In this document: positions 1-64,000 of the stretch, piece by piece
Numbering within the stretch: position 1 is the stretch's first letter
Layout of the letters: every line of letters begins with the position of its first letter
Assembly (NCBI GenBank): GCA_951804945.1
Contig: OX638155.1
Location: forward strand, 62,868,001 to 62,932,000
Source of the DNA: Podarcis cretensis
Lineage: Eukaryota
DNA: 64,000 bases
Reading direction: 5' to 3'
Program-made: the position numbers and the translations under genes
Notes under the pieces: generated by a model
Databases searched by the model: none
Seen by the model: the letters and a program-made list of their open reading frames with translations, nothing else
What the model was told of the DNA's origin: nothing

Positions 1-422
1 GAGCTGGGAGGGTCTGTGGCAGAGACAAGTCCAGAATCAGAGGCAGAAGGTGAAACAGGAGGGTGGGAGGAGTGGCCAAGCAGCAGAGATGAATTAGGCT
101 GGTGAAGAATCACAACTGTCTCCCCCTCTCTCCCATTGTCTCTCAGAAGCAAAAGAGGCATGCAAAGGGTGGAAGAGAGATTAGTGACATGCTGATGCAG
201 CCTCTGTTTGCTTGGAGGGGGAACCCTGGGGAAGAGGGGACTTAGGCAGCTGTGGGAAGGCAGGGACCTTCAGTCTCGGCAACTGCTTCATGGGGGCAAG
301 ACCTACCAGAGTTGAGTTGCTGTGCTCATTAGGCCTGACACTGCAATGCATATCCTGTTTTTGCTAATAAAGAGTTAACTCCAACTTGCTTGGTGTGATT
401 TACTGCTGGCTCACTTCTGACA
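1..422 (+). mobile_element. LTR (probable solo LTR of a Gypsy-like retrotransposon), 5' part outside the window
   Basis: AATAAA at 366-371 and a terminal ...CTGACA at 417-422. Frame +1 encodes a decayed acidic then basic peptide laid out like the ORF in the LTR at 42711. The left end and TSD are not visible. Confidence 0.55.
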
Positions 423-2664
423 GCTAGTGAAGATGCACAGACAGCCAACATTCTAAATCATGCATAGGATAGCACTCCAATAGCATTTCAGGGGCTGCAG
501 TCCTATCTGCTAAGACTATACCAACGATAGCTACCAATTGCTGCTTATGTACCTATTATGTATATACACTGCTGGGGGGCGGGGAAGTGCCAGTTTTAAG
601 CAACTGCAGATTTGAATAAAGCAGGGAGGGAGAAACACTGAGAGGAAAAAATGTGATTTTAAACAATGGCAGAGGTTTGAATACAGTGAACGGTGGGTGA
701 CACTGAGGGGTTGAAAGTGGCAATTTCAAGCAAGGTTTGAGTACAGTGAGAAGGGCATTTGGAAAGACACTGTTGTAACTTTTTGGTGTAAGCAGAAATA
801 CGTACAACACAGAAGCTATTTCTCCTTATTAAAAACTGACCAAAGAACCCAACAACCTCTCACTGCCTCATCATCCCTGCTTTAGTCAAACTTGTGCTGT
901 TCCTTTTTTTAAACCTCAGTGTCTTAATCAGACATACATACTTGCCCTGCTTATCCTGAACTTTTACCCTGCATTTGTATCCGAGGCTGTTTTTGGTTGC
1001 TTTCAGCTCTAAGTGGGCAAGATTTAAGTGGGCAAGATATCACAAGCAACATTCCAGGGCACTCTAATGCCAATGCCTTCTACAGGGAGGGGATCATAGA
1101 AAGAAAGACCTAAAAATAACTAATAACATTCTCAGTCAGATTGCATTATTGATAATTTAGGGCCCCATGAGATGCAGAAATGCAGAGACAGGCCTATCTT
1201 TCCAAATATCTGGCCATATAAGGCTTGCTTTAGAAGCTCATCTCTTCCTTCTAAATGCAACAATATTTTCCTCATAGAATAGCTGTTGTCTTTTAAAACC
1301 TCACCTTATTATATTCCTTTCATATTGCGTAGGTTTGCAGCTATGGTATTTACATTTTTATGGGTCTTTTGGCATTTCAGCCGATGGGCCTCTCTGATTA
1401 CAGTTTTCACTCTTAACAACTCTTTATTTATATCTTCTCTGACTTCTAATGTCTTTCAGGCCTGACCTAAGTACATTTTACCACATGGGCATGGAATTTC
1501 ATTTACTCTTGAGAGTCCTGATGACTCATTAGCCAAGATGGATCCCTAACTCTCATTAATGTACTTCTTACTGTAATTTGCAGACGATTAGATAAGTGTC
1601 TTTCCCTCCTTTCTTCCAGAGCCCACGCAGTCCTGTGATGAGTCTGGAATGATTATAACAGTTGGATGTTTTAAATAATCCTTTCTTTCCACCCTGCTCA
1701 TTTTTATGTGCATTTCTTTTGCCTTTCTTTCCCTCCCCCCCCCCCTTTTTAAAAAAGAAATCTAATGTGGTTACTTTTTAAGTGGGTAATCATTTCTCAC
1801 CATGGTGCCTCTAGCTTATACAGAATGCTGTCTCTAATTCCTTTAATACTCTGAGACTCACAACACATTTCAGGATTCACTAAACTTTCTGCACAGGAAC
1901 CCACTTATAGGAGTAGCTCAGGAACAATGTATTTTCTGTTTGAGAAATCAAAATATGCATTCCGCTTCACCATCCCTGATTTCTGGGCCTGTTTTTGATT
2001 ACTGATTGAAAATCCCTTCTGTTCTTCGTTAAAGTCTGAGATTCTTTTAAAATGCTTATTTACGGTGGCAGTCTTAAGGGATTGGCCATGCATTTAACTG
2101 CCTACAGCTCCAAATTTCTTTCAACATCAGGGCCAGCCTCTCTACATTGGGTCAGTTGATGAGTGAGCAGTTACCACATTCTGGCCCTGCCTATGCTTAG
2201 TTAGCTCCTAAACCATCATTAAGGATAATGAGCTTTACATGTACTGAGCAAGGAAAGGAGACTGGGGGGGGGGGGGGAACCTCCTCAAATGCAGTGCTTT
2301 TTTTTAAAAAAAGGGTTTTGTTGCTGGCTTTAGATAACCTTTACAGAGCCAAATCTGGATGGCTACAGGTTTAGCCAGCGAGCAGAAAATATACACTGTA
2401 GTCAAGGCGGCAGAAACTTCATGTGCCTCAAACTATGGAGCCACATAAACTGACATAGGGCACTCCCCAGCTGCCATGGACTGGCTACCTTTGCCTGAAG
2501 CAAACAGTTCTGTAAATCTGCCATAGGCTACATAGGCTCAGTCACTGCAGGCCCCCCTATGTACAAGGCACATTCCTTATTGTATTATATGAGTCATCAG
2601 GAGCTACCGGGACTCAAACTGATAATCTTTGGATCCGTGTGCCAATGTGTTGGGCAATGAACAG

Positions 2665-3077
2665 TAGGTTGCAGACTCTACCTCTATCTCCTCTATCTCT
2701 AACTCTATCTGTTGATGGACGGCCAACCTGACTCCGCCCCAGACACACTGATCAGATGTTTGGAAGCTGTGGCTGGATGATTATGTGGGAGCCGGTTGAA
2801 GTTAAATCCTTTGAAGACAGAGGTCCTTTGCCTGGGTCAGGACGATATGGGATTGGGGGGGGGGCAACTCCCATCTCTTGCGGGGACGCAATTAGTGCCA
2901 GCACCCTCCGTTAAGAGTTTGGGTGTAATCTTCGACACCTCCCTTTCCATGGAGGCGCAGATTGCAGCTATAACAAAGGCGGCATTTTTTTTCATCTCCG
3001 CCAAGCTAAGCAGTTGGCTCCTTACCTCTCTTGCCCTGACCTAGCCACTGTGATCCACGCAACGGTCACCTCCAGAT
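2665..3077 (+). mobile_element. L2 LINE ORF2 (reverse transcriptase C-terminal) fragment
   Basis: Translation LKLNPLKTEVL...VKSLGVIFDTSLSMEAQIAAITKAAFF, continuing after a frameshift as HLRQAKQLAPYLSCPDLATVIHATVTSR, is typical L2-clade RT; it contains stops and frameshifts. Confidence 0.8.
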
Positions 3078-3163
3078 TTATGTGTTCTGGATGAGCGTTA
3101 CCTGAGCAACGCTCAGTGAGGAATTGAACTGAAAGTTTAGGAGCCTAGTCACTGAACCAAATA

Positions 3164-3573
3164 CCGTACTTTTCTGTGTCTAAGACGAGGGGTTTTTTTA
3201 TATAAAGAAATTGTGTTAAAATCGTCATACACGGATAGTGCATAGTGGGGATGTGGGATTGGTTGGTGCCACGAGCCGGAGATTGTCAGCGGCTATTGGG
3301 TGTGTTTTTGGTGGTTGTGGCAAGGGCTGTTGTTGATTGGCTGTCACCGTCAATTGGGCGGGAGATTGGTGGCTATTGCTGGCGAGGGGACAGGTGATAG
3401 GATTTTGCGATGCATGCGAGTGGCAGTGTAGGTCAGGCTGGTGAGCGAATTTCGTCAATCCCCCTAAAGAAAGCTCAACAACTCTGGACAATCGCCCCCC
3501 ATTTTCTTAATTTGGAGTCCCCAAAAACAGGGGGTGTCATACACAGGGGCATGTTATACATGGAAAAATATGT
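3164..3573. mobile_element. Old non-autonomous Tc1/mariner-type DNA transposon (CCGTA.. TIR family)
   Basis: Begins TA|CCGTACTTTTCTGTGTCTAAGAC and ends with a degenerate TIR (TATACATGGAAAAATATG). Same terminal style as the younger element at 35441-36040. Confidence 0.55.
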
Positions 3574-3955
3574 CATTTTGTGACACACATACACACATGC
3601 CCTCTGGTTTACAAGCCTTTGTCCTGGAGTAAGACCTCTAACACCCGATGTCAGGTTAACAGGCAAGCAAAACTCTGGTGGTAATGAAGGGCAAGTTGGC
3701 AGGACACAGAAAGTAGCAGGACAGGGCATGCAGAAGAAGCTACTTCATGGAGCGCAGCCACAAGGATATAGGAAGGCATCCTTCTCCATTCAGCCCTCTA
3801 TTTGTCACATGCAGAGGTGTTTCCATTCCACTGCAGTTCATGTTCTCCCAAAAATTATTTGTTTTGTCTGCCGTGGCAAAATTGTGTAACTTACATAATT
3901 ACATAATTAATTATGTAACATGCATAAGTTACGTAAATTACATTGTCATTACTTA

Positions 3956-4299
3956 CATACCCTCCAATATTTCTTCGATGAAAATAGGGACGGCCCATTC
4001 CATAATGATATTTTTACTATTTATACCCCACACATCTTACTGGGTTGCCCCAGCCACTCTGCACAGCTTCCAACATATATAAAAACATAGTAAAACATTA
4101 AACATTTTTTTAAAAAATCCCTATACAGGATTGCCTTCAGACAGCTCAGGGATTCGATAACTCCATACCCACCAACATTTCTCCAATGAAAATAGGGTCA
4201 TCCTAAGGAAAAGTGGGACATTCTGGGATCAAATCAGAAACTGGGACTGCTTCTCAAAATCAGGGATGTTCCTGGAAAATAGGGATACTTGAAGGTCTG
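3956..4299. mobile_element. Non-autonomous DNA transposon (CATACCCTCC.. TIR, apparent 6-bp TSD) carrying an L2 tail fragment
   Basis: Termini CATACCCTCCAA / TTGAAGGTCTG, with TACTTA on both sides. Homologous to 35128-35419. Confidence 0.65.
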
Positions 4300-5696
4300 T
4301 ACTTATTTCATCACATTAATTTCAGAGCAAATGAAATTTCATGACAACGGATCAGGAGATGTAAGCAATTACAGATCATTTGTGGACTGAAAGCAATAAA
4401 AGTGAATACTGATCATATTTGCTGGACTGATTTCCATTCCTGACACAGGGCAGATAAGTGAGCATTCCATTTCCGCCAGGATTCTCCTACATCCCTAATC
4501 TTGAGCAGGAGTTGTGGACCAGTAGCCTTTCTCTGTTTCTTTTAAAATCTATATACATGGACTACTAAGAGGCTGCAGGTAACAAATGAGTTTGCATTCC
4601 AAGACAGGGATGGGTTGAGGAATTTTCCCTGCCCCCCAGCAATAAGACATGAGTTAAATCCGCGCCTTTGCATGGCTCTAATCTGCCTCCACTGAAAACA
4701 ACAGAGTCATGTGGCTGTCAACTGAGGACCAAAAGGTTCTGATCCAGCAATTTCAAGGACCTTGCCAATATCCCAGGGTCATCATGAATGGATATGCACT
4801 GAGGAAACAATACCACTGTATTTTGCATGGGAAGCATATGAAAGGTTAATGGAAAAACAAACACTGCAAAACACAATTATGTAAGTTAATTTTCTCGTTT
4901 TTTTAATCTAAAAAAATAAATAAATGAAGTTCAGGTTCGGGGGAATCCAAGCACTATTTTAGATTATTATCGCTTTGATAAGGATTTACAATTCAAGATG
5001 CAGTGCCCAACAATGCTTGAAGGATGAGGTCATTTCTTAATTATGTTAGTGTGTAGTGGATATACATCAATCCCACATCTTCATATATTCAGAATTTACT
5101 GTGCCCCTTACTTGACCCTGACATTTTTTTCCCAGGCAGCAGAGAGAAGAGAAGAAATATTCAAAGCAGATTTTTCTCTCTGATATTCACTGGCAATTCA
5201 AATACAGATGACAGGGCTTCAGTTCAGCCTTATTTCTAGCTAGTTGCCAAGCACTGTGGGTGCAGTTGGATGTGCCCTGGAAGATGGCAATCTGCTTTCA
5301 GCCTGCAAAGGGAACAATGACCCACTTCAACCTAGGCAAAATGGAAGCCAATGGAAACAGCACAAAACAAGCTAATCGAAATAATTTATGTTCTATGTCC
5401 TATTCATCCTTGGAAAGCTCAGAACAGCTAATAAGCAGTTCCTAGAGGACTGATCAGACACTGACCTGTGCAAAGTCCACATCTGTTGAGCTTCAACAAC
5501 GCTTTCAGACCCAATGATTGGGCCCATCCCCATAAGCTTCTTCCCTAGGGAGAGATAAAACATTTGTAATTTTGCAGTGCTTCACAATCCCTGTTCTGCT
5601 AACGCATGCTGAGTTCTTATGTGGTTTGCTTACAGTTTGCCTTACCTGAAGGCCACTGAAATAGAAATGCCAAGAGACTGAGCTTTAAGTAGATGG

Positions 5697-6000
5697 TCTA
5701 GGGCTTCCCTACCAGAAGGTCGGCGGTTCGAATCCCCATGACAAGATGAGCTCCCGTTGCTCAGTCCCAGCTCCTGCCAACCTAGCAGTTTGAAAGCACA
5801 TCAAAGTGCAAGTAGACAAATAGGTACCACTCCAGAGAGAAGGTAAACGGCATTTCCGTGCACTGCTGTGGTTCGCCACAAGCACTTTAGTCATGCTAGC
5901 CACATGACCCGGAAGCTGTACACCAGCTCCTTCAGCCAGTAAAGCGAGATGAGCGCTGCAACCCCAGAGTCATCCGTGACAGGGGTCCCTTTACCTTTAC
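5697..6000 (+). mobile_element. Sauria SINE (POM/Squam1 type), 5'-truncated
   Basis: B-box GGTTCGAATCC, the body CTCCTGCCAACCTAGCAGTT..GCAAGTAGA, and an (ACCTTT)n tail; aligns by eye to 51605-51932. Confidence 0.9.
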
Positions 6001-7799
6001 TCTTGCTCTCAGGAACCAGCAGTGACACTGCCCCCTCTGCACTGCCCCAACAACTTCAACTTAGTTCAACTTCTGCTGTTACTTTCTTCCTGTTTGTTGT
6101 GGGTTAATGATGAATGGCATCTTAATTAGACAGATCAATACCTGTTCCTGGGGAGGACTGGTTTATTATTATTATTATTTGTAAAAGAACTTTCTCAGGA
6201 TCTCCTGAAGGCCCTGTGACCACCTGCAACTCCCTTGGTCTCGGGCAAGGGAGAAGGGACTGCCATATTTCCACTAGCCACACTAATACCTGAGAAAAGG
6301 AACCTGGCTGCTTGCCATAGCTTAAGGAATTAAAGTGTATCTTAGAGAAACATCACTCAGCTTGCTTTAGGAACTTGGGACAAGGGACATTCATAACAGA
6401 GATGGACAAGATAGCCCCTGTCTAGGGCTTCTGTGTCATGCATGGTCAGCCTCTTTCATGCCCAGGTCAGAAATGGAAATATGGAAATTTTGAGGTTCAG
6501 GCTTTTTCTAGCAGAACTTGAGAGACGAGATGAAATGCTAGGCCAGAGAGGTAAGCACCTGAAGATGGATGAATCTGCCTGTTTCAGTTTCTTTCCCTTT
6601 CTCATTTTTCCATTTCACCTGTAGTTTTAAGGTAATTGTATGTCAATAATTATATGTCACTACTGAATGGCTTAGTATCCATAAAGAAAAAAATCTGCCC
6701 AAACCTGAAATGGACCTATGCAAATTAAGTCCTCGTTTCCCTGCTGTTGCCTGAGTTGTTTGCTTTGATTTGTATGCCATTAATGAAACATACTAAATAC
6801 CAGATGTTGTTTGTTTTCTGTAGCAAAACACAGAAATTCTGTAGCAAAACACTGAAGACACTTGCATATCTTTTTCATGTACTCATGTAATGTTGATACG
6901 GCGCACTAATCTTTCCCCCAGATCGAACCAGATGGTAAAAAGCAAAACTTACAATGCTTCCACGTTCTAGATAAACGGCTGTGGCTGTCTCTGTGCAGCA
7001 CATTCTGCTCCACCAGATGTCCACATCAGGTCCCTGGGACTTTGCCACATTCAAAGTACGCACAGCGGATGAAAGGCTCCAGTGTGGTTTAATCTCCTAC
7101 TGTTGTGCTCCTCTAATTGATGTCATGCCACTAAGGGGAACAATGCAGCCAAACACAAGTACTTCTAACTACCATCGATCAGTTTCTTGTGGGACAAGAA
7201 AGGGACTTCTATCTTGGAAAGGTACCTCCATTCAGCGGGATTTGTAACCGGTCTTATACAAGAACAGCTGTATAGTTCGAGACATCTTGACTTGAGCATT
7301 CTGTATGACACACAATCAAGACAATTTGCCTTACAGCTGTGACATTTGGCTCAGAGAATATACCTCTTAAGGGGTATAATCATGGGAAGCTGGTCACCAG
7401 GGCATGATCGCAAAGGACCCTACCAGCATTTTTTACTGCTGCACTGCTTAAGTCTCCATTGTGTCTTGCAAGGGAGGAGGATGTTGTTGGGGGGACAGAA
7501 CAAACTGCCCACATCTCCCTTGGCTGCTTCAAACAGGTCCAATGGTTACCAACCACCACAGGCAAGAATCTTGACCGATTTAAAAAATAATAATAATAAC
7601 AACTCTGTGTTTTAAGTCTAGGAGCGTAAAGACTTATCAGTACTTTTCTTCTCACCCAAAACTTTCTCCTTTTGCCATTTTAGATGGCTTCAGCAATTGG
7701 GGGTGATTCCAGACATCTTTTTCTCATTTGTTGAAAACCCATGGTGTATCTCTGTTACCACATTTCCCAAGTTTTAAACGATAAGTGCTCTCCTAACAC

Positions 7800-7938
7800 A
7801 GGAATGATGAATCCATGGCTTTCTAGATGTTGAAGGATTGCAACTTCCATCACCCTGGCTATTCACCATATAGGCTGGGACTGAAGACAGATGAGCTCTA
7901 ACATCACCTGGATGGCCACAGGATCCCCATCTCTATCC
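7800..7938. mobile_element. Old short hairpin hAT-like MITE
   Basis: Degenerate copy of the ~135-bp inverted-repeat family seen intact at 63264-63399. Confidence 0.45.
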
Positions 7939-10051
7939 TAGCAAATATAGAAACACCTGTGAAGTAGGTTTATTGACGCAAAAAAGAACTGCTGGCAAAT
8001 GCAGCGTGTTGGATTAGCCGATGTACCCAACTTCCTATGTTGAAGAGTTGCATTTGTAACTTCCTCCCTCTCTCTGGATTTTGGTTTGTGTTTGTCACGA
8101 CTCTTAAACCAATGTTTTTTTCAATCCTACAATTGAATGTAACTGTCCAATTTCAATGAGAACAAAATCCCATTGATTTCAGTGGAAGAGCATGTGCTTA
8201 ATTCTTTCACTTAGAAATCAACCGTTTTACTTTTCTTGGGCTGGGCTCAAAAGACTACGTACAGGAAAATCACTTTCTTCCACCTCAGACTGAGAACATC
8301 TGATGCCAGCTGATAGGTTTTCATCAAGAGTGACAAGGAATCATTTCTAATCTATGGCCGGTACGGAAGGTGTTTCCAGTAACATAGAGAAGCAACCTTC
8401 ATATAGCAGTACAAGAAATGGTACATGTAAGTTGTAGCTGCACACTATCATATTAACTAAAAAGAAAATTATTCTCAAACAATGAAAAATCTGCTGCATT
8501 CTGGGACTAGAAGAAGTATTCCTTGCCAGTATTCTGGAAGATTTTATTTCCACACAGCTCTGCCATATGACACGTTTGGATGGTGTTTAAACTTTCCCTC
8601 TGTGTATGTTCATTTAGTGTATTTTTATTGTACTTTTAATTATCTGCAAATACATATTAATTCCAGAAAGTACAAACAGACGCTGCTGTCGTTCTTCTAC
8701 CACACTTTATATTATAACATCGCTCATGAATGCTGGTTACAAGTTTCCAGGCAGACGTGTGGTTGATCTAAATTTGTGGGACAACAACATTTGGAATATC
8801 TGCTTTCAATTTGTGTGCATGTTTTCTCCTGTTATTTTCTTTTTATGGTGGTATTAATTGCTGCCAGACATTCCTCTGAAGCCAACCAGCAAAATACAGC
8901 AAATCAGATATTGTTGTTTTGGCTGCTGAAGTTGGAATCAACAGACCCAAGTTAATAATCTTTAGGTCCATACCTGGAGAAGAACTAACACACCAGATCT
9001 AGTTAAAGATTAAGGCTCTGACTGCATTAGGCTAAATCCATGGATCAGTTTTACACTGAACATGCTCTGATGGCAACCAGCTGTACAATCTGCGTTATGC
9101 TGTGGGTTGACTGTACATGAAATACGCATAAATGTGCAAATGAGCCACACACTGCAACATGAACAGGTGTGATTGATGGTGTGATCACTGGATCAGATCC
9201 TGCTTAGAATCAGGAGCAGCATAAGCATCACATCATTTCACACTATCTTTTTTTTTTTTTTTTTTTGCAGATTTATGAGGTACAGTGAATGTGAGAGTTG
9301 TGTGCAAATGGCCTCTTGAAATTCTCCACACTATTTGTGGACAGATACATTTTCCAGGTAGGAGGAGAGATTTCACTAAATTAGTCCTGGGGGAGGAAGA
9401 GTTTTCCAACAGTTTCTCAGGGAAATGACAGTAGCACAGCTGCTCCCACCTCCCACCCCATTTCCCCCCTTTCTCCCCCCCCCCCCAGTGCAAGTGGCAA
9501 CAGCAACAGCTGTGGCACCATTTTGCATTCTCCACAATTATTTTGGGGACATTGTCAGAGTGAGGGGCAGAAATGATGGCTACCACGCACCTAAATGGTG
9601 ATGAATAGTCAAAGAATGTGGGAAAGTGGCATTTTTCAAGGAGGGATGAGAACAAGAACAATTCCAGATTTTTTTCTCAGGGCATCGTCTTCAGAGACAT
9701 TTCAGCTCAGCTCTCGAGTCCATTTTGACCAGTTCTCCCACTCCTCACAGTATCAGATGTCCAGTCCCACAGGATGCAATCTCAAGCTGTGATGAAACTA
9801 CCACCCAACTTTTTCACAGTCCCATTTACAGGCTGCCGAAATTTCTCCTCTCCCAGAAAACTGCATTTTTTAAAAATGCACAGATATAAATACAAGGCAG
9901 ACCTTGGGGCCAATGCAGACCCCTATTATCTACTTAATTATTCATTATAATTCTTTTAAGAGCCTTCTTCAATCATACTCAGAGTGGTTTACAAAACAAT
10001 AAAACAAGCTTATCCATGGAGCACCTGTATCACATATTCTGTATGCCATTT

Positions 10052-10090
10052 TGTGTGTGTGTGTGTGTGTGCGCGCGCGCGCGTGTATGC
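10052..10090. repeat. (GT)n(GC)n alternating purine-pyrimidine microsatellite
   Basis: Read directly from the sequence. Confidence 0.9.
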
Positions 10091-10762
10091 TGCTACTCTC
10101 CAACCATACAAGACATCTTAAGTGTGTGAACCAGTTCTAAGACAGACAGGACTCTTTTTCTGAATGTAGCTATTTGGTATCAGATATTTCCACGCAGTTG
10201 GGTTGTGCAGCAAAATAAAACTCTCCCAATATGTGGAAAGGGAAATTTTCTCCAATTCTTTTTTCTTTTCTTCAGGTGTCTACTTCACTTTCTTTAACCT
10301 TACGATATGGCCAAGGGTTTTCTATTTAAACACCCAGATTTTTAAAATGTGTGGGGGGTTTTTTAAAAAAATAAAAATCTCCACACCACTCTCAGTGGTG
10401 CAAAGCTCTCGTTGCAGCTTCCTGCCAGCAGCACTTCCTGGGATGCCTTGGAAGCCATGACACATCATACCACATCACTCCCAGAGCATTCCAAGGAAGT
10501 GCAGCCGACAAGAAGCTGTGCAAAGTGGTCTCCAAAATTTCGTCCAGCTGCACTTCTTGGCAAAATCCAGTAGAGTTAATCAACAACACTCTCCCAAAAT
10601 GGCGGAGAAATTTCTCACTACCACCAAGAAAGCTGTAGAAAACCAATCCCCATTTTAAAGTGGGTGGGACCAGGCCTTTTTTTTTTCTACTGGAACTCAG
10701 TTCCAGCACCTCTCAAGTGAGCACCATTGCCATTCTAAGATAACAAGGGATGCATCCATGGT

Positions 10763-11037
10763 GAAGAAGAAGGAGAAGAAGGAGGAGAAGGAGAAGAAGA
10801 GTTTGATTTTATATCCCACCTTTCACTCCCCTTAAGGAGTCTAGAAGCAGCTAACAACCTCTTTTCCTTTCCTCCCCCACAACAAACACTCTGTGAGGTG
10901 AGTGGGGCTGAGAGACTTCAGAGAAGTGTGACTAGCCCAAGGTCACCCAGCAGCTGCATGTGGAGGAGTGGGGAAGCGAACCCGGTTCACCAGATTACCA
11001 GTCCACTGCTCTTAACCACTACACCACACTGGCTCTC
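10763..11037 (-). mobile_element. Squam3-like tRNA-derived SINE, full length, with (TTC)n-type tail
   Basis: The minus strand starts GAGAGCCAGTGTGGTGTAGTGGTTAAGAGC (A box), followed by GGTTCGCTTCC (B box) and CORE-like GTGACCTTGGGCTAGTCAC. The GAA/GGA tail is at 10763-10800. A second copy lies at 63815. Confidence 0.85.
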
Positions 11038-11095
11038 TGGACTATGTTAAGAAAATGTGGGGATGAGAAGCTTGACTGAGCTTTAGATAATACTA

Positions 11096-11293
11096 GACCG
11101 TAGCTCATTTATAGAGGATCTGCTTTGCATGCAGAAGGCGCTAGGTTCAACCCCTGACATTTCCAAGTAGGGCTGGGAGTGAACCCTGCCTGAAATCCCT
11201 TTCTGGAGAGAGACTGCCACAATCAACGAAGGCAGTACTGAGCTGGATGGAGCAATAATCTGACTCCATATAATGTTGCTTCCTATGTTCCTA
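11096..11293 (+). mobile_element. Squam2-like tRNA-derived SINE (degenerate)
   Basis: tRNA-Ala-like head TAGCTCA..TGCTTTGCATGCAGAAGG..GGTTCAACCCC and tail TTCCTATGTTCCTA. Similar copies at 26425, 29425, 57965 and 62280. Confidence 0.7.
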
Positions 11294-12929
11294 TACTGCC
11301 TAATTTTTTCTAGTAATGTTTTGTTGCAGGAACTATCAAACTGTGGCTTCTTAATCTAATTCATCTCCATTAATCTAGCTCCAAGGGGAAATATATAAAA
11401 ATGATATGGACGGATACACAAAAAATGAAGTGTTGAGCGCACTTCAGATTTTGGCCAAGTTTTGACCAAGCCCAGAAGGGATATGGATTATTATTTAGTT
11501 ACAGCTAACGGTTTGTGGTGGGAAACTTTTTTTTTTAAAGGATATTTTCCACTCAACACATTTAAGAATTTTACCATGCTCTTTGAGGCATTTCCCACTC
11601 TAAATATAGGAAATTGAACTAATGCCACTGTAAAGTTCGCATATAGGATATTTAAGCCTATATAGAATATTTAAGCCTGTATAGTTTTCCCCTTGAATTG
11701 TTTCAGCTCAATAATGTGGAAAAAAAGGAAAAGTGTGTTTCTTTAAAATAGAGATAGCAAACAATAGTGCAGCCAGACATCTACATCTGCTGAGCATGGG
11801 TTAACATTAAATGCGCTGTGATAGTAACAGCTTTAACCAAGCCATGCAAGGAGGAAGCTCTTTTATTTTTGTTAAAATAAATCTGAAGGAGAACGACGGC
11901 AAAGCAAACACCGCCAGTGGAACTGCAGCTTGTGGGGAAGGGAGGGGGAAGAGGATCATGAATATTAATTGAGGAAGTCAAGACAGAAGATGTACAGTGC
12001 AAACTATTTACAAAAGAGGCAATAAGCCACCAAGGTGCCGCGGAGACACTTGCAGAGCAAACACAACAACGGCACAATTCAAAGATGCAAAAGAAAACAA
12101 AGTAAAGAAGAGCCTGTTTAAAAATATGATCCTCTTGTACTGCTTCCTGCAATTCCTCAGCTTCCTGCAATGTGCTATTTCAGAAAAGCTTAGATCACAG
12201 CAGATCTCTGAATGTAGATCAGGTTTTATCAAAGGCCCTTGCTTTGTCTGTATGTTGAACAGGGAGCCATATTTTAACAAATGCAGAAATAATGAGGGTT
12301 TCAGATTTCCAGCGTAAGCACAAAAAGGGACACCCCGCTCTCATCTTTCAAAGCATTAGAGTTCACAACTTATCGTGCTCCGATGCAGCACAGAATTCCT
12401 GTATATCGTTGCCAAGGTTTGTGAAAAGTACCATTCTTAGCCACATCTATCTTTTCCCCTCTTCCCTTCAAATGTAACATTGGGACACACTTTTTTTTAA
12501 AAAAAAAAAAAAAATCCCTCCGAATGTATGACAGCAGAGAGAATGTCTACATAACGTCTTTCAACTAGCCAACGGGTAGCCTTGTAAAACCTATACAAAC
12601 TATACTGAGGGAATTTCAGTTTAGAATAAATGAGCTATATAAGAGATTCTCCTTCTGTGACATATGGTGCTTTGGAAAAGATACCAGAGTACAAAAATGG
12701 CTCCATTAGATGACTTGTCTCCTATAAGTCACCAGTAGGGATGGAGCGAAAAGCACAAACCTGCTCATTCGCATGCCCACCAACAACAAACAGTGGAAAT
12801 TCTCACTTCTGATTTTGTGATGAAGTTCTCCAGGCAAATAACGTATATAAAAGTTCATGTATCGGGGGAAAGGGTGTATGAAAATTCGTATATCAGCGGA
12901 AACAGCATACAAAATGCATTATGTTAGAG

Positions 12930-13107
12930 CAGGGGTGTCCAACAGGTCGATCACTATCTACTGGTCGATTGCAGGGTGTCCGTGGTTGATCGCAGTCGAC
13001 TTTGGCTGCCTAAAAATAGCTCAAAAACAACTTTGGTAAATCCAATGGGTAGATCACTGCAAGTTTTTTAATAGTGGGAGTAGATCACAGTATCTTGGAT
13101 ATGCCTG
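12930..13107. mobile_element. hAT-type MITE
   Basis: Termini CAGGGGTGTCCAA / TTGGATATGCCTG. Perfect 8-bp TSD TGTTAGAG at 12922-12929 and 13108-13115. Confidence 0.85.
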
Positions 13108-13259
13108 TGTTAGAGAAAATTGCTGGTCAAATGCTGGCAATTTTTTTGGAAGATTAAAATAAAACACAGCAAAGTGATGTTGGAAATGTGGCAAACTGAA
13201 TTTAAGATTGGGAAAATGAGACATTAAGAAAAAACAAACTGTTGGATTCAGCCATTCCT

Positions 13260-13859
13260 TGTTGTTGTTGTTTAGTCGTTTAGTCGTGTCCGGCTCTTCG
13301 TAACCCCATGGACCAGAGCACACCAGGAACTTCTGTCTTCCACTACCTCCTGCAGTTTAGTCAAATTCATGCTGGTAGCTTCGAGAACATTATCCAACCA
13401 TCTCGTCCTCTGTAGTCCCCTTCTCCTTGTGCCCTCAATCTTTCCCAACATCAGGGTCTTTTCCAGTGAGTCTTCTCTTCTCATGAGGTGGCCAAAGTAT
13501 TGGAGCCTCAGCTTCACGATCGGTCCTTCTAGTGAGCACTCAGGGCTGATTTCCTTCAGAATGGAGAGGTTTGATCTCCTTGCAGTCCATGGGACTGTCA
13601 AGAGTCTCCTCCAGCGCATAATTCAAAAGCATCAATTCTTCGGTGATCAGCCTTTATGGTCCAGCTCTCACTTCCATCCATCACTACTGGGATAACCATA
13701 GCTTTAACTATACGGACCTTTGTTGGCAAGGTGATGTCTCTGCTTTTTAAGATGCTGTCTAGGTTTGTCATTGCTTTTCTCCCAAGAAGCAGGTGTCTTT
13801 TAATTTCGTGGCTTCTGTCACCATCTGCAGTGATCATGGAGCCCAAGAAAGTAAAACCT
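13260..13859 (-). mobile_element. Bov-B (RTE clade) LINE, 5'-truncated 3' end
   Basis: Minus-strand peptides GSMITADGDRSHEIKRHLLLGRKAMTNLDSILKSRDITLPTKV and WTARRSNLSILKEISPECSLEG..LQYFGHLMRREDSLEKTLMLGKIEG match the Bov-B ORF C-terminus. It has a (CAA)n tail and TSD CATTCCT (13253-13259 / 13860-13866). Confidence 0.95.
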
Positions 13860-13892
13860 CATTCCTAGTCGCCAGTAAATCTATACTGGTGA

Positions 13893-14098
13893 CATCAGGC
13901 AGTGCACTTTTCGGCATCTGCTGAAAACACTTTTGTTTAGGCAAGGCTATCCAGACACATAGATGTTGGCATCTTTTAATCTTCCTTCACCACACGATTG
14001 CCGATTTTAATGTTTTGAATATTTTTAATATCTGCTTTTAACTGTTTTTTAATTGACAATTGTAATGTTTTATTTTATATTGTTGCAAACCACTTAGA
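13893..14098 (+). mobile_element. L2 LINE 3' end fragment
   Basis: F(R)HLLKTLLFRQGY-like end of ORF2, followed by a T-rich 3' UTR ending TTGTTGCAAACCACTTAG. Confidence 0.55.
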
Positions 14099-14099
14099 A

Positions 14100-14437
14100 C
14101 AGCGGTTCCCAAACTTTGGGGGGCCACCCCCCTTGGTTCCATAAGTTGATCCCCAACACCCATTATTCAGAATAGTGGTTTGTACAACCATTAAGGAAGA
14201 TAATAACACAATAAAATTTCAGTAACAATCGGTTGCACATTTATTTAAAATCGAACTGAAACTATTTGGTTTAATTATTTCAACCAAATTGATGAACTTG
14301 ATCCACTGATACCAACTTTTCAAAGTCTGAAATCTGATACCTCCAGCTTCCCTTGCTGCTCCCTTGTCTCTTAGCAACCCCTAGGTAATTCTAGCCCTAC
14401 CCCCAGGGAGAGGTACCACCCACTTTGAGACCCACTG
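14100..14437. mobile_element. hAT-like MITE
   Basis: Termini CAGCGGTTCCCAAA / TTTGAGACCCACTG; no clear TSD. Confidence 0.6.
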
Positions 14438-14714
14438 AGGAACTGATGATTCCTGGAATGAAAATGCTTTCTAATGCAGAAAGCAATGAAGTGTGGGGAA
14501 AAAGAAAGGGGGGAATTATGAAATATTCCCTCGCCAAAAAACACCCACCATTTTTACAGGCATATTGCCATATTAGCAATAGGAAGTACATTCAGTCAGA
14601 AATAACTCACACTGAATTAAAAGGGATTTGCTTTGGGGTGCATATCAAAGGATGGCTGTGTTCCAATTCATCTAATGCTTTGGGAAGTTTGAATTAGGCC
14701 ATTAGGTACCATAA

Positions 14715-14900
14715 GAGAGCTAGTGTAGTAGTTAGATTATTCAGGAGACCAGAGTTAAAATCCACACTTGGTCATGAAACTCAGTGAGGGACCTTGGGCA
14801 AGGCTCTGTCCTTCAGCTTAACCTAGTTCACAGGGTTGTTGTGAGAATAAAATGAAGAGTGAGAAGAACCATGAATGCCACTTTGAGCTCCTTGGAGGAA
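14715..14900 (+). mobile_element. Old CORE/MIR-like (Squam3-related) SINE
   Basis: Degenerate tRNA head, GACCTTGGGCAAG, and CACAGGGTTGTTGTGAGAATAAAATG, which are CORE-SINE hallmarks. Confidence 0.6.
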
Positions 14901-16753
14901 TAATAAAGAAATTACCCAATCCTTTTCTTTTTTAAAAAATGCAGGCAGGTGAACTTGATTAGTAATATCTAATATTTAATTGGGTCAACTTCTTCAAAAC
15001 AGTGAGGGGAAGACACCTGGTCACATCTACGTCAAAGAACAGGACACATTCATGGGCTTGCATGTGCATCTTTATAGTTACACACTTGCAAATTTAAGTT
15101 TTATTAGTGCAACTGTTCCTTCTAAATGAGCATGACAGCTACACAGTCAATCAAGAGCTGTCCTCCAGACCACTTGAGTTTTCAGTCGGGAGCTACCTCC
15201 CACAGTGCTGGCGCTGTTGTTATTCATCTTACGCTCCACACTCTTCCAGCAACAAAGGCAACAGCTGCAGCCCAAGGCAGTCAACTTTGCAACTGCAATA
15301 CATGACAACCTCTGGCAGAGCTCTCTTCAACCGCGGCAGCAGCATCTGGAGGGCTTGACAACCCTATCGTTTCTCTATTGGCTAGAAGCCCTACAGACAG
15401 CTGTGGAACTGTCTCTATTGCTATCCAGAGATTTGGATGTGGTGGGATTGACAAGAGTTTGCCTGTCCTTTCCCTCTCCTAGTAGAGGTCTAATCAGCCG
15501 CTGCCAACCTCAGTCACATTACATTTTGTCAGCATCATGCTTTCAGCTGATTGCATATATTTTGCAAAATAATCAGTTCTTTCACCCCACTATTAGATGG
15601 GGCCACTGATGAATGTGGTCCTCCTTGATTTCTAGGAAGACTTCTGTTGCCTCTGGTAGATAAGTAAGTTCCTGCTTATGATTTCCAGCATGACCCTTAA
15701 AAGAAAAATATCGTTTTTAAAAGCACAAGCATCATCTGTAGCAAACTTGGAAGCCAGGAACAGGGTAGCTCATGACTGTTTTGGTATAACTACAACTTGG
15801 AGAATGAACTATCCTTGGGGCCAGTTCAAAACAGGAGGAGATGTAAAGATGTAGATAGCAATTCCACATTAAAAGTATTACTCATTAAAGCACATCCATG
15901 ATCATGTAGTAATAGATGAGAAAGAGCTTTTGGAGCTGACCACTGGTCCCTTGGTGGGCTATAATATTCTTGGGAGAAGGATATAAATGTTCAAATAGAG
16001 AGATCAAGAATGGAAATCACTGTGGTTAGCTAAGCCTTATAAATCTGTTTCATCATATGTTGGGGAATGTTCCTTCAAAGTCCTGCGTAGATGGCATCAT
16101 ACACTTCCAGAACTTTAGTTGAATAAAGTTTGGTATGCATCTCCACATTATTTGCAAACTGACTCTTTTCTGGAAGCAAATAGGACAGAAATGAGCGCTA
16201 AACTTGCACTGTATTCCACCAGTTTCCAAAACTGGATTTTACATTGTATAGAAGATCAAATATAATGCAGAATGTAACAGCTAGGGGAAATTCCCAGACA
16301 TAATGGCAAGAGAGGAAGAAAATTTGGTATTAATTAATATGATTAAAGTGACACTTTGGGAACGATGAGGGGGAAATTAAAGAAAGAATAGTAGTAGTTA
16401 TAAAAAAAAGAGGTAGAAAAAAGTGAATATTGTAAAGCAATAAAAGATAAGCAGAATTATATTAATACATTTTAATATAAAACAGGGGGAAAGGGAATTG
16501 AGTTTTGCAAACTGTAATAATAATTTAGACGAACTGGCATGTAGCATTAAAATCACACAGCTTTTACTGAGTAGTGAATTACTGCATGTTATGATACTTG
16601 CTGCACTGCCATTCTAATATTTTATATTTGTACAGGATTTAGATTTTCATTCTAAGTATAGTTGTACTCAGACTATAGCAAAGGTTCCAACTTCTGGGTG
16701 AAGGTCAAGAATTCTCAAAACAGAGGTGAAGACAATCAAGCTGTATTTGGGCA

Positions 16754-16847
16754 AAATAAAAAAAATTCCTTCCAGTAGCACCTTAGAGACCAACTAAGTT
16801 TGTTATTGGTACGAGCTTTCGTGTGCATGCACACTTCTTCAGATACA
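16754..16847 (-). mobile_element. Penelope-like element (PLE) terminal fragment
   Basis: TTCCTTCCAGTAGCACCTTAGAGACCAACTAAGTTTG is shared with 56807 and 59352. Flanked by a 13-bp duplication CTGTATTTGG(G/A)CA (16741-16753 / 16848-16860). Confidence 0.8.
16809..16846 (-). ncRNA. Minimal type I hammerhead ribozyme motif
   Basis: Minus-strand RNA GUAU-CUGAAGA-A-GUGUGC-AU-GCACAC-GAAA-GC-UC^GUAC shows the core CUGAnGA/GAAA/UH, a 4-bp stem I, a 6-bp stem II and a palindromic AGCU stem III. Confidence 0.75.
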
Positions 16848-18325
16848 CTGTATTTGGACACACAGCTTTTGAGCAGAAGAAGCAGGGACAAGCCCCACTA
16901 CCTCCACCCTCCAACTCATGGAGGAAGAAAGTCTGAAGTGGGGATCCTCATGTATGGTAGAGGCTCCTTGTATGATTAGAATCCTGAATATGATCGAATC
17001 ACATGGTGAACCTCCGCCAGTAGAGAAATTTCACTTCTTTGGGCCTTTGATTTCCACCCACAGAGGGGTGAAGCTTAGCATGTTCATCCCAGCTTTCTCT
17101 GCTTGCATGCAGATTTTACATGTGATCAAAATGCCCAAATAGGGTCTGACTTTCCCTAAGCTAAGAAATAAAGAGTTTAAGGCTCCACAAGTGGAAGCAA
17201 ATTGTGTAATGGCATAATCTGAATGTCTCATATTATGTGAGGACTAACGCTAGGGGTCCCCCCCCCCTTTCCTTAACTTTTCTTCTCCTGCATTGGGTTC
17301 ACCAACTAGTAATTAGTTTCATATTGAATACAAGCCTTCAGATTAACTCCCATTCCTGGCCAGATATTTACTATACATTGGGAGAGAGAGTTCAAATATT
17401 CTGGGATCTCTCCTACATTCAAACCAGGTCAAAAAGTACACAGTAAGCATTAAAAATGTTGTGTTCCTTGTAATTATATTTCCTTTGTGGAAATGTTAAT
17501 GCCCATAATCAAAACTATATGTAATTGCCAGTTAGTGCCTTAAGCATATTGATTTGTGTTTTTTATATGGAGACACCAGTCCCTTTATAGTGCAGCTGCC
17601 CTTGGGAGACTCCATAAATACCACATTAAAAAAATAACACTTTTCCTGACTAGATGATCCACATACATACAAATGTTAAGTTTTAGTGGTATTCTGTGTG
17701 TGCGCTCTCTCTCTTTCTGGTTAAATGCAGCATTTATCCACATGATTGCTCACATAAGTTGAAATTCTATGGGTTTTGACCTAGGGTGTGACTGAACACA
17801 GAGACTGTTATTAAGCCCTGTTAAGGGCTTTATATCACTTCCTGGATATTTCTGGGCCAAAAGCCTGAACGCCACTGTGCTCTGATGAGGGCTGGATTGC
17901 CCATTGCACTAAGTACACTATAAAACAGCACTGCAGTCAAACTGGAGGGCATTTTACAATATAATTACCAGTGTATGTGCTTCTCCTATCTATACACAAG
18001 TCTTATTCAAAACCCCTACAGTGCATTTCTGGGTAGCTCTTCATGTACAAATGATGGGAGACTGTGGTCTTGTTCCCAGCAGCAAAGAACGTAATCTACT
18101 GGCAGCCTGCCCGTCATGACTGAGCAGGATGAGTACTATCTGGTGAATGGTGCCTGGCTCTAACACAAGGTACATGATGCAACTATTCTGGCATGGATAC
18201 ACTAACTACCTAATAGTTCCTGGCCTAAATTTAAAAAGCTAATTGTTACCTTTCAGGCCTTGTAAAACCTAGGTTCAGCATAGTTTGTGGAATATACAAA
18301 GTCTCATAAGAATTATTCCATTCCC

Positions 18326-19448
18326 GGGGGGCCACTAGGGGGCGTATCGGAAGATGGCTGACAATAACATCTCTCTGACCCACACGAGGTAATTTGCAGG
18401 CTATGATGGGAGTAATTAGCCTCCCTACCCCCCCCCAGGATGGTGGTGGGGACTGCCCTTGCCTGCTGTGCCCTATACCACCCCCGAATTTGTGGGGATG
18501 GGGACACTAGGCACAAAGCCCTCCTGTGGGATTCCGGTGCTCCTGGATGCCATCCCTGATCCACGCCACTAGCTGCAAGAACTTCAAAAGAAACAATTTG
18601 GATGAAGGAATGCACATATTTCAAGGAAGGAGGGAAAGTAAAGACTGCTAACAGAAGAGATCTCTGATAAAACAAGACAAGATTAAATCATGAGAAGATA
18701 CGCCAAGACACGGTATGGCAAAGGACTGATGGGGGAGGAGGAAAAAACTTTCCCTTCTTTCCTTATGTGATTAAACAAGAATCCCCTCCCCTCATGAGTC
18801 AGAAATGTCATTTTAAGGACTTAAGCTGTGGATTTAAGGCTGTGTGGAGATAAACCTTCGAACCAAAGCATGTTTTAAGAAGAGCGTGGAATGTATAAGA
18901 GCTTTGGAATGACGCAGTTAAAAATGCCGTCGCCATATTGGGAAGTTCTGTCGGAGGACTTGAGTCTGGGAGGAGAAATAGAGAAATAGAGCTGTTTTTA
19001 TATTGTGGGTAAAACTCCTCAGAGGGACTTAAGAGCGACAGTTTTGCAAGATTAATGATGGAAAGAGCGATGTTATCTATGAAGGCGATGATATATGGAA
19101 ACCATCTCGATTTGAGGATTGGAAGAACGGGAAAATTCACACAGGATTATTATTGGTGTTTATCGGCTTAAGGAGACTATCAGAAGAGATCATAAAGAAA
19201 AAAGAGAAAATATATGAACAAGATGTGATGTGGAAACAGCAAGATAAGACTGGATAGAATTATGAACTCTGTTTGGATTGATTTGGACATTAACACAGTA
19301 GCAAGAAGATGATCAGAATCCCCCTTCGGATCTTGAAATATGGGTCCCCCCAACAAAAATTTAAAATTCGGCTTTGTAATTCGGAATTTATGTGATGTGA
19401 TTTAATTTGATTTGATTGGGCGGTTAATAAAAATTTATTTTTTAAAAA
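18326..19448 (+). mobile_element. Full-length non-autonomous L1-mobilised retroelement (HAL1-like)
   Basis: 18-bp TSD AAGAATTATTCCA(T/C)TCCC (18308-18325 / 19449-19466), a GC-rich 5' end, an A-rich body, AATAAA at 19426-19431 and a short A tail. Confidence 0.75.
18330..18360 (+). promoter_or_regulatory. Adjacent CTCF-like and YY1-like motifs in the retroelement 5' UTR
   Basis: GGCCACTAGGGGGCG (CTCF core consensus) at 18330-18344 and AAGATGGCTG (YY1-like) at 18351-18360. This is a motif match only. Confidence 0.45.
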
Positions 19449-20273
19449 AAGAATTATTCCACTCCCTCATGTGATCTGGAATGGTTTGCTCCATGTTTCT
19501 TCCATTTGCCAGGGTTGGAGCACTGCCTTTTTGGTGGGGGCTCCTACTCTGTCAAGTGATCTCTGTAAGGAAGTCTGCCAAGCACCATCATGGCTGATTT
19601 CCATCATCAGGTTAAAACTTTCATTGCCAGGTGAATGGAAGCATGAGTCTTGGACCACAGTTAATGGATCTTCGTCTCCATCCAACCTAGGAAGCTTGAA
19701 GCATGTAGCATTGTTTTTTAGTGATGTCTTCCTCAGAAATAGTTCACACCTATCACCAATCTGGACACAGAGGGCACACACTAGAACAATGAGTGTGCGC
19801 TATGATCTGTGCATCTGCTGTGACCTGTGTGATGTAGCTTCACACAGATTTGCATGTGTATACAAAATCAATCCCTCAAATTCATTTCTAACCATGGAGG
19901 ATGCATTATGTAATTATGGAACCCTGGACAAACAACTGCATCACAGATTAAATGTGTCCATGGTGGTAAATGCACCAATTTATTTTATTTTAGGTTATAT
20001 CCCATTCTTTGATGGCTCCCAGAACAGTTTTAAAAATAAGGCTTTTTATATAGTTTATGAAGAGGAGAAAGATCCCCAGTTCCTGAAAGGTTTTCAGAAA
20101 ATGTTATATTTTTGCTTTGGGGGGATGTTATTGTTTTATATTGTACTTTGGTTTTGAATCATATTGTACTGTTGTTATTCATTTTTAGTGTGTGTTTGCA
20201 TGTGTGTTATTTTTGTAAGCCATTAGAGAGTGATTTAGTATTAAGAGCTATTATTATTTATATGAAATAAATA

Positions 20274-20654
20274 GGTAAAGGTAAAGGACCTCCGGATGGT
20301 AAAGTCCAGTCAAAGGCGACTATGGGGTTGCGGCGCTCATCTTGCCTTTCACGTTGAGGGAGCCGGCATTTGTCTGCAGACAGCTTTCCAGGTCATGTGG
20401 CCAGCATGATTAAACCACTTCTGGCGCAACTAGACACCATGACAGAAGCCAAAACACACAGAAATACCATTTACCTTCCCGCTGCAGAGGTACCTATTTA
20501 TCTACTTGCACTGGTATGCTTTGGAACTCCTAGGTTGGCAGAAGCTGGGACAGAGCAATTGGAGCTTACCCCACCGCACAGATTCAAACTGTTGACCTTC
20601 TGATCAGCAAGTCCAAGAGGCTCAATGGTTTAGACCACAGTGCTACCCAATCCC
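20274..20654 (-). mobile_element. Sauria SINE, older full-length copy
   Basis: (GGTAAA)n tail on the plus strand and a degenerate body. Decayed TSD ATATGAAATAAATA / ACATGACATAAACA. Confidence 0.88.
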
Positions 20655-21603
20655 ACATGACATAAACATATGTATTTAAAATGTAAGCGCTACTTTACCA
20701 CCCCCAAAGGGCCTTCATGTAAAACAATAAATTCACTCTCGAAAATTCAGTGCAATTAAAGCAACCAACGGTAAAACAAAATCACTATATAAAAAAACCA
20801 CACCAGAACAGCACAACACAAAGAACAAATACCAGCAACAGAGCCAGCATAAGCAACAATGATGACAGCTGGCCAATACTGAAGGCCACTGATCCCAACT
20901 AAAACACTTGCTTTTCTTCCATAGGAGAGAATGACAACCATTCACTTATATAAGAAAAATTAAACAGATGCTCAGCCTGGGATACCATTTGAATAGAGGG
21001 ATAAAGCCCACTGATCACAGCTAGTAAGTGGTATTCAGCTGAGAGTAGACCCATGAGCATTACCAACCATAAATTAGTCATGTCCATTCATGTCAATGGG
21101 TCTACCCCAAGTAGGGCTAGTTTTGAATGCCACCCTGAGAACTTACCTGGTTCAGAATACAAATCTGGCACATCTAGAGGAGATGGCAGATCTCTTTTGC
21201 AGATGGCAAAGGTGCTTGTAAAGCACAACCATCTGTCCCTTTTCACTTTAGATCTACAATCCCTTCTCTGTGCATTCAGTAAAATATGCACAAGCAGAAA
21301 CTCATTGGTCCAGGCATTCTACATCCCAGTCAATCAGTTTTGGGGTCAGAAGGCATGCTTCCCCCTCACCACAACAGTGATACTTTACATCCCCTCCCAT
21401 GGAGTGACCGTCAACCATTTACCTATGCATAACTGAAGGACAGCATTGGAGGACAGTACTAGCATAATCCTGCCTTCTGTCCCAGTTGCTCTATCCACTG
21501 AGAATCTGCTCTTACATAGCACCGTACCTTCATTTGCATAGCTGCATCCTGCATTTTTCTTTTTTGGTTATATCCAGGTATGAGAGAATGTTGGAAGCTG
21601 GTC

Positions 21604-21766
21604 TGTTCAACCATCCATCTGCCTGTCTGTCTGTCTGTCTAAGACTCAGTGACTGACTCTAGGCAAAACACATTAGAATCATAGAATCATAGAGTGATTC
21701 TATGTTCAACCATCCATCTGCCTGCCTGTCTGTCTAAGACTCGGTGACTGACTCTAGGCAAAACAC
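21604..21766. repeat. Direct duplication (~65 bp) flanking a 31-bp CR1-tail-derived insert
   Basis: Copies at 21604-21671 and 21703-21766, with insert ATTAGAATCATAGAATCATAGAGTGATTCTA. Confidence 0.85.
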
Positions 21767-24700
21767 CTTCACAGCCTCAGTCCTCTTTCTGTAAAATGGA
21801 AACAGCATTGTTGTAAGGATAAACGAGACAGGAATTGTGGCAGCCCTCCAGACACATCAGAAGTCCTTTGTAAAACTGAAACAAACAGGATGCCGATTTC
21901 TTCACACTCATCCCATTTATTAATATTAGAATTTACACCTTGTATGACTCGAGAAAGGCCACATGAGTAAATATTGCTGTCAAGCTGATAGAGACAAACA
22001 CAGGCTGAGAAATCCATTTACAAAACAAAGGAATATTTACTTTCTGCCTCATAAAATAAGTCAAGAGGCTCACTTGTTATACCAGTTTTTGAGCTATAAA
22101 GAAGAATATTTAGCATAGAGCCCATAGTGGGATGATTAACATTTAAATCTTCATACATGCATGCACATATACAAAACAAGGAAGACAAAAAAGGTACAAT
22201 TTCTCCTCCCCTCTCCCCAGCATTTCTTCTAAGACGGGGGGGGGGCGTATATAGCATTAATGCATCATTTTTATTGCTGAGCCTTAAATAACAATTCTAC
22301 AGGCATTGGTGTGCAGCCCCGTGAGAAGTGCTTGTTTATCACTCTATACTAAACCTTGAGTTAAAAATAAAGCTCTCTTAGAGAGACATTGAAGTAACCC
22401 TAAACCAAGCTGCAAACAAGATTATAATGAGCATATATTAAACTGTCTTCTTTGACATTAACAAGGCAAGCATTGTTAGATTTTACTCTGATCATCAATG
22501 TATAAACCATTGTGGCTTTGCGAAATCAGTCGCTACCTCCTACAGTCTAAAACATACAATCATGCATATGACTTAAGTTGTATCAACGAGGTTGTTCGTG
22601 GCATGTCACAGTAGGACTCTTAATGATCTTCTACAAGGATTCTGTTTGTCTAAGTCGCCTATTCTCTGCCTTGTGATGTGTAGATGTGAACTATGCTGAA
22701 AATAATATGAGGCTAATTACCAGCCTTGTCAATGGCAATTCTCATATAATGATAAACCATATTTCTTTTATTTTTAAATCTCCCAATGATAATGACACTC
22801 CAACTAGAGAGGATTTCAGACTCGGTGGAGTTTCTTTGTTCCCAATAGCATTGCTCTCTTTTTCTCCCCTCTAGGCATGTGTCAGTGTGGATGAAATTAA
22901 AATACAGGAAAGTCAGAACCTAGTCATTAAAAAAAGACTTGATGGAGTCCAACTTTATGCACACCAAAAATTTCTAGGCAGAGAGTTGAGCTGCAATTTC
23001 GGGGTCAAAAAGCACACCATTCGTTAATGGCTAATGTCCCCTTGCTTCCTCCATTCTGTTGAACAAAATAAACCCAATTCCACTCTAGTCATGGGCAACT
23101 GGTTGCACAAAGAAAATCAGGACTAGAGTTAAATGGGTCTGGACATGTTTCTGATGCACATTGATCCTCATACTCATGAAAAATGCATCCAATCAGTTTA
23201 ATGGGTCCCCACAGGAGCATCAAGATGCAGATGGAGCTGCCCATTCAGATACCAGCCTGCATCCATATTCGCTTTGCTTGTGGAAGGCCGATTCTGTGGG
23301 CAGATCTCCCTTTCTACCCATCAGAAGAAAAGACACCCACATTTCTGTACCACTCTGTCCTCTACACTCTTGCCTCTCGGGCTCTGAATGTTTTCCCAGT
23401 CAGCTTGGGTTACATCTCCACCACACATTTAAAGCCCTCTCCTACTGCTTCAAGAAACATGAATCCCAAGAAGTCTAGTTTGTTAAGGTACTGGGGGTTG
23501 CTAGGAGATCCCTCTCAGCACCCTTAAACTACTGTCCCCAGGTTTCTATGGGGAAAACAGTTGAAGTGGTTTAAGAGTGCTTTTAAATGTATTCCTCTTT
23601 AGTTCATTTCTCAGAAAAGAACAGGGAGGAAAAACAAAATGAAGGGCTACTTGGGTGTTTGGGCGCTTCCTAATCCATCCAAACATACCTTGTTAATGGG
23701 GCACTCTGACTCAGCAATGTAAAAAAAGGCTACCCTGAATCGCCCCAATTCACCTTATTATTTTGAGGTAAACACAGAGATGATGTACCACAGCAGGAGA
23801 TTGTGCATCCTGTTACCTTAGAGGTCATGCTACCTTAATACATCTTACCCAGAACAAATACAAAAATGGACACAGTTTAGGTGCACAGGATGAATTTGGT
23901 TGCCTTTATTGAATTAACAAGGGGGAAGGGAATCAATGGAAGTTCACACATCCATTTCACCATGGTAGGGTCATGCACGCTGTAAGAAAGGAAAGTCCCG
24001 CAAAACAAGGGGTAAAACAGTCAGCGAATTTGGAAATTATGGTTCTTAGAACAAGATGAGCTCACTCCATCGCTCACCTCCCAGAAATGTCCCATGTTGC
24101 TCTGTGAAGCATTTGAATCTCTTTCTGAAATTACAGTACAGCCAGTTTAAACCTGATTTGTTCCTGCTCGTTATCCTGGAATTTACAAATATTCTCAACA
24201 TCAACCAACTGTGGGCTGGTTGTCAGGCTGCATTGCTGGTGAGACATGGAAACATGGCTGCAAGATCTGTCATTTCCCCAGTCCATCCATTAAAACTTCT
24301 GGGTGACACATCCTCCCCTATTATTTAGCAGTAAGAGCTTCACATTTACTGAACACATGAAGTCATTTAAAGAGCACATGAGATCACTTAGCATCAGCAA
24401 GGCTTTCCCATTCATGGATCACATAAGGCAGCATGAAATCATCAACTGTAGGGGCTTCTCTGAACAGGCAAATTGGCAGTAGGCCTTGCTGTAATGTTCA
24501 GCCACAGCATGCCAAACCAAACATACAAACAGAAGCCTGGGTGTATCAGTCAGGTGTAGTCTGCCATGGTAAGCATTTGGGAAAGGTTCCGTGTGATTTC
24601 GTTCCCTGCGTAGCACGGTCCACAGAATGCTTCTGAAAGATGCCTTGGCTGTTGCAGAGTGCTGGAAGGAGAAGAAATGGAGGTGTATGGTCCACTCCTT

Positions 24701-25833
24701 CAGGATGGCTGGGACAACTTATTTGGCTTCACCTCTCAGCCAGAATGGCCTTCAGACAGTCCTTTCATCCAAAAGTACCAGAGAAAGATGTGAGACTGCA
24801 TGGCCATAAGCTACCGTTTGGCCCCATCTTTTCCAGAACCATCTCCCTTAGTGGCCACCTGGTCATTAAACATGTGTTTAACTGATATTTGGTTGGAGGG
24901 TGCATCGGCTCTTGGTGTGCCCTAAATTACAAGGTGACTCAGTATGTTTTGGGGAACATTTCCACGTCAGAGTGCACAGTTAACAAGGCACCCCAAAATA
25001 GATCTGGGAATCCCCAAGTTTTGTAGTTGCACTGTGGTAATAGCTATTATAAAAAGGGGGAAAATGTGCCTGAAGCTCAGTAGCAGAGGGGAACGTTTGC
25101 TCTGACAAACAGATCTAGCTTTTCATCACAGGGATTATTTTTTTCAGGGCAACCTAATCACAGCGATTTCAAGGAGATATATATTTTTTTCACATGAATA
25201 TATGCCTTGGCCTATGTAAGTCAATGGACAGACCTCCATTGTATACATAGAGGGTCATAAACTCACCACCACCATCACCCACTGAGGTAATAGGGAAGTC
25301 ATATTTCTCCCAATCCAGTATTTCCTGTGGATCCAGTTTCTTTTTTCTCATGTGACCCCCTTATGTCACCTGTTGTACTCATTCCAAGAGTACAATCTGT
25401 TGAGGCATGTGCAGAGTGTCCATCCAACATGCCAACAGACTGTGCAAATGGAAAACCCAGAATAGGGTTGTCAAAAACACCAGACAGTTCCTTTACTGAA
25501 AGGTAGCCCAAAGTACAATGCTTAACAGCTGCATACAGTTGCAGCGTAAAGTAATCCTACCTCAGTCCGTCCCAAAAAACATCATACAGCAAAAGTAACA
25601 AAAGGTATTTCCAGCAACACGTCCTCCTTGCTGCATTCCAACACAGATTAGGTTCTAGCCAAGAGGCGGCAGGCCGATGCAAACTTGATACAAACACCAG
25701 GGTATTTATGCTTTCGATTGTGCTGAGTCACTCTCTGACTCACTCTCACAAGTTTGCTGACTCACACTTAACCAGCTGCAGGTGCAGGACAAGCACACCT
25801 AAATTAACCCTTTCTTGTCCCTTTTCTCTGCAT

Positions 25834-25969
25834 CAGTGGCGTAGCGTGGGGGGTGCAGGGGGGGCCGGCCACACCGGGCGCAACATCTGGGGGTTAGGGA
25901 AATCCACGGGTTAGGGGGCGCAAATTACTTGCCTTGCCCTGGGTGCTGATAACCCACGCTACGCCACTG
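25834..25969. mobile_element. hAT-type MITE (young)
   Basis: Perfect 17-bp TIR CAGTGGCGTAGCGTGGG and perfect 8-bp TSD CTCTGCAT. Confidence 0.92.
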
Positions 25970-26424
25970 CTCTGCATGCATAAACCCACATACACTAATG
26001 AAGTCTGGAGAACCTTGTTGGAGAACCACTGCAGCCATCGGTCTGAGATTGGGCAGGGTTCATTTTCTCAGCGGTTGTGACCATGGCTGTGAAGAGCATG
26101 CAATTCCAGAAGAGCAAGAAAAAAATTATACCCTTTGCACGCACAGAAGGGTTATTGATTTAGCCTGCATTTCCCCCCCTCAGCGCCCCCTAAAATCAGA
26201 TCCAGAGACTTAGCTGTCTTTCCAGAACAGGCTAGGAGATGGCAAAGAGGGGAAGGCTGCAAAGAGACAGGGTAGTGAACAGGGTAATGACCAAAAAAGT
26301 CTCCTTTCTTCTTCCATTAGCAGATAGCTCCATGTAGCAAGAGTCATTCCATGAATGCTAGGCACCTATGCTCAGGCTAATTCAGTGAGACACTCAACAG
26401 CCTAAGCACCCTCCTACATAAGGA

Positions 26425-26592
26425 AGGACCTGGTTCAAAGGTAGAATGTCTTCTTTGTATCTAGAAGGTCCAAGGTAGGGCTGGGAATCTCCCTGAAATC
26501 CTGGAGAGCCACTGCCAGTCAGTGAGGACAGTATTGAGATAGATAGAGACTAATGGTCTGACTCACTTTAAGGCAGCATCCTATGTTCCTAT
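26425..26592 (+). mobile_element. Squam2-like SINE (degenerate)
   Basis: GGTAGGGCTGGGAA..CCTGAAATCCTGGAGAGCCACTGCCAGTCAGTG..CCTATGTTCCTATG. Confidence 0.7.
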
Positions 26593-29424
26593 GTACAAAT
26601 AGGTACCTGCAATGTTAGCATGTGGGTATTGGATGGACGTGCAGTCATATATCTCACAGAGGTACTACAATAGTACTACTTTAGAAAACTCTGTATCTCA
26701 TGAAGCATGGCAGAATGCTGTGTTAATTCCGTCAAACCATTTTGTTTGCTCTGGAATACATTACACACAAACAGCTGTATTACAGCTATTAGAGAAAGTG
26801 CCTCCTTGATATTCGATTGAATTAAAGCAGCTGCTTTTATAGCCAACGCCTCTGTAGTATAAGCGAGTTTGGTGACAAAACAAAAATGAGGGCTACAGCA
26901 ATTGAAGCAGATGTTCCATGAAACTCTTCCTATAAAGAACACAAGGGTCTGGTGTATAGCTCATCAGTAAAACATGAGGAATCTACTTGAGTAGAAAAAT
27001 CACAATCTGGTACCCACAGGCAATTGCCTGCATCTCATGTAAACTAATAAATTAAAGATGCGGCACCATTTTTCCTTGTCTTTCCTTTGTCAAATGCAAT
27101 CATTTAAACATGCATTTTAGTGTGGCTGAATGTATGAAATAAAAACATACTAGCACACACCTCTTTTATATGCACAGCTTTCTTCCTGCATTATAATTTT
27201 CTTATCAACTCTCTGTGTGCGTGTGTTTAGACCTAGAATAATACTGTTTATTTTGCCCTGAGGGTTTTCGCTGGGGGAAAAGAAGAAGAAGCAAGTTTCA
27301 AAGTCTGACTGCTCTCAACTCCCCATAGCAAAATATATTCCACTGTGTTTAAAAAAAAGAAAAGAAAAGGGATCCTTTGTGGTCATTTTGTAAGAAGATA
27401 TTTGTTTTGGATCAGCTTTTATGAATCTTTCTTCAGATATCATCTTAAATATTACACACACACACACCGTTCCATCGGACATTAAATTTGAACACAGGAA
27501 GTCCAAGTGGGAAAAGGATATGATTATATCACATATTCTAAGCAGTATTGGGGAGGCCAAAGTAATCAAATAAAGGAAGCTACTAATCCTTAGACATTCT
27601 GACAGACTAGAAAACAATATAGTGAAAGCAGATATAAGGTTAAGAGCAATGCATGAATGACAATTTATGTTTTTAAATGTTTAGATTGTATTCAAATTTA
27701 CAATATCACACAAAATTGGAAACTTTTAGGATTCCTCTGTGTTGATAGGGGTCAACCTTAACAAGCATACAGATGAGAAGAGAATAGGCTTAATGTGGCC
27801 AATGTTGCATATAGCAATATAAATTCTAGACACCGTTTCTTCTTAACCAATTGATCCTCATTGTTTTCCTTCCACCTTCTATCCCCCTCCGCCCCTGAAT
27901 TTTAACTATCATGCAAGTGTTTTAATGAAAATTTAATAAACTTTCTTTCCCAGTGTAAGGCAATTTGATGCTAAGTGGGGCAAAATGCAAACAGAGCATT
28001 TCTCAATAAAATTTTAATGCCACATCCCAATTTTCTAATGGAGGTATCAGAATTGCAAAGCAGCACAACTCCACTCAAAGTAATAATAAATCAGGTGCTA
28101 AGAGCAGCACCTCCTGCAAATGGTGGACTCCAGCCAAGCAATGGGAGACTTACAAGGACAATTGGTCCCTTTCATTTAAGAGCAGAGTGCTCTCCTCCCA
28201 AAATGGCTGATGAATGGCTGGGACACAAGGTTTCCATTGTGTACCTTACATTGTGCATTACAGTTTGTGGCAGGATTTAAATTTGCCCACTTTTAATAGT
28301 TGACTAAAATTAGAATCCATTGCTATCAGGCTCCTTCAATATAAATAAAGACGGCATTGAAGATATATGACATGATTCAAATTGATGTAATCCTAATCTA
28401 TGTCTTCTGTTTGCTGTTTCTTTATGGGCACTGCTTGTGAGGTTATTGAAATATGATACTGAAAGTCATGGGTTTGCTTACATAAATAAGACTATGGTAG
28501 CTCAAGTCCGTAAAGCAACTGATCAAAATATTCCCATTTTGAGTAGACAAAATATGGATTGTGGACTGTATTTCCTAACTCTTGATCTACTATTATAATC
28601 TAGCTATTTTATGGACGTAGCTGTATATGGTACCAAGAAAAAAATGCCCATTCATACAATCCAAGCTTTTTGTTCGTGTGCTTTTACTCAAACCTTAAGA
28701 ATTAAAGCAAATGTGTTTTTTATTCCTGTTTAATGTAACTTTACTTGTTTGGTAACTAAACTTATCAGTTGTACGTTTTATGAATATTACACAACCATGG
28801 GAACTGAATGATGCCAAATAACTTATTTGTAAAAATCTAAAGAGCTGGTGAGGAATAGACAGAGAGATCTGCTTCTGACCTAGGGTGTGTGAGATAACTG
28901 TGTGTGCTACCTTGAGTTCTTGAATGATAAGATAAACCTGCCATTGGTTCTCTCATTGTTCCATTCACCTTATGGTATGGGGGAGGGACCTGAATGGGAA
29001 ACCTGTGACCTCTCAGATGTTGTTGGACTCAACTCCCATCAGCCTCAGTCAGGGACGATGGAAGCTATAGGACTTCAGGTTCTCCATGCTTGCTTTAGGG
29101 TGATTTATCACCTACTGTGGCCAGCAAGTAAATTGCCATGGAAATGTGGACAACAGGCCCAAGAAGAAGAATGTGGGAGTAACTGACTTGCTACTGCTTC
29201 AGAGGAAGATTATTTTAAAAGATTATGCCTGGTGTCTTGTGCAAAGTAAGAGTTCTACATAAGATGACATCTCGGTTTTTCCACATGTTTTAGATCACTG
29301 CATAGGAGAGAGGCAGGTTAGTTGATCAAGCAGCAGTGAAGTAAACTGAAAATGGGATGTGCATGTGAACATTTTGAATGAATCCTGTAACCTGAGAACA
29401 TTCCATGCAACACTGTGTCTATCC

Positions 29425-29586
29425 CCATGGCTATCCCATCTCAGGTCCAATCCCCAGCATCTGTAGGTAGGGCTGGGAATATCCATTGTGTGAAACCCTG
29501 GAGATCAACTACCAGTCAATGTAGACAATACAGAGAAAGATGGACCAATGGTCTAACTCAATATAAGCCAGCTTTCTAGATTCCTA
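29425..29586 (+). mobile_element. Squam2-like SINE fragment
   Basis: GGTAGGGCTGGGAA..GAAACCCTGGAGA..CCAGTCAATGTAGACAATAC..GATGGACCAATGGTCT. Confidence 0.65.
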
Positions 29587-29822
29587 AGATATTTTGCTGC
29601 CTGAAGCAAAGGAGGAAATGCTTTCCTCCACCAGTTCCATAAGAAGAATTTAACCAGACTTTCAGATAAATGTTATTTCAATACTGGTAGCCTCCACCAC
29701 CCTTGAGGGAAGCAGGGATTACAGGGCAGGCTGTGGCCAACACAGCTTTGTCCTCCAACACCTCACCCCCAGTATCTGCTGCCTGAGGTGGCCTCACTCT
29801 GCCTAAGGATAGGGCTGGCCAT
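29583..29822. mobile_element. Old hAT-like MITE
   Basis: Reverse-orientation homologue of 43651-43963 (TTTTGCTGCCTGA..CTCACTCTGCCTAA). Confidence 0.5.
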
Positions 29823-31077
29823 GTTTAATCCATCCTACAGGTGAAGCATATTTTTTTGCAACTCAACTTTGAGGACCATTCATGAGAGATGAAACCATCA
29901 TATTTACCTTGAATTGCAAGGTAAGCAAAAATTGACTGACCTTTCAAGTACTATATTAGAACAAACATATAGTCTCCAAAGACTTGCGATTAAATTGCAT
30001 CTTGGGCACAACTGAAAAATAAGTTTTTCTGCCTTGTGTTAGCTGTCAGACATCCATTTTTCAACACTACCCCCATTTAAAACGGGGTGTCATCTTCTCT
30101 AAACACCCATAACCGACAGAAAAGAGGCGCTGCAGGTCAGATCTGAGACATATTGAAAGAGATGTGCGAAGGAGCTGTCCTTCACTTTCAGAAGCATTAA
30201 ATTCACTCAAGATTTTTTAATAATAAAAAATGCAGGGTTGTCTGACAACATTCATATTTTTTTCATGAACCTGTCTTTTCAAATTCTCCAACTAATGCTA
30301 CACGTAGTGACAAAGTCAGTGTCACTCACAACAGCGCTTACCTGCATTGCAACAATCTGAGCCATCAGTCAGACGACTGCAGTTGACAAACTGCCCTTTT
30401 AAAAACAAATGTATGTACAAGCCTAAGGATGAGAAGATAGATATACATACGTAAATATAAGGACACCTCAGGATCATTGGGGACAGAGAGATCAAACAGC
30501 ATCGTGGCAATCCAGAACACATTTCATATCATCTGCAAAACTGAGGAGGCTGTTCACAGCAAGCATTTGACTGCAGCAGTAAGTAAGGAGTTCCAAATTG
30601 TAGTGATGACCAAGAGCATTTTCCAACAATCCCCACCTATTGAGAAGACTACACCCCTTCCTTTCATTTAGGGAGAACCTATGGCCATCATTGATGTCCC
30701 CACAATCAGGGAATTATGCCACAGCAATACACTCTTCTTGTGTTTGGTGGCATAACATTTGAGAAGATGTGGCTGGGACAGAATGCACTCGCAGCTCTAG
30801 AAATGTCTTCAAGACTCTGGTTGTCTAACATGTTTTTGAACCTTGTTTGGTTTTTTAGTTTTATGACAGAACTCTAAAATCTTTGCGGGCCTTTCTTTAG
30901 GTCCCAAGCCAATTAAAAGCAGAACTATATATCTGTGTATGTTCCTAAACCTGAAGGTGGTGTCTGCGTCTGCTTCTAAACCCATTTTTGGTTGTTTTTG
31001 TACTGTTTTAAAAACTATTAACAGCTGTTTTTATGGTATATTCCTATAAATTACCTTGAGACATATGTTGTAGAAGT

Positions 31078-31078
31078 A

Positions 31079-31122
<44 letters not shown>
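31078..31122. repeat. (AAT)n microsatellite, probably the tail of a decayed L2 3' end
   Basis: Read directly; preceded by T-rich L2-like 3' UTR sequence. Confidence 0.85.
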
Positions 31123-31123
<1 letters not shown>

Positions 31124-31268
31124 GCCAGCTGTATGTAGTCATGCTGAGCATTTGAGGGCGAAAACAGGTTTGTGTCCCTAGGTTAAAACCCTGTTGGCCG
31201 GCACACTGGCCACTGACCTCTGCACATTCAGGTCAAAGGGGCCCTTTCCTTTGGGCATTGCTGCTGTA

Positions 31269-31518
31269 CAGTGGTACCTTGGAAGTCAAACGGAATCCAT
31301 TCCGGAAGTCCGTTCGACTTCCAAAATGTTCAGAAACTAAGGCACAGCTTCCGATTGGCTGCAGGAAGTTCCTGCAGCCAATCAGAAGCAGTAGAAGCCA
31401 CATCGGACAATTGGGTTCCAAAGAACTTTTGCATACCTGAACACTCACTTCCAGGTTTGCGGCATTTGGGAGCCAAAATGTTCAACTCACAAGGCATTCG
31501 GGATCCAACGTACAGCTG
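31269..31518. mobile_element. Tc1/mariner (Tigger/pogo-like) MITE
   Basis: TA|CAGTGGTACCTTGG ... CCAACGTACAGCTG|TA, with an internal palindrome GATTGGCTGCAGGA..TCCTGCAGCCAATC. Confidence 0.75.
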
Positions 31519-31666
31519 TACATGAATAAGGCCTTTCATGAAAATTAGTATCCAGTGTGAAGTCCAGTCATGAATACAGCTTTGCATGCATAGGCACTCT
31601 TTTCAGATCATCTACCTAATGTGTGAATCTGGGATGTGGCTGGCACACCCGGTTGCCTCAACAACA

Positions 31667-31735
31667 AATCATAGAATTGTAGATTTGGAAGGGATCTCAA
31701 GGGTCCTCTAGCTCAAACCCCTGCAGTTCAGGAAT
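31667..31735 (-). mobile_element. CR1-type 3' tail fragment
   Basis: AATCATAGAATTGTAGATTTGGAAGGGA is the reverse complement of the CR1 stem-loop and ATTCTATG tail. Confidence 0.65.
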
Positions 31736-31846
31736 AGAGGGGGTCTTGTATCTTCCACCAGAGAGTAAATAGATTTTTCCTCAACAATAGGAGAAACAAC
31801 TAATGGTGTAAGCAGAAAAGGATACACAATTTGGGGTGCACTAGAT

Positions 31847-32213
31847 TAGGGGTTCTCAAAAGGGGGTCCATTCAGGTGGCCTTCAGCATGTCTGCAGATT
31901 TGTGCTTGAAGATGGGAGATGGCGCATCCATCACATGAAATATTCATATTAATTTTTAATTGTATATTTAATATTTCTTTTCTTACATTGTATTTTACTG
32001 TATTGCAATTTGAATTCTATGGAATCAAATTGCACCACAGCAAAGTACAATATATAGCAAAAAGAAGAAGCAATAAAAATATAATTAAAAGCCATACAGC
32101 ATCTAGCACAGCACATTACAATTCCTACCACAGGCAGAAAAATCATTAAATGGTCCATAAAGATCCTCAGCGATTTTCAACTGGTCTGTGGCAAATAAAA
32201 GGTTTGGGAACTT
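31847..32213. mobile_element. Old hAT-like MITE
   Basis: Termini AGGGGTTCTCAAA / GTTTGGGAAC, degenerate. Confidence 0.5.
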
Positions 32214-32404
32214 TTATACGAGATTGGTTGATTATTTATTTATTGTGCTTATATGCTGCTTTTCAGGGCAAATTCCTCCCAAGGCAGCTTACAAAAGATA
32301 CTTAGCTTCATAGCAGGATGATGTAACTTTTTTAAAATTTATTTCATTAGTAAATTTGTATACTGCCCTTCATCTGAAGATCCCAGGGTGAATGAAAACA
32401 AGCC

Positions 32405-32408
<4 letters not shown>

Positions 32409-32445
<37 letters not shown>
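32409..32445. repeat. (AC)n microsatellite
   Basis: Read directly from the sequence. Confidence 0.95.
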
Positions 32446-32449
<4 letters not shown>

Positions 32450-32524
32450 AATAATAATACACATTTAAAAGGAGATAGAATGTTTCATACACTTCATATA
32501 CACAGCTGGGATAATATGCTTCCA

Positions 32525-32525
<1 letters not shown>

Positions 32526-32562
<37 letters not shown>
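32526..32562. repeat. (TGAT)n microsatellite
   Basis: Read directly from the sequence. Confidence 0.95.
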
Positions 32563-32571
32563 CCATTGCAA

Positions 32572-32871
32572 TGCAACACATGGTTAAGCTATGGAACTCA
32601 CTTGTGCAAGAGTCAGTGATGGTCACCAACTTGGATGGCTTTAAAAGAGAATTAGAGGAATTCATGAAGGGTATCAATAGCTACTATCCATCATGGCTCT
32701 GTTCCACCTCCATGGTTGGAGGCAGTAGTACCAACTGCTGGAAACCGCAGGTAGGGAGAATGTTATTGTGCTCAAATCCTGCTTGCTGGTTTCCCACAGG
32801 GATCTGGGTGGCAACTGTGAGAACAGGCTGCTGGACTAGATGGGCCATGGGCCTGATCCAGCAGGCTCTTA
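32572..32871 (+). mobile_element. CR1 LINE 3' fragment (end of ORF2 and 3' UTR)
   Basis: QHMVKLWNSLVQESVMVTNLDGFKRELEEFM matches the CR1 ORF2 C-terminus; the 3' UTR reads GCTGGACTAGATGGGCC..GGCCTGATCCAGCAGGCT. Confidence 0.8.
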
Positions 32872-34100
32872 AGTGCTACTTTATGACAGACAGACAGACA
32901 GACAGAAACCTTTGTAGGTGAGAAAGAGTCCTAAAGTATGAGTGCTCCACACCTGCAGCCACAGTCGAAAACTACCTGCTCTGTTTAATTGTGCAGCAGA
33001 TGCTCTAGAAGTGTGGCAGAGCCCTCAAATCATCCATGGTTTAAAATAAAAACCTAGAGCAGAAATTGAGGGAATCCATTTAAAAACTATAAGATACATT
33101 TCATAAAGATCCCACAGATGAAACTGATGTTGCTAGACAAGGAGTCAAAGCTTGTCCATAAGAAAAGTATAATGACTATTTTTACTAATTATTATTTTTA
33201 TTTATTTCTGTATCTTTTGCAAAGGGTGGTGATCCTTGTTGAGATCTTAACATCCAATCCACTCACAATGAACTGTTCAAGTGAAACTTCATAATATGCT
33301 GGTAATATGTCAAAATTAAACTGCCATTTTTTTGGGGAGCATTCATATTCACTGTAAGTTGCTACTTGCTTCATTGTGTTACGTTATACACAGACCCATT
33401 ATTCATGGCTGGACTTACGTACATTATCCTCTGTTAATATCCTCTCCCACCCCCTAAAATAAAGCCAGGTTGTTCAGTTCTGTGAAGTTTTTGATTTATT
33501 TATTTTTAATAGAGCTGAACTTGGTTCGCTCAAAAATGCTTTGCGTCTCACAAAGAAAGAGAAGGAGATGTGTTGAACGTTGCAACAAGGTCTGCTTGTC
33601 TTTTTGTGCGCGATAGAGCATGTGTTCTTTGAGGTGAGACTTCAAAGAAAGGTACGAGGTTGCACCAACTGCAAAGAGACATGGCTTTGGAGATGACAGG
33701 CCTTGCACGCAGGTTACCGCCTGCGTTCTTTCATATCCCCTCGCTGGATCACATGCTCTCTCTGACTGAGAATTGCAGTGTGGCCTTCAAGTGTCAAATG
33801 TTCTCAGGCACTATCAAGCAAAGCAACTCACCACATGAATGCAGAGCATGAATGAGTCTTTCCTTTAGAAGACATTCCTTTAGAAGCACTGCCCCTGACT
33901 TTCACACAAGGGGACTTTCCAGACAATAAGAATATTGTGGAGCATCACTTGCAAAAATAAAAATATAAAAAAAATTAATAAGTAAGGCTGCATGAATCAG
34001 GCCATTGATATATTTTCCAAAATTCTAGTACCTAGCAAGAGCTAGGCAATGCTCTCCTAGTAAAACCCTGGCTAGTCTCCAGAAAATATTTATTTGTTTA

Positions 34101-34315
34101 CAGTGGTACCTTGGGATACAGACACTTCAGGTTACAGACACAGCTAACCCAGAAATAGTACCTCGGGTTAAGAACTTTGCTTCAGGATGAGATCAGAAAT
34201 CGCGCCGCGGCAGCGGGAGGCCCCATTAGCTAAAGTGGTACCTCAGGTTAAGAACAGTGTAAGGTTAGGAACGGACCTCCAGAATGAATTAAGTTCTTAA
34301 CCCGAGGTACCACTG
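34101..34315. mobile_element. Tc1/mariner (Tigger/pogo-like) MITE, family A
   Basis: TIR CAGTGGTACCT with TA TSD; homologous to 40529, 50196 and 56557. Confidence 0.9.
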
Positions 34316-34367
34316 TATTTCATTTACAAAGGGCTTCCTATGAGGCACCCAGAAAAAATCTTCAATA

Positions 34368-34577
34368 CAGTGGTACGTAACCCTCTGGATACGTAATCTT
34401 TGGGTTGTGAATGTGGCAAACCCGGAAGTGTATACTTCCAGGTTTCTCTGTATGCACATGCACAGAAGCGCTCAATCACACCACATGCATGTGCAGAAGG
34501 GCGCCTCCATTTACAGACTTTTCGGGATATGGTTGGGCCTCAGGAACGGATCCCATCCATAACCGGCGGCACCACTG
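34368..34577. mobile_element. Tc1/mariner-type MITE, different family
   Basis: TA|CAGTGGTAC ... GCACCACTG|TA. Confidence 0.75.
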
Positions 34578-34785
34578 TATAATCAAAACAGTTAAAACAA
34601 TTTCATATAAAACTGTTTTTGAAAACAATATAGACGAATAGAAACTGTTTATGACAACAATGGTACATAACATAAAATCAATGGAAATCCAGTACTGATA
34701 CCAGCTAGCAAAAAGATCTACATCTGGAAGGTTTCTTGAAAGAGGGATGTGTTTAGCATGTGCTGAAAAAAGAGGAGGCTGCTGG

Positions 34786-34960
34786 CTTAGGCAAATGCCC
34801 ATATCCAGCATCTCACAGATGCCTGTGGGAGACCCGTGAGCAGGATCCAAGCAAAAGAGCACTCTCCCCGCCTGCAACTCGTGCCCAGAAACTTTATTGC
34901 ATCTGACTGTAGAGACGGTGTCTGTCTAATACAGGCAACTCCTGGTTTAGGCACATCCAA
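34786..34960 (-). mobile_element. CR1 3' UTR fragment
   Basis: Reverse-complement similarity to 32700-32870 (CCATATCCAGCATC..CCTGTGGGA..AGCAGGAT). Confidence 0.5.
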
Positions 34961-35127
34961 ATAATTCAATGACAAAGCATGCTTCCCCTTGGTGCTGCAG
35001 TCTAGGGTCAATTATAATTGAGATATATTTGGCAAGGGGAGCCTCGCATCCAAGGTCTGATCCAGATGCACACCTGCTTACCTTCAGCAATGTGGCTGGT
35101 TCAGGTGCCTTCCAGCCAAGCTGTTTC

Positions 35128-35419
35128 AATACCCTCCAACATTTCTCCAATGAAAATAGGGACGTCCCATTCCATCACGATAATTTTACTGTTTATAGCC
35201 CACACATCTTACTGGGTTGCCCCAGCCATTCTAGGCAGCTTCCAACATATATAATAACATAATAAAAAAATAAACATTTTTTTAAAAACCCTCCAACATT
35301 TCTCCAATAAAAATAGGGACATCCTAAGGAAAAGTGGGACATTCCAGGATCCAGTCAGAAACCAGGGTGGCTTATTTATCAGGGACGTCCCTGGAAAATA
35401 GGGACACTTGGAGGGTCTT
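35128..35419. mobile_element. Non-autonomous DNA transposon (same family as 3956-4299)
   Basis: ATACCCTCCAACATTTCTCC.. / ..GGGACACTTGGAGGGTCT, flanked by TGTTTC / TGCTTC. Confidence 0.7.
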
Positions 35420-35440
35420 TGCTTCCCCCCTTGCCATGTA

Positions 35441-36040
35441 CCGTATTTTTCGCCCTATAGGACGCACTTTTCCCCCTCCAAAAATGAAGGGGAAATGTGT
35501 GTGCGTCCTATGGGGCGAATGCAGGCTTTCGCTGAAGCCTGGAGAGCGAGAGGGGTCGGTGCGCACCGACCCCTCACGCTCTCCAGGCTTCAGGAGAGCC
35601 ACAGAGCCAGCCCCACAAGGTCGGGGGACAGCGGGGAGGTGGAACGCCGCCATCCCGCTGTCTCCCGATGTGGTTTGGAGGCTGACGGCGGGGAGACACG
35701 TGCTTCTCCCCGCCGCCAGCCCCGCAAGCTCCGAGGACAGCTGGGAGGCGCAGCGCGTCTTCCCACTGTCCCTGGACCTGGTCTGCAGGCGGGCGGTGGG
35801 GAGAAGAGCGCTTCTCCCCGCTGCCTGCCCCACAAGCTCTGGGGACAGCTGGGAGGCGCAGCGCGTCTTCCTGCTGTCCCTGGACCTGGTCTGCAGGCGG
35901 GCGGCGGGGAGAAGAGCGCTTCTCCCCGCTGCCGGCTCCACAAGTGCCTGGGGGGCAAATAAATTTTTTTTCTTTATTTCCCCCCCAAAAAACTTGGTGC
36001 GTCCTATGGACTGGTGCATCCTATGGGGCGAAAAATATGG
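35441..36040. mobile_element. Young Tc1/mariner-type MITE with a GC-rich internal palindromic tandem array
   Basis: TA|CCGTATTTTTCGCCCTATAGGACGCAC ... GTGCATCCTATGGGGCGAAAAATATGG|TA, with 108-bp internal units starting at 35691, 35799 and 35907. Confidence 0.9.
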
Positions 36041-37790
36041 TAATACATTGTGAAAGTTTAGATCCATTGCCCTCAACCTAGTTGGTCAGTGTTTTCATGC
36101 CCTCTATAACTTGTTTCTTAAAATGTTAAATATTTTTCAGTTACTATCTACATCCCCCCTCCCGCCAAAAATGATTGTCACAGAAAACTGAGAATCAATA
36201 GACCTACAAGGGAATTCATTTCTACAGAACCGAGGTTTTGTGAAATCTTTTTCATCAAATGTTGTAACCTTGTGAAGAGGCCAAGTTTGACGTCAGTACA
36301 AACTCGGCAACCTTCTGTGAAACAATCCCCTTCATCAGTCTTCTATGAAACAGTGAAAACTTTAAAGATAAGTGTTTGAAAAATGTTGTGTGAAGCTATT
36401 TGACATTCTGTAAAGGCCTACCTGTTGCTTTTGAGGGACTTTGCTTTCTCCCCCCCCCCTCTTTTTTCCAAAAAGAAGTACCAATAATAGACTACCTCAG
36501 TCAGAAATAAACTGGAATAAAATATATATGATAGCATGTATGTTTTTATTTTCTTTTTACTCCTCCTTTCCCCACCCAAAAAAACCCTGTGCATTAGATT
36601 CTGCCTTTAAGGCTACTAGTCATCCAAGTCTGAAATTAGCCTATGTATTACTTGTCCATCTCTCCCCTCACATACTTTTAATAGCTTATCAGCCTCCAGG
36701 ACTGTTCCTTAGAGCCTCTCTAATTGTCACCTGAAACTTCATTAAGTTTAAAGCATGAACACATGTATAGAAGATATAATTCTACATAGCATACCTTTGC
36801 ATAGAAGGGCATCTTCTTGCCATTCCAACTCCTTCACCAGTTAATCATTCATAATTGGGAAAGACTGATAGGTTTACAGGTAATAGGCCAATTATTATTT
36901 TATGGACATGCCAAATTGTTTTCTTGTACTTACTTATGCTCAAAATAACAAGCATTCATTAATTTCTTCATTGACAGTCATGCTTATTCCCATGCTTTAT
37001 CATGGCTCTAACATGCATATTAACCTAATTTATTAATTTTTATCGCTCATGGGCACTAAACTGATATTTCACCAATGTAACAAACCCAAACTATTATTTC
37101 AATTTCAATGAGCTGATTTACCTGAAACTTTTTACAACTCATCAATATTTAAAGCTATTTCCTGTTGTATATTCCATTTAAAAAAAAAACAAAAAAAAAA
37201 ACCACTGGCATTTCAAACCTTTGTTTTGCCCCACTTTTGATTTTTCTCCCAACAAAATGGTAGCTTGTATGTGGACCCATTTGCAATAGCTGCTCAGTGT
37301 GTGACACCAGGGAGCTTCCCTGAATAATACCATAAATGCTTTCAAAAACACCCTTCCTGGGGCCTCTAGGTTCACTCAGTGAGGAACTAGAAATGCACCA
37401 CCTGGTTTGTACAGCCAATCCAAACTGTCCAGCATTTAATTAATTTTGAATGTTTTGTGGTATATTTCTATTGTTATCCCATGATGCACCAGAAATATTG
37501 GCTAAAATGATATTTGAGTCCTAATAATTAATAATAATAATATCAACTTATTCATTTGTGATCTGCAGTGGTGTGGTCACTTGTGCAGTGTAGGAATTTG
37601 TGCAGTGTAGGGATTCGTTCTGTCAGCCTCTATAGACACATGCCCAGAGAAAGTTCATAGTCTTGTTCCCAAGAAAATGCAGGCAGCTGTGTTGACCCAG
37701 TATATAGAAAAGTCAATGAGCAAAAAACATTTCAGCTTAATGTTGTGTTAAGGGCTTTCCATGTTCTCTTAAGTGCCAAAATACCAAGAG

Positions 37791-37869
37791 ATTCTTGCAT
37801 TGCAAGGGGGTTATACTAGCTGACCTTCACAGTCCCTTCCAACTCTACAGTTCTCTGATTCTCTGATTC
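37791..37869 (+). mobile_element. CR1-type 3' tail
   Basis: GTCCCTTCCAACTCTACAGTTCTCTGATTCTCTGATTC. Confidence 0.7.
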
Positions 37870-40528
37870 AGTCTTTTGGAGTCTGAAGTGGCTAATGTTG
37901 TTATTATTATTATATTTATTCAATTTATATACAACTCTTCATTCCAAGATGTTGGGGTTGCTACATTCAAGTGCTTTGAATAAAGTTGAGGGACAAGTCC
38001 GCCTGGGAATGATGAAGCAGGAACATGTTCTATCACTCTCAGAGGGAATTGTACCGTCAGAATGTGGCTCACTCGTGGCCTCAGAGTGGCTAGATGACTT
38101 CTGTAGAAGTCATCTGATAATCACTGAACCGCTATGTACAGGAATCTTCTGGACTGCAGATTCTAAAGTAGACTCATGCTGTAATCTAGGTCAAGATGAC
38201 GATGGGACTGGCTCAGTTATATCCACTTTATAATCTGAGTTCTGCAGATTCCTTCCCCTTCACTTCATGAACATTAAATTGGGGTGGACAACCTGATCCT
38301 ATGCAAACCTAAGTGCTCCTGAGCCAGTTGAAATCAGTGGGCTTGAGCACTTTTAATTGAGCACAAATATAGATGCCTAACCCAGCAATCTCCCATGAAA
38401 ACAAACTGACCCCTCATCTCAAGTCAACAAGCTGTGGCAGGGTTTCTTTGTGTGAGAGAGTAGGCCCTATATCCAGCAAAAGACCTCTTTGTTTTAAGAA
38501 ACTGTAAGAAATCAGAGAATAAGTAGTTTTCTCACATACTTGAACCTGGTTCTGAAAAACTGAAAGCTCATTTACAGAAAGGCTGCTAATGAAATCATAA
38601 GGAAAATATGTTGGCTTGAAAGCAAAAATAAAGACAAATGACCAAGGAATTGTTGTTTTCCATAAGTTCTTGCTGCATGTGCTAATTACAGGGTATGAGG
38701 GTGATTCAAGTATCTTTTAATCTATCATCTCTCTCACTGCCAGGAATTTTACAAAGGGTGTGAAGATAGAAAGGACTGGGAGTAATTTCATTTATGATTG
38801 AAAGAAAATAATCAGAGTAGCCAGCATATAATATCTGGAGCTGGATGATCCTATTTGCACGGCTTTGAAGGACAAATACATTATTATCAGTGATGTTAAT
38901 GAAAGGGAAGATGGGATCTCAAGCAGATGTATTTATTTATATCTAGACACAAAATAGTATCATCAGAGGAAAAAACTGACACAGGAAAGAAACCCACTGG
39001 GATATGAGCAGATAGTCATTCTGTTATAAACTATCAAAGTTATTCAGATGGGACAAAACCAGGACTTTGTAGCCATTAAGGTAGGTCAGCTATTTGATGC
39101 ACAGACTGTGGATACAGGATGGTTTCCAAATGAAGGTCAGTTGTCTGACTTTTAAAAACAAAAACAGAAAAGAAGAAGGAAATGTGCTTTGGCAACGTTA
39201 ATTATTGCAATGTGCAAAATATCACGGATTGGAATCTCCTACTGTACCTTTTATCAGACAGATCTTTAGCGTCCTGATAGCTGATAGAAATATATTGAAA
39301 ATTAGGCCTTCTCCTACTTTTGGTGGCAAAAAGGCGAAAAACCAGCTCCACCTTTGGGAAATGGAAAACTGAAGTTAAATACAAGTTCTGTGTTGCCCAT
39401 ATCCATGGGATAAGATCCACATCAATGTTGCAATAGCTTTAAAAAGATGCCATTTGTTTTGAAATGCTCCTGGCCCCTGGTGACTGATAAGATGTGAGCT
39501 GCCGGTATTTACCAATAGGATATTATCCCACAGAATCTAATTTTGTGGAGCTGCTTCTTGGATAGGTTTCTGTATCAATTTCTCTCAGTTCAGAGTGCTG
39601 CAGCCGGAGCTCTCAATTGTCTCGGTATTAGCTTTCCTTAGCGCATCACTCTTGCACTCTTGTTTCTGCCCTGGGTACCCATTAAATCTGGCATTACATA
39701 TGGAATTGCATGGCCGACCTTCAAAGCAATGCTTCAGTTTAGTCCTGCTTAACTTGCAGACCTCCAATCTAACTATTTGCTTAGTCATGCCTTGAGGTCC
39801 TACCCTGCTGGTCTCCTGTCAACTCCGACTTTAAAGGTGAAAGCCTTTTGTTCCCAGGCTTTTCAGTTTCTGTGCCCCTTACACTTGGACTTCTTTGTGA
39901 CTAAAGAATCGGAAATCACTACGCTCCTTATTTGGCTCCTTTCTTTTTAAAAAAAAAACACACACCATGCTTTAAACTCTTGTCTTCTCTCTCTATCTCT
40001 TAGTTTTCACTCCACAAGCTTTGATATAGATGCTGTAGGGTTGCATTCCCTACTTTGAACTCGCGATCGCTAGGATTTATTTTTAAATACAAATAGCCCT
40101 CTGAATGCTGGAGGTGGTGAGACAGGAAGGAGGCTGACTTTGCTACCATCTTGGCATTGTTCCCAAATCACTTTCAAAGCTGTCCTGTTCACTCAAGGAG
40201 ACGATCACCTCAGGAAGCGTGGAGGGTAACACAATTCCCTCTGCAACATTTCTCCTCCTCGCCAATCTAACAGGAAAGTGGGCAGTTAATTTCTAACTCC
40301 CTCTACAAGCCTTCACATGCTTCATTTGATAGGTATTCGGTAGGGAAAACGTGGTGGCATCTGCCGGCTTCCATTGGGCCTGCCTCCACCACCATGGTAT
40401 GCTCATTGTAACTTGCGAAATGGCTTATATGCACACAAACCACAGTCATCTGGGCTCTATGAGTAACTAGGAATCCAGCCTGTTCAACAGTCCCCATGCA
40501 TGTTTACAGAGGCTACATACATGTAGTA

Positions 40529-40754
40529 CAGTGGTACCTCTGGTTATGTACTTAATTAGTTCTGGAGGTCTGTTCTTAACGTAAAACCATTCTTAACCTG
40601 AGGCACCACTTTAGCCAATGGGACCTCCCGCTGCAGCCGTGCCGCCACCACACAGTTTCTGTTCTCATCCTGAGGTAAAGTTCTTAACCCGAGGTACTGC
40701 TTCTGGGTTAGCGGAGTCTGTAACCCGAAGTGTTTGTAACCCAAGGTACCACTG
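40529..40754. mobile_element. Tc1/mariner MITE, family A
   Basis: TA|CAGTGGTACCT ... AGGTACCACTG|TA. Confidence 0.9.
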
Positions 40755-40938
40755 TACATGCCAAATACACATTGGGAAAGGGCTCGGCCAACAGACAGAA
40801 CCCCCACCACCACCCGGTGCATTCTTTGTAGCACACAAAAGGTCCAAAGTTATTCAGTACAACCTTGCAGCAGGTGTAAATAGACAATAAAATAGCATAA
40901 AGCAATGTCAGGGAATAAAATAGCATAAAGCTATGTCA

Positions 40939-41172
40939 GGTGGCGCTGTGGGTAAAACCTCAGCGCCTAGGACTTGCCGATCATCAGGTCGGCGGTTTGA
41001 ATCACCGCGGCGGGGTGCGCTCCCGTTGCTCGGTCCCAGCGCCTGCCAACCTAGCAGTTCGAAAGCACCCCCGGGTGCAAGTAGATAAATAGGGACCGCT
41101 TACCAGCGGGAAGGTAAACGGCATTTCCGTGTGCTGCGCTGGCTCGCCAGATGTAGCTTGTCACCCTGGCCA
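40939..41172 (+). mobile_element. Sauria SINE, young CpG-rich subfamily, 3'-truncated
   Basis: GGTGGCGCTGTGGGTAAAACCTCAGCGCCTAGG..; shares diagnostic positions with 59418-59780 and has no ACCTTT tail. Confidence 0.9.
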
Positions 41173-42710
41173 GAACTCACCATGAGCGCCTTTCTTGTTC
41201 TCTTATAATGTATTTCTTATCAATAAAAGATCTGATGTGGCATGAGCAAATTTTTATTCTGAAAGTGGGGCCCAGAGGAAAAAGTTTGAGAACCACTGAT
41301 GCAGAGTCACCTCTGCAAACAGGTTTATCTCCTGCTAGCCGAGGGCTGCAATGAGGAGGAGAGGAAATGCTGTCTCTTGGTCTTTGTGGATCATGCCACA
41401 AAAATCAAGACACATCATTTGCTCTCCTCTAACCCATTTGTTGCAGGGCTGTGTGTGAGGGAAAGAGTGTGAAAGAGAGCACACACATGCATGAGTTGTG
41501 GCTGTGCGTGAGAGGGAGTGAGAGCAGGAGAGAAAGCCGTGTACCTACATGTGTGGGGAATGCTGTCAGTAATAGTGAGAGAGAGGGAGGGAAGGAAGGA
41601 AGAAAGAAAGAAAGAAAAAGAGGGAAGACAGAGCAAGAGCAAATCTGGAGACATAACCCTTCCTTTTGCTCTCTGTGTGTGCCCCTACCCCCACTGTGAT
41701 TCATGCGTAGGATTTGATTTTGCTCACACTTGTGGGAAAGGTTGCCACAGGTATTACCTTCAGAAAGATCCAATTAGACCAACAATTAATGTTGCAAAAG
41801 GCAAAGTAAATGCCCTAGCTGCCATCCTGCCCAAGCACAGGAACCATTTCCATTGTATGACTCGGCCTGAGTTAAAGGTAGAGCAACCGCCTTCGCTAAG
41901 CCAATTCTAGTGCTTGCTTCCACCTTAACAAATAAACATTTATAAATGAATGCAAGCATGTGTGGGTGGAGCTCATTTTCTAGACATGTGATTCTTGATG
42001 AAAAACATCTGATTTATGCTGGCACATGTGGGAATGCTTTTAGAAAGCCCCCATTTTCATGTGGAAATTAAATATAGGCAATGGGAAAACACTTTCTGTA
42101 TATACAAATCTTGGCTGCACGGTTAACATCTGGAATACATTCCATTTCTGTAAACTATACTTGCCTCCCTTTCTACCACATTTCTAGAGCAGCAAGCAGC
42201 AAAGATGTACATGGATATTAAGCATGCTTTCGACGAGCTTCTTCCCATTTGAGACAATCTGCCATATGCCAATGGGATGTTACTGGGCATGATGTAATTC
42301 AAATCTCCCTAGGAAATCTGAAAGCGCTCTTTTTACTAGGAATCAGGCCTCACAAACAACTTGGACTTTAAATCCTCCTTGCTGGGTTAAGTAAATATGA
42401 TCTGGGTCATCTTCTCCGAAGTGGCCTTTGGCACACAATTATAGTAGCCACAACTGGTTTTACAGCTGCATGGCCTAATGCACATCTGACATCCAGCAGG
42501 CAGGGAGCAGATCTTTGCCTCTTACCAAAGCCCCCAGATTCTCCATGAATGCCCAGAATGGAAATGTAGAGTTAGGTTGCCAAGGGTTGTGCTTTGATCT
42601 TGTAAACTTATATCTGGGATAATTTCTCTGCATCATTCTTAAACTTAAATATGACATTCATAGAAAGGAGAGTTTAGAAGACACACACATGCACACATTA
42701 TCATCTGAGG

Positions 42711-43322
42711 TGTGATGGCCTGGGACTCGGGCTCAGATTCAGAACCAGAGGAGTCTCAGTCCGCACTGGATCCTTTGCCTCGGGTGGCATCTGAACCAAG
42801 TCTGGGGCCTGATTCTGAACAGCCCCAGTCTGCACAGGTTCCCCTGCAACAAGCACCAGCTGGGCTGAGTCAGGGGCCTGAGACTGCCCTGGCTCCAGAT
42901 GCAGGGATTACCTCGTTGCCTTCAGCTGGGCAATCACTTACAGTTGCTCCTCTACCAGTTACGTCAAGAGAGGCTGAGGCGGCCTCTGGGTCTAGTAACC
43001 CACCGACATCTCCCAAGCTGCAGAGACTAAGGTCAGAGAGAAGGAGAGACCTGAGTACTCGCAGGAGGAGTGCTCACCTTCGGGCAAGACAGGGAGGTGA
43101 GTCACCGGGGGGATCAGGACCGGCTGTTACCCCGACAAAGATAAAAGACCCCGCCCCAGGTTTCGGGAGCAACATTGCTGTTTGCTAGAACCTGCCTGAG
43201 ACCCTGTGCCCGATCCTGCCTGGTTTCCTGACTTGGCCCTGTCGGACTGACTCCTCGCGGTACCCTTGGATTCGGGACCAGACCTGGACTACATCGCTCA
43301 GGTTACCCCCGGCCCCAGCACA
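42711..43322 (+). mobile_element. Solo LTR (Gypsy-like), intact
   Basis: TGTGATGG...CCAGCACA termini (TG..CA, imperfect inverted ends), a perfect 5-bp TSD TGAGG (42706-42710 / 43323-43327), and a TATA-like GATAAAA near 43140. Confidence 0.88.
42715..43188 (+). CDS. LTR-internal ORF (157 aa): acidic Ser/Pro-rich N-terminus with a basic RRRSAHL motif; function unknown
   Basis: ATG at base 5 of the LTR, open to TAG at 43186-43188. The motif layout is echoed in the LTR at 1-422. There is no expression evidence. Confidence 0.35.
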   Translation: MAWDSGSDSEPEESQSALDPLPRVASEPSLGPDSEQPQSAQVPLQQAPAGLSQGPETALAPDAGITSLPSAGQSLTVAPLPVTSREAEAASGSSNPPTSPKLQRLRSERRRDLSTRRRSAHLRARQGGESPGGSGPAVTPTKIKDPAPGFGSNIAVC

Positions 43323-43650
43323 TGAGGATAGAGAAGAGTTGTGGGTTTGGGTGAGCTATCTCATGCCACTGATATATCTAGCTACTGATATACCTGTTAA
43401 CCTTACCATAGCTGAGAACTAAACTCTTGAAGACTTTTTCCATTGACTGCTATATTCTGAATTGGCTTTTGGTCTGTTTATAAAATTACACCCCTCTAAC
43501 TGCATGTACTTGCTCTTCTTCCCCACCTAATTTTATTTCTCTGCCCAGCTCTTGCACTCAATATTACTTCTAGGCTACAGATCCTATGTCTACTTTCTTC
43601 CTGTGCTACTTCAACTCCAGCCTATAACAACATTGAAAGCAACAGTTGAC

Positions 43651-43963
43651 CAGAACCAGCTCTACCATTAGGCAGAGTGAAGCAATCACCTCATGTGGCA
43701 GATGCTGAGGAGGACAGCAACAGCAGCCCCCAGCTGCCACTCTTGAGTCCCCCGTCCCACAACCATTCTGCTATCTTATCACACAGCCTGTCCTAAGGCT
43801 CCTAATCTGGGCTGATGCCTCAGGTGAGGTGGGGGATACTGTTGTGTCACCAGCATTAAAGTAGAGCTCAACTGCCGTTCCAATTGGCTTCTATACATGA
43901 AACGGGGAGGGCTCACCATCTTGTCTTTCACCTCAGGCAGCAAAATGTTTTGGGTTGGCACTG
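43651..43963. mobile_element. Old hAT-like MITE
   Basis: CAGAACCAGC.. / ..GTTGGCACTG termini; homologous to 29583-29822. Confidence 0.55.
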
Positions 43964-45052
43964 ACAACAGTGAAAATGGATAATGTATGGCTCCACTGAA
44001 AACAAGACAGCCAGCTTTATAAAACAAACGGGTTTGCCTCAGGATACGAGGGTTGGCTCCCAGTCCTGTGGGACAGGGGTGCACAGGAAAATTAACATAG
44101 AAACATGACCTATGTTGTCATGCCTACCCTCACAAACAAGGAAGCAGTTAAAACACATTTGCAAACAACAGCGCCTAAGTCCATGACACACAGAAAAGAA
44201 TCCTTCATAAAACGTTTCAGTGTTTCCTCTTGCAGCTGTTCCAGCCTGGGGTCAAATTTTGAACAAGGGCCTGGTCCTTTGTCTAAGAAAAAGCAGGGTG
44301 GCGAAGTATTACAGAACTTTTTTTATGACATGAAATGAAAAAGTAAAAGCGAGAAGCAAGCTTCCTGAAACATGAGTAATTTATAAGAATGCAGTAAATG
44401 TCTTCAAGAGGTATTATCTGGCTCACCACCATCACCACAAAATTAAGGCACTGCCGTTAGCTGTGCCGAGAGAACTTGCTGAACTCTTGAGGCGCTCCTC
44501 CAAAAACAAACCATCCCCTTCTGAGGCAATCAACTCAAACTGAAACAGCAACAAAGGTTTTGAGCCGCAAATGGAGGAGCCACAGTCTGCTGCAAGGCTT
44601 GTCATAAAATTTGCTTGAGGAAAACTCAAGGGGTCATGCGGCGGTACGGAAATAATGGATAAGCCCTGCTGCTTCTAAAGCATGCCTGCACAACTTGTAG
44701 GGTAACCAACGAACCAGAAAACAACTGGATCAGCAGAGCAGCTTGGGGGTGCCCTCTACCTCCACTTCCAAAATGGAAGGGGAGAAACTGAGATTCCTGC
44801 CTTTGTCTAGTTTTCCCGATTTTATTGCTTTCTGGCTTTATTTTGCTTATGTCCACGTTTTTCAATTGCTCTGTTGTGAGAAACATGTACTGCTGCAGCA
44901 TTATCTCAAGGCCTGGACCACCCCAGGGAGCAGACTTGAGTGCGGCAGTCTTCACTCAGGTACACTCCCACCCCATATAATATGGCCGACACTGCCCTCG
45001 GCAGCACTTTCAACCAGGAGCATCAGAGAAGAAGGAAGAAATTTAGGGTATA

Positions 45053-45186
45053 TCAGGGGAGAGGAATCTGTGGCCCTCCAGATGGTGTTTGACTCAAACT
45101 CCCATCAGCCCCAGCCAACATGGCCAATGGTAAGGGATGGTGGGAGGTGTCATAATATCTGGAGGGCACCACATTTGCTATCCCTA
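45053..45186. mobile_element. Short hairpin hAT-like MITE
   Basis: GGCCCTCCAGATG..ACTCCCATC .. GATGGTGGGAG..TATCTGGAGGGC inverted arms; same family as 63264. Confidence 0.65.
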
Positions 45187-46520
45187 GAATTAAATATTTC
45201 TAAAAAGATACTAAAAACCAATTTTGATGGCCTTCCAGGTACTTTACTGAAACTACCATCGTTCTTAAGCATCATATCTCTGAAGCGGAACTTTTTCTGT
45301 TTTCTCTTTATAAAGATATTTGTTTTGAGGGTCACTTCACAGCAGATCACACTGAATAATTTCTTGTTCTGCTCAGTATAGCAGATTCTTATATTTCGGG
45401 CGGGGGGAATACACAACCACAGTAGGATGTGTTTTTCAATAGTTACCATGCCCTTGGGTGGCTGGTCATGTAATCATTCCAGTGTTTGTGGTAGTGCATG
45501 TGTTATTGATCAGACCACAAGTGGCTTAGTCAGGGCCATGCAAGCTTGGAATGCATGCTGTTTGGCCGCGCAAGTGACTGCAATGTGTTTACAATGAAAT
45601 GTGAACATATGCTGCCCTCTGATACCATGGGAGCTTCACATGCCATGCCAAGCCTCACAACAGGGGGTAATTTGAAAAGGAGACAGTAGGAGGCAATCTG
45701 CACTGAGAGAGGCAAAAGCGTAGGCAGCTGGAAGTTTAGGGAAGGGGAAATGTCATGTGGACAATGGATAATTAGTGGGGGTACAGGTGTCAAGGACTGA
45801 GCAGAGGAGGAATAGTGGAGACCGCCTCCCCATCCTGACCCCTCCAGGGAGAAGGAAGAGGAAGACACTGTTTACAACAGTGGTTTGCGGGAGGTCACAG
45901 CTAAGAGTCAGATGAGGGGGAAATAACGGGAGAGGAGGAAGCAGAAATGGAGTGGCAGCTGGCTGGCACAATGTCTTTAGAAAGCATTCCAGACCCTCCA
46001 TCTCCCAGAACCTGGCAAGCCTTGAAAGTAGGAGAGCAAAGAGCTCAAAGACAGAGGGCACGTAGCAGCACCTGTAGAAGTGACGAATGAGGACGTGGGA
46101 GAGACTGGGGGTGGAGATTCACTTGGGACAGTGCCATTATCCAAGAGGCTGGGTTCTATAGCCTCTCTCTGTAATATTGAAATAAAAAAGGACGGTAAGA
46201 AACTTTTCCTTGTCTTTATATTTTCCTGGGCAACCAGCCGTGAGCTGCTGATAGCATCCTGACAACAGGAAGGTTACCAGATTAAGCAACAGCACGGCCC
46301 TATGATATTAGGTTAATAAACTACTGAAGACTGAAGAACTAATTGACAGAAAAGAATCTGCTCCCTTCTTGAGCTAACGTGTAATTAGATGGTGAAGGGC
46401 ATGGCATTACAAACCATAAACATAAAACTGGTCATCCAAATGCTGTAAACAAAACAAAACAAAACAAAACAAAACAAAAGCCACACACATAGATATGCTT
46501 ATATCTCTTGATCCTAAATT

Positions 46521-46643
46521 AGCCTTCCCCAACCTGATGCTCTCCCCAACTTCCACCAGTCCGAGTCAGCAGAGTCGTTGGTCAGGGGTGATGGGAGTCT
46601 GGGAATACCAACATATGGAGAGCAGCAGCCTGGGGGATGCTGT
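46521..46643. mobile_element. Short hairpin hAT-like MITE (degenerate)
   Basis: AGCCTTCCCCAACCTGATGCTCTCC / GGAGAGCAGCAGCCTGGGGGATGCT inverted ends. Confidence 0.55.
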
Positions 46644-47099
46644 CATAGATGTAGCACTTTAACATCTGGTGGTATGGTCATGCATTTCAATGGTGAAATG
46701 CTACATTTGATGCTGTGCACCCATTCCCAACTTCTTCACCCTAAAACCTTGTAAAACCTTTATTTTATCGTAAATATCAGAAAATCAATAGGAGGAACAA
46801 CAGCAATTGCAAACATGAAATTCAAAGTAATGACAAAATATTTCCTTTCACAGCGCAATCGATGTAATGTGCATTCCAGAGCTCAATAAAATACTTCAAT
46901 CTGTTGAAAGAAAACCTTTTCTGCATTCCACTTTCTCTCCAATTGACATAATAGTCTAGTTTACACATATCTATATCATCTCCTATACTTCGTTAGACTG
47001 TATTTAACCTTCCAGAAATGCCTTTATATTGTCTTTTCTGTCCACCTCCTTACCACAAAAATATTCTGCAGGAGTTAACATATTGCTAATGAATTTTTT

Positions 47100-47100
<1 letters not shown>

Positions 47101-47142
<42 letters not shown>
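47101..47142. repeat. (AC)n(AT)n microsatellite
   Basis: Read directly from the sequence. Confidence 0.95.
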
Positions 47143-47166
47143 GCAGCAATATAACTGTGGGATCTT

Positions 47167-47214
47167 GGAAAGTGAAAAGTTATGAGGGAGGGAAAGTGAA
47201 AAGTTATGAGGGAG
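47167..47214. repeat. 24-bp perfect tandem duplication
   Basis: GGAAAGTGAAAAGTTATGAGGGAG x2. Confidence 0.9.
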
Positions 47215-47347
47215 GGAGGAGAACCTGTGGCTTTCAGAAGTTCCTGGGCTCCAACTCCCATCAGTTCCAGAAAGCATGCCCAACTTTCAGGGATAATGGA
47301 AGCCGTAGTCCAACAACATCAGGAGGACCACAGGTTCCTTACTCCTG
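47215..47347. mobile_element. Short hairpin hAT-like MITE (degenerate)
   Basis: GAACCTGTGGC..AACTCCCATC .. GATAATGGAAG..GACCACAGGTTC. Confidence 0.55.
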
Positions 47348-49499
47348 CTATAGATGAGTTTTGAATCAGAGGCCTCTGTATCCTGGTGCTATGGCTGGTG
47401 ATGAGCTACATGAAAGGTCTGAAGCACAAAACCTAGTCAGGCATTCTTTGAAAGCCTGTGGAAATAAATGTAGTGGGTGAGCAGAGCTATGTTTTCTGTT
47501 GCCATCTGCTAACATCCCTGTCTCCACTAGCTCCAACCCCAACCTTTGTATATTGAGTGGTAAGGTCTGAATGGAAGGTTAGAATGGGAATCCATTGTGT
47601 ACTTAGAATCGTTCTTGTGATCATTAATCCCTTCAGACTTTCCCTCTCAACACGCAGGATTCAAAAGTGAAGCTGGTTGGGTAGTTAGGGATGAGGCAGG
47701 TTTACACAACCCTGCTCCCCCTCCACATTTATTATCCCAAGGCATAGGCAGCCATTGTGATGCCCTCAAGATGTTTCGGACTACAACTTCCACCTACCAT
47801 AGACAACATGGTCAATAGTCAGGGATTATGGGAACTATAACACAAAACATCTAGAGACCACCGCATTAGCTAGCTCTTCCCTATGCTTTCAGTGAATGCA
47901 TGAATAGGACTACTGTGCACTGCAGACTTGTCTTCTGTTCCAAATAAAGTCTCACCTCGCTGCAAAGTCTTCTAGATCACTGCTGGGTGGATGGCAGTTC
48001 TCCTCTTGCTCCTGGCATGCAGACTGATTGCCCTTCACTGATCCTGATCTGAGCCTTAACCAAGCCTGACCTATGCTTCCGCTTGCTGATTCCACTCATT
48101 CCCATCTTCTGACCTTCTGACTTGACCCTTACCTAGACTCATGTTAAATTTTGCCTCTCAGAAACAATTCACATTTGCTATTATCAGTGCCGAGCTCAGG
48201 GATCAGTAAAGTAAGACAAAAGCTGAAAATTGTACAAAAGTGGGGGGAAGGGTTTTGGTTGTTTGGTTTTCAGAACTGGGATGGAAAACACAATCGTGCA
48301 GTTGGGAGGCTGAAGGTAGAGAGAAATACTCCTTAGTTTGAAAGTCACCAATCATGCAACAAGTCTTGAAAAAAACATGTTGGTGAGATGCTTTCTTCTG
48401 CATTGTATACTTAATTGCTGAAGATCTGTGATGTTATTTCCCACATGGTTTTAATGCAGTAGCAGTTTAAATTCTCATTAAGGGGAAAAAACAAAGCCTG
48501 ATTCAGTAATCTAATTTAAAGGTGTAGCAGAACAACATCTCCTTCATCTCGCTCTTAACCTTCACATTGGGAAGCATTCCATATGTTCAAAGTGTCCTTG
48601 ATATAAATGAATAATTCCCTTCTCTCACAACATAATGTACTGGCTTGCAACCTACTTCCTTTAGAGCAATCCCATGGACTCTGGTGCACTTTTAAAGAGC
48701 AGAATGTGCAGAGATTGCAGTCTGCTTTGGTTAAATGTAAGATGGGGTAGGAGAAGCAGTAACCAAACCTCTGAAGCTAAGATGTCCTCTTGATTGTCCC
48801 ATTTCAAACTCATATATAGCCTTTAAGAAACATACTTCAATGATTTGCATATGATTTTGTATGGTGGTCAGTAGAGGGAAAAAACACAGGGCTTTTCAGG
48901 GACACCTAATCTTAATAAAGTGGTTATTTCAAACATCTAGTTTTGTTTATGGAAACACATCATTTAAAAATAAAAAGTGGCTTGAGGTTTTGATCTTCTG
49001 TTTCAAAGGAGGGGAAAAAAGAGAGAGAGAAATTCAATGGAATTAATAACACTTGCAGCATATCAGCCCACTCACATAAAGAAATGCAATTTAGCAAAAT
49101 GAGTGTGGTTGGAAAAGCAGGCCAGAATAACAAACTACTTACTTCAGATCCACCCAAGACTTGTAAGGGGGCCATGGCAATTAACATAATAGTCGTGTTA
49201 GTTGGGATGTGAGGTCTTTATGCTTGAGATGCTTCCCAATTAAAGCGCTCTGTTTGAAGTGGGAATTAGTTTTAACATTTGCAATGTCAGAGTATTTATT
49301 TCTAGAGATTGTTCTTATTTCAAGTGATGCCAGCATTACATTTTCAACTCAGTAGTGCTATCACCAAGTTTCTCCACTGTTTTTATTTACGGAAAGTGAG
49401 TGACAGAAGAATGGTACTAAGCCAAAAAAGAGAAAGAGAGCAAATTTCCCCCCAAGTTTTAACCCTAAATAATATAGGCCTTCTGGGATGTAGATTTGT

Positions 49500-49591
49500 T
49501 ATATTTTAGTGTATTTTTGGTTTTTATGGAAGCCGCCCAGAGTGGCTGGGGAGACCCAGCCAGATGGGCGGGGTACAAATAATAAATTATA

Positions 49592-49633
<42 letters not shown>
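49500..49633 (+). mobile_element. L2-type 3' tail with (TTA)n microsatellite
   Basis: AGCCGCCCAGAGTGGCTGGGGAGACCCAGCCAGATGGGCGGGGTACAAATAATAAA followed by (TTA)n. Confidence 0.8.
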
Positions 49634-49634
<1 letters not shown>

Positions 49635-50195
49635 CAGGCAAAAAGACCCATTATCTTTATTGAGACTTCCTTGGGAAAGGACTAGGGCTGTGTATACAAG
49701 GGCTGTGTACATGCAAAGCCTTTGAAATGCACAGAGATCATTTTTCACAATGCACTTTTGCACATAGTGGTCTGCAACTATACACTGAAAGTTTTTAATG
49801 TTTAATTTCTCACTGTTGTTTTTTTATGTTAGCAGAGTGATTGGGGCAACCCAGTCAGATTGGTGTGGTGTAAGAAATAAATTGTTGTTTTTATTGCATA
49901 GCATTGCATGATAAAATCATCTGAAGCAACAACTGCCATATGTCCAGTATTTGTCTGTTGGAAATAGCATCTGGGTGGAATTACCAAAAATCGGTAAAAA
50001 TGGGAAAACCCGGGTATATGTCAACGCATGTCAGAAGTGTTGATTTTTTGGTAAATTTCCTTGGAAATAGCTGGAAAACTTAATATTTTGCAAAAAAAGA
50101 TCAACAAGTTTTGTGTCTGGGCTATCACCTTTTGAAATATGGCCACCCTACTATCTGTGTTGTCCATACACAGAGATGGGCATGTTTTCAAACTA

Positions 50196-50437
50196 CAGTG
50201 GTACCTCGGGATACATACACTTCAGGTTACAGATGCTTCAGGTTACAGACTCCACTAACCCAGAAATAGTACCTCGGGTTCAGAACTTTGCTTCAGCATG
50301 AGAACAAAAATCGTGCTCCGGCGGCGTGGCGGCAGCGGGAGGTCCCATTAGCTAAAGTGGTCCTTCAGGTTAAGAACAGTTTCAGGTTAAGAACAGACCT
50401 CCAGAATGGATTAAGTACTTAACCTGAGGTACCACTG
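50196..50437. mobile_element. Tc1/mariner MITE, family A
   Basis: TA|CAGTGGTACCTC ... GAGGTACCACTG|TA. Confidence 0.9.
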
Positions 50438-51604
50438 TAATCCACTGTGGTGTTTTCTTTTCTGCTCCCCTCACAGAGAGTCAAATAGAGGGTCTGAAAA
50501 CTGGAGTGTTAGTATACAGTACTGATATTCAGAAGATATATACTGTATATATTGGTATACAGAGGCAACTAGGTTATTGTATTGCTTCCTGTTCTGCCTA
50601 ATTCATTCAGAAACAAGTTAAACGTGATGAAGGGGAGGGGCCCAGCCCTGAAGCACCAGGAGGTCTACCTCAAAGGGAGCCCAACTTGAGAAAGGGCTCT
50701 CTACGTACACATGGATGCAGCAAGCACTTGAGAAGTGCATTGCCAGCACAAAACGGATTGCAAGCATTTCAGCAGAATGTGCTTTAGATGTACAAATAGT
50801 GTGGGACAGGGATGGCATGGAAATGACATTGTTTGTAAGGCCCCCACCCGAAAAGGCACCTGGATCCAGTGCTGAATGCACATTATGACACAGTGTGTAC
50901 ATACCCAAGGTCATCTTGTTTGTCTTTGTGGTGTCATCAGATACCAAAATCTGATTAGCTGCATTATGTCATGGGGAATCTGATTTAGAGTGAGGTGCTT
51001 CCTGCCCTTGCTTTGCTTTGGCTGTGTGATAAGGGATGATGTAATATTATCACCTTGCCTATGTGACGCCCGATTGGCTAGAATTGCCTTGGGAAAATCG
51101 CCCGGGGAGGGGGCTTAGAGTACTGCAAAAGAGTGCAGAAAATGGACCTGGAAACAGCAAGTTAGCAGCACAAGAATAAGAAAAGCAAAGGGGTTCCTGT
51201 GAAATTCCCCCTCCACAGTTTGTGTCTCTACCTTAATCAACATCAGTATAACACCACTGAATTTAAAAGGACAGTTGAAGCTCTAAAAATTCTCAACCCA
51301 TATTTATTTCTACTTGATAGGATGAATAAAATACGTATTCATACATACCAGATGGGTGGAGTATAAATAGTAAAATTATTATTACATATACATACATATT
51401 ATATTTTTTCTATTCTCAGAGGCACCTGATGTAAAAAAAAATTGATATTAATATTAATGTCTGAGTAAGAATAGTTAAAGTGAAGGTAGAATGCTGTCTA
51501 TATTTCTATAATTTAACTAAAAGCATTTAACGAAAGCAGGGGTCTTCAACCTGTTCCCTTGAGCACCAATGACTTGATTTAACCACACTTATCTTGTAAT
51601 GCTA

Positions 51605-51932
51605 GGGACACGGGTGGCACTGTGGGCTAAACCACAGAGCCTAGGACTTGCCGATAAGAAGGTCGGCGGTTCAAATCCCCACGATGGGGTGAGCTCCCGC
51701 TGCTCGGTCCCAGCTCCTGCCAACCTAGCAGTTCGAAAGCACATCAAAGTGCAAGTAGATAAATAGGTACCGCTCTGGTGGGAAGGTAAACAGCGTTTCC
51801 GTGCGCTTAGTCATGCTGGCCACATGACCCGGAAGCTGTACGCCGGCTCCCTTGGCCAATAAAGCGAGATGAGCACTGCAACCCCAGGGTCAGCCACAGC
51901 TGGACCTAATGGTCACGGGTCCCTTTACCTTT
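51605..51932 (+). mobile_element. Sauria SINE, full length
   Basis: GGGACACGGGTGGC.. head and CCTTTACCTTT tail, with a perfect 16-bp TSD TTATCTTGTAATGCTA (51589-51604 / 51933-51948). Confidence 0.95.
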
Positions 51933-52184
51933 TTATCTTGTAATGCTACCATTGTTAAGGGCCGAGATCTCTCAAGCTTCTCATCTCAGCTTGGGAAGCC
52001 AAACGATAACACCATTTTCTCTATGGGTCTTTGATGAAAGAGGGCCAGTGTGACAAGAAATCAAAGGAAGGCCCCTTGACACTGGCTGTCAAGTAGTGCA
52101 AACAAAGGTTGGTGGATTTTCTCTTCAGGTGGTTGCAGTAGTTTGAGTAACAGAGCTTGCTTGCCTTTAAATGGAGTCACCCAT

Positions 52185-52342
52185 GGATAAGATAGCTCTG
52201 TTGGGTAGAACATGGTGCTGATAACACCAAGGTTGCAGTTTCAATCCCTGTATGGGACAGCTGCACATTCCTGCATTGTAGGAGGTTGGACTAGATGATC
52301 CTCAGGGTCCCTTCTACAACTCTGCAATTCTGTGATTCTATG
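52185..52342 (+). mobile_element. tRNA-Ile-derived SINE with CR1 3' tail
   Basis: The head TAGCTCTGTTGGGTAGAACATGGTGCTGATAACACCAAGGTTGCAG..TCAATCCC resembles tRNA-Ile; the tail is GGTCCCTTC..ATTCTGTGATTCTATG. Confidence 0.75.
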
Positions 52343-52580
52343 TACAGTATTACTAAAACTGTATGTGGTTATGTCCATTTTCACATACATATATGCCGAA
52401 ACCTAAAATTTCATCACACATGCAAATTCATTCAGGGACTAAATCAGCTAAAAGTTTTGTCTTAACGTGAAAAATGAAAGCTAAATTCTGAAAAAGAATT
52501 TGAAGAACAGGCAGGAATATGTATGGCTCTTGAACTAGAACAAACAGAACTGTTAATCTGTCTCCTTTGCCAAGCACTTC

Positions 52581-52585
<5 letters not shown>

Positions 52586-52663
<78 letters not shown>
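52586..52663. repeat. Compound (GT)n(GA)n microsatellite
   Basis: Read directly from the sequence. Confidence 0.95.
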
Positions 52664-52667
<4 letters not shown>

Positions 52668-53343
52668 ATGCTCTCAGGACAAGCTGAACATGATGCCACT
52701 TCAGTTAACACAAAAGTGACAAGATATTGCTAGATGGTTGCTAATGCACTTGCATTTCTGCTTGAGAATATGGAAAAATGAACAGCCTTGAATTTAACTG
52801 GATTGTATTAATGGATCCAAACACAGAAACTTCACAGCATTTACATAAACATCAGGGGATAAGAGTTAAAAACAAAGACTGTTCAAATGTATTACTTCTC
52901 CTGTTTGGTTGTGGGGGTTTTTTTTTTCCTTTTCCCTTAACACTCAAGATAGAATACTTAGTTCATTTTCTTGCACCTCGTGATAGTAAGAGTAAAGAGG
53001 TGTGAAACTAATATAGTAGTGTGCTTCCCAAAAATAAAAAATAAAAAAATGTGTTCCAGCGGTTTCCTGTCTGGTTCAGTATAGGTTCAAAGTTTGCACC
53101 AAGGACTGATGCTGGGTTTTGGCACTGTGTTGTCAAAGAACAAGAAACAGTATACACAAACATAGCTGCCGAGAAATCATATGTTGGTTCCAGGATACTG
53201 TAAAGAGTTATAGAAGTGGTGAAAAACCTGTGGCCCTCCAGCCAGCTAGCAAATGGTCAGTTTTGGGATGTGAGATTAATCATAACAGAGTACCAGCACC
53301 TCTTCTTTTGCTACCTACAGCAGCCAATTTGTAATAACAACTA

Positions 53344-53682
53344 CATATCCTCCGACTGTCCTGAGAAAACCGGGACATGCCCTTTTTCCTCGTGAGAGCA
53401 CAGTGGCCATTTGGGGCACTGTGATCTCATGTGATTTCACACCACAATTTGCCCTCGAATAATTGCTTTTTACAGGTACAGTATCCCCAAACGTGTGTAT
53501 CTGACCACAGCATGAGATTGAGGTCCTGGGGGAAAAAAAGATTTTTCAGGGGAAATCATCACATGAAATCATGCAAGATCACAACGCCCAAAATAGCTGC
53601 CATGGTCTCACAAGAACAAATGGGAAGATGCACCCCAGAAGATGACATCCTTGTTTTTCGCTTTCATATGTTGGAGGGTATG
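53344..53682. mobile_element. Non-autonomous DNA transposon with CATA(C/T)CCTCC TIR
   Basis: CATATCCTCCGAC / GTTGGAGGGTATG termini with inverted subterminal arms (CATGTGATTTC / GAAATCATG). Confidence 0.6.
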
Positions 53683-53854
53683 TAACCACAGCACTTTTAT
53701 CAATATATGTGTAAACAGCACCTCTTCTTTTCTTTTTTCCAAAAAAGAAGCCTGGAGGGTCACAGTTTGCTCAGCCCTGATTTATGGGTTCCATTCTTAT
53801 TGAAACCAATCAGATAATGCAAGCAAAGCTTTAGGAACCTGACTCAAAGTTAAT

Positions 53855-54677
53855 TCTATTTTATATATATATATAATATTTTTATTCAATTTTTCCAATA
53901 CAAAATTTATACAGTTCATACATCTTTTTTTTATCTCTATTCTCTTTTTGACTTCCCTCAACTTGACTGATACTCCTTCCCTTCTTAATTTCTTACACAT
54001 TTCTAAAATCTTACTTCCATTGTTTTTATAAATTAGTTCTTATTTTTGCTCACTTACTAACGTTTCTTCTCACAGAGCTTCATTACAAACGTATTTGGTT
54101 ATCACTTAATTTATGCATATATTCTATAAACTTTTCCCAGTCTTCTGTGAATCTCTAATCTCATCGATTTCGGATCCTTCCCGTCAATCTATCAAGTTCT
54201 GCATAGTCCATCATCTTCATTCTCCATTCTTCTAACGTAGGTAGCTCCTCTTGCTTCCATTTCTGGGCCATCAATATTCTTGCTGCAGTCACTGCATATA
54301 AAAATAACTTCCTTTCTTTCTTATTTATCTCATTCCCTTTAATACCAAGTAAAAACGCTTCTGGTTTCTTGACAAATGTATATTTAAACATTTTCTTCAA
54401 TTCATTATATATCATTTCCCAATTCATTATATATCATTTCCCAAAATACATCATCGATACTTTCTTACACTCCCACCACATATGATAGAATGTACCTTCT
54501 TTTTCTTTACATTTCCAACATTTATTACATCCCTTGTACATCCTTGCTAACATACAATCGATACATCATTTTCATCACATTTTCTTTAATTGTTATACAT
54601 GCAGTGAATCTTAAACCTTCTTTCCATAATTTCTCCCAATCCTCCATTTGTATATTATATCCAAAATCTTTGGCCCA
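53855..54677 (-). mobile_element. L1 LINE 3' fragment (ORF2 C-terminal cysteine-rich region and 3' UTR)
   Basis: Minus-strand [21 protein letters not shown] and PEAFLLG..AARILMAQKWK motifs. Perfect 14-bp TSD GACTCAAAGTTAAT (53841-53854 / 54678-54691). A 22-bp tandem duplication at 54399-54442 frameshifts ORF2. Confidence 0.9.
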
Positions 54678-55184
54678 GACTCAAAGTTAATACTAGACAA
54701 GAGTATTGGAAATATCAATTGCTGCCACATGGCTAACATGGAATCCATGGTGCAAGAGTAATTTAATTTAATTAAGGTATGTATGGTATCCAAACTCACA
54801 AAAATTGTATGTTTACAGATGGGAGGCAGAAACAAGAACAACTTGAAACCTTTCAGTTGCCCTCAACTAATTACATAAAGAGCGCGCACGCATGCACGCA
54901 CACACACACACATATAACAATTTAACGCTTTCTCATTGTTGAAATAACATAATAGTAGTACATAAAATTACTTAGGATAAGTTGGATTGTAAATATGGGG
55001 AAAGTTTTGCATGCTTTGTTTTGTATTTACATACATATATAGAGAGTACACTGAAAAATTGAGGTTTGATTCCAAAGTATAGGATCATCTTTTCCTAATT
55101 CACAGTGATTTCTGAAGAGGGCAAAGACACACAGTAAAGTGATATACTGAGCTGGTTTTGAGATAGTCTTTACCATCCTGTTTG

Positions 55185-55290
55185 TTATTATTATTCTTTT
55201 ATTTATCATTTATGAAATTTGTATATGACCCTTCATCCCAGGATCACAGGGTGGTTCACCACATAAAAATACAAAATGAGAACACAAAAA
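55185..55290 (-). mobile_element. L2 3' tail fragment
   Basis: AAATTTGTATATGACCCTTCATCCCAGGATCACAGGGTGGTTCAC; homologous to 59150-59240 and 32337-32400. Confidence 0.6.
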
Positions 55291-55387
55291 TACCATCTTT
55301 GCCAGCATTTTGAGTTGCTATGCTTTAGCAAATGTCCAACCCATAATTGCAACTGCTTAGACTGATTGAAATCAATGAGCTCAGGTA

Positions 55388-55830
55388 AGGGATGGAGGAG
55401 CAATTCAATTCAGTACACATTTAAAGCCAGCTCTATCCAATTTGAAATTTCTAAAATAGTATATGAACCAAAATGCAGTTATCTTTCAAATTCTCACTTA
55501 TCCAAATTTTACAGTACAGAACTCCCAACTAAACAATGTTTATAAAATGCATATGTTAAATGGAAATGTGGATAAAAATGAATATATTAGTGAAAATAAT
55601 GTACAAAATGCATTATATTAGCTGAAAATGCTTGCAAAAATGTGTGCATTGGTCAAAAAAGTCAGGTTTTCTTGAGCTGTGACTCCTGCATTGCAAGAGG
55701 TTAAACTAGATGACCCTCGGTGTATCTTCCAACTCTACAATTCTATGATTTTATTATATTCACAGTAAAATGCTGGTGAATTTTTATTTAGAAAATTCAC
55801 AAACTGCTGCAAAATTCCTAGCTCATATGC
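55388..55830. mobile_element. Old DNA-transposon-like element with a nested CR1-type tail (55683-55750)
   Basis: AGGGATGG start and an AT-rich body similar to 12737-13259, interrupted by CCAACTCTACAATTCTATGATT. Confidence 0.45.
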
Positions 55831-56101
55831 ACTCAACACTACGTTGGCCTCACACTTCAGAGGATAATGTCTTCTTATCCTTCTTGAGTCAATGGCCTTG
55901 CTCACATAGCACAGATCACAATAAGCCAGAGCATTAATAATAGTATTGATTAATTTTATTTCCTGCCCTTCATCCCAAAGGAGCCCAGGGCACCCAACAT
56001 CAAAATAGTAAAACAATATGATTTAAGAGAAAATAAAAACATATTATAATTTTAAAAGAAAATTTTAAAACCATCTAAACCATTTAAAATCTTTTAGAAC
56101 A

Positions 56102-56104
<3 letters not shown>

Positions 56105-56138
<34 letters not shown>
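56105..56138. repeat. (TA)n microsatellite
   Basis: Read directly from the sequence. Confidence 0.95.
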
Positions 56139-56141
<3 letters not shown>

Positions 56142-56538
56142 GAGCTTACCATGACCTGCTTTGCTTATCCAAATGTACTGGTTCCTGCTTTGCTCATCCC
56201 TGAGCTTTTTAGGCCAGCACCGGATGGCAGCAAAGCAAAGGGTTGGTTTAGCTGTTCAACTGAACCTGGGGGCATGGTCAAGGTCTTTCCTCCTTAACCT
56301 ATCCTATAAGCCTAGGACCAGAATCATAATTTGGACAACTTGCTAAGTCAGACCTCAGCACAGCTGCCACACCACACCGACCAAAAAAGCCCAGGTAGGC
56401 GCGATGTCACAAGGCTTAATGTAATGTGCGGATTCAGCCACAGTAATTTCCTTATCGGAAGGTGTGAAGGAGGATTCCAATGGGACTGTGCCTCTCAGTA
56501 TATAAGCAACTGCAGAAAATGTGACCTAACAAAAGATG

Positions 56539-56914
56539 AAATAAATAAAATAAATACAGTGGTACCTCAGGTTAAGTACTTAATTCGTTCCAGAGGTCCA
56601 TAATTAACACGAAAATGTTCTTAACCTGAAGCACCACTTTAGCTAATGGGACTTCCTCATGCTGCCGCCGCGCCACCGGAGCACAATTTCTGTTCTCATC
56701 CTGAAGCAAAGTTCTTAACCTGAAGCACTGTTTCTGGGTTAGCGGAGTCTGTAACCTGAAGCGTATATAACCTGAAGCGTATGTAACCTGAGGTACCACT
56801 GTAAATAAATTGTCCAATAGCACCTTAGAGACCAACGAAGTCTCTAAGGTGCTACTGGACAATTTTTTTATTTATTTTGACTGTATCAGACCAACCCGGC
56901 TACCTACCTGAATG
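56539..56914. mobile_element. Penelope-like terminal fragment with inverted arms
   Basis: 26-bp inverted arms at 56807-56832 / 56840-56865 and the end CAGACCAACCCGGCTACCTACCTG. Flanked by TAACAAA(A/G)GATG (56527-56538 / 56915-56926). Confidence 0.75.
56557..56801. mobile_element. Tc1/mariner MITE, family A, nested in the PLE fragment
   Basis: TA|CAGTGGTACCTCAGGTTA ... TAACCTGAGGTACCACTG|TA. Confidence 0.92.
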
Positions 56915-57964
56915 TAACAAAGGATGCCTCTGATGCTGAGTAGGGGCCTTCCAGCCCTGAGTATAGAAAGCATTGTCCCGTCCCACCCCCAAAAAATGAT
57001 GCAGCCACCATTAAAAAAAATAAAATTCAAAATGGTGTATAATAACAAAAAATAAATAAATCTGTATTTTCTTAATTTCTACTCTATTGTTGCAGTATTA
57101 CCATGGTTCCGCCAAGACCCCCTGGGCATGTGGGAGCTGATTACAGTGGCACCTAGTGGTGGCGGTTCCATCAACTGAAGGCTTGCTGCAGCTTGGCCGA
57201 GCTGCTAACTTTCATTGTTCCAGAAGGCATGCTGCATTTTGTCTCCTCTCATTATGCAGCCCTCAAGGAGGCTTGTAAGATTACTCTCTGAAGATGCAAG
57301 AATTGGTTAATTTTACACCGTTTCTCCCTGTCATTATAATCTTTGCCACAAGAATAGCTCCATTCTGTGAAATGTTCTGTTCTCAGCACAGCCATTGTCA
57401 TGTGAATGAGCTATCATTGAAGCCTAATGCCCGAGATGCTTTCTTCTCACATTCATGACATTTGTATTTCAGTGACAAAGATTACAGGGTGGGGTGGGGG
57501 AGAGAAGGAAGGAGGATCGGAGTGAAAGAAATTTAATCCGAGCTCTTGATCATTTTTAAATTCTAATTTTATGGTCTATTCTACCTCTTGATGCAGAAGC
57601 ACTTTCCTTCATTTACTTAAGAAAAAAATAAAAAAGAGAAGAATTGAACACATGAAACTAAGCCTTGGGATGTTTGCGTTCTAATGGTCTCTGCATTACA
57701 GTTGCCATATCAGTGTAAATTGCTAGTGGGGAGAGACTAAAAGCCATGACATTCTAATTTTCACATATATGACATGTGCATTATTGGAGCTCTGATAGGA
57801 GCAGAGCAGGATGGATTGTGTATTGTATTATGATCGTGTGTGTGTGTGTGTGTATGTGTGTGTTTTTCTGGGGGATGCATCAGAACTCCATGTGCACCAA
57901 AGATTCAGGGATCAATTATATAGGAAAATATTTTGATGTATTTTTTCCCCCTGAAGTGGAACAA

Positions 57965-58100
57965 AACAGCAGCACCTGCTTTTCATGTAAAAGGTCCCAG
58001 ATTCAGTCCCTAGTATCTTCAATTAAGGCTGGGAAAGAATCCTGTCTGAAATCCTGGAGAACCCCTGCCAATGTGTGTAGATACTCTGGCTCTTGGACAA
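57965..58100 (+). mobile_element. Squam2-like SINE fragment
   Basis: AGCACCTGCTTT..AAGGTCCCAG..GGCTGGGAAAGA..CTGAAATCCTGGAGA. Confidence 0.6.
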
Positions 58101-58729
58101 CAACATTTCACTTGTTGCCAACAAACAACCAGAGAAGAGGCTACGGTAGGCAAGCCTTCTTACGGTATGTTACCTGGAATCCCACATGGCGTGGTTACCA
58201 AGCAAGAAACCCAGGTTCTTATTCAGGGGCACCAGCTCCTGAGGGCTGAGCCCTTTGGGCCATCACCCCCCAATATTTTTGGGGTGGCAGCCTCTCCCCA
58301 TGTCAAAAAAGCATGGAGGCAAGGCATGGAGCTGAGTGTGGCACAGCTGCAGTGGCTGGCTCCTTCTTCTCTTCCTCCTGATGCGGAGTGGAAGGAGGGT
58401 CAAAGCAAACTCCCACTGGAGGCTGGAGGTGGTGCAAGGCGGAGGCAGAGTCACCAGCCATTGAAGCCTCATGGCTGCCGCATTCGGCTCTGCCCCAGCT
58501 CCTCCTAACATTGTGACATCACGCACAACATTGGGTCTCCCCAGTTATCCTCACAGGCTGGTGCCTCTGTTTTAGTGACCCCTCCCAGTTTAGAGAAAAG
58601 GTAGACAACATTGGTTTAGTGGGGAGAGTATGAGGCTTTGTGTTCCCTCTGTTCCTAAGACTGGAAAAATAAACATACATGGACAGGAAGCAAAGGTACA
58701 GGGCAGGAGGCAGCAAGGAAGAGAGAACC

Positions 58730-59028
58730 CAGAGGTGTAGGGAGTGGGGTGCGGGGGCTGCAGGGGGGTGCGGTCCACCCCGGGTGTCGTGACTGAGGGG
58801 GGTAACAAAATGGCAGGCGAGTGGACCTTGTGCCTGGCGGCAACAGCTCCATTTCTGGGTCATACCTGACCCGGCTGCAGAGAGCATGAGGAGAGTGAGC
58901 AGCAGCTTCCCACCCCTCTCTTACCCTGAACTGTGGCGTGTGGGAGGGCACCCTCCATGCCCCTCGGGAATGTGCCCCCCCCAGGAGCGCACCCACCCTG
59001 GGCACTGCAGGCATATGCCCCACTGCTG
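58730..59028. mobile_element. GC-rich hAT-type MITE
   Basis: CAG...CTG ends with a perfect 8-bp TSD AGAGAACC (58722-58729 / 59029-59036). Confidence 0.7.
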
Positions 59029-59302
59029 AGAGAACCTGCTAGGGTTGTCGCAGTCCTGGTGGGCAGAAAACCCCTGAAGGTAGGCAAGGACTGAACAAGT
59101 GGTCACTGTATTCCTTTCATATGCAACTATTATTATTACTATTTATTATGTTAATTAAATTTGCATATCATCCTTCATTCAAAGATCGCAGAGTGGTTGA
59201 CAACATAAAAAGACAAAATGAGAACACAAAATATATAAAAGCAAAAACAAATAAATACCCCCCCCACCCACTCACACAAACACATTTACAAGGACATAGA
59301 AT

Positions 59303-59838
59303 AGTTAAAGGTAGGTAGCCATGTTCGTCTGCCGTAGTCGAAACAAAATTTAAAAAATTCCTTCCAGTAGCACCTTAGAGAGCATGCACACAAAAGCTCA
59401 TACCAATAACAAACTTAAGGTAAAGGTAAAGGTACCCCTGCCCGTACGGGCCAGTCTTGACAGACTCTGGGGTTGTGCGCCCATCTCACTCAAGAGGCCA
59501 GGGGCCAGCGCTGTCCGGAGACACTTCCGGGTCACGTGGCCAGCGTGACAAAGCTGCATCTGGCGAGCCAGAGCCGCACACGGAAACGCCGTTTACCTTC
59601 CCACCAGTAAGTGGTCCCTATTTATCTACTTGCACCCGGAGGTGCTTTCGAACTCCTAGGTTGGCAGGCGCTGGGACCGAGCAGCGGGAGCGCACCCCGC
59701 CGCGGGGATTCGAACCGCCGACCTTTCGATCGGCAAGCCCTAGGCGCTGAGGCTTTTACCCACAGCGCCACCCGCGTCCCTTATAACAAACTTAGTTGGT
59801 CTCTAAGGTGCTACTGGAAGGAATTTTTTTCATTTTGT
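59303..59838. mobile_element. Penelope-like terminal fragment with inverted arms, interrupted by a SINE
   Basis: GGTAGGTAGCCATGTT.. end; perfect 30-bp inverted repeat at 59352-59381 / 59800-59829; 13-bp duplication AAGGACATAGAAT (59290-59302 / 59839-59851). Confidence 0.8.
59418..59782 (-). mobile_element. Sauria SINE, full-length young copy
   Basis: Intact A and B boxes, CpG-rich, (ACCTTT)n tail, and a perfect 12-bp TSD ATAACAAACTTA (59406-59417 / 59783-59794). Confidence 0.95.
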
Positions 59839-60217
59839 AAGGACATAGAATGTGCATCAGTCCAAGGCCTGGTTAAAGAGTAACATTTTTGCCTGGCGTC
59901 TGAAGATATGTAGTGAAGGTATCAGGTGAGCCTCCCTGAGGAGAGCATTCCACAAACAGCGAGCCTCCATAGAAAAGCCCCGTTCTCGTGTTGCCACCCT
60001 CTGGACCTCTCATGGAGGAGGCATATGAAGAAGTGTCCCAGATGGTTGTCACAGCATCTGGGTTTTTTTGTATGGGGAGAGGCGGTTCTTGACTAAACAT
60101 GTGCTTCCTTGGCTGGGCCTTTGAGAAAGGTTGAGGTTGTGAAGATTGTACACCTGGAAGGTACCATAGGCTGCTTTCAAATATTGTTTTGATCTTCCTT
60201 GTAAAAGTTTCAGAGTG

Positions 60218-60570
60218 CAGTGGTGCCTCGCAAGACGAAATTAATCCGTTCCATGAGGCTCTTCGTATAGCGGTTTTTTCGTCTTGCGAAGCAAGCCCAT
60301 TGACAGCTTAGCGGATTAGCGCTATTAGCGGTTTAGCGGCTTTTAGCGGATAAGCTGATAAGCGGCTTATCAGCGGATCAGCTGATAAGCGGCTTAGGGC
60401 TTAGGAAAAGGAGGGGAGGGAAAAAACACCACAGGAACTCGCAAGACATTTTCGTCTTGCGAAGCAAGCCCATAGGGAAATTCGTTTTGCGAAGCGCCTC
60501 CAAAACGGAAAACCCTTTCGTCTAGCGGGTTTTCCATCTTGCGAGGCGTTCGTCTTGCAGGGCACCACTG
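60218..60570. mobile_element. Tc1/mariner-type MITE with an internal TTAGCGG array
   Basis: 22-bp TIR CAGTGGTGCC(TC/CT)GCAAGACGAA, flanked by TG on both sides. Confidence 0.85.
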
Positions 60571-62277
60571 TGTATGCTTTTTAGATTTGATGTTATACTG
60601 TTTTGCCTATGCACCTTACTGTAGGACTATTTGCAAAGGACATATGTTATAAATACTGCGAGTCAGTAATTTTTTAAAAAATGCACAACTACTTGGACAC
60701 AAGTGGTTCATTGTTAGACTACAATCCTATACACAATTACATGGGAGTAAGTCCCATTGAACTCAGTGGGCATAGGCTCCAACTGTTTGGAGGCAACACG
60801 TACTAAACTGAAATTATTGGCAAATAGATAGTTTTGTGGTAGTAATCAATGGCATGGCACTACAGACGTTTAAATGTAGGAAAGAGTGTTATTGCTTCAC
60901 TGTTTTGTTTTACTTATTTACTGGTTTTTATCCTGTATTTTATTCTGTGAACTGCCCTGAGTTCTTTTGATAAATCTAATAAATAAAATAAATAAAGACC
61001 TCTCCAAACCAGATTGCACCACTTTTAAAGTGGCTTCTATGCAGCACATCACACTTCTGACAGTCCACCTACATTTCATTTCTCCCTCAGCCTCCCCATC
61101 TCAAATACAGCTTAAGCTTACCTTGCTATTTTATGAGCCCCGGAGTTCCTTCTATTTTAGCAGGTAATTTCATGGGGAGGGGGTGTTTCAGGATGCACAT
61201 CAAGGGGTAAATTATTACGGCATGGCAAGCAAAACATTCCTATCTGAGACATTTTATTTGCGGTGATTTTTTGTTCCTGACCAAGGATTCAAAATAATTG
61301 TTTTTTTGATGATCTTTCATGCAGTGTGACTGTAAAGAGAAATCTGAACTGTCAGAATGATATCTGGATAGCTGTCAGGGATCCACTATGCAGTCACATT
61401 CAGAGATTTTAATTGCATTCAAACAGCATACTATATGTCAAAAAGGCCACCCCCTCCAATCCCAATTCATTGTGTAAAGAAACTTTTAAAAATATTTTTT
61501 CCTACAAGCTAGATAATACTGAACATTGTAATCCAAATGAACGTCACATATTATCAGTCTTGTTCGCTCTCTTTAAATAAATGTTTGCAGATTCCACTTT
61601 TGATACCGTGAATAGCAAGTCCTCATTATTTTCTGTTTCTACGGGTTAGAGAGTTCTAATGTCAAAATGTAATCTTTGAGATAGTTTCATTTGCCTAGCC
61701 TAACCTCTTTGATCAAATGAGCACCGTTTCTACTTTTCAAAATACTACACTCAGGATCCGTGCATTCTCTTAATCATTGCTCAATTTCTTTTATCTGCGC
61801 TCCTTTCCCCCCCCCTGCACTCATAACAAGACCTGCAAGATCTGAACTCTAGTCCATATTTTTAATGTTACAGTTCTATAGATAATGTATTTTTTTGATT
61901 TAGTTCACAGGTAACCTACTTAAAGATATCTAGATATGTATCTCAGAATTCTTAGATAAAATGTTCAAGTAGTTGATTCCCACATTTGACAACAAAGACT
62001 TTTTTCCCCCCTAAAAAAGAGAGAGAGAGAGAGGAAGAAATCCATAGGGACCTACCTAATAAGTACATGGCTTTACTTTTTCTCCCTATATCACAGGATT
62101 TCGTTTCAGGGTCCCCTTATTTTTCTACACTTGCTTTGGTTTCCTTTTTGCTGTTTGCTTTTAGAGTGCTACAGAAAAATAAAGCCCTCTAATAACTAGA
62201 TAGTAGTTGCAAGATGGGCTATCTTTGAAACTGGGGTAGATGTTCACAAGATGCAATAATTGAGGTGGAATGCAGCA

Positions 62278-62446
62278 ACACAGAAAGCTGCCTTATACCA
62301 CGTCAAGCTATTGGTCCACCTACAGCATTGCACACTGACTGGAGTCACTTTCCCGGGTTTCAAACTGAGGACATTTCAAGCCCTGCCTGGAGATGCCTAT
62401 ATCTTCTGCATGCACAGCAGACGCAGTGCCACTGAGCTACAGCCCA
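62278..62446 (-). mobile_element. Squam2-like SINE (degenerate)
   Basis: AAGCTGCCTTATACC..TTCTGCATGCACAGCAGA..CCACTGAGCTACAGCCC is the reverse complement of the tRNA head. Confidence 0.65.
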
Positions 62447-62878
62447 TTCAGATGGCCTCATTTCTCTCTGGTGTTGCTATAGTCATTGCTAAACCAGGAG
62501 CCCCATGAAAGACTCATCTGTGGCATTTAGGTTCACTGCCCAAAATATGCCAAAAGGACAGGTGCCTTTATTTAGAATAAGAAATACCCACTTTCCCCAC
62601 TGGAAGGGTTACCAGCTACAATGAGGACAAAGATCCTGTATTTTTTCATTCATAGTCGTGCAGAAGAGGAATGTCTGCAGGCCCATCTTTGCTCACACTG
62701 ACAGGGCTATGGCAATGCAAGCTGCACCTGCTGAAGTCCTTCTTCTATGTAGCGATTCATAGCACCTGGTCAGATTGACCCAGGACCAGCACCAGTGCTT
62801 ACCATGGTTGAGCACCTTGTAAGTACCTCTTCAGCCTTTTAAAAATCAGCACCTTCTCAACATTTGAGGCTCCAAGTA

Positions 62879-62881
<3 letters not shown>

Positions 62882-62921
<40 letters not shown>

Positions 62922-62926
62922 AGGGA
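62882..62926. repeat. (AG)n(AGGG)n microsatellite
   Basis: Read directly from the sequence. Confidence 0.9.
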
Positions 62927-62930
62927 GTTT

Positions 62931-63432
62931 GCTGGCATCTGTCCATCTTGAAAGGCAATGAAGTGCACCTCCAGGGGTGAAGTAGAGAACAACAGCACCT
63001 GCTGTGGCTGCACAAACCAGTAACTCACAACTGCTGCGTCCCATGTTGTTTTTGCTGTGTTAGCAGCACTGAAGTGACCTCTCCAGAATGCAAGCCTGGG
63101 CAATATGTATAGAGGTCCTGCCCAGATGATAAGACATCACTCTCGGCCCCGTTGATATGGTCGAAAGGAAAGCAGAGCAATACATTTGGCACCAGCTTGG
63201 CTGCAGGAATTTCTGGGAGGCATACAAGGTGCATACAAGGAACCACTCCAGATCTGTGTAGAGCAATGTTTCCCAACTTTGGGTCTCCAGCTGTTTTTGG
63301 ACTACAATACCTATCATCCCTGACCACTGGTCTTGCTAGCTAGGGATGATGGGAGTGGTAGTCCAAAAAGAGCTGGAGACCAAAGGTTGGGAAACATTGG
63401 TGTAAAGTTTAATCTTTAGCCTTTTCTCCTCC
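62931..63432 (-). mobile_element. Probable RTE-related non-autonomous retroposon fragment, interrupted by a MITE
   Basis: Resembles, from recall, a common lizard RTE-derived repeat (TTTGGCACCAGCTTGGCTGCAGGA..CCACTCC..TTAGCCTTTTC). It continues across the MITE TSD. Confidence 0.45.
63264..63399. mobile_element. Short hairpin hAT-type MITE
   Basis: Long inverted arms CAATGTTTCCCAAC.. / ..GTTGGGAAACATTG and 8-bp TSD GTGTA(G/A)AG. Confidence 0.88.
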
Positions 63433-63814
63433 ACCCAACCATGTGAACCACTTCCTAGATGTGAAATGCCTATTAAAACTGTAGGTGTATGTGCTAGTCT
63501 AGGGTTTGTATCAATACCTCTGCTTGATAAGATAATATAGGTCTGGGTAGGGTGATCCTGTGTTCTACTTTACAGAGAACAGTCCTCTTTCAAATGGCTG
63601 TCAGGGGGCGATCCTCTCTCTTTGGGAAAATCCTATGTTTGAAGGGTTGTCCAGTCCAAATCTAAGTTTAAGATAATGTTCCAGATCACTTTGAAGTCAC
63701 CCATCAACAGTTAGCAAACTGAGCAGGAATGTGTCACCTGTCACAAGTAGGCATTGGGCAAACCAACTTTATTTGTGCTTCTTGAGCCAACATGTGAAGC
63801 AAAATGAAGTTACA

Positions 63815-64000
63815 AAGAAGAAGAGTTTGGATTTGATATCCCGCCTTTCACTCCCTTTAAGGAGTCTCAAAGCAGCTAACATTCTCCTTTCCCTTCCTCC
63901 CCCACAACAAACACTCTGTGAGGTGAGTGGGCCTGAGAGACTTCAAAGAAGTGTGACTGGCCCAAGGTCACCCAGCAGCTGCATGTGGAGGAGCGGAGAC
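63815..64000 (-). mobile_element. Squam3-like SINE, runs off the window end
   Basis: Closely similar to 10793-10980. Confidence 0.85.

Follow-up and report, generated by a model that had tools for sequence, protein, structure and literature searches.

A reading frame in the LTR of a squamate chromovirus encodes the carboxyl-terminal tail of its integrase and ends in a candidate nucleosome anchor

Introduction

How Ty3/gypsy retrotransposons of vertebrates choose their target chromatin and hold on to it is little known. In Tf1 the primer is the 5' end of the element's own RNA. Papers given below by PMC number are cited for individual passages of their text. Self-priming is described for the Tf1/sushi group (PMC6317226), the attachment motif TGTYANR for Sushi (PMC3601003), and the definition of group I chromodomains is found in PMC3605345. 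Extension of pol into the 3' LTR is documented in plants, namely in CRM group A and in the sugar-beet elements Beetle7, Bingo1–4 and Bingo7 (PMC3059260, PMC3605345), so that the statement that LTRs are normally non-coding, from which the original prediction on the locus described here started, overstates how surprising a coding LTR is.

The end of the reading frame studied here resembles a motif known from host chromatin proteins. Its forms are the HMGN core RRSARLSA, RRSSRLTS in tardigrade Dsup and RRSARIAT in yeast Dot5, in all of which nucleosome binding depends on the three arginines (PMC13347269, PMC12480509). The Dot5 motif binds the acidic patch and requires R6, R7 and R10 (PMC13347269). 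In viruses, the carboxyl-terminal domain of MLV p12 ties the pre-integration complex to nucleosomes (PMC6021111), and the chromatin-binding site of foamy-virus Gag tethers to nucleosomes (PMC9040877). No description of an LTR-coded tail of squamate chromoviruses was found in the open-access literature searched, nor an HMGN-like motif on a retrotransposon integrase in that literature. Judged by title and abstract, none of the listed papers that combine RRSARL and retrotransposons deals with an element that codes the motif, and the text of two of them agrees with this. PMC4657000 concerns in the text consulted a Copia element and has no bearing on an integrase-tail motif.

The solo LTR in the window

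The window, i.e. the whole stretch of DNA that was analysed, comprises 64,000 nucleotides of Podarcis cretensis. The element of interest is 612 bp long with 59% GC, starts with TGTGATGG and ends with CCAGCACA, the termini being TG..CA (Table 1). The features first reported for it (length and termini, TGAGG target duplication, 157-codon ORF and RRRSAHL) are all present in the sequence. No internal sequence of the element is found anywhere in the 64-kb window, which identifies it as a true solo LTR. The ORF opens with the ATG at 42715 and its stop ends at 43188; the His codon CAC of RRRSAHL lies at 43075–43077. The ORF length of 157 codons is specific to this copy, the usual one in its subfamily being 142. 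Length differences of 1 base near 43104 (relative to 50 of 61 sister copies compared) and of 8 bases near 43146 (56 of 61) place the last ~26 codons of the window copy out of the family frame and carry it past the usual stop. In itself the locus is a decayed solo LTR of the ordinary kind, one that likely makes nothing.

Two other stretches of the window were noted. Positions 35372–36067 are GC-rich and tandem-like, with overlapping ORFs of 155–231 codons on both strands, and probably represent another repeat. Positions 43680–43950 have a high contig depth, with many joints at 43680–43710 and 43914–43954 that mark the ends of another repeat.

Table 1. Coordinates in the window of the solo LTR, its target-site duplications and its internal features.
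Feature	Position	Strand	Basis
Left target-site duplication TGAGG	42706..42710	+	sequence
Solo LTR, Ty3/gypsy chromovirus, subfamily A	42711..43322	+	family copies, full-length relatives
Putative U3 region, containing the entire family reading frame	42711..43162	+	self-priming site at 43163
157-codon ORF; codons 1 to ~131 correspond to the integrase C-terminal tail	42715..43188	+	junctions in relatives
Acidic start of the tail (MAWDSGSDSEPEESQ...), conserved at the protein level	42715..42774	+	dN/dS 0.14–0.17, codons 1–20, between subfamilies
Basic end of the tail: SP site, then Arg-rich stretch (11 K+R in 30 residues)	43006..43095	+	
RRRSAHL, CpG-decayed form of the HMGN-like RRSARL motif of the family	43060..43080	+	
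GTGAGT splice-donor-like site directly 3' of the motif	43097..43102	+	typical of subfamily A only
TATA-like box GATAAAA, putative promoter; its TAA is the usual tail stop in sister copies	43140..43146	+	
Self-priming site; here the element RNA, and with it R, would begin (putative 5' end)	43163..43173	+	complementarity to primer-binding site
Right target-site duplication TGAGG	43323..43327	+	sequence

The LTR family and its subfamilies

A DNA search of the genome with the element gave 2,019 candidates, the best 40 scored being 87–100% identical over the whole length. The exact 20-letter pattern of the LTR start occurs 1,361 times in the genome and its reversed control 0 times; the family is therefore counted as at least 1,361 LTR starts. 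Fetched loci provided a sample of 168 distinct LTR starts, 155 of which have the basic anchor. Each of these 155 LTRs was assigned to subfamily A (74 copies, the one of the window among them), B (35) or C (46) according to which of three real copies it matched best, subfamily A being sampled with a bias towards copies that resemble the window's.

Subfamily A copies are usually 614–634 bp long. In subfamilies A and B the majority of copies are solo LTRs flanked by 5-bp duplications, which have 0–1 mismatch in 62 of the 74 A copies and 27 of the 35 B copies. Matches to the integrase end that are at least 75% identical to the query number 46 among the 150 scored, which gives ~30 solo LTRs for each internal-bearing copy as a rough lower bound. 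The joints listed for the element in three DNA runs include no empty-site joint (26 joints stood outside this listing). A MITE or DNA-transposon nature of the element was discarded, as the family has gag-pol copies.

The modal distance from the ATG to the anchor is 303, 267 and 237 nt in A, B and C, and the usual frames have 142, 129 and 114–119 codons, respectively. Frames of 142, 129 and 119 codons stop at the TAA of the GATAAA box and the shorter C frames just before it. The 142-codon stop inside the box is found in 24 of 49 frame-open A copies. The nearest named proteins are from Podarcis muralis (77% and 83%).

Some features of the insertion sites were recorded. On contig C1, 68 of the first 100 LTR starts listed lie within the first 20 Mb of its 141.6 Mb, in a listing that reaches 121.7 Mb and has no control repeat; such a skew may stem from targeting or from retention. 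The flanks of 72 solo copies average 49.6% GC. The same 72 copies, all with a perfect target-site duplication, display a palindromic target preference, with A three bases before the duplication in 39/72 and T three bases after it in 32/72; T is rare at the first base of the duplication and A at its last.

Full-length copies and the integrase tail

Searches for close LTR pairs and for a purine-tract pattern yielded solo LTRs only; the first full-length copy was traced through an LTR flank without target-site duplication, in L040. The full-length copy L122:227-5756 has 576-bp LTRs that are 98.4% identical and the target-site duplication CACAA. Three natural frames code for the Pfam order Retrotrans_gag, RVP_2, RVT_1, RT_RNaseH, rve, SH3_Tf2-1 and Chromo; the 4.4-kb interior is entirely gag-pol, with no env, and its coding is broken at two places in RT/RNase H. 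The last natural frame has 744 codons; from RNase H it continues past the chromodomain and the polypurine tract and enters the 3' LTR uninterrupted by any stop. Alignment of the chromodomain (PF00385, E 2e-14) to HP1 places Y, W and Y opposite HP1 Y, W and F, i.e. the three aromatic cage residues of group I. Podarcis muralis database proteins of 1,551 and 1,559 aa extend from the Gag start to the tail end, and RRSARL is present in 5 of the 6 listed members of that species with a chromodomain.

The chromodomain-to-LTR spacing was compared in 30 junctions: 15 are in frame, 14 are off by 1–2 bases and 1 is mis-anchored. Reading from the chromodomain to the motif is free of stops in 12 of the 30. 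In the 14 shifted junctions (within L142–L171) the shift sits in G-runs just before the LTR, and most of their LTR frames are open. This variation in G-run length may reflect a slippage hotspot, assembly error or a switch. As 15 of 30 copies are not in frame, the tail is often lost, and tail-less copies could be viable. The exact pattern for a subfamily-A LTR behind the polypurine tract was absent from 36 matches; the one internal-bearing A copy found, L172, is a match with mismatch. It is 5'-truncated, with 1.75 kb of interior left, its LTR is 85% identical to that of the window over all 612 bp, and its chromodomain is in frame with the LTR.

The anatomy is thus practically beyond doubt: the ORF is the carboxyl-terminal tail of the integrase, read into the 3' LTR. 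This alternative had been put forward in the original prediction and is borne out by the in-frame junctions both of full-length copies and of the truncated A copy. The tail consists of an acidic start, a Pro/Ser/Ala linker of variable length and a basic end. It has no Pfam match at E up to 10, and the basic peptide has no PDB match. The family displays the characters of Ty3/gypsy chromoviruses of the Tf1/sushi type, namely TG..CA LTRs with target-site duplication, the order Gag-PR-RT-RH-IN without env, a carboxyl-terminal group I chromodomain and self-priming.

Other chromovirus families of the Podarcis cretensis genome, represented by L181, L182 (a young family with identical LTR pairs) and L183–L185, also read 66–102 codons into the 3' LTR; their tails have acidic linkers and Arg-rich ends (TPTPRRKLSRRESRRR) with no RRSARL, and self-priming sites are present. 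In an unrelated Gypsy family (L072:1-3385) the pol frame is open over 1,000 codons and terminates short of the 3' LTR, with the tail end PQRTRRPPAYLEDY.

Self-priming and the start of the element RNA

No tRNA primer site is found 3' of the 5' LTR. The 5' ends of 22 copies were examined and 13 were readable, 10 of which carry a self-priming complement. The complement is 10 nt long and pairs with a site of the LTR that follows GATAAA by 30 nt (the box is mutated in one copy). At one position of the pairing, 6 copies have one base pair and 4 have a compensatory pair. In shuffled LTRs the longest complementary match averages 6.4, with a maximum of 12. The site is present in 66 of the 74 A copies, its position in the window being 43163. 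The element RNA would then start ~30 nt after GATAAA. Such a start is downstream of the ORF, which would place the family frame wholly in U3 and restrict its translation to the 3' LTR.

The sequence around the LTR ATG deviates from the Sushi attachment motif at a single base, and this overlap accounts for an ATG fixed at base 5.

No RNA source among the matches listed contains the window stretch. Contigs that are RNA only by guess cover the LTR and the L122 interior and are uninformative on starts, strand and level. The 5 joints listed in four such contig sets include 0 with GT..AG ends, although contigs of this type cannot show absence.

Selection on the reading frame

Is the frame a selected protein, or did it arise as a by-product from GC-rich promoter DNA and from read-through? 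When the element is shuffled with its dinucleotides preserved, an ATG ORF of at least 157 codons occurs in 19 of 2,000 cases and one of at least 131 codons in 78 of 2,000 (~4%). ORF length alone is modest evidence, and the family data show that the frame is real. Values of dN/dS between subfamilies were computed from frame-blind DNA alignments of real copies, no consensus being used, with frame-open copies only (A 49/74, B 24/35, C 39/46) and 60 random pairs each, which are not independent. The ORF frame gives 0.36–0.49, the antisense frame that shares its third positions 0.45–0.55 and the other four frames 0.88–1.64. Codon bootstraps on copies of modal length yield 0.38 (0.25–0.56) for A-B, 0.36 (0.22–0.55) for A-C and 0.46 (0.29–0.73) for B-C. 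Constraint is found at both ends of the tail, codons 1–20 having 0.14–0.17 and the basic end 0.16–0.35, with 0.59–0.70 in the linker. The modal gaps between subfamilies measure 18, 18/48 and 30 nt and so keep the reading frame, as had been expected of a coding sequence; the aligner often splits the B-C gap into non-triplet halves, with only 34 of 86 gaps triplet. The frame is under purifying selection between subfamilies, at both tail ends, and the coding and selected nature of the ORF that had been proposed holds, with dN/dS well below 1.

The GC content of 59%, the ORFs of at least 131 codons in shuffled DNA, the relaxed linker and the frequent loss of the junction frame speak for a by-product. 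However, A-C differences favor third positions even at non-CpG sites (0.32, 0.19 and 0.44 by codon position), conserved stretches of the protein have a high synonymous divergence (pS 0.52–0.67 versus pN 0.15–0.20 in A-B and A-C), and the motif is kept in Anolis (see below). The frame-wise and regional dN/dS values largely refute the by-product explanation, which is left highly improbable.

The selected product is an integrase tail rather than a peptide made by the LTRs that stay behind. Within subfamilies dN/dS is 0.42–0.69, a value that mixes CpG decay and sub-lineages. Substitutions private to single copies were scored in 48 A copies with target-site duplication, leaving out protein-ranked loci, and in 30 B copies. 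The A solo copies have 43 synonymous and 103 non-synonymous private changes (omega 0.97, p 0.86, 7 stops) and the B solo copies 31 and 64 (omega 0.81, p 0.36, 4 stops). Constraint between subfamilies combined with neutral private changes shows that the protein is selected during replication of the element, not after a solo LTR is left behind.

These data bear on the other alternative of the original prediction, that solo LTRs, or host transcripts spliced at the donor after the motif, yield a stand-alone or fused chromatin-binding peptide. Genes of this kind in U3, of the MMTV sag or HIV nef type, have their own transcript, separate from pol, made by splicing or from an internal promoter; the frame of the lizard element is continuous with pol. 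Most copies have the ATG at base 5, the frame stays open as far as the motif in 49 of 74 A copies, and a GGTGAGT donor follows the motif in 62 of 74 A copies. The LTR ATG is also the start of the Podarcis muralis model LOC114604991, which is joined at the donor to sequence further downstream. Private frameshifting indels in A and B are also fewer in the coding part (19 in 28.0 kb) than after it (41 in 20.1 kb), but the control is weak since the non-coding part has tandem and homopolymer tracts. Against a stand-alone product are the neutral private substitutions, the loss of the open frame before the motif end in 25 of 74 A copies and the position of the ORF upstream of the putative transcription start. 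The donor-like site is found in only 2 of 35 B copies and 0 of 46 C copies, and it is absent from the youngest subfamily. In Podarcis cretensis the locus that matches LOC114604991 is interrupted by in-frame stops, two within the LTR and another downstream of it; domestication of this model was rejected because of them. The claim of a peptide made by solo LTRs is thus not supported and is improbable. Public gene models run from the LTR ATG into host DNA or gag (L227:8725-9811; P0002, P0202, P0004, P0005, P0028). Such models are probably annotation artefacts or chance exonisation.

The arginine motif and its conservation

RRSARL is present in 38 of 46 C, 17 of 35 B and 29 of 74 A copies. The last Arg codon of the motif is CGC in 44 of 46 C copies; the 74 A copies have 35 Arg, 22 His, 13 Cys and 4 other codons. 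This split between His and Cys is the two-strand pattern of CpG decay, from which the His of the window copy derives, and G stands at 43076 in 71–77% of the family contig depth in three DNA runs. Arg is therefore the family state, as the CAC codon had led to suppose. The family has R-R-S-x-R-[LI] with three arginines and the window copy, with its His, does not. In the family RRSARL is followed by other residues, the final SA of the HMGN core being missing, and the motif belongs to an integrase tail rather than to a small host nucleosome-binding protein with the full core.

Two clusters from Anolis carolinensis (94 and 366 members) align at ~40% identity over 95% of the 200-residue region compared. 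A chromodomain is recognisable in 17 of 30 listed members. The carboxyl terminus of 16 of these is RRSARI or RRSLRI; an SP site precedes it by ~20 residues, and the linker differs from the lacertid one. Shuffling of the Anolis tails produces the motif at frequencies of 0.00015 and 0.0008. In one Anolis protein, P0008, little sequence follows the chromodomain. Judging from the proteins, the Anolis tail may likewise be located inside an LTR. The lacertid-anole split is deep, over 100 million years, and the common motif may reflect vertical descent or horizontal transfer. In a representative search, RRSAR is present in 1 of 79 single-chromodomain matches. Note that the ENA protein P0097 has a chromodomain followed by a ~100-residue tail ending LRRSARLAAAH and is possibly a non-squamate case of the same design.

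The basic end might act as a nuclear localisation signal (NLS) or as a non-specific DNA/RNA-binding tail of the integrase, its likeness to HMGN being incidental. Its 11 K+R in 30 residues fit this role, acidic-then-basic tails without RRSAR are found in Crotalus, Vipera, Rhineura and other families of the Podarcis cretensis genome, and Ty1 integrase has a carboxyl-terminal NLS needed for transposition (cited in PMC3605345). Anolis, however, keeps R-R-S-x-R and varies the motif only at position 4 (RRSARI, RRSLRI), as HMGN, Dsup and Dot5 do. An NLS would usually tolerate Lys, and no Arg-to-Lys exchange occurs among the 16 Anolis motifs, which counts against this explanation. It is considered unlikely, yet the main competitor.

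An acidic-patch role of the RRSAR[LI] end is predicted with slightly better than even confidence, because the motif matches those of HMGN, Dsup and Dot5 and because MLV p12 and foamy-virus Gag set a precedent for tethering. The proposal is weakened by the related tails without the motif, by the junctions of which half are not in frame, by the incomplete HMGN core and by the Arg-rich composition, which fits an NLS or DNA binding equally. Complex prediction with lizard H2A, H2B and a natural Arg-bearing tail peptide gave a score of 0.02 (mark 0.34), which speaks neither for nor against binding. In the window copy His replaces one of the three arginines on which Dot5 depends, and this copy is expected not to bind even if it were made.

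Discussion

The data define the window locus as a decayed solo LTR whose frame corresponds to the last ~140 residues of a chromovirus integrase, and an RRSARL end serving as nucleosome anchor is, on the whole, the probable function. The tail would be translated only from the 3' LTR of the full-length RNA, as the end of Gag-Pol, and the ATG at base 5 would be part of the integrase attachment site instead of a start codon. The group I chromodomain is predicted to read methylated H3 tails, and the arginines of RRSAR[LI] may insert into the acidic patch of H2A-H2B, as those of HMGN, Dsup and Dot5 do. The RRSAR end would thereby be a second grip beside the chromodomain that keeps the integration complex on chromatin, like MLV p12 and foamy-virus Gag. 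A more general model can be offered tentatively, with somewhat less than even confidence: the squamate chromovirus integrase would be a two-handed nucleosome reader that combines a methyl-lysine chromodomain with an HMGN-type acidic-patch anchor coded in U3 of the 3' LTR, kept between lacertids and anoles and with the G-run as possible on/off switch. Such an anchor would be the first on a retrotransposon integrase and a counterpart of the MLV p12 and foamy-virus Gag tethers, and acidic-patch binding, if true, would extend tethering from viruses and host proteins to retrotransposon integrases.

The integrase tail also explains why thousands of lizard solo LTRs contain a small ORF with start codon and splice donor. 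Annotators already turn LTR ORFs into spurious or chimeric gene models, and UniRef already lists the Podarcis proteins under the name 'Gypsy retrotransposon integrase-like protein 1'.

The lizard element shares with the Tf1/sushi group the Ty3/gypsy domain order, the carboxyl-terminal chromodomain, self-priming in place of a tRNA primer, TGT.A..CA ends and the 5-bp target duplication. It differs from this group by the ~120–140-residue tail past the chromodomain, coded by the 3' LTR and ending in RRSAR[LI]. The run of pol into the 3' LTR is common to plant CRM group A and to sugar-beet Bingo1–4 and Bingo7. In CRM group A, however, a CR motif replaces the chromodomain, whereas in the lizard element the group I chromodomain is complete and precedes the polypurine tract, the LTR-coded part being an addition.

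The tail ends resemble the HMGN, Dsup and Dot5 motifs, compared here by sequence alone, in R-R-S-x-R-[LI] with three arginines, the eighth residue being the sole difference between Anolis RRSARIAA and Dot5 RRSARIAT. They differ in that the motif is carried by a retrotransposon integrase and not by a host chromatin protein, and in that the window copy has His at the third arginine. Like MLV p12 and foamy-virus Gag, the lizard tail has a short Arg-rich peptide, for which tethering is predicted; those peptides are Gag products while the lizard one is an integrase tail. The SP-x3-RLR arrangement of MLV p12 (PSPMASRLRGRR) has the spacing of SPELQRLR in the lacertid tail, a match that may be due to chance as its RLR part is not kept in Anolis. 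Extension of pol into the 3' LTR is thus already known from plants, and the apparent novelty is RRSAR[LI] on the tail of a squamate integrase.
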